A stretch of DNA of 15,519 bases from an uncultured archaeon (lineage in GTDB: Archaea > Iainarchaeota > Iainarchaeia > Iainarchaeales > CSSED10-239). A program made the translations under genes and the position numbers. Location of the stretch: positions 1 through 15,519 of the forward strand of contig CAZQEL010000020.1 in assembly GCA_964591795.1 (NCBI GenBank), written 5' to 3'. The notes below the pieces were generated by a model. That model did no database searches. It was given only the letters and a program-made list of their open reading frames with translations, and had not been told where the DNA came from. How positions within the stretch are numbered: the stretch's first letter is position 1; every line of letters starts with the position of its first letter. Below, one piece after another: positions 1 to 15,519 of the stretch.

Positions 1-50
1 AACGAGCAGTATGCTCGTTAAAAATGAACAAGATGTCCAGCGGACATCTT
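1..50. other. Two GC-rich perfect hairpins (1-8/12-19 and 30-38/42-50) at the window edge. They may be part of a structured ncRNA or a terminator module truncated by the window.
   Basis: aacgagca-gta-tgctcgtt forms an 8-bp stem with a 3-nt loop. aagatgtcc-agc-ggacatctt forms a 9-bp stem with a 3-nt loop. The local GC content is clearly higher than the surrounding AT-rich spacer. On the minus strand the second hairpin is followed by gttcattttt. Confidence 0.3.
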
Positions 51-165
51 GAATAAGTGTAGTAGAATGTAATTATTAATTAATTATTATAAAAAATAAT
101 TTTAATTAAATTTAATATTAAATTTTAAAATAAGCTTTCTTTTTATTTCTTTTCATCTATAAAAT

Positions 166-1158
166 ATGTTTATGTCTTATAATTATATTGTTAAATATCC
201 TTTTTCGAATCAAGCAAAAGAATATTTAGAAAAAAACAACATTGATTTATTTTCAATAAATGAAGATGTTATAAAAAAGGCAGCTATGTTTATTCTTAAA
301 ACTATTTTTCAATCTAGTCAAGATAATGAAAAACAATGGAAGGAATATTTAAGGATTGATGATGAAAGAATTGCAAAAGTATTTGCAACTTTGTTTCCAT
401 TATCTAAATTATTATTAAATGTGGTTGATTATAATCCATTATACCAAAGATTTGGAGAATATTTTCAAAACCAAGTTTTATTTTATTTAAGACATCTTAG
501 TGACGAACAGGAATTTTCTGAAATTCAAACAGATATTTGTGTGAATTTAAAATTTAGCGATGTAAAGGATAGATACTATATTTCTTTAATTGATTATTTA
601 TCATTAAATTTATCAGATAATTTTAAACTTCAATATTCTAATCTTGAAGAAGGTCAAGTTTATTTTTCAAAGATAGAAGTAATTGAACTGTTATCAGTAA
701 TTTTGAAAAAAAGAATTTTAAAAAATATTGATTTTGAAAAAAAAGAATTACCTAAATTATTTTTAGAATATGGAATTTATATTAAGAAAAAAGTTGTTTC
801 TGAAAATATTTTTCAAGAACAAGTTATTAATAAACCAGAAGTAGGTACTTTTCCACCTTGTTTTTTAAAAATTTATCAAAAATTAATTGCTGGCGAAAAA
901 TTAACTCATAGTGAAAATTTTAATATTGCGGTTTTTTTATTTAATGTAGGTTACAATTATAACGAAATGTTAGATTTGTTCAAACATTTACCTAATTTTG
1001 ATGAAAAAATTGCAGGTTATCAGATACAAAAAGTAATTGAAAAGAAATATTCAGTTTCTAATTGTGATACATTGAAAAGTAATGGATTATGTGTTAATGA
1101 TTGTAAAACAAAACACCCTTTTCAATTGTTTAAACCAAATAAGAAAGGTGAAAAATAA
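166..1158 (+). CDS. priL: DNA primase large (regulatory) subunit PriL
   Basis: The ORF is 330 aa. Its C-terminal half has the PriL Fe-S domain signature, FPPCF plus a distal Cys cluster (SNCDTLKSNGLCVNDCKTKHPF), giving four Cys in total. The start is ATG at 166, with an alternative ATG at 172. The stop abuts the next start (TAAATG). Confidence 0.75.
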   Translation: MFMSYNYIVKYPFSNQAKEYLEKNNIDLFSINEDVIKKAAMFILKTIFQSSQDNEKQWKEYLRIDDERIAKVFATLFPLSKLLLNVVDYNPLYQRFGEYFQNQVLFYLRHLSDEQEFSEIQTDICVNLKFSDVKDRYYISLIDYLSLNLSDNFKLQYSNLEEGQVYFSKIEVIELLSVILKKRILKNIDFEKKELPKLFLEYGIYIKKKVVSENIFQEQVINKPEVGTFPPCFLKIYQKLIAGEKLTHSENFNIAVFLFNVGYNYNEMLDLFKHLPNFDEKIAGYQIQKVIEKKYSVSNCDTLKSNGLCVNDCKTKHPFQLFKPNKKGEK

Positions 1159-2679
1159 ATGACTAAAGATAAAGTTTTATTATTAATTTTAGATGGTGTG
1201 GGTATTAATAAAGAATATACTGGTAATGCGGTTTATTTATCTAAAACAAAAAATTTAGATACTTTAATTAATACTTATCCTTATACTGAGCTTGGAGCAA
1301 GTGAACAATATGTTGGACTTGATAAAGGTCAATTAGGTGGTTCTGAAGTAGGTCATTTAACTATTGGCGCAGGTAAAGTTGTTCTTTCAGACCTTACTAG
1401 AATAAATAAAGCAATTAAAGAAAAATCTTTTTATAAAAATAAAATATTACTTAGTGCTTTTTCAAAAGTTAAAAAAGGAAATGCACTTCATTTAATTGGT
1501 CTTTTAAGTGATGGTGGAGTTCACTCTCATATGAAACATTTATTTGCTCTTTTAGATGTTGTAAAACAAAAAAATTTGCCCAAAGTATTTATTCATGTAT
1601 TTTCTGACGGTAGAGATACTCATCCAAAAAGTATTTTAACTTATTTAAGTAAATTAAAAGAATATATTTCTAAATTAAATCTTTTAGATGTTGTTGAAAT
1701 TGCAAGTATTTCTGGTCGATTTTATGGAATGGATAGAGATAATCGTTGGGATAGACTTGAAAAAGTATATTCTCTTTTAGTTGAAGGAAAAGGTAATTTT
1801 ACAGATAGTAAAGCTGTTTTTATTAAACAAAGTTACAGACAGGGTATTACTGATGAATATTTTATTCCAACTTTATTTGATAAAGATGGATTAATTAAAA
1901 ATAAAGATACTATAATTTATTTTAATTTTAGAAGTGATCGTGCTCGTGAATTTACAAGATTGTTTGTAGATAAAAAATTTAAAATATTTAAAACTAAAAA
2001 ATTAGATATAAATTTTTATACTTTAACTCAATATGATTCTACTTTTAAAAACATAAATGTTGTTTTTCCACCATTAAAAGTAAATGTAGGGTTAGGTCAA
2101 ATTATTTCAAAAGCAGGATTTAAACAATTAAGGGCTGCAGAAACCGAAAAATATGCACATGTTACATATTTTTTTAATCAAGGGCAGGAATTTCCAAATA
2201 AAGGTGAAACTAGAATAGTAGTGCCATCTCCAAAAGTTTTAACCTATGATTTAAAACCTAAAATGTCTCTTTTAGATTTAATGAAAAAATTAATTCCTGA
2301 AGTTAAAAAAAATTATAAGTTAATGGTAGTTAATTTTGCAAATGGAGATATGGTTGGGCATACTGGTAATCTTAGTGCTGCAATTACAGCTATCGAAACT
2401 ATGGATAATTGTGTTCTTAAATTATTAAAGGCAGTTGATAAAAATACAACTGTAATTATAACTGCAGATCATGGAAATTGTGATGAAATGAGTTTTAGTG
2501 ATCGATCTATAAGTACATCTCATAGTTTAAGTAAAGTGCCATTTATTTTGGTGTCTGATAAATTTAATTTAAATAAAATTATTAAAAAACCATCTCTTGC
2601 AAATATTGCTCCAACTATACTTGATATTTTGGATATTAAAAAACCAAAAAATATGGTCCAATCTCTTTTAAAAAAATGA
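1159..2679 (+). CDS. gpmI: 2,3-bisphosphoglycerate-independent phosphoglycerate mutase, bacterial/eukaryotic GpmI type
   Basis: The ORF is 506 aa and carries the full set of GpmI motifs: LLILDGVG, GGSEVGHLTIGAGK, LSDGGVHSH, FSDGRDT, ISGRFYGMDRDNRWDR, ETEKYAHVTYFFNQG, NFANGDMVGHTG and TADHGN. An AGGTGA Shine-Dalgarno-like site at 1146..1151 lies inside the end of priL. Confidence 0.93.
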   Translation: MTKDKVLLLILDGVGINKEYTGNAVYLSKTKNLDTLINTYPYTELGASEQYVGLDKGQLGGSEVGHLTIGAGKVVLSDLTRINKAIKEKSFYKNKILLSAFSKVKKGNALHLIGLLSDGGVHSHMKHLFALLDVVKQKNLPKVFIHVFSDGRDTHPKSILTYLSKLKEYISKLNLLDVVEIASISGRFYGMDRDNRWDRLEKVYSLLVEGKGNFTDSKAVFIKQSYRQGITDEYFIPTLFDKDGLIKNKDTIIYFNFRSDRAREFTRLFVDKKFKIFKTKKLDINFYTLTQYDSTFKNINVVFPPLKVNVGLGQIISKAGFKQLRAAETEKYAHVTYFFNQGQEFPNKGETRIVVPSPKVLTYDLKPKMSLLDLMKKLIPEVKKNYKLMVVNFANGDMVGHTGNLSAAITAIETMDNCVLKLLKAVDKNTTVIITADHGNCDEMSFSDRSISTSHSLSKVPFILVSDKFNLNKIIKKPSLANIAPTILDILDIKKPKNMVQSLLKK

Positions 2680-2685
2680 TTTTTT

Positions 2686-3717
2686 ATGAATATATTAAAA
2701 ATTGACTTTAAAAAAAAGAATATTTCATTTATTTGTCAAACCATAGAAGATTTATGGGTTATTAAAACTTTAGCTGAAGTTGGAGATACAATTAAAGGTA
2801 GTTCTTTAAGACGACTTAAAAATAACGATACTGGTGAGTCTGAACGAAAACCAATTTTTGTTGAAATTGATATTGAAAAAAAAGATTTTTCATCAACTTT
2901 AAATTCATTAAGATTTACCGGTAAGATAGTTTTTTCAAAGCCTCAAGAATTAGCTCCTTTAGCTGAATATCATACTATAGATGTTGATTTTGGAAATAAA
3001 TATACTATCTGTAAAAAAGAACTTTTTCAACATCAAATTGATTTGTTGAAAAATTCATCTTCATTTGTAAATAAAATTAATGTAGTTGTGCTTGATGATG
3101 AATCTTGTGATGTTTATTCTTTGTCTGGTGTTGAAAAAAAATTAATAGCTTCTTTTAAATCCGGTAAACATGGTAAAAGATACAATCAATCTTTTGATTT
3201 TACACCTTTTTTTGAAAATATTTTTTCTTTGATTGAAAAATATAAAGATCAATTGATTGTGGCAGGTCCTGGTGGAACTAAAACTTCATTTTTAAAATAT
3301 ATTAAAGAAAAATATAAATTATCTGGAATATCTGTAAATATTTCTAGCACATCAAAATCTTCAATAAATGAATTATTTACTAAAAAAGAAGTTTTGAAGT
3401 TTTTTGAAAATTCTTTAATTTATAAAGAACAAGAAATGTTAATTAAATTTAAAGAAAATTTAGGCAAAGATAATGGTCTTTCAGTATATAGTCTAAAGGA
3501 TATTTCTTTAGTTGTAGAAACTGGTGCTTGCGAGTTTATATTAATTTCTTATAATTTATGGTTAAAAGAAATAAATAAACTTCAAACTTTAATTAAGATT
3601 GCAGAAAAAGTTAATACTAAAATTCATATTGTTGATGAAACCCATGATGAAACATTAAAAACACTTCATTCTTTTGGTGGAATAATTTCAGTTTTAAAAT
3701 ATAAACTAAATTATTAA
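2686..3717 (+). CDS. pelA: Pelota/Dom34-type mRNA surveillance (ribosome rescue) protein
   Basis: The ORF is 343 aa. The N-terminus (MNILKIDFKKKNISFICQTIEDLWVIKTLAEVGDTIKG...) matches the archaeal Pelota N-domain pattern (xxEDLWxLxxxxxxGD). Length and three-domain layout are consistent with eRF1-like Pelota. Confidence 0.85.
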   Translation: MNILKIDFKKKNISFICQTIEDLWVIKTLAEVGDTIKGSSLRRLKNNDTGESERKPIFVEIDIEKKDFSSTLNSLRFTGKIVFSKPQELAPLAEYHTIDVDFGNKYTICKKELFQHQIDLLKNSSSFVNKINVVVLDDESCDVYSLSGVEKKLIASFKSGKHGKRYNQSFDFTPFFENIFSLIEKYKDQLIVAGPGGTKTSFLKYIKEKYKLSGISVNISSTSKSSINELFTKKEVLKFFENSLIYKEQEMLIKFKENLGKDNGLSVYSLKDISLVVETGACEFILISYNLWLKEINKLQTLIKIAEKVNTKIHIVDETHDETLKTLHSFGGIISVLKYKLNY

Positions 3718-3751
3718 TTAAAAAAAGTAAAAAAATAACGGACTTAAAAAA

Positions 3752-4021
3752 TTATCCGTGTATTTGTTGATCTTTAATTATTTTAACAGGAACTTTATTA
3801 GGATTCATTTTTTTAGCTAAAGCTTCTTTTTCTTTTATTTTAATTTTTAAAGTTCTAGTTATGTATCCTGCCATTAAATTAACTGTTAATTTAGATAATG
3901 GAAGTTTCATACTTTTTAAAAAAAGTTTGTTTTTTTCAAATTCAATTCCAAGTTTATCTTCAAATTCGTTAATTATTATTCTTGCTTTTGCTTTTATACT
4001 ATTTGATACAGCTTTTCCCAT
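3752..4021 (-). CDS. rps17e: 30S ribosomal protein S17e
   Basis: MGKAVSNSIKAKARIIINEFEDKLGIEFEKNKLFL...NLMAGYITR resembles archaeal S17e (MGxxRxxxIKRxxxxLxxxF...FExNK...RNRIAGYxTR). It lies 1 nt downstream of rpoK on the same strand. Confidence 0.8.
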   Translation of the reverse strand: MGKAVSNSIKAKARIIINEFEDKLGIEFEKNKLFLKSMKLPLSKLTVNLMAGYITRTLKIKIKEKEALAKKMNPNKVPVKIIKDQQIHG

Positions 4022-4022
4022 A

Positions 4023-4226
4023 TTAATTCACACTTATAATTTCTCTTTTGCCGTTAATTATTCTAATTACTGCTAAAGGTATAATTTTTTTAAAAAACTC
4101 TTTTTCTGCTAAAATACATGCTGTGTCATTTTTTAGTGCTCTTACAAGTGGAGGTGCTCCACATGCAATTTGTTCTGCACGAGCAGACAGTATCCTAGTT
4201 ACTTCATATTTTGTTAATTTTTTCAT
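4023..4226 (-). CDS. rpoK: DNA-directed RNA polymerase subunit K (Rpo6/RpoK)
   Basis: The ORF is 67 aa. LTKYEVTRILSARAEQIACGAPPLV matches the conserved RpoK/Rpb6 core ([22 protein letters not shown]). Confidence 0.85.
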   Translation of the reverse strand: MKKLTKYEVTRILSARAEQIACGAPPLVRALKNDTACILAEKEFFKKIIPLAVIRIINGKREIISVN

Positions 4227-4319
4227 AGTTATTCATTTTTAAAGTTTTTAAAAATTAGTTATTTGTAATATATTATATGTTAGAAATACATATAAATATA
4301 TTTGTTTTATAAACTTTAG

Positions 4320-4345
4320 TTGTTGTGTGCTTTTTCGTACAACAA
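4320..4345. promoter_or_regulatory. Hairpin in the divergent rpoK / wHTH-gene intergenic region; function unknown
   Basis: ttgttgtgtg / cgtacaacaa form a stem of about 10 bp, including two G-U pairs if read as RNA, with a cttttt loop. It sits about 45 nt upstream of the ATG at 4391. The flanking sequence has many TATA-like strings (for example catataaatatattt), which are not discriminating in a genome this AT-rich. Confidence 0.25.
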
Positions 4346-4390
4346 TAACCTTTTTAATATGTTTTAATAATCATTTATGTGTGAGTATTT

Positions 4391-4930
4391 ATGGCTGTAG
4401 TAAAAAAAATAAATGATTCAATAAGAGTAAAAATATTGTCTGCAATGATGAAAAAAGGATCAGTTACACCAAATGTTAGACAAATTAAAAAGATAACTGG
4501 TTTTCATAGAGCTACAATTAAATCATCCATTGATTTTTTAGAAAATAAAAAATTCATAAATGGTTATCGTCCATTATTAGATCCAGTTATTGCGGGTTAT
4601 AATTTAAAATCATTTTCTTATTTTCAAATAGATTTGTCTTTAAAAGAAAAACAAAAACAATTTTTTGAAAGTGTTTCGAAAGACAAAAATGTCTTTGCAG
4701 CATCACAAGTAATTTCTGAAGGAGATTTTAATATTGCCTTAAGTTTTTTATCTAAAAATATAGAGTCACAGCATAATAGTTTAAGAGAAAAGTATATTTA
4801 TAAAATTCCTAATTATTATGATTTTATAAAAAAATCATCTAGTTATTATTTATCAAATCCAATTTATAAAGCAAAAAATCAAATTGATACATTAATAGAG
4901 TTGTTACTTGAAGAACAAGGACTTGATTAA
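4391..4930 (+). CDS. Putative winged-helix DNA-binding protein, Lrp/AsnC-like architecture (N-terminal wHTH plus C-terminal alpha/beta domain)
   Basis: The ORF is 179 aa. The N-terminus (RVKILSAMMKKGSVTPNVRQIKKITGFHRATIKSSIDFLENKKFINGY) looks like a wHTH. The following LDPVIAGYNLKSFSYFQIDL resembles the start of an Lrp/AsnC RAM-type domain. The assignment rests on pattern only. The stop is 2 nt before the next ATG. Confidence 0.45.
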   Translation: MAVVKKINDSIRVKILSAMMKKGSVTPNVRQIKKITGFHRATIKSSIDFLENKKFINGYRPLLDPVIAGYNLKSFSYFQIDLSLKEKQKQFFESVSKDKNVFAASQVISEGDFNIALSFLSKNIESQHNSLREKYIYKIPNYYDFIKKSSSYYLSNPIYKAKNQIDTLIELLLEEQGLD

Positions 4931-4932
4931 AT

Positions 4933-5736
4933 ATGAAACTTGAAATTAATTATACTTTACAAGCAGGTAAAAATGCAGAAACCAAATATCTTGAAAGAAA
5001 TCGTTATAAATCAAAACTTTTAGGTGCAAAAAAAGCAATTTCAATAACAAACAGAAAAATACAATTACAAGAAAAAAATATTCAAACAAAAGAAGATGCT
5101 AAACCAATTCTTTCAAAAAGAATAATAAGAAAGAAAGAATGGTTTCATAATTTTAGATGGTGTATAACTTCTTCTGGTTTTTTAGTATTAGCTGGAAAGG
5201 ATACAAAGAATAATGAATTTTTAATAAAAAAACATTTAGAAAAAAATGATTTGTATTTTCACGCAGATGTTCATGGTGCTCCTCATGTTATTTTAAAAAA
5301 TAATGATTTTAAAGAAATTTTAGATGTGGATAAAGAAGAAGCAGCTTGTTTTGCATTAATTTTTTCATCAGCATGGAAAAATAAATATTTTTCTGCAGAA
5401 GTTTATTCTGTTAAACCAGATCAGGTATCTAAAACTGCAAATACTGGTGAATCGTTAAGTACTGGTTCTTTTGTAATTAGAGGTAAAAGAGAGTATTATA
5501 AAAAATTAAATTTAAAATTAAAATTAGTTAATGATAAATTAAAAGGAATGTATTCTGCTCCTGTTTTACTTACCTCTAAACCTACAAAAGATTTAGTTTA
5601 TATAGTTCCAGGAGATACTAAAAAATCTGACGCATCTAAAAAAATAAAAGAGTATTTTGCAAAAAAGAATATTAATTTATTGCAAGACGAAATTGATTCA
5701 ATCCTTCCACCTGGTAATTGTGAAGTAATTATTTAA
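4933..5736 (+). CDS. NFACT-family protein (Rqc2/RqcH/FbpA-like) with NFACT-R (DUF814) domain and no NFACT-N domain
   Basis: The ORF is 267 aa. WFHNFRWCITSSGFLVLAGKDTKNNEFLIKKHLEKNDLYFHADVHGAPHVILKN is the NFACT-R/DUF814 core. The N-terminus (GKNAETKYLERNRYKSKLLGAKKAI) resembles the second coiled-coil helix (xxNAxxYFxKYKKxK) that precedes NFACT-R in full-length proteins. Confidence 0.75.
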   Translation: MKLEINYTLQAGKNAETKYLERNRYKSKLLGAKKAISITNRKIQLQEKNIQTKEDAKPILSKRIIRKKEWFHNFRWCITSSGFLVLAGKDTKNNEFLIKKHLEKNDLYFHADVHGAPHVILKNNDFKEILDVDKEEAACFALIFSSAWKNKYFSAEVYSVKPDQVSKTANTGESLSTGSFVIRGKREYYKKLNLKLKLVNDKLKGMYSAPVLLTSKPTKDLVYIVPGDTKKSDASKKIKEYFAKKNINLLQDEIDSILPPGNCEVII

Positions 5737-5812
5737 TTAAAATAATAATTATTAAATACTATTTGGTTTAATATTATATATTAATATTAAAAAACTAATT
5801 TTGTGATTAAAT

Positions 5813-7948
5813 ATGTCTGTGAAAAAAGAACCCTCAATTAAATTAAAAGTTTTAGAAGCATCAGAAGACTTTATTGGAAAAAATATTGTTAAACTAGATA
5901 TACTTGTAAAACAAAAATTAAATATTATATCTGGAGATATTGTTTTAATAAAAGGAGATGGAATTACTGCTGCTCAAGTATGGCCTGAAAAAAATAAAGC
6001 TGGTGAAGAAAATATTATTAGAATGGACCAATACACTAGAAAAAACGCTAATGTGTCCATTGGAGATTTTGTAGCTATTAAAAAAATAGAACCAGTAATT
6101 GCAAAAGAAGTTATTTTAACTCCACTTAAAGATGTTAATCTTTTATCTGAAAATCAAGATCTTGTTATTAAAAAAAACTTTTTAGGAAGACCATTTGTTC
6201 AAAATAATCATATTATGATTAATGTTTTTGGATCAAGTTATCTTTATGAAGTAACAAGCACATCTCCAAATAAAATTGTTGTATTGTCAGAAGAAACAAA
6301 TTTAATTATTAATAAAAAACCAACATCAAAAAGTAAAATTAATCAAATAATTGGTTATGAAGATGTTGGAGGACTTAAAAAAGAAATTGAAAAAATAAGA
6401 GAAATGGTTGAATTGCCATTTAAGTATCCTGAGTTTTTTGAAAAATTAAATGTTACTCCACCAAAAGGTATATTATTATATGGACCACCAGGAACAGGTA
6501 AAACTTTACTTGCAAAAGCATTATCAAGTGAGCTTAAAGCAAACTTTATTGCGCTTGATGCTCCACAAATAATGGCAAAGTTTGTTGGTGAAGCTGAAGA
6601 AAAATTAAGAAATATTTTTAAAAAAGCACAAAGTAAAACTCCTGCTATTATTTTTATTGATGAAATTGATGCAATTGCTCCAAAAAGAGATGGGTTTATT
6701 TCAGAGGTTGAAAAACGTGTTGTTGCTCAACTTTTAGCATTAATGGATGGTGTATCTTCACGTGGTGATGTTATTGTAATAGGAGCTACAAACAGACAAG
6801 AAGATATTGATTCAGCCTTAAGAAGACCAGGTAGATTTGATAGAGAAATTGATATCGGAGTTCCTAATGAAGAAGGTAGATATGATATCTTGAAAATACA
6901 TACAAGAAATGTGCCTCTTTCAAAGAATGTTAATTTAAAAAAAATGGCACAAATAACACATGGGTTTGTGGGTGCTGATCTTTCTGCTTTTGTGAAAGAA
7001 GCAGCAATCTTTGCAATTAAAGATAAAATATCTGATATTTCTTCTCCTAAAGAAGAAATTCCTCATAAGATATTAGAAGATTTGTCAATTTCAAAAAATG
7101 ATTTTGATAGGGCATTAAAAGTTGTACAACCATCTGCTTTAAGAGAAGTTTTTGTTGAAATTCCTGATGTGGCATATAGTGATCTTGGTGCATTGAAAGA
7201 ACAAAAAGAAGAGCTTTCTGAAATTATAAATCTTACTTTAAATAAAAAAGATATTTTACAAAAAATGAATTTAAAAACTATTAAAAATATTTTATTATAT
7301 GGCCCTCCTGGTACAGGAAAAACCACTTTTGTAAAAGCAACTGCAAAGGAATTTGGAGTTAATTTTATTTATGTAAAAGGACCAGAAATATTTAATAAAT
7401 GGGTAGGAGAATCTGAAAAAACAATTAGATATATTTTTAAAAAAGCAAAAGCAGTATCACCTTGTATTCTTTTCTTTGATGAAATTGATTCGCTTACACA
7501 AAGACGTGATGATTCAATTACTAGCGTAAAAGTTTTAGATCAGTTGTTATCAGAGCTTGATAATTTATCACATAAAGATGTTTTATTTATTTGTGCAACT
7601 AATAGACCTGAATCGATTGACAAATCTTTTTTAAGAAGTGGAAGAATTGATAAATTTATGCAGTTTAAACTTCCTAATTTAAAAGAAAGAAAAGAAATAA
7701 TTAATCTTTTACTTTCTAAAATACCTTCTGAAAAAATAGATGTAAAAGAACTTTCTGAAATTACTAATAATTTTTCATCAGCAGATTTAAATTTATTAAT
7801 TACTGAATCTGCATTTTTAGCATTAAAAGAAAATAAATATAAAGAAACAAAAATTAAAAAAGAACATATTTTAAAAGTATTTTCTAAACTTAAAGCAAAA
7901 GTAGCAACTGAAGGTGGACTTACAGGTATATCTAAATATATTAATTAA
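5813..7948 (+). CDS. cdc48: CDC48/VCP/p97-type AAA+ ATPase (N domain plus D1 and D2)
   Basis: The ORF is 711 aa. The N-terminal double-psi-barrel-like segment reads [21 protein letters not shown]...[19 protein letters not shown]. There are two Walker A motifs (GPPGTGKT twice) and two Walker B motifs (IIFIDEIDA and ILFFDEIDS). Sensor and arginine-finger regions are ATNR...[10 protein letters not shown] and ATNR...RSGRIDKF. Confidence 0.93.
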
Positions 7949-8610
7949 ATAACCCCTGTGAGTAGTAAATAACCACCAAGAGAAAGAATTACTAATATTA
8001 CCCAAATAAATGGATTCCATAAAAAGATTGCCTTTCCATCTAATGGGCCTATTGGTATTAAATTAAAAAATGCAATCCATAAATTAATTAATACACCTAA
8101 TGTAAGAGTAGTTAGTATTATAATATTTTGATAATTACCAAGTATTAGTATTGTATAAAATAAGCCTGCTAAGATTATATTTGTAACCGGTCCTGCTACA
8201 GATACAATTCCATTTTCTTTTCTTGAAAGACTTTTTCCAAAAACATAAACTGCTCCAGGTGCTACAAATACAAATCCAAGTATGAATGCAAAAATTATTG
8301 CAAGAATTAATGGAGTATTCCATTTTATGAACTGCGCTTTTGCTCCAAAATATATTGCTGAATATTTGTGAGCTAGTTCGTGTAAAATAAATGCGGTTCC
8401 AGTTACAATTAAACTTACAATTATAAATGTAATTAAATTAGTTAGTGAAAAATCACTTAGATTTTTTAAATTGAATAAATTATATCCCCCAAGAACTAAT
8501 GCAAAACATACTGATATTCCAAGCCATGCTATAACTATATCTTTTACTTCATTTTTTCTTTTTGGTTGTGTGTGTGTGTTAATATTTTGATAATTTATTT
8601 CGTCACTCAT
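7945..8610 (-). CDS. Site-2 protease family (peptidase M50) integral membrane metalloprotease
   Basis: The ORF is 221 aa and multi-pass hydrophobic. It has the HExxH motif (HELAHK) and the distal NLIPIGPLDG motif typical of M50/S2P. Its 3' end overlaps the cdc48 stop by 4 nt. Confidence 0.85.
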   Translation of the reverse strand: MSDEINYQNINTHTQPKRKNEVKDIVIAWLGISVCFALVLGGYNLFNLKNLSDFSLTNLITFIIVSLIVTGTAFILHELAHKYSAIYFGAKAQFIKWNTPLILAIIFAFILGFVFVAPGAVYVFGKSLSRKENGIVSVAGPVTNIILAGLFYTILILGNYQNIIILTTLTLGVLINLWIAFFNLIPIGPLDGKAIFLWNPFIWVILVILSLGGYLLLTGVI

Positions 8611-8625
8611 AATTAATCACTTTAT

Positions 8626-9369
8626 CTAAACATTTAATGAAGGGAACAATTTTAAAAAGTTGTTAGTTGTTATTTTTTTAAGTTCATCTAAATCTAAATT
8701 ATATTGTTTGCAAAATTCATTATATGATAATTTAATGTCATTTGGTATGATTGTTTCACCTCTAAAAGGTACTGGAAAATCAGTTTCAATAAATAGCTGA
8801 TCTAAATGTTCTTTTGGATTTTGTATTATTGGACTTGCAAATCTTTGGGTTAAATAATAACCTCTATCTAGTGCTGTTGCAATTTCTTTTTCATTTCCTA
8901 CAAACCAATGAAGTATTATTTTAAGATCTTTCCATGCTGTAAGTATTTCTAAAGTTGGTTTTGTTGCATATCTTGTGTGTATTACAACTGGTTTGTTAAT
9001 TTTTTTAGCAATACTTAGTTGTTTTTCAAAAAGTTTTTTTTGTTCTTCTCTTTTCACCTTGTCTTTTGTAATTTTATTATCAAGCCCAATTTCTCCTATT
9101 GCAATTGCATTTGAAAAATCCATGTTATCTAAATCTTCATAGCATTCTTTTAATGTTTTTTCAAGTATTTGATCAGGGTAAAGTCCATAGGCAAAATACA
9201 TATTTTTAAATTTATTTTCTTTAATTTTTTCAAGTCTTTTGTAACTGTTAAAATCAACTGAAGTACTAACAGATATTATATCTTCATTAATATTTTTGAT
9301 TTGGTCTAAAGATAGCTCATCGTAGTGACAATGCATATCAAGATAATACTTATATTCTTTTAGATTCAT
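8626..9369 (-). CDS. tatD: TatD-family metal-dependent hydrolase (DNase-like)
   Basis: The ORF is 247 aa. TatD motifs appear in order: DMHCH, GEIGLD, VIHTR, HWF and ETDFP. Confidence 0.85.
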   Translation of the reverse strand: MNLKEYKYYLDMHCHYDELSLDQIKNINEDIISVSTSVDFNSYKRLEKIKENKFKNMYFAYGLYPDQILEKTLKECYEDLDNMDFSNAIAIGEIGLDNKITKDKVKREEQKKLFEKQLSIAKKINKPVVIHTRYATKPTLEILTAWKDLKIILHWFVGNEKEIATALDRGYYLTQRFASPIIQNPKEHLDQLFIETDFPVPFRGETIIPNDIKLSYNEFCKQYNLDLDELKKITTNNFLKLFPSLNV

Positions 9370-9380
9370 ATAGTATATGT

Positions 9381-9980
9381 ATGGTTCAAATTAATTATAA
9401 AGATTATCTTTTAGATGTACCAAAAGATATTTATTATCCATCTGATGATACTTACTTATTATTGGATGTTTTAAAAAAAGAAATAACTTATGAAAATAAA
9501 TCTTTTTTAGAAGTGGGAACTGGTTCTGGATTAATTACTTTAACAATGTATGATTTATTTGATAAATTAACTGTTGTTGATATTGATGAAAAAGTAATTG
9601 AACATATAACCTTGATTTCTAAAAAGTTAGCATTAACAAAAATAACTATTATAAAGTCTGATTTATTTACAAAAATAGATTCTAAAAAATTTGATGTAAT
9701 TGTTTTTAATCCTCCATACGTACCTTCTGAAAAAATAGAAGTGTATTCTACAGATGGTGGTAAAGATGGTTGTGAAATAATTTTTAAATTTATTAAATCT
9801 TTAAAAAATCATTTGAATAAAAAGGGGGTTTGTTATTTTTTAGTAAGTTCTCACAATAACTTATCCAAAGTTTATAACGAAATATTAAAAAACAAGTTAA
9901 GTTATAAGATATTAATAGAGAAGAATATCTTTTTTGAAAAATTAATTATATTAAAAATAAGTGATGATCTATGCCTATAA
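9381..9980 (+). CDS. HemK-related / Mtq2-like class I SAM-dependent methyltransferase; its likely substrate is the release factor glutamine
   Basis: The ORF is 199 aa. It has YYPSDDTYLL, the SAM-binding loop LEVGTGSGL, the catalytic FNPPYVP (NPPY) motif and the GGKDG motif, as in the small archaeal hemK-related family. Confidence 0.8.
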   Translation: MVQINYKDYLLDVPKDIYYPSDDTYLLLDVLKKEITYENKSFLEVGTGSGLITLTMYDLFDKLTVVDIDEKVIEHITLISKKLALTKITIIKSDLFTKIDSKKFDVIVFNPPYVPSEKIEVYSTDGGKDGCEIIFKFIKSLKNHLNKKGVCYFLVSSHNNLSKVYNEILKNKLSYKILIEKNIFFEKLIILKISDDLCL

Positions 9981-11077
9981 ACGCTTCATTTGAATTTGCT
10001 CTTGCTCAAAAGAAATATGATGAAGCTAAAAACGATGAAGAGAAAATAGTTGCTCTTCAAGAAATGATTTCTCGTGCTCCAGCTCATAAGGGTGGAGAAA
10101 ATTTAAGAAAAGATCTTTCTAGAAAATTAGCTTCATTAAAAACTAAAATAGAAAAGCAAGCAGCTGCAAGAAAAAGAACTGGTAACACTATTAATATTAA
10201 AAAAGAAGGTGCTGGTCAAGTTTTATTAATAGGAGATGTAAATTGTGGAAAAAGCACTTTTTTAACTGAATACACTAATTCTAAACCTTTGATTGATAGT
10301 TATCCTTATACAACTACAAAACCAGAAGTTGGTATTTTAGATTATGGTGGTGCTTTAATTCAATTAATTGAATTACCTTCTTTTTTACAAAATCATGAAC
10401 TTACTCCTCAAATTTATTCTATGATTAGAGTTACTGATGCACTTGTTTTAGTAATCAAAGATGGAAATATTGAAGAACTTAATAATTTAATAGCTATTTT
10501 AGATGCACAAGATGTTTTCATAACTAAAAAGAAACCAAACATCCAAATTACAAAAAGTGATTTTCCAGGGGTATCCTTTGTTAATGAACATTATTTAAAA
10601 GTAAATAAGGAAGAAGCAATTGAAATTTTAAAATCATCTGGTTTTAGGGCTCATAATATTATTTTAAATCAGAAAACTACTCTTGATGATTTAATCCTTT
10701 TAATTAATCCAAGAGCATCTTTTATTTCTGCAATTTGTGTATCCATTCCTTTTTCTAAAAAGGTATCTGGTATTAAAATTCATAAAACAATTCCAATATA
10801 TGATGCTACATTAAAAAAAGATGTTACTGAAAAGATTTATGAAATTTTAAATAAAGTTATAGTATATACTAAAAAACCTGGTCAGAAAGTGGATAAGACA
10901 GAACCTTTAGTTTTAGATAAAGGTAATAATGTTTTAGAGGCCGCTAGATTAATTCATAAAAATATTCGTAAAAATTTAAAATCTGCTAAAGTATGGGGTT
11001 CTACAAGATATCCTGGACAAACTGTTTCTAGAAACTATATTCTTAAAAATAAAGATGTTGTTGAATTTAATATGTAA
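9971..11077 (+). CDS. DRG (developmentally regulated GTP-binding protein)-like OBG-family protein with C-terminal TGS domain and divergent G motifs
   Basis: The ORF is 368 aa. It has a P-loop (GDVNCGKST) and a G2-region YPYTTTKP. The insert domain reads ITKKKPNIQITK...GVSF. The C-terminal TGS-like segment reads VYTKKPGQ...PLVL...AKVWGSTRYPGQTVSRNYILKNKDVVEF. It overlaps the preceding gene by 10 nt. Confidence 0.78.
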   Translation: MPINASFEFALAQKKYDEAKNDEEKIVALQEMISRAPAHKGGENLRKDLSRKLASLKTKIEKQAAARKRTGNTINIKKEGAGQVLLIGDVNCGKSTFLTEYTNSKPLIDSYPYTTTKPEVGILDYGGALIQLIELPSFLQNHELTPQIYSMIRVTDALVLVIKDGNIEELNNLIAILDAQDVFITKKKPNIQITKSDFPGVSFVNEHYLKVNKEEAIEILKSSGFRAHNIILNQKTTLDDLILLINPRASFISAICVSIPFSKKVSGIKIHKTIPIYDATLKKDVTEKIYEILNKVIVYTKKPGQKVDKTEPLVLDKGNNVLEAARLIHKNIRKNLKSAKVWGSTRYPGQTVSRNYILKNKDVVEFNM

Positions 11078-11161
11078 CTACTTATGACTATTTAAAATAA
11101 AAAGAAAGATATAAAAATAAAATGGTCTTATAAATAATTAAAATCATAAATATATTTATGT

Positions 11162-12037
11162 ATGGCTCCAAAAAAGAAAGAAAAATTAAGTTTTGAAGAA
11201 GAACTTTATAGATTGTTTCTACCTTTAACTAGAAACATACGTTCTAATGAATTTGACGAAACTTTACAACAAGCAGATTTTACTGAAGATATAGATATTT
11301 ATCTTTCTAAAAATTTCTTTTTTGCTGGTTTTATACTAATAATGACTTTATTAGTTGGATTTATAATGTCTAATTTTGTACCTGATTTAGTTAGTTTACA
11401 ATTAGTAATTATTTTAGCATTATCAGTTTTTATTTGTTTTATTGGTTATACAATGGTAAATCCTTATTTAGTAATAGGTACTAAAAATTCAAGTATTAGA
11501 GATGCTCTTCCATTAGCAATTATTGGTATGTCTAGTGTTGCTGAATCTGGTGCACCACCAATTGCAATTTTTTCCACAAAAACAATAAAGGATAAAAGTC
11601 AATATCTTGATAAAGAATTATCAAAAATACTTTATTATGTAAATCATTTAGGTATTTCTCTTCTTGAAGCAATTGATATTACTGCAAGAAAAACACCTTC
11701 CTATGAATTAAAAAAATTTTTACTTGATTTGAAATCAAATATTGAAGCAGGTGGATCCTTACCTGAGTTTATGAAAAAGAAAGCTGAGCACGCTAGATTT
11801 CAATATAATTTAATTTTAAATAATCAAAATCAAAAGGCAGAAACTTTTGGTGATATTTATTCTGCAATTGTTGTTGCAGGTCCATTATTTTTATTTTCTG
11901 GTATCATGCTTTTAGGTATGGTTGGTGGTGGTATTGCTGGATTAAGTATAGCCACAGTACTTCAAATAGGTGTGTTTTTATTAGTGCCAATTATTAATAT
12001 TGCATTTATTGCAGTATTAAATTTAGTGAGTAGTTGA
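11162..12037 (+). CDS. Type IV pilus/archaellum-type platform membrane protein with a single T2SSF domain (TadB/TadC- or half-FlaJ-like), copy 1
   Basis: The ORF is 291 aa. Two N-terminal TM helices are followed by a cytoplasmic T2SSF-like helical domain (PLAIIGMSSVAESGAPPIAIF...GISLLEAIDITARKTPSYELKKFLLDLKSNIEAGGSLPEFM). C-terminal TM helices follow. Confidence 0.8.
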   Translation: MAPKKKEKLSFEEELYRLFLPLTRNIRSNEFDETLQQADFTEDIDIYLSKNFFFAGFILIMTLLVGFIMSNFVPDLVSLQLVIILALSVFICFIGYTMVNPYLVIGTKNSSIRDALPLAIIGMSSVAESGAPPIAIFSTKTIKDKSQYLDKELSKILYYVNHLGISLLEAIDITARKTPSYELKKFLLDLKSNIEAGGSLPEFMKKKAEHARFQYNLILNNQNQKAETFGDIYSAIVVAGPLFLFSGIMLLGMVGGGIAGLSIATVLQIGVFLLVPIINIAFIAVLNLVSS

Positions 12038-12043
12038 TGTTAA

Positions 12044-12898
12044 ATGAATTTTTTAAAAGAATTTGGAATTAATTTATCTGAAAAACAGAAATTTTTTGTT
12101 GATTATATTATTTATGGGTTAATTGGTTCAATTATTTTTGTAGTTCTTTTAATTAATACAAAATATTTAGTTTTTGCAATTTTTCCAATTTTAGTTGCTG
12201 TTGGTGTTGCTGCAAAAATCTATACTGCAAAAATTAAATCCTATGAAAGAAATTTATATGTGTTTTTAGATGATTTAAGAGATCTTTTACAAGGTGGTAT
12301 GAATATTGTTACTGCAGTAGAAGTAGCTTCAAGACACGATTATGGTCATTTAAATGTTCCAATAAAAAGGATAGCTGCACAAATTAAAATTGGAGTTTCT
12401 TTTGATGTTGCCTTAAATGATGTTTTTGGGCAAATTGATAGTTCGGTATTTAGACAAGTTACTCAAATTATTTCAGAAACTACAAAAGTAGGTGGTAATA
12501 TTATTAAAATATTTACCTCTATTTCAGATTATGTAAAAACAATTAATGATATGGTTGAAGAAAGAAAATCAAAAACATTTTCAACAGTTTTTTCAAGTTA
12601 TTTTATGTTCTTTGTTTTTATTGGAATTATTTTAATAATACAAATTGTTTTCTTACCAATGCTTAGTGCTAACTCTATGTCATTAAGTGGAGATACTGGT
12701 GGAGCTACATCTTCTTCTATGACAAATGTAGATTTTAATAAATATTTTTTATATTTAATTGTTATACAAGGTTTGTTTGCTGGTCCAACAATTGGTTTAA
12801 TTTCTGAAAATAATTTTATTGCAGGAATAAGGCATTCAATTATTCTTGTAGGTATTTCAGTACCTTTATATGTTGCAATATCTGCAATATTTTTGTAG
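12044..12898 (+). CDS. Type IV pilus/archaellum-type platform membrane protein with a single T2SSF domain, copy 2
   Basis: The ORF is 284 aa. Its T2SSF-like core reads FLDDLRDLLQGGMNIVTAVEVASRHDYGHLNVPIKRIAAQIKIGVSFDVALNDVFGQIDSSVFRQVTQIISETTKVGGNIIKIF and is flanked by TM helices. It starts 6 nt after copy 1. Confidence 0.8.
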   Translation: MNFLKEFGINLSEKQKFFVDYIIYGLIGSIIFVVLLINTKYLVFAIFPILVAVGVAAKIYTAKIKSYERNLYVFLDDLRDLLQGGMNIVTAVEVASRHDYGHLNVPIKRIAAQIKIGVSFDVALNDVFGQIDSSVFRQVTQIISETTKVGGNIIKIFTSISDYVKTINDMVEERKSKTFSTVFSSYFMFFVFIGIILIIQIVFLPMLSANSMSLSGDTGGATSSSMTNVDFNKYFLYLIVIQGLFAGPTIGLISENNFIAGIRHSIILVGISVPLYVAISAIFL

Positions 12899-13020
12899 CC
12901 GTAATTAATTTTGATTTTGGTTATTAAAGAAGATAGCTTTATATATGTTATAGTTTATATATTATTATAATTTATAAGTTATATATATTTGTGTGAATAT
13001 ACAGTTAAATAAGAAAAGAT

Positions 13021-13482
13021 ATGATTATTAAAAAAGCATTATCTCCATTAATTGCAACAATTCTTTTAGTTGCGGTTGCTTTGTCACTTGCTGGAATTTT
13101 ATATTCTTGGTCGTCACAAAATTTTAAAGATACAACCACAAGTGTTTCTGACACTTCAGCTGAATGGATTGATTGTAGTAATGTAAATATATATATAGAC
13201 TCAGGTTGTTCTTACAGTACAATTGACGGGTTTGATGGACTTATAATATTTGACAGATCAACAATTACGGTTGATCAAAACATTGTTTTAACTACTATTG
13301 CTAACGATAATACTATTGCAAGTACTGAATTAGAACCAAATTTTATTGGAAATGCAATGTCTTTAGATTCAATAGCAAATGCAGTTCCTACATTTATTGG
13401 TCTTGAAAAACCTTTAAAGAGAGTTCAAGTACATGTAGAAAATTGTCCTGACAGAGTATCTTACATTTCAAAATGTAATTAA
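13021..13482 (+). CDS. Archaeal type IV pilin-like protein (class III signal peptide, Pilin_N-type), paralogue 1
   Basis: The ORF is 153 aa. The N-terminus is MIIKKA|LSPLIATILLVAVALSLAGILYSW: a short basic leader, a small residue, then the SP[LI]IAT hydrophobic helix typical of archaeal pilins. There are four Cys (C52, C63, C142, C152). Confidence 0.8.
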   Translation: MIIKKALSPLIATILLVAVALSLAGILYSWSSQNFKDTTTSVSDTSAEWIDCSNVNIYIDSGCSYSTIDGFDGLIIFDRSTITVDQNIVLTTIANDNTIASTELEPNFIGNAMSLDSIANAVPTFIGLEKPLKRVQVHVENCPDRVSYISKCN

Positions 13483-13521
13483 ACTTAAAACAAAAATAAT
13501 AATAAAAAATATAAAAATATA

Positions 13522-13528
13522 AGGTGAT
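13522..13528 (+). promoter_or_regulatory. Shine-Dalgarno-like ribosome binding site for pilin paralogue 2
   Basis: AGGTGAT lies 5 nt upstream of the ATG at 13534 and is complementary to the conserved 16S 3' end (AUCACCU). It is the strongest SD-like match I see in front of any of the three pilin genes. Confidence 0.5.
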
Positions 13529-13533
13529 ATAAA

Positions 13534-14013
13534 ATGAATATGAAAAAAGCAATTTCTCCATTAATTGCGACAATTTTATTAATTGTTGTTGCGGTTGCAT
13601 TAATTGCAATTGTAATTGCATGGGGCAAATCTTTCACAACAGATAGTCTTTCAGATGCAACTGGTGTTGTAGACACAAGTTGTATGGGTGCAGCAATTCA
13701 AATTTCAGGTTGTACTATTAACGATTCAAATAAAATGATTTTCTACGTACAAAACACAGGTAATATTACTTTACCTACCGGAGATGATATTTTAATTAAT
13801 ATTACAAATGTTTCTGACGGAAATGCAACTTTAAATTTATCAACAGCAACAACTGAAACTACATGGACTGGAATTACAGCTGGACAAACTGCATTATTCA
13901 CACTTGATGATGCTAATTTACCAGGTGCAGTAACTGCTCAATATAACTTAAAATTAATATCAAGTTATTGTCCTTCAGATGCTATTGCAGAATTTAAAAA
14001 ATGTGGTCAATAA
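13534..14013 (+). CDS. Archaeal type IV pilin-like protein, paralogue 2 (candidate major, glycosylated subunit)
   Basis: The ORF is 159 aa. The N-terminus is MNMKKA|ISPLIATILLIVVAVALIAIVIAW. There are four Cys (C50, C60, C146, C157) and six N-x-S/T sequons (N63, N77, N89, N92, N97, N101). It has a strong SD upstream and a terminator hairpin downstream. Confidence 0.82.
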   Translation: MNMKKAISPLIATILLIVVAVALIAIVIAWGKSFTTDSLSDATGVVDTSCMGAAIQISGCTINDSNKMIFYVQNTGNITLPTGDDILINITNVSDGNATLNLSTATTETTWTGITAGQTALFTLDDANLPGAVTAQYNLKLISSYCPSDAIAEFKKCGQ

Positions 14014-14034
14014 ATACAACTTTAAAAATAATGT

Positions 14035-14075
14035 AGAAATCTTTTTTTAATAAAAAGATTTCTTATTTATTTTTT
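14035..14075 (+). terminator. Perfect 12-bp hairpin followed by a T-run, downstream of pilin paralogue 2
   Basis: agaaatcttttt (14035..14046), loop ttaat, then aaaaagatttct (14052..14063), followed by tatttatttttt with six consecutive T at 14070..14075. Confidence 0.55.
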
Positions 14076-14101
14076 AATTATAATTTTTATACTGAAATGA
14101 T

Positions 14102-14545
14102 ATGAGAAAAGCAATAAGCCCAATTATAGCAACTATTCTTTTAATTGTAGTTTCACTAGCACTTATTTCTATAATGTTGTCTTGGGGTTCTGAATTTGTT
14201 TCTAAAAACACAGCCGCAGCAGATAATACTGTTGATGCAGATTGTGTTGGCTCATATGTGAATTTTATTTCTTGTGTTTATGACATTAGTGAAGAAACAG
14301 TTACTGTTAATATTATTAATACAGGAAAAACTGATTTCAAGCAAGATCAAAATTTTAATGTGTCAATAATTGATAAAGATAAACAGGTTGATTTTTCACA
14401 TACTAATGTTTTAGATTCAAATGCTTTGGTAATAGGAGAATCAGATTACTTTGTAATAACAGATTATAATGGACCTAGTCCAATTACTGTGCAATTAAGA
14501 AATATGTATTGCCCATTAAACTACTGGCAAACTAAGTGTTCTTAA
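14102..14545 (+). CDS. Archaeal type IV pilin-like protein, paralogue 3
   Basis: The ORF is 147 aa. The N-terminus is MRKA|ISPIIATILLIVVSLALISIMLSW. There are four Cys (C48, C58, C137, C146) and one N-x-S/T sequon (N86). Confidence 0.8.
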   Translation: MRKAISPIIATILLIVVSLALISIMLSWGSEFVSKNTAAADNTVDADCVGSYVNFISCVYDISEETVTVNIINTGKTDFKQDQNFNVSIIDKDKQVDFSHTNVLDSNALVIGESDYFVITDYNGPSPITVQLRNMYCPLNYWQTKCS

Positions 14546-15048
14546 ATTCGTTCTAATTTTATTTTTGTAACTTTGTTTTCAAGATCTATAATTGCTATTA
14601 TATATTTTGTTTTTATACTACTTGCAAGTCTTTCTGACTTAATAACTTTTGTCATCTCATCTTTATGTGTTCTTTTTACATCTACAACATATTTTGTGTG
14701 TTCATGAACTTTAGAGTTACCTTCATATATTCTAAAATCAAAGCCAAATGTAGCTCCATCTTTTATAATATAGCCATTTTCTTTAAAGTCTTTATATACA
14801 ATATATTTGTCTTTAAAGTTTTTTATATATTTATTTATATAAGCTTCAATTTTATCTTTAGTTAATTGTTTTTTATTTAAAATAATGTTCATTTTATTTT
14901 TTTCAAAAAGATACATACTTTCAAATAAATTAAGTTCAAGATATTCGTCTTTTTTTATTCCGTACCCTTTACTTATTAATCTTGATTTTAAGTTATTTTC
15001 TATAACTTTGCAATTATTATTTTTTAAAATTCCATTCATATTTATCAT
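14542..15048 (-). CDS. endA: tRNA-splicing (intron) endonuclease, short homotetramer-type subunit
   Basis: The ORF is 168 aa. The catalytic-domain pattern is GFDFRIYEG...HEHTKYVVDV, followed by downstream conserved Lys residues, which fits the Tyr/His/Lys triad region of EndA. The N-terminal domain reads LISKGYGIK...LELNLFESMYL. Its 3' end overlaps the stop of pilin 3 by 4 nt. Confidence 0.82.
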   Translation of the reverse strand: MINMNGILKNNNCKVIENNLKSRLISKGYGIKKDEYLELNLFESMYLFEKNKMNIILNKKQLTKDKIEAYINKYIKNFKDKYIVYKDFKENGYIIKDGATFGFDFRIYEGNSKVHEHTKYVVDVKRTHKDEMTKVIKSERLASSIKTKYIIAIIDLENKVTKIKLERI

Positions 15049-15050
15049 TT

Positions 15051-15338
15051 TTATTTATATAAAGTAAACATATTTCTATCTATACCATAGAATAACCCTA
15101 TTCTAACACCTGCATCAATCCATCCATATGCATAAGAATAAGATGCTAATGCTCTTACATAATCTTTTTTTTCTTCAAGCACAGTTCCGTCTGAGAGATA
15201 GTTTTTTGCCATATTCAAATAATCGTTTGCCATTTCTTTTAAGAATGATTCGTTTTTAATGTTTATTTTAATTATAATTAATGCTTTTTCTAAAAGTTTT
15301 TTATATTTTTTACAATATTCCTTACAGTCTGTATTCAT
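15051..15338 (-). CDS. DUF357-like small helical protein of unknown function
   Basis: The ORF is 95 aa. ALASYSYAYGWIDAGVRIGL matches the conserved A-x-S/A-Y-A-x-GW-x-DAG core as I remember it for archaeal DUF357 proteins. It lies 2 nt upstream of endA on the same strand. Confidence 0.55.
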   Translation of the reverse strand: MNTDCKEYCKKYKKLLEKALIIIKINIKNESFLKEMANDYLNMAKNYLSDGTVLEEKKDYVRALASYSYAYGWIDAGVRIGLFYGIDRNMFTLYK

Positions 15339-15349
15339 AAAATCCCATT

Positions 15350-15519
15350 TTAAATTATTTTATTTTTTTTTAATTCTTTTTTTAATTGATTATTATTTTC
15401 ATATCTAATTCCAATCATTCCAAGTTCATTTGCTTTTTTCACATTATTTATATTATCATCAATAAAAATCACATTTTTTAAATTTGTTTTCATTTTTTTA
15501 CATATTAGTTTATATGCTT
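15350..15519 (-). CDS. C-terminal fragment of a HAD-superfamily hydrolase; the 5' end lies outside the window
   Basis: My own minus-strand translation gives ...AYKLICKKMKTNLKNVIFIDDNINNVKKANELGMIGIRYENNNQLKKELKKNKII*. The frame is open to the window edge and the stop TAA is at 15350..15352. VIFIDDxxxNVxxAxxxGM is the HAD motif IV region. This ORF is not in the supplied track because it is a partial of fewer than 60 aa. Confidence 0.5.
   Translation of the reverse strand, partial: AYKLICKKMKTNLKNVIFIDDNINNVKKANELGMIGIRYENNNQLKKELKKNKII

Follow-up and report, generated by a model that had tools for sequence, protein, structure and literature searches.

Platform and pilin genes of a probably split type IV filament system in Forterrea-like Iainarchaeota

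Five genes at 11162-14545 of the window (the whole 15,519-nucleotide stretch of DNA analysed), two encoding platform proteins and three encoding pilins, very likely represent the platform and pilin half of a single archaeal type IV filament (TFF) machine, the genes of which occupy widely separated places on the chromosome. The machine itself is of an ordinary, known kind, and what is unusual is its gene layout. The window derives from a Forterrea-like Iainarchaeote, a tiny DPANN archaeon with ~25% GC. Open reading frames at these coordinates, all five on the plus strand, together with profile matches bear out the original prediction of two platform genes and three pilins, and the reading of the locus as a type IV filament module holds as well, with T2SSF domains in both platform proteins and class III signal peptides in the three pilins.

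From what is established for type IV filaments, the three prepilins would be inserted into the membrane and cut after the K-(A/G) of KKA↓(L/I)SP by a prepilin peptidase of the A24 family whose gene lies elsewhere. The two platform proteins, each with a single T2SSF domain, would form a TadB/TadC-like heterodimeric platform, and a hexameric T2SSE ATPase, encoded ~230 kb away with four small accessory proteins, would dock on the platform's cytoplasmic domains and supply the power to pull pilins out of the membrane and polymerise them via the N-terminal hydrophobic helices. The filament that we expect the locus products to assemble into would expose globular, beta-rich pilin domains on its surface, each probably held together by a pair of disulfides (C1-C3 and C2-C4).

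Surface filaments are leading candidates for DPANN host contact or DNA scavenging, and it is therefore worth knowing which genes make the machine. This analysis yields a concrete parts list of a pilus system in Forterrea-like Iainarchaeota, and delineates a widespread archaeal pilin family of ~150 aa with four conserved cysteines. Because its genes are spread over distant loci, the Forterrea-like system will be missed or misclassified by detection that needs co-localised ATPase, platform and peptidase genes, as in MacSyFinder 'ordered replicon' models (10.64898/2026.04.22.720090).

The platform genes and their conserved neighbourhood

Platform half 1 (11162-12037, plus strand, 291 aa) contains one T2SSF domain (residues 123-245) flanked by two pairs of predicted transmembrane helices. 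Platform half 2 (12044-12898, plus strand, 284 aa) follows after a gap of 6 bp, and has one T2SSF domain (residues 74-199) plus transmembrane helices. The T2SSF assignment made originally is sound, as both proteins score above the Pfam gathering cut-off for PF00482 (38.6 and 63.0 bits vs 25.2). Half 1 aligns to positions 21-243 of 555 of the NCBIfam ArlJ model (E 4e-20), and half 2 to ArlJ model positions 186-415 of 465 (E 2.2e-16). Judged by their sequences, half 1 resembles TadB/EpdJ and is the counterpart of the FlaJ/PilC N-terminal half, while half 2 resembles TadC/EpdK and is the counterpart of the C-terminal half. In an AF2 model of half 2 (pLDDT 72), the cytoplasmic domain resembles EpsF (3C1Q), PilC (2WHN), OutF (5NBG) and TcpE (4HHX), with TM-scores on the target of 0.63-0.80 and probabilities of 0.98-1.00. 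The halves share only 14% identity and so do not stem from a recent duplication. Relatives with gene calls also have two separate genes, and tblastn recovers both halves, in the same order, in every fetched locus of sufficient length.

Profile matches identify the gene upstream of the platform pair, predicted to be a DRG-like P-loop protein, as a DRG-type GTPase (MMR_HSR1 + TGS), and endA is indeed convergent with the pilin genes. The same order, DRG, platform half 1, platform half 2, three or four pilins, then convergent endA and DUF357, is found in every related locus that is long enough among those fetched (L001-L010 and L021-L035, several of which are duplicate assemblies or short fragments). 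In two of these (L005 and L009), Epd/DUF361-type class III genes, including one for a 62-aa short pilin, lie 2-6 kb downstream (PF04021 26.9 and 24.4 bits vs a cut-off of 23.7), in a region that corresponds to sequence past the window's end.

A profile scan of every sizeable open reading frame finds neither a T2SSE ATPase nor an A24 peptidase in the 15.5-kb window, as originally noted. The sole ATPase is a CDC48 AAA+ protein, the sole peptidase is an M50 site-2-type metalloprotease, and tblastn with the relatives' pilus ATPase returns zero matches in the window. No T2SSE ATPase occurs within the fetched flanks, up to 10 kb, of any Forterrea-like platform/pilin locus either. That no clade member has an ATPase or A24 peptidase within +/-10 kb could be read as a self-sufficient minimal apparatus without a dedicated T2SSE, or as a decaying, non-functional remnant, but we find such readings hardly credible. 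In all related loci of sufficient length the five genes are intact, at 55-100% identity, their order is kept down to 55% platform identity, and all are under purifying selection relative to an 86% identical relative (dN/dS 0.08-0.20; 0.11 for half 1, which is 82% identical to its L005 orthologue, and 0.08 for half 2). The cleavage motif and four cysteines are conserved in the pilins of relatives, and the same genomes still carry an orthologous ATPase. No type IV filament that works without an ATPase is known.

The distant motor and the ancestral operon

The prediction that the locus needs a motor from another part of the genome is supported by its closest relatives, whose genomes have an orthologous T2SSE ATPase (P0187, P0193 and P0156, found in searches with the ATPase of a canonical operon). 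ATPase orthologues lie on contigs of 839,632 bp (P0187), 671,531 bp and 977,747 bp, the same sizes as the contigs with the platform locus. On a further contig (Ga0209340_1000002, 687,569 bp) the platform gene at ~270.8-271.7 kb and the ATPase at ~502.4-504.6 kb are on the same strand, with ~231 kb between the platform/pilin locus and the ATPase. Since no contig with the exact window proteins exceeds 5.7 kb, the distant ATPase of the window's genome is extrapolated from relatives at 66-86% identity, and we infer that this genome has the same one. These ATPase results come from the best 120 of 1081 matches, and other T2SSE paralogues, hence a different cognate motor, may lie beyond them.

The relatives' ATPases are 671-750 aa long, with a conserved core that begins at ~residue 190-245 when aligned to 2OAP, FlaI and CpaF, and the relatives' ATPase scores 314 bits against archaeal GspE2 (2OAP), 224 bits against FlaI and 137 bits against CpaF. 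Related Diapherotrites ATPases are annotated with PF23989 (PilB3_C), and the NCBI name for the Forterrea ATPase is 'Flp pilus assembly complex ATPase component'; the Forterrea study (PMC5905446) mentions a 'secretion-related ATPase'. Four conserved accessory genes precede the distant ATPase, and the locus also encodes a large DUF2341 protein. The original prediction had floated an unusual minimal arrangement, which fits poorly with an ATPase that travels with four conserved accessory genes and with more pilin-like genes nearby.

It had also suggested that the locus may belong to a group of platform/pilin modules served by the same motor ATPase. The relatives' second class III gene set, Epd/DUF361-type and with its 62-aa short pilin, does lend this some weight, as one motor may then serve more than one pilin set. 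However, a platform profile search of low sensitivity gives one platform-2 protein per long contig and no second platform pair on the same contigs, and no T2SSF gene lies within +/-10 kb of the relatives' ATPase locus, all of which fits one platform pair with one motor and makes a module sharing its motor improbable. The profile search missed even platform half 1, so a divergent second platform could have escaped it.

More distant lineages outside the clade retain a canonical operon. In a Diapherotrites relative (L012, GCA_026413945.1; 42% identical) the order is pilin, pilin, a 130-aa gene, a 676-aa adhesin-like protein, four accessory genes, T2SSE, T2SSF and T2SSF, and a Woesearchaeota locus (L013, GCA_038873495.1) has a similar order. 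These operons and the Forterrea-like system have orthologous four-cysteine pilins, the two platform halves, the ATPase and one or more accessory genes in common. In L012, the pilins are 33-37% identical with the same cysteine pattern, the platform halves 35% (half 1, against the ATPase-adjacent gene) and 42%, and the ATPase 46-51%, and one accessory gene matches at E 2e-5. In L012 and L013 all genes run in the same direction within a single cluster, where the ATPase directly precedes the platform pair. The Forterrea-like clade has a break in this cluster, between the ATPase and platform half 1, and its platform and pilin genes are placed between DRG and endA. The motor ATPase would thus be absent from the locus because the Forterrea-like lineage split an ancestral operon. 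That ATPase-platform adjacency is the norm, as the original prediction stated, agrees with these two operons and with published surveys (PMC4858521; preprint 10.64898/2026.04.22.720090).

No A24 prepilin peptidase lies within +/-10 kb of the relatives' platform or ATPase loci (~40 kb of context per relative). A24 peptidases are often encoded apart, the core linked pair being the ATPase and tadC (PMC4858521), and a prepilin peptidase presumably exists elsewhere in the genome. A 324-aa polytopic protein adjoining the ATPase was considered as the peptidase and failed every test.

Known systems and possible function

The Forterrea-like machine is compared here with archaeal systems as classified by Makarova et al. 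2016 (PMC4858521) and the Sivabalasarma & Albers 2026 preprint (10.64898/2026.04.22.720090). Two-gene platforms are known from archaeal System 1 and some DPANN 4A loci (10.64898/2026.04.22.720090). System 1, exemplified by the Epd pilus of Methanococcus maripaludis with its EpdJ + EpdK platform, EpdL ATPase and EppA peptidase (PMC4858521; 10.64898/2026.04.22.720090), has two single-T2SSF platform genes and several pilins per system, and is reported from DPANN; the relatives also have Epd/DUF361-type proteins 2-6 kb away, the 62-aa short pilin among them lacking a globular domain. Unlike in System 1, the ATPase here is outside the locus (~231 kb off in a relative), no EppA-like peptidase is found, and the relatives' ATPase has a long N-terminal extension, a System 2 trait (10.64898/2026.04.22.720090). 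The three window pilins are not Epd-type (PF04021/DUF361, with Q at +1), as they have Pilin_N/PilA-like N-termini (K-A/G↓(L/I)SPxIATILL) and a globular four-cysteine domain.

System 2, the haloarchaeal PilB3/PilC3 system with PilA pilins, is likewise similar in its PilA/DUF1628-like pilin N-termini and in the extended ATPase N-terminus (core aligned from ~residue 190 of 675), and L012 encodes a large adhesin-like protein as well as pilin-like proteins that lack a canonical signal. It differs in its single-gene platform (10.64898/2026.04.22.720090) as against two genes here, in that the window pilins fall below the Pfam Pilin_N cut-off (14.4 bits, 11.9 bits and, for the third, no match), and in that no MinD/FleN-type ATPase is seen in the fetched loci. 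The split TadB/TadC-type platform is shared with bacterial Tad/Flp systems (TadA, TadB, TadC), and the nearest non-archaeal match to platform half 2 is in a Firmicute Tad locus (L011; TadZ-TadA-TadB-TadC, 28% identity). In contrast to Tad/Flp, the window lacks TadZ, a secretin and TadE/F, its pilins are globular and not Flp-like, and the ATPase is closer to archaeal GspE2 and FlaI than to CpaF. Across the window and relatives no TadZ, secretin or Flp-type pilin is found, these occurring only in the bacterial L011. An archaellum was also considered and rejected: the window pilins give no Arch_flagellin match, the window and the relatives' fetched loci have no FlaH/F/G-type genes, and the relatives' ATPase reaches 323 bits on the FlaI model vs a cut-off of 550.

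The filament may serve adhesion or host contact; the 676-aa fn3/Big adhesin-like protein of L012 and the large DUF2341 protein at the ATPase locus point to adhesion. The same parts might instead build chiefly a DNA or nutrient uptake device for nucleotide scavenging. One proposal has DPANN pili take up DNA that feeds nucleoside catabolism (PMC7414124), the Forterrea study predicts a lifestyle centred on nucleotide metabolism and RuBisCO (PMC5905446), and platform half 2 has a ComGB match (E 4e-9). That match is below threshold, however, at 36 bits far under the cut-off of 240, and no fetched locus encodes a ComEC/ComEA-like channel or a DNA-binding pilin. We regard uptake as an unlikely primary role. 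A more speculative view, which we hold to be distinctly unlikely, is that in these ~0.7-1 Mb genomes one motor and one split platform, far apart, serve two structurally different pilin repertoires, the globular four-cysteine set beside the platform and an Epd/Flp-like short set a few kb downstream with a conserved HExxH polytopic membrane protein, building two filaments or one composite with which to contact hosts, scavenge DNA or both. If so, the scattering of the genes among housekeeping neighbours that do not vary (DRG, endA, Cdc6, PCNA) would be a sign of regulatory coupling to core cell functions, not of random rearrangement.

The three pilins

Each pilin has a class III signal peptide and four cysteines at equivalent positions, so that the prediction of cysteine-bearing pilins holds for three of three, and the K-A↓(L/I)SPxIATILL motif is kept in their orthologues. 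All three score above the 20-bit cut-off of TIGR02537, the NCBIfam model of the archaellin/type IV pilin N-terminal domain. Pilin 1 (13021-13482, plus strand, 153 aa; MIIKKA↓LSPLIATILL; cysteines 52, 63, 142, 152) scores 35.9 bits with weak UpsA similarity, and is the most conserved of the three (dN/dS 0.15; orthologues 78% identical in L005, 58% in L009 and 44% in L010). Pilin 3 (14102-14545, plus strand, 147 aa; MRKA↓ISPIIATILL; cysteines 48, 58, 137, 146) scores 21.7 bits and is UpsA-like (E 3.7e-7; dN/dS 0.19), and at its stop codon the gene overlaps with convergent endA over 4 nt. The predicted differential decoration of the pilins is weak: in the window they have zero, six and one N-X-S/T sequons in gene order, but the counts in orthologues are inconsistent.

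The six sequons belong to pilin 2 (13534-14013, plus strand, 159 aa; MNMKKA↓ISPLIATILL; cysteines 50, 60, 146, 157; TIGR02537 27.1 bits; dN/dS 0.20), for which a low-confidence AF2 model (pLDDT 53.6) has an N-terminal helix (9-36) and ~7 beta strands. Directly 3' of the gene is a terminator-like element (14035-14075, plus strand), a perfect 12-bp hairpin (14035-14046 paired with 14052-14063; RNA fold -15.7 kcal/mol, z = -3.2) with a T-rich run after it. A hairpin and U-run with other stem sequences occupy the same position in L005 (z -1.9) and L009 (z -3.8), and are absent in L010. A Shine-Dalgarno-like GGTGAT (13523-13528, plus strand), read from the sequence, precedes the start codon of pilin 2 by 5 nt, and AAGGUGAU(AUAAA)AUG is also found at the pilin 2 start in L005. 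As it has a Shine-Dalgarno motif of its own and a conserved hairpin resembling a terminator, pilin 2 is the strongest candidate for the abundant subunit, and is a candidate glycosylated pilin.

A five-gene pilus locus among housekeeping genes

The five co-directional ORFs between the genes for a DRG-type GTPase (MMR_HSR1 and TGS domains) and endA occupy 11162-14545 on the forward strand, exactly as in the original prediction, and profile scans bear out its claim that the locus is real, consisting of a pair of T2SSF platform proteins and three proteins with class III signal peptides. At the 3' end of the window, endA is accompanied by a gene for a DUF357 protein, both on the opposite strand. 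The window, with a G+C content of about 21-30%, otherwise holds typical archaeal housekeeping genes, namely those for PriL, iPGM, Pelota, S17e, RpoK, CDC48, TatD, a methyltransferase, an M50 metalloprotease and proteins of the HTH and NFACT types. As had been anticipated, neither a T2SSE motor ATPase nor an A24 prepilin peptidase occurs among the scanned ORFs of the 15.5 kb. The M50 peptidase (7945-8610) was rejected as a prepilin peptidase, being a site-2-type HExxH metalloprotease that lies in a housekeeping synteny block in relatives. Two convergent pairs, CDC48 with the M50 peptidase (7945-7948) and pilin 3 with endA (14542-14545), overlap by 4 nt at their stop codons, illustrating very tight gene packing. 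PADLOC defence-system models gave zero matches, and a scan for bacterial-type promoters and terminators, a method ill-suited to archaeal promoters, found no excess over shuffled controls.

The closest relatives of the window are Iainarchaeota (Diapherotrites, DPANN). Platform half 2 is 84% identical to its counterpart in the complete genome of Candidatus Forterrea multitransposorum (CP045477.1) and 86% identical to that on a 671-kb contig, while the exact protein of the window occurs only on JGI contigs of at most 5.7 kb. We compared the platform loci L001-L010, recovered by sequence searches, and L021-L035, recovered by a metagenome scan; several of them are duplicate assemblies of one organism, and some are short fragments. 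Every sufficiently long locus, down to 55% platform identity, has the order DRG, platform 1, platform 2, three to four pilins, and convergent endA with DUF357. Against the 86% relative, the platform genes have dN/dS values of 0.08-0.11 and the pilins values of 0.15-0.20, with dS around 1 and thus near saturation; divergence proceeds faster in the pilins than in the platform. Low dN/dS and a shared gene order across relatives argue that the locus is functional, and that its odd gene context is ancient within the clade.

Platform and pilin proteins

The platform proteins, of 291 and 284 aa and encoded 6 bp apart, have one T2SSF domain each, and their scores of 38.6 and 63.0 bits exceed the Pfam gathering score of 25.2, in support of the predicted T2SSF assignment for both. 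Since each ORF carries this domain and their mutual identity is only 14%, the two are ancient halves of a PilC/FlaJ-type platform that are encoded as separate genes, a two-gene platform like TadB/TadC and EpdJ/EpdK. A sequence search of the PDB with platform half 2 returned nothing; its AlphaFold model (pLDDT 72) resembles the cytoplasmic-domain structures solved for EpsF, PilC, OutF and TcpE, with TM-scores on the target of 0.63-0.80.

The three pilins (153, 159 and 147 aa; 13021-14545) have in common the class III signal peptide K-A|(L/I)SP(L/I)IATILL. NCBIfam TIGR02537, with its cut-off of 20 bits, recognises each of them (35.9, 27.1 and 21.7 bits) and supports their identification as pilins, whereas the Pfam Pilin_N match that had been proposed falls below threshold. 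Four cysteines occupy equivalent positions in all of them, and N-X-S/T sequons number 0, 6 and 1. An exhaustive search with a pilin profile gave 1,656 cluster representatives, 49 of them at E <= 1e-10 and mostly aligned over most of their length. The 4-Cys signature is present in 76 of the 110 matches of 130-185 aa, and in 45 of the first 50. The window pilins belong to a sizeable family of ~150-aa archaeal pilins (cluster representatives P0236-P0385) in which four cysteines are conserved, one pair spaced by about 10 residues immediately behind the TM helix and another, with similar spacing, at the very C-terminus. Variants with two cysteines retain the first and the third, pointing to a probable disulfide pairing of C1-C3 and C2-C4, a notable feature in organisms from the anaerobic subsurface. 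An AF2 model from the alignment of the three paralogues (pLDDT 53.6) was too low in confidence for a fold search, and pilin 2 had solely non-significant sequence matches in the PDB, to archaeal pilins.

A perfect 12-bp hairpin followed by a T-run (14035-14075, z = -3.2) lies after pilin 2, and a GGTGAT Shine-Dalgarno motif lies 5' of that gene. Together, these features suggest that a transcript may terminate downstream of pilin 2 and that this pilin may be the abundant subunit. The hairpin and U-run keep their position in two relatives (L005:11936-12032 and L009:11932-12010), with wholly different stem sequences.

The motor ATPase at a distant site in relatives

A profile of the platform family was used to reach more distant relatives. 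In L012, the locus of a Diapherotrites MAG (42% identity), the arrangement is canonical: two 4-Cys pilins come first, then a 130-aa gene, a gene for an fn3/Big adhesin-like protein of 676 aa, four small accessory genes, a T2SSE ATPase of 750 aa and two T2SSF genes. A Woesearchaeote locus, L013, contains a cluster similar to this operon. The first platform gene of L013 (8075-9964, forward strand; 629 aa) has a ~360-aa N-terminal extension before its T2SSF half, and an 83-aa ORF lies between it and the ATPase. With the L012 ATPase as query, we recovered the ATPases P0187, P0193 and P0156, which are ~51% identical to it over the conserved core. Their longest contigs are, respectively, as long as the complete Forterrea genome (839,632 bp), as long as the contig bearing platform locus L005 (671,531 bp), and of a length matching that for the platform match P0019 (977,747 bp). 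The ATPase locus of the relatives is conserved and runs from genes for glycosyltransferases, a flippase and a large protein, either DUF2341 or unannotated, past an oppositely oriented Sec61-beta and four small genes (~325, 120, 155 and 115 aa) to the ATPase. No T2SSF gene lies within 10 kb on either side of these ATPase loci, and tblastn with the pilus ATPase found no match in the fetched platform-locus flanks (up to 10 kb). On the JGI contig Ga0209340_1000002 (687,569 bp), the platform gene (~270,822-271,685) and the ATPase (~502,365-504,587) are on the same strand and ~231 kb apart, as computed from match ranges.

In BLAST comparisons with the L012 operon, the Forterrea-type loci match at 33-37% identity for the pilins (with the same Cys pattern), 35% and 42% for the platform halves, and 46-51% for the ATPase, with one accessory protein matching at E 2e-5. 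Because both Forterrea-type loci are homologous, gene by gene, to a single L012 operon, the most economical interpretation is a break in an ancestral operon, between the ATPase and platform half 1. The predicted dependence on factors encoded elsewhere is thereby borne out for the ATPase, whose orthologue occupies a separate site in relatives' genomes. The alternative of an unusual minimal arrangement finds no support, as the relatives have the orthologous ATPase and four small genes at that separate site, and none of the evidence found favours the other suggestion, several modules sharing a motor.

The ATPase is of the generic archaeal secretion type and carries a long extension at its N-terminus; in the PDB it best matches A. 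fulgidus GspE2 (2OAP), followed by FlaI and then CpaF. We rejected an identity as archaellum motor, as its score with the FlaI equivalog model, 323 bits, falls short of the cut-off of 550. Among P0187, P0193, P0156 and the L012 protein (671-750 aa), the N-terminal extension varies in size between close relatives. The Fig. 1F legend of the Forterrea genome paper describes, within a 'secretion-related ATPase', a region that contains repeats and is prone to mis-assembly (PMC5905446); the gene concerned may be that of this pilus ATPase. Pili are not discussed in that paper.

Upstream of the ATPase and accessory genes (L018:1-7290; L014:4304-5758, reverse strand) are GT2 and GT4 glycosyltransferases, a Polysacc_synt flippase and a 655-aa DUF2341 protein. 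Such neighbours would fit a function in glycosylating surface proteins, the sequon-rich pilin 2 being one possible target, and would also fit an adhesin-like partner. The filament may serve in adhesion or host contact or, alternatively, in DNA uptake.

A platform encoded by two genes is the defining trait of archaeal TFF System 1 (Epd-like), a system reported from DPANN, and is also noted for some DPANN subsystem 4A loci (10.64898/2026.04.22.720090); many clade 2 loci have two tadC genes (Makarova et al., PMC4858521). Likeness to System 2 is seen in the PilA-like pilin N-termini of the window, the extended ATPase N-terminus of the relatives and the adhesin-like protein of L012. Unlike all described loci, those of the Forterrea-type clade have the ATPase separated from the platform pair. 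We take the locus to be part of a conserved and functional archaeal type IV filament system of conventional kind, whose gene layout is split in a lineage-specific way. The preprint's detection models demand a co-localised ATPase, platform and peptidase, so split systems of this sort are easily missed; for DPANN a separate screen was run in 'unordered' mode, and the preprint implicitly allows for scattered TFF genes in that group (10.64898/2026.04.22.720090).

Prepilin processing and a second pilin class

Pfam and NCBIfam scans of all unannotated neighbours at both loci, together with a screen for polytopic proteins among ORFs of at least 120 aa in eight loci, found no A24 prepilin peptidase in the window or within 10 kb on either side of the platform and ATPase loci of relatives. 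A conserved 322-342-aa membrane protein, encoded ~1.3 kb downstream of the ATPase (L016:13349-14323, L014:13361-14329 and L018:13533-14561, all reverse strand), has 6-7 predicted TM segments and a ~100-aa loop, an architecture plausible for A24. It was rejected as such a peptidase for want of a GxGD motif and of any Pfam, NCBIfam or PDB-profile match, and may be an uncharacterised accessory component. A24 peptidases are often encoded apart from pilus loci (PMC4858521), and in other DPANN they are annotated on separate contigs (PMC7414124 supplement). Given the strict conservation of the K-(A/G)|(L/I)SP site, we infer that an A24-type processing enzyme probably exists in these archaea.

Just past the position of the window's 3' end, relatives encode several small proteins in succession whose class III signals are of the Epd/DUF361 type, K-G/A|Q-x-S-x-E (L005:13985-15660 and 17785-18915; L009:14006-15706 and 17979-19105; L025:17979-19096; all reverse strand). 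As these genes are interleaved with Dph5-like, Cdc6 and PCNA genes, the pilus genes of the clade would seem to be scattered among housekeeping genes, and the clade possibly has a second filament type. Cdc6 and PCNA are followed by genes for a short pilin (62 aa), a PF04021 protein (131-143 aa) and a polytopic membrane protein with an HExxH motif (171-172 aa). The short pilin has no globular domain, scores 26.9 bits for PF04021 against a cut-off of 23.7, and weakly matches Flp1_like. The polytopic protein (L005:17785-18303, L009:17979-18494 and L025:17979-18491, reverse strand), adjoining the short Epd-type pilin genes, would be a candidate pilin-processing or regulatory protease if these genomes lack an A24 peptidase; it carries a conserved HELxH motif and weakly matches Peptidase_M50B and DUF3267 zincins.

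Follow-up and report, generated by a model that had tools for sequence, protein, structure and literature searches.

Split platform genes and three tandem pilins

The window (the whole 15,519-nucleotide stretch of contig CAZQEL010000020.1 analysed here) carries three consecutive small genes, P1, P2 and P3, directly downstream of a TadC/FlaJ-type membrane platform that is split into two genes whose products match, by profile, the N-terminal and C-terminal halves of the ArlJ/FlaJ models (Table 1). P1, P2 and P3 are paralogues, and all are archaeal type IV pilins from a DPANN archaeon (Iainarchaeota/Diapherotrites). In tests against the archaeal type IV pilin and class III signal peptide protein families (TIGR02537, PF07790 and PF04021) they score 35.9, 27.1 and 21.7 bits, respectively, against the TIGR02537 cutoff of 20, and each has the short basic leader, [KR]-[GA] site and following hydrophobic helix of a class III signal peptide (KKA/LSPLIATILL in P1, KKA/ISPLIATILL in P2 and RKA/ISPIIATILL in P3, where the slash marks the cleavage site). 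The closest sequences of solved structure are also archaeal T4P pilins (8fk7, Iho670, 8rey and 8fj5). The Pfam Pilin_N match of P1 falls below threshold, and the heads of P1–P3 match no Pfam family. Two narrower assignments were rejected: the UpsA pilin (NF046073; 37.1, 27.3 and 30.3 bits for P1, P2 and P3 against an equivalog cutoff of 130) and the ArlG/FlaG archaellum stator (NF052591; 15.7 bits for P3 against a cutoff of 110, and no match for P1 or P2). P1–P3 would assemble into a surface filament, with one of the paralogues presumably its major subunit. Six N-x-S/T sequons occur in P2, whose start codon has AAGGTGAT upstream.

Table 1. Positions in the window of the platform genes, the pilin genes with their cysteine codons, and the hairpin (a slash marks the signal peptide cleavage site).
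Feature	Position	Strand	Remarks
Split TadC/FlaJ-type platform, first half (T2SSF)	11162..12037	+	PF00482, E 1.2e-9
Split TadC/FlaJ-type platform, second half (T2SSF)	12044..12898	+	PF00482, E 3.4e-17
P1 pilin	13021..13482	+	153 aa; class III signal peptide MIIKKA/LSP
P1 Cys codons	13174-13176, 13207-13209, 13444-13446, 13474-13476		C52, C63, C142, C152
P2 pilin	13534..14013	+	159 aa; signal peptide MNMKKA/ISP
P2 Cys codons	13681-13683, 13711-13713, 13969-13971, 14002-14004		C50, C60, C146, C157
AT-rich imperfect hairpin with T-runs	14012..14086	.	directly after P2 stop codon
P3 pilin	14102..14545	+	147 aa; signal peptide MRKA/ISP
P3 Cys codons	14243-14245, 14273-14275, 14510-14512, 14537-14539		C48, C58, C137, C146

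The globular parts of the three proteins have diverged so far that P1 has no significant BLAST match to P2 or P3, and P2 and P3 are 24% identical. The DNA encoding the KKA..IATI segment matches at 30 of 33 nucleotides between P1 and P2, 24 of 33 between P1 and P3, and 23 of 33 between P2 and P3. The T2SSF genes that adjoin the trio, the profile scores and these comparisons agree with a first-pass annotation of the DNA, which had recognized pilin paralogues with divergent globular regions and had counted about 30 of 33 matching nucleotides between P1 and P2. Gene conversion was considered as the source of that match and was set aside, because the stretch encodes the family's most conserved peptide, because codon choice is narrow in a genome of 25% GC and because the two other pairs match less well.

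The gene for the first platform half is syntenic in the homologous loci L001–L004, and the locus as a whole is syntenic across Iainarchaeota (Diapherotrites) genomes, in a 671-kb Iainarchaeota contig and other contigs. Tandem arrays of 3–5 pilins with 4 or 6 cysteines each (array sizes were counted only at loci that run beyond the array) occur in about 20 species-level genomes, including that of Ca. Forterrea multitransposorum. A platform protein split into two genes beside pilin genes has been described for archaeal TFF system 1 (bioRxiv 10.64898/2026.04.22.720090), the system of the Epd-type pilus of Methanococcus maripaludis that is found in methanogens and DPANN archaea; the two-gene platform followed by several small pilin genes is shared by our locus, which may belong to that system. 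The locus is without an ATPase, prepilin peptidase or accessory genes (neither of the two enzymes was found in the window, nor in L001 over ±10 kb). No archaellum genes were found in the window or L001. The hairpin between P2 and P3 (inverted repeat I2, with 35-nt arms that are 77% complementary and a 5-nt loop) may, from its sequence, be a transcript end that separates P1–P2 from P3. It was not called by a bacterial terminator scan; across the locus, bacterial promoter and terminator models, which are unsuited to archaea, gave sites no commoner than in shuffled sequence.

Conservation and parity of the cysteines

P1, P2 and P3 each contain four cysteines, here named C1 to C4 in order, exactly where the first-pass annotation had placed them. 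Between C1 and C2 lie 9–10 residues and between C3 and C4 8–10, C3 is followed by proline in all three proteins, and only 1–2 residues follow C4. Cysteine makes up 2.6% of the pilin residues vs 0.67% in the window's 15 other ORFs; at that background about one cysteine is expected per 150 aa, and the Poisson probability of finding four or more is ~0.02 per protein even before aligned positions are demanded.

The framework is also widely conserved among the relatives of these pilins, which number 507 representatives at E ≤ 1e-10; hits to the family total 4041. Exactly four cysteines at equivalent places are present in 117 of the 120 best homologues, and 205 of 247 full-length homologues keep all four. 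P3 has 33 orthologues among its top 120 hits. The number of cysteines is even in 243 of the 247 and odd in 4, and with these counts the framework is far above chance. In six-Cys variants the additional cysteines come in pairs. Even parity, together with pairs of cysteines gained and lost as units, is the pattern of a disulfide-bonded exported protein, and with the conservation of the cysteines against a divergent background it supports structural disulfides, as had been proposed from the three sequences. The accompanying statement that the C-terminal pair always begins with Cys-Pro is true of the window and nearly so of P1-type orthologues (43 of 44), but it does not extend to the P2 type (16 of 41) or the P3 type (14 of 32).

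Cysteine pairing in the predicted beta-sandwich

How are the four cysteines paired? The first-pass annotation favoured two local loops, one joining C1 to C2 after the helix and the other a C-terminal C3–C4 "clasp" like the D-region of bacterial type IVa pilins, and the short spacings within each pair do suit small loops. However, the patterns of loss point elsewhere: 29 of the 247 homologues have only C1 and C3 and two have only C2 and C4, while none has only C1 and C2 or only C3 and C4. C2 and C4 occur together with a Fisher test value of 9e-29, a figure uncorrected for phylogeny. The two-Cys proteins keep both the context of C1 and the C3 context h-x-h-x-x-x-C-P, and in P0224 and P0253, which retain C2 and C4, C1 is absent and C3 is replaced by F/Y-Pro. 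The C1+C3-only proteins may represent only a few clades, and the single taxon name obtained from cluster names for the distant two-Cys homologues is Aenigmatarchaeota.

Covariation gives the same pairs. In a mean-field DCA of the 247 sequences, restricted to gap-poor columns and to pairs at least 5 residues apart, C2–C4 ranks first and C1–C3 third, and neither C1–C2 nor C3–C4 is among the top 45 pairs. Since C1 and C3 are nearly invariant, the coupling between them rests on 2–3 co-losses. (An earlier DCA that used P1-referenced columns, gappy ones included, was discarded as dominated by gap artefacts; C63–C152 appeared in it nonetheless.) The C1–C2 and C3–C4 spacings correlate with a Pearson coefficient of 0.46 over sequences and 0.16 over distinct spacing combinations, which is a weak test of a ladder because the correlation is driven by one clade.

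In the AF2 model of P1 (pLDDT 85) a helix at residues 9–53 is followed by a beta-sandwich, and C142 and C152 lie at opposite ends of a continuous 8-residue strand (142–149). The AF2 model of P2 (pLDDT 81) has C60 in its first strand (55–62) and C157 in its last (151–158); these strands are offset by 96 residues, and the cysteine offsets of 96 and 97 fit parallel A and G strands (strand positions in both models were taken from DSSP strings). Foldseek searches with P1 against the PDB gave generic FN3 or antibody matches with E > 0.03, which indicate fold class only; P2 gave beta-sandwich matches with E values of 8e-5 to 1.5e-3 and target-normalised TM scores of 0.58–0.67, the best being the FlaF/FlaG (ArlF/ArlG) stators of Sulfolobus acidocaldarius (PDB 5TUH, 5TUG and 6PBK; E 8e-5). 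The stators, like P2, have an N-terminal hydrophobic helix, and some of the pilin homologues have been auto-named FlaG/FlaF by JGI, but our proteins differ from them in their clear K-A/I-S-P class III cleavage motif and in having no archaellum genes nearby. From the P1 and P2 models the pilin head is predicted to be an Ig/FN3/FlaG-like beta-sandwich, not the alpha/beta roll of bacterial pilins.

The models also bear on the local loops. The C-terminal cysteines do resemble those of the bacterial type IVa D-region in number, nearness to the C-terminus and spacing, and probably in a head-stabilising role. In P2, C146 lies in a loop ahead of the last strand, so that from secondary structure a C3–C4 bond would be sterically possible there, and some Aenigmatarchaeota-type variants add a local C-terminal C-x8-C pair to C1 and C3. 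Against this stand the strand that separates C3 from C4 in the P1 model, the beta-sandwich head and the comparative evidence that C3 and C4 bond N-proximal cysteines. Local C1–C2 and C3–C4 bonding is therefore unlikely, and the tempting D-region analogy is probably wrong: C3 and C4 would each be one half of a first-strand-to-last-strand staple, so the C-P-x(7-9)-C "clasp" would not be a D-region-like loop, and we regard the resemblance, judged on sequence, as a look-alike and not homology.

We conclude that the four cysteines probably form two intramolecular disulfides, C1–C3 and C2–C4, that zip the first strand of the pilin beta-sandwich to its last. By analogy with the family, a class III signal peptidase would cleave the precursor after K-A, and the filament core would be packed from the hydrophobic N-terminal helices, with the small Ig/FlaG-like beta-sandwich predicted to face outward. 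C1, at the junction of helix and first strand, would bond with C3, where the last-strand region begins, and C2, where the first strand or hairpin ends, with C4 at the extreme C-terminus. Both staples would then covalently join the parallel first and last strands, and could help a minimal exposed domain to resist unfolding, proteolysis and any pulling force that reaches it through the helix. C1–C3, whose C3 is mostly Cys-Pro, appears to be the older, DPANN-wide staple, and C2–C4 a second one that was added. The oxidation state of the cysteines and the geometry of the bonds we infer from these patterns.

Some or all of the cysteines might instead crosslink subunits of the assembled filament. Covalent inter-subunit links are known in other archaeal and bacterial filaments, and C4, at the very end of the chain, is likely surface-exposed. 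Still, within single chains C1 comes and goes with C3 and C2 with C4, as expected of intramolecular pairs; the register match of first and last strands and the addition of extra cysteines in pairs favour the same, and crosslinking would need compatible geometry in all three divergent paralogues; we consider it quite improbable. Alternatively, the cysteines might bind Zn or Fe, four-cysteine motifs being typical metal ligands, or might stay reduced in an anoxic habitat and be kept for other chemistry. Anoxic groundwater or digester metagenomes are the source of many of the homologues, and no thiol-disulfide oxidoreductase or thiol oxidase (DsbA/VKOR type) was found among the window ORFs and L001 neighbours. 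Nevertheless, the domain is extracellular, two-Cys relatives of both kinds exist, and the even parity and paired extra cysteines are a classical disulfide signature. Moreover, in the models the C1/C3 positions and the C2/C4 positions are separated from each other by the length of a strand, so that the four cysteines could not form a single tetrahedral site. A metal site, which the first-pass annotation had listed as an alternative, is thus unlikely in these pilins, and to this reading as a whole, reduced cysteines included, we give very little credence.

Relation to known pili and meaning for DPANN archaea

Intramolecular disulfides have been described in two solved Pyrobaculum filaments, the P. 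arsenaticum pilus (Cys80–Cys139; PMC7347861) and the flagellar-like T4P of P. calidifontis (PDB 8FK7; PMC10334743). These pilins share with P1–P3 the class III signal peptide, the helix at the N-terminus and a head built as a beta-sandwich, and their disulfide takes in the C-terminal segment and has been read as stabilising, as we propose here. The suggestion that a C-terminal disulfide would be foreign to characterised archaeal pilins, and with it the claim of novelty, fails because of these examples. The differences lie in the details. 8fk7 is the best sequence match of solved structure (E 1.9e-7, with similarity confined to the first ~85 residues), but it has no cysteine at the C1 or C2 columns; the P. 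arsenaticum bond joins positions different from those in P1–P3; and one disulfide is described in the Pyrobaculum pilins whereas two, forming a first-strand/last-strand ladder, are predicted here. Pyrobaculum species are hyperthermophiles and the hosts of our pilins are low-GC DPANN archaea from groundwater and digester metagenomes, so that a thermostability rationale is not obviously applicable to P1–P3.

In the Ig-like domains of Gram-positive pilins, intramolecular isopeptide bonds join the first and last beta-strands and give mechanical and protease resistance. The covalent principle would be the same in P1–P3, but the chemistry (Lys-Asn/Asp), sortase assembly and ancestry differ, and we draw this parallel as a functional analogy only.

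The P1–P3 framework varies a stabilising device that solved archaeal pili already display and is not fundamentally new, and the general picture is unchanged because stabilising disulfides in archaeal pilins were already documented. No DPANN pilin was among the solved structures returned by sequence search with P1–P3, and our literature search found no description of this cysteine framework and nothing specific on pilin cysteines in DPANN archaea, Iainarchaeota or Diapherotrites. The analysis defines a large pilin family that is without Pfam annotation and proposes for it a structural rule, an ancestral C1–C3 staple plus an optional C2–C4 staple, that can aid annotation, the design of soluble constructs and the choice of cysteines to mutate.

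Pili are regarded as one of the chief means by which DPANN archaea attach to hosts and surfaces. Our most tentative suggestion, which we put forward as a long shot, is that these archaea, with genomes of ~0.7–0.8 Mb and many of them living in the anoxic subsurface, systematically build their pili from subunits requiring two extracytoplasmic disulfides, or sometimes three. If their genomes lack a DsbA/DsbB/VKOR-type system, there might be an unrecognised oxidative-folding route, or the host or the environment might make the bonds or be needed for them; alternatively, the cysteine ladder could act as a redox-sensitive switch of pilus stability or attachment.

Pilin genes and their surroundings

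All three tandem genes, P1, P2 and P3, pass TIGR02537 (NCBIfam, archaellin/type IV pilin N-terminal domain), and by this sequence evidence their products are archaeal type IV pilins. Their heads (the globular part after the hydrophobic N-terminal helix) fell into no family in a Pfam search, and identification as UpsA or ArlG was rejected, the NCBIfam models for these scoring far under their cutoffs. Translation of the ORFs bears out the first-pass reading of exactly four cysteines per protein (C1–C4, N- to C-terminus), the third followed by proline in all three and only 1–2 residues following the fourth; the P1 and P2 genes indeed match at 30 of 33 nt over KKA..IATI, and the globular parts are very divergent (BLAST aligns P1 significantly with neither P2 nor P3; P2 and P3 are 24% identical). 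Cysteine content is 2.6% in P1–P3 versus 0.67% in the window's other 15 ORFs, and the framework is real and beyond chance.

Features of the pilin locus and window (a slash in the leader marks the cleavage position)
Feature	Position	Strand	Description
ORF	4391-4930		179 aa; no Pfam match
Platform, first half	11162-12037	+	one T2SSF domain; matches N-terminal half of FlaJ/TadC models
Platform, second half	12044-12898	+	one T2SSF domain; matches C-terminal half of FlaJ/TadC models
P1 pilin	13021-13482	+	153 aa; Cys 52/63/142/152; leader KKA/LSP
Shine-Dalgarno-like sequence	13520-13533		AAGGTGAT, before P2 start codon
P2 pilin	13534-14013	+	159 aa; Cys 50/60/146/157; leader KKA/ISP
Imperfect hairpin	14012-14086		AT-rich, with T-runs; 35-nt arms, 77% complementary
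P3 pilin	14102-14545	+	147 aa; Cys 48/58/137/146; leader RKA/ISP
tRNA-splicing endonuclease	14542-15048	-	convergent with P3

The window is ~25% GC, and its remainder carries archaeal housekeeping genes, including those for PriL (primase), iPGM, Pelota, S17e, an NFACT-R protein, CDC48, an M50 protease, TatD, a methyltransferase, a DRG-type GTPase, the tRNA-splicing endonuclease and DUF357. The 179-aa ORF keeps its place in homologous locus L001, where it is likewise flanked by the S17e and NFACT-R genes. By their domain matches, the two T2SSF genes directly upstream of the pilins encode a split platform (a TadC/FlaJ-type membrane protein). The split is kept in every syntenic locus examined, and a 2026 preprint (bioRxiv 10.64898/2026.04.22.720090) names it as a hallmark of "system 1", a class of archaeal TFF present in methanogens and DPANN. 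ORF annotation found no ATPase or prepilin peptidase in the window.

The hairpin begins at the P2 stop codon and the P1–P2 gap is only 51 nt with no comparable hairpin, so P1–P2 and P3 may be separate transcripts. The P3 stop codon region shares 4 nt (14542-14545) with the 3' end of the endonuclease gene, a tight arrangement kept in loci L001 and L004. P2 alone of the trio has a strong Shine-Dalgarno-like sequence, and it has six N-glycosylation sequons (N-x-S/T) clustered in residues 63–103, where P1 has no sequon at all and P3 a single one in the whole protein; together these features hint that P2 is the abundant, glycosylated subunit. Sequon averages over the orthologues lie closer together (2.8, 2.1 and 1.7).

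Cysteine parity and pairing

Among 247 full-length homologues the cysteine count is even in 243 and odd in 4, and additional cysteines come in twos, the classical pattern for exported proteins with structural disulfides. All four cysteines are present in 205; the four-cysteine feature is real and strongly conserved, and parity, conservation and covariation (below) together uphold the proposal of structural disulfides. That the cysteines instead bind metal or remain reduced thiols is highly improbable.

The first-pass annotation paired C1 with C2 in a loop and C3 with C4 in a C-terminal clasp likened to the bacterial type IVa D-region, but none of the 247 homologues has only C1+C2 or only C3+C4, whereas 29 have only C1+C3, 9 have C1+C3 plus another extra pair and 2 have only C2+C4. 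Mean-field direct-coupling analysis, restricted to gap-poor columns, placed C2–C4 at rank 1 and C1–C3 at rank 3 among pairs at least 5 residues apart, with neither C1–C2 nor C3–C4 in the top 45; like the pattern counts, these statistics over 247 sequences ignore phylogeny. The two-cysteine proteins retain the C1 sequence context and the strand-Cys-Pro context of C3. Co-loss of C1 and C3 was seen in only 2–3 sequences; the homologous proteins P0224 and P0253 have Phe/Tyr-Pro at the C3 position and lack C1 while retaining C2 and C4.

AlphaFold2 models (pLDDT 85 for P1, 81 for P2) make residues 142–149 of P1 one continuous strand, hairpinned to 134–139, with C152 past the strand end, and C142 and C152 therefore lie at opposite ends of it. 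In P2 the first strand (55–62, with C60) and last strand (151–158, with C157) each span eight residues with an offset of 96, matching the cysteine offsets (C50 to C146, 96; C60 to C157, 97), as would be expected if the first and last strands of an Ig-like sandwich ran parallel. The P2 head matched Sulfolobus FlaG/FlaF soluble domains (E 8e-5 to 1.5e-3) and the P1 head only generic FN3-like domains in structure searches. The predicted head is thus a beta-sandwich of the archaeal type IV filament superfamily and not a bacterial pilin alpha/beta roll, and the D-region analogy fails on this fold as well as on the P1 strand.

Because cysteine patterns, direct-coupling ranks and predicted secondary structure agree, C1–C3 and C2–C4 bonds probably form a double staple from the helix/first-strand region to the C-terminal strand. 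Local loops or a D-region-like clasp are unlikely, and crosslinks between subunits very unlikely. We further conclude that C1–C3 is probably ancestral and C2–C4 a later addition.

Relatives and variants

A profile search gave 287 close homologues, the best 120 of which split cleanly into P1-type (46), P2-type (41) and P3-type (33) orthologues, with head identity reaching down to ~30%. The locus is syntenic in several assemblies, including a 671-kb contig: the GTPase gene comes first, followed by both platform genes and the pilin array, with tRNA endonuclease and DUF357 next on the opposite strand. Among species-representative genomes, Ca. Forterrea multitransposorum (complete, 25% GC) is a close relative, as are MAGs named Ca. 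Iainarchaeum, ainarchaeum or Diapherotrites; ~20 such genomes have tandem arrays with four, occasionally six, cysteines per pilin. Array length is 3–5 genes, counting only contigs that extend past the array, with five tandem pilins in one relative. An exhaustive profile search reached 4041 representatives with a limit of E<=1e-3 and 507 with the stricter E<=1e-10. Pilins of Woesearchaeota, Nanoarchaeia and Aenigmatarchaeota also show the framework; those of Nanopusillus and Nanobdella have a different, mid-domain cysteine pair.

Some Iainarchaeota arrays of 4–5 pilins include a six-cysteine paralogue (L004 7573-8046, with equivalents in L015, L018 and L019). Its two further cysteines, near residues 89 and 123, lie at places equivalent to two inner strands in the P2 model and look like a third, cross-sheet disulfide. 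An Aenigmatarchaeota-type variant (loci L032, L055, L062; proteins P0160, P0165, P0173) has C1 and a Cys-Pro C3 but no C2, and its C-terminus is extended to give ...C-P-x6-C-x8-C; the extension brings a local cysteine pair and therefore a real C-terminal mini-loop in this sister lineage. Six-cysteine proteins of ~445 aa with a pilin-type N-terminus, KKAISPLIATILL (L034 match 4001-4165, a second Ca. Forterrea locus, and L053), may represent large pilin-like adhesins whose genes lie outside the main array. Thirteen separate stretches of P0170 (2374 aa), presumably a surface protein, match positions 50–127 of the pilin profile, its head part, so the head fold is also a tandem-repeat module of a giant protein.

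Comparison with solved pilins and proposed role

The nearest solved structures by sequence are 8fk7 (P. calidifontis flagellar-like T4P), Iho670, 8rey and H. volcanii 8fj5, with likeness confined to the N-terminal part; 8fk7 lacks cysteine in columns C1 and C2. Disulfides within archaeal pilin subunits, first taken to be novel, are already documented: Cys80-Cys139 joins a C-terminal extension to the head in the P. arsenaticum pilus (PMC7347861), the pilin of P. calidifontis likewise contains a disulfide within the chain (PMC10334743), and conserved cysteines in Thermoproteales T4P components were reported in 2016 (PMC4858521). Our literature search found no paper on the present pilin cysteine arrangement. 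What would be new is the different placement of the bond, first strand to last, its doubling, its strict conservation over three ancient paralogues and DPANN lineages, and its low-GC, apparently non-thermophilic hosts. First-to-last-strand isopeptide bonds exist in Gram-positive pilins and are a functional analogue of the proposed cysteine staple.

We infer that a class III signal peptidase, its gene outside this locus, would cut after K-A, that the pilins would assemble on the split platform and that their cysteines would be oxidised outside the cell. The staple would then lock the first and last strands together, and the small head would resist unfolding, proteases and load transmitted via the helix.
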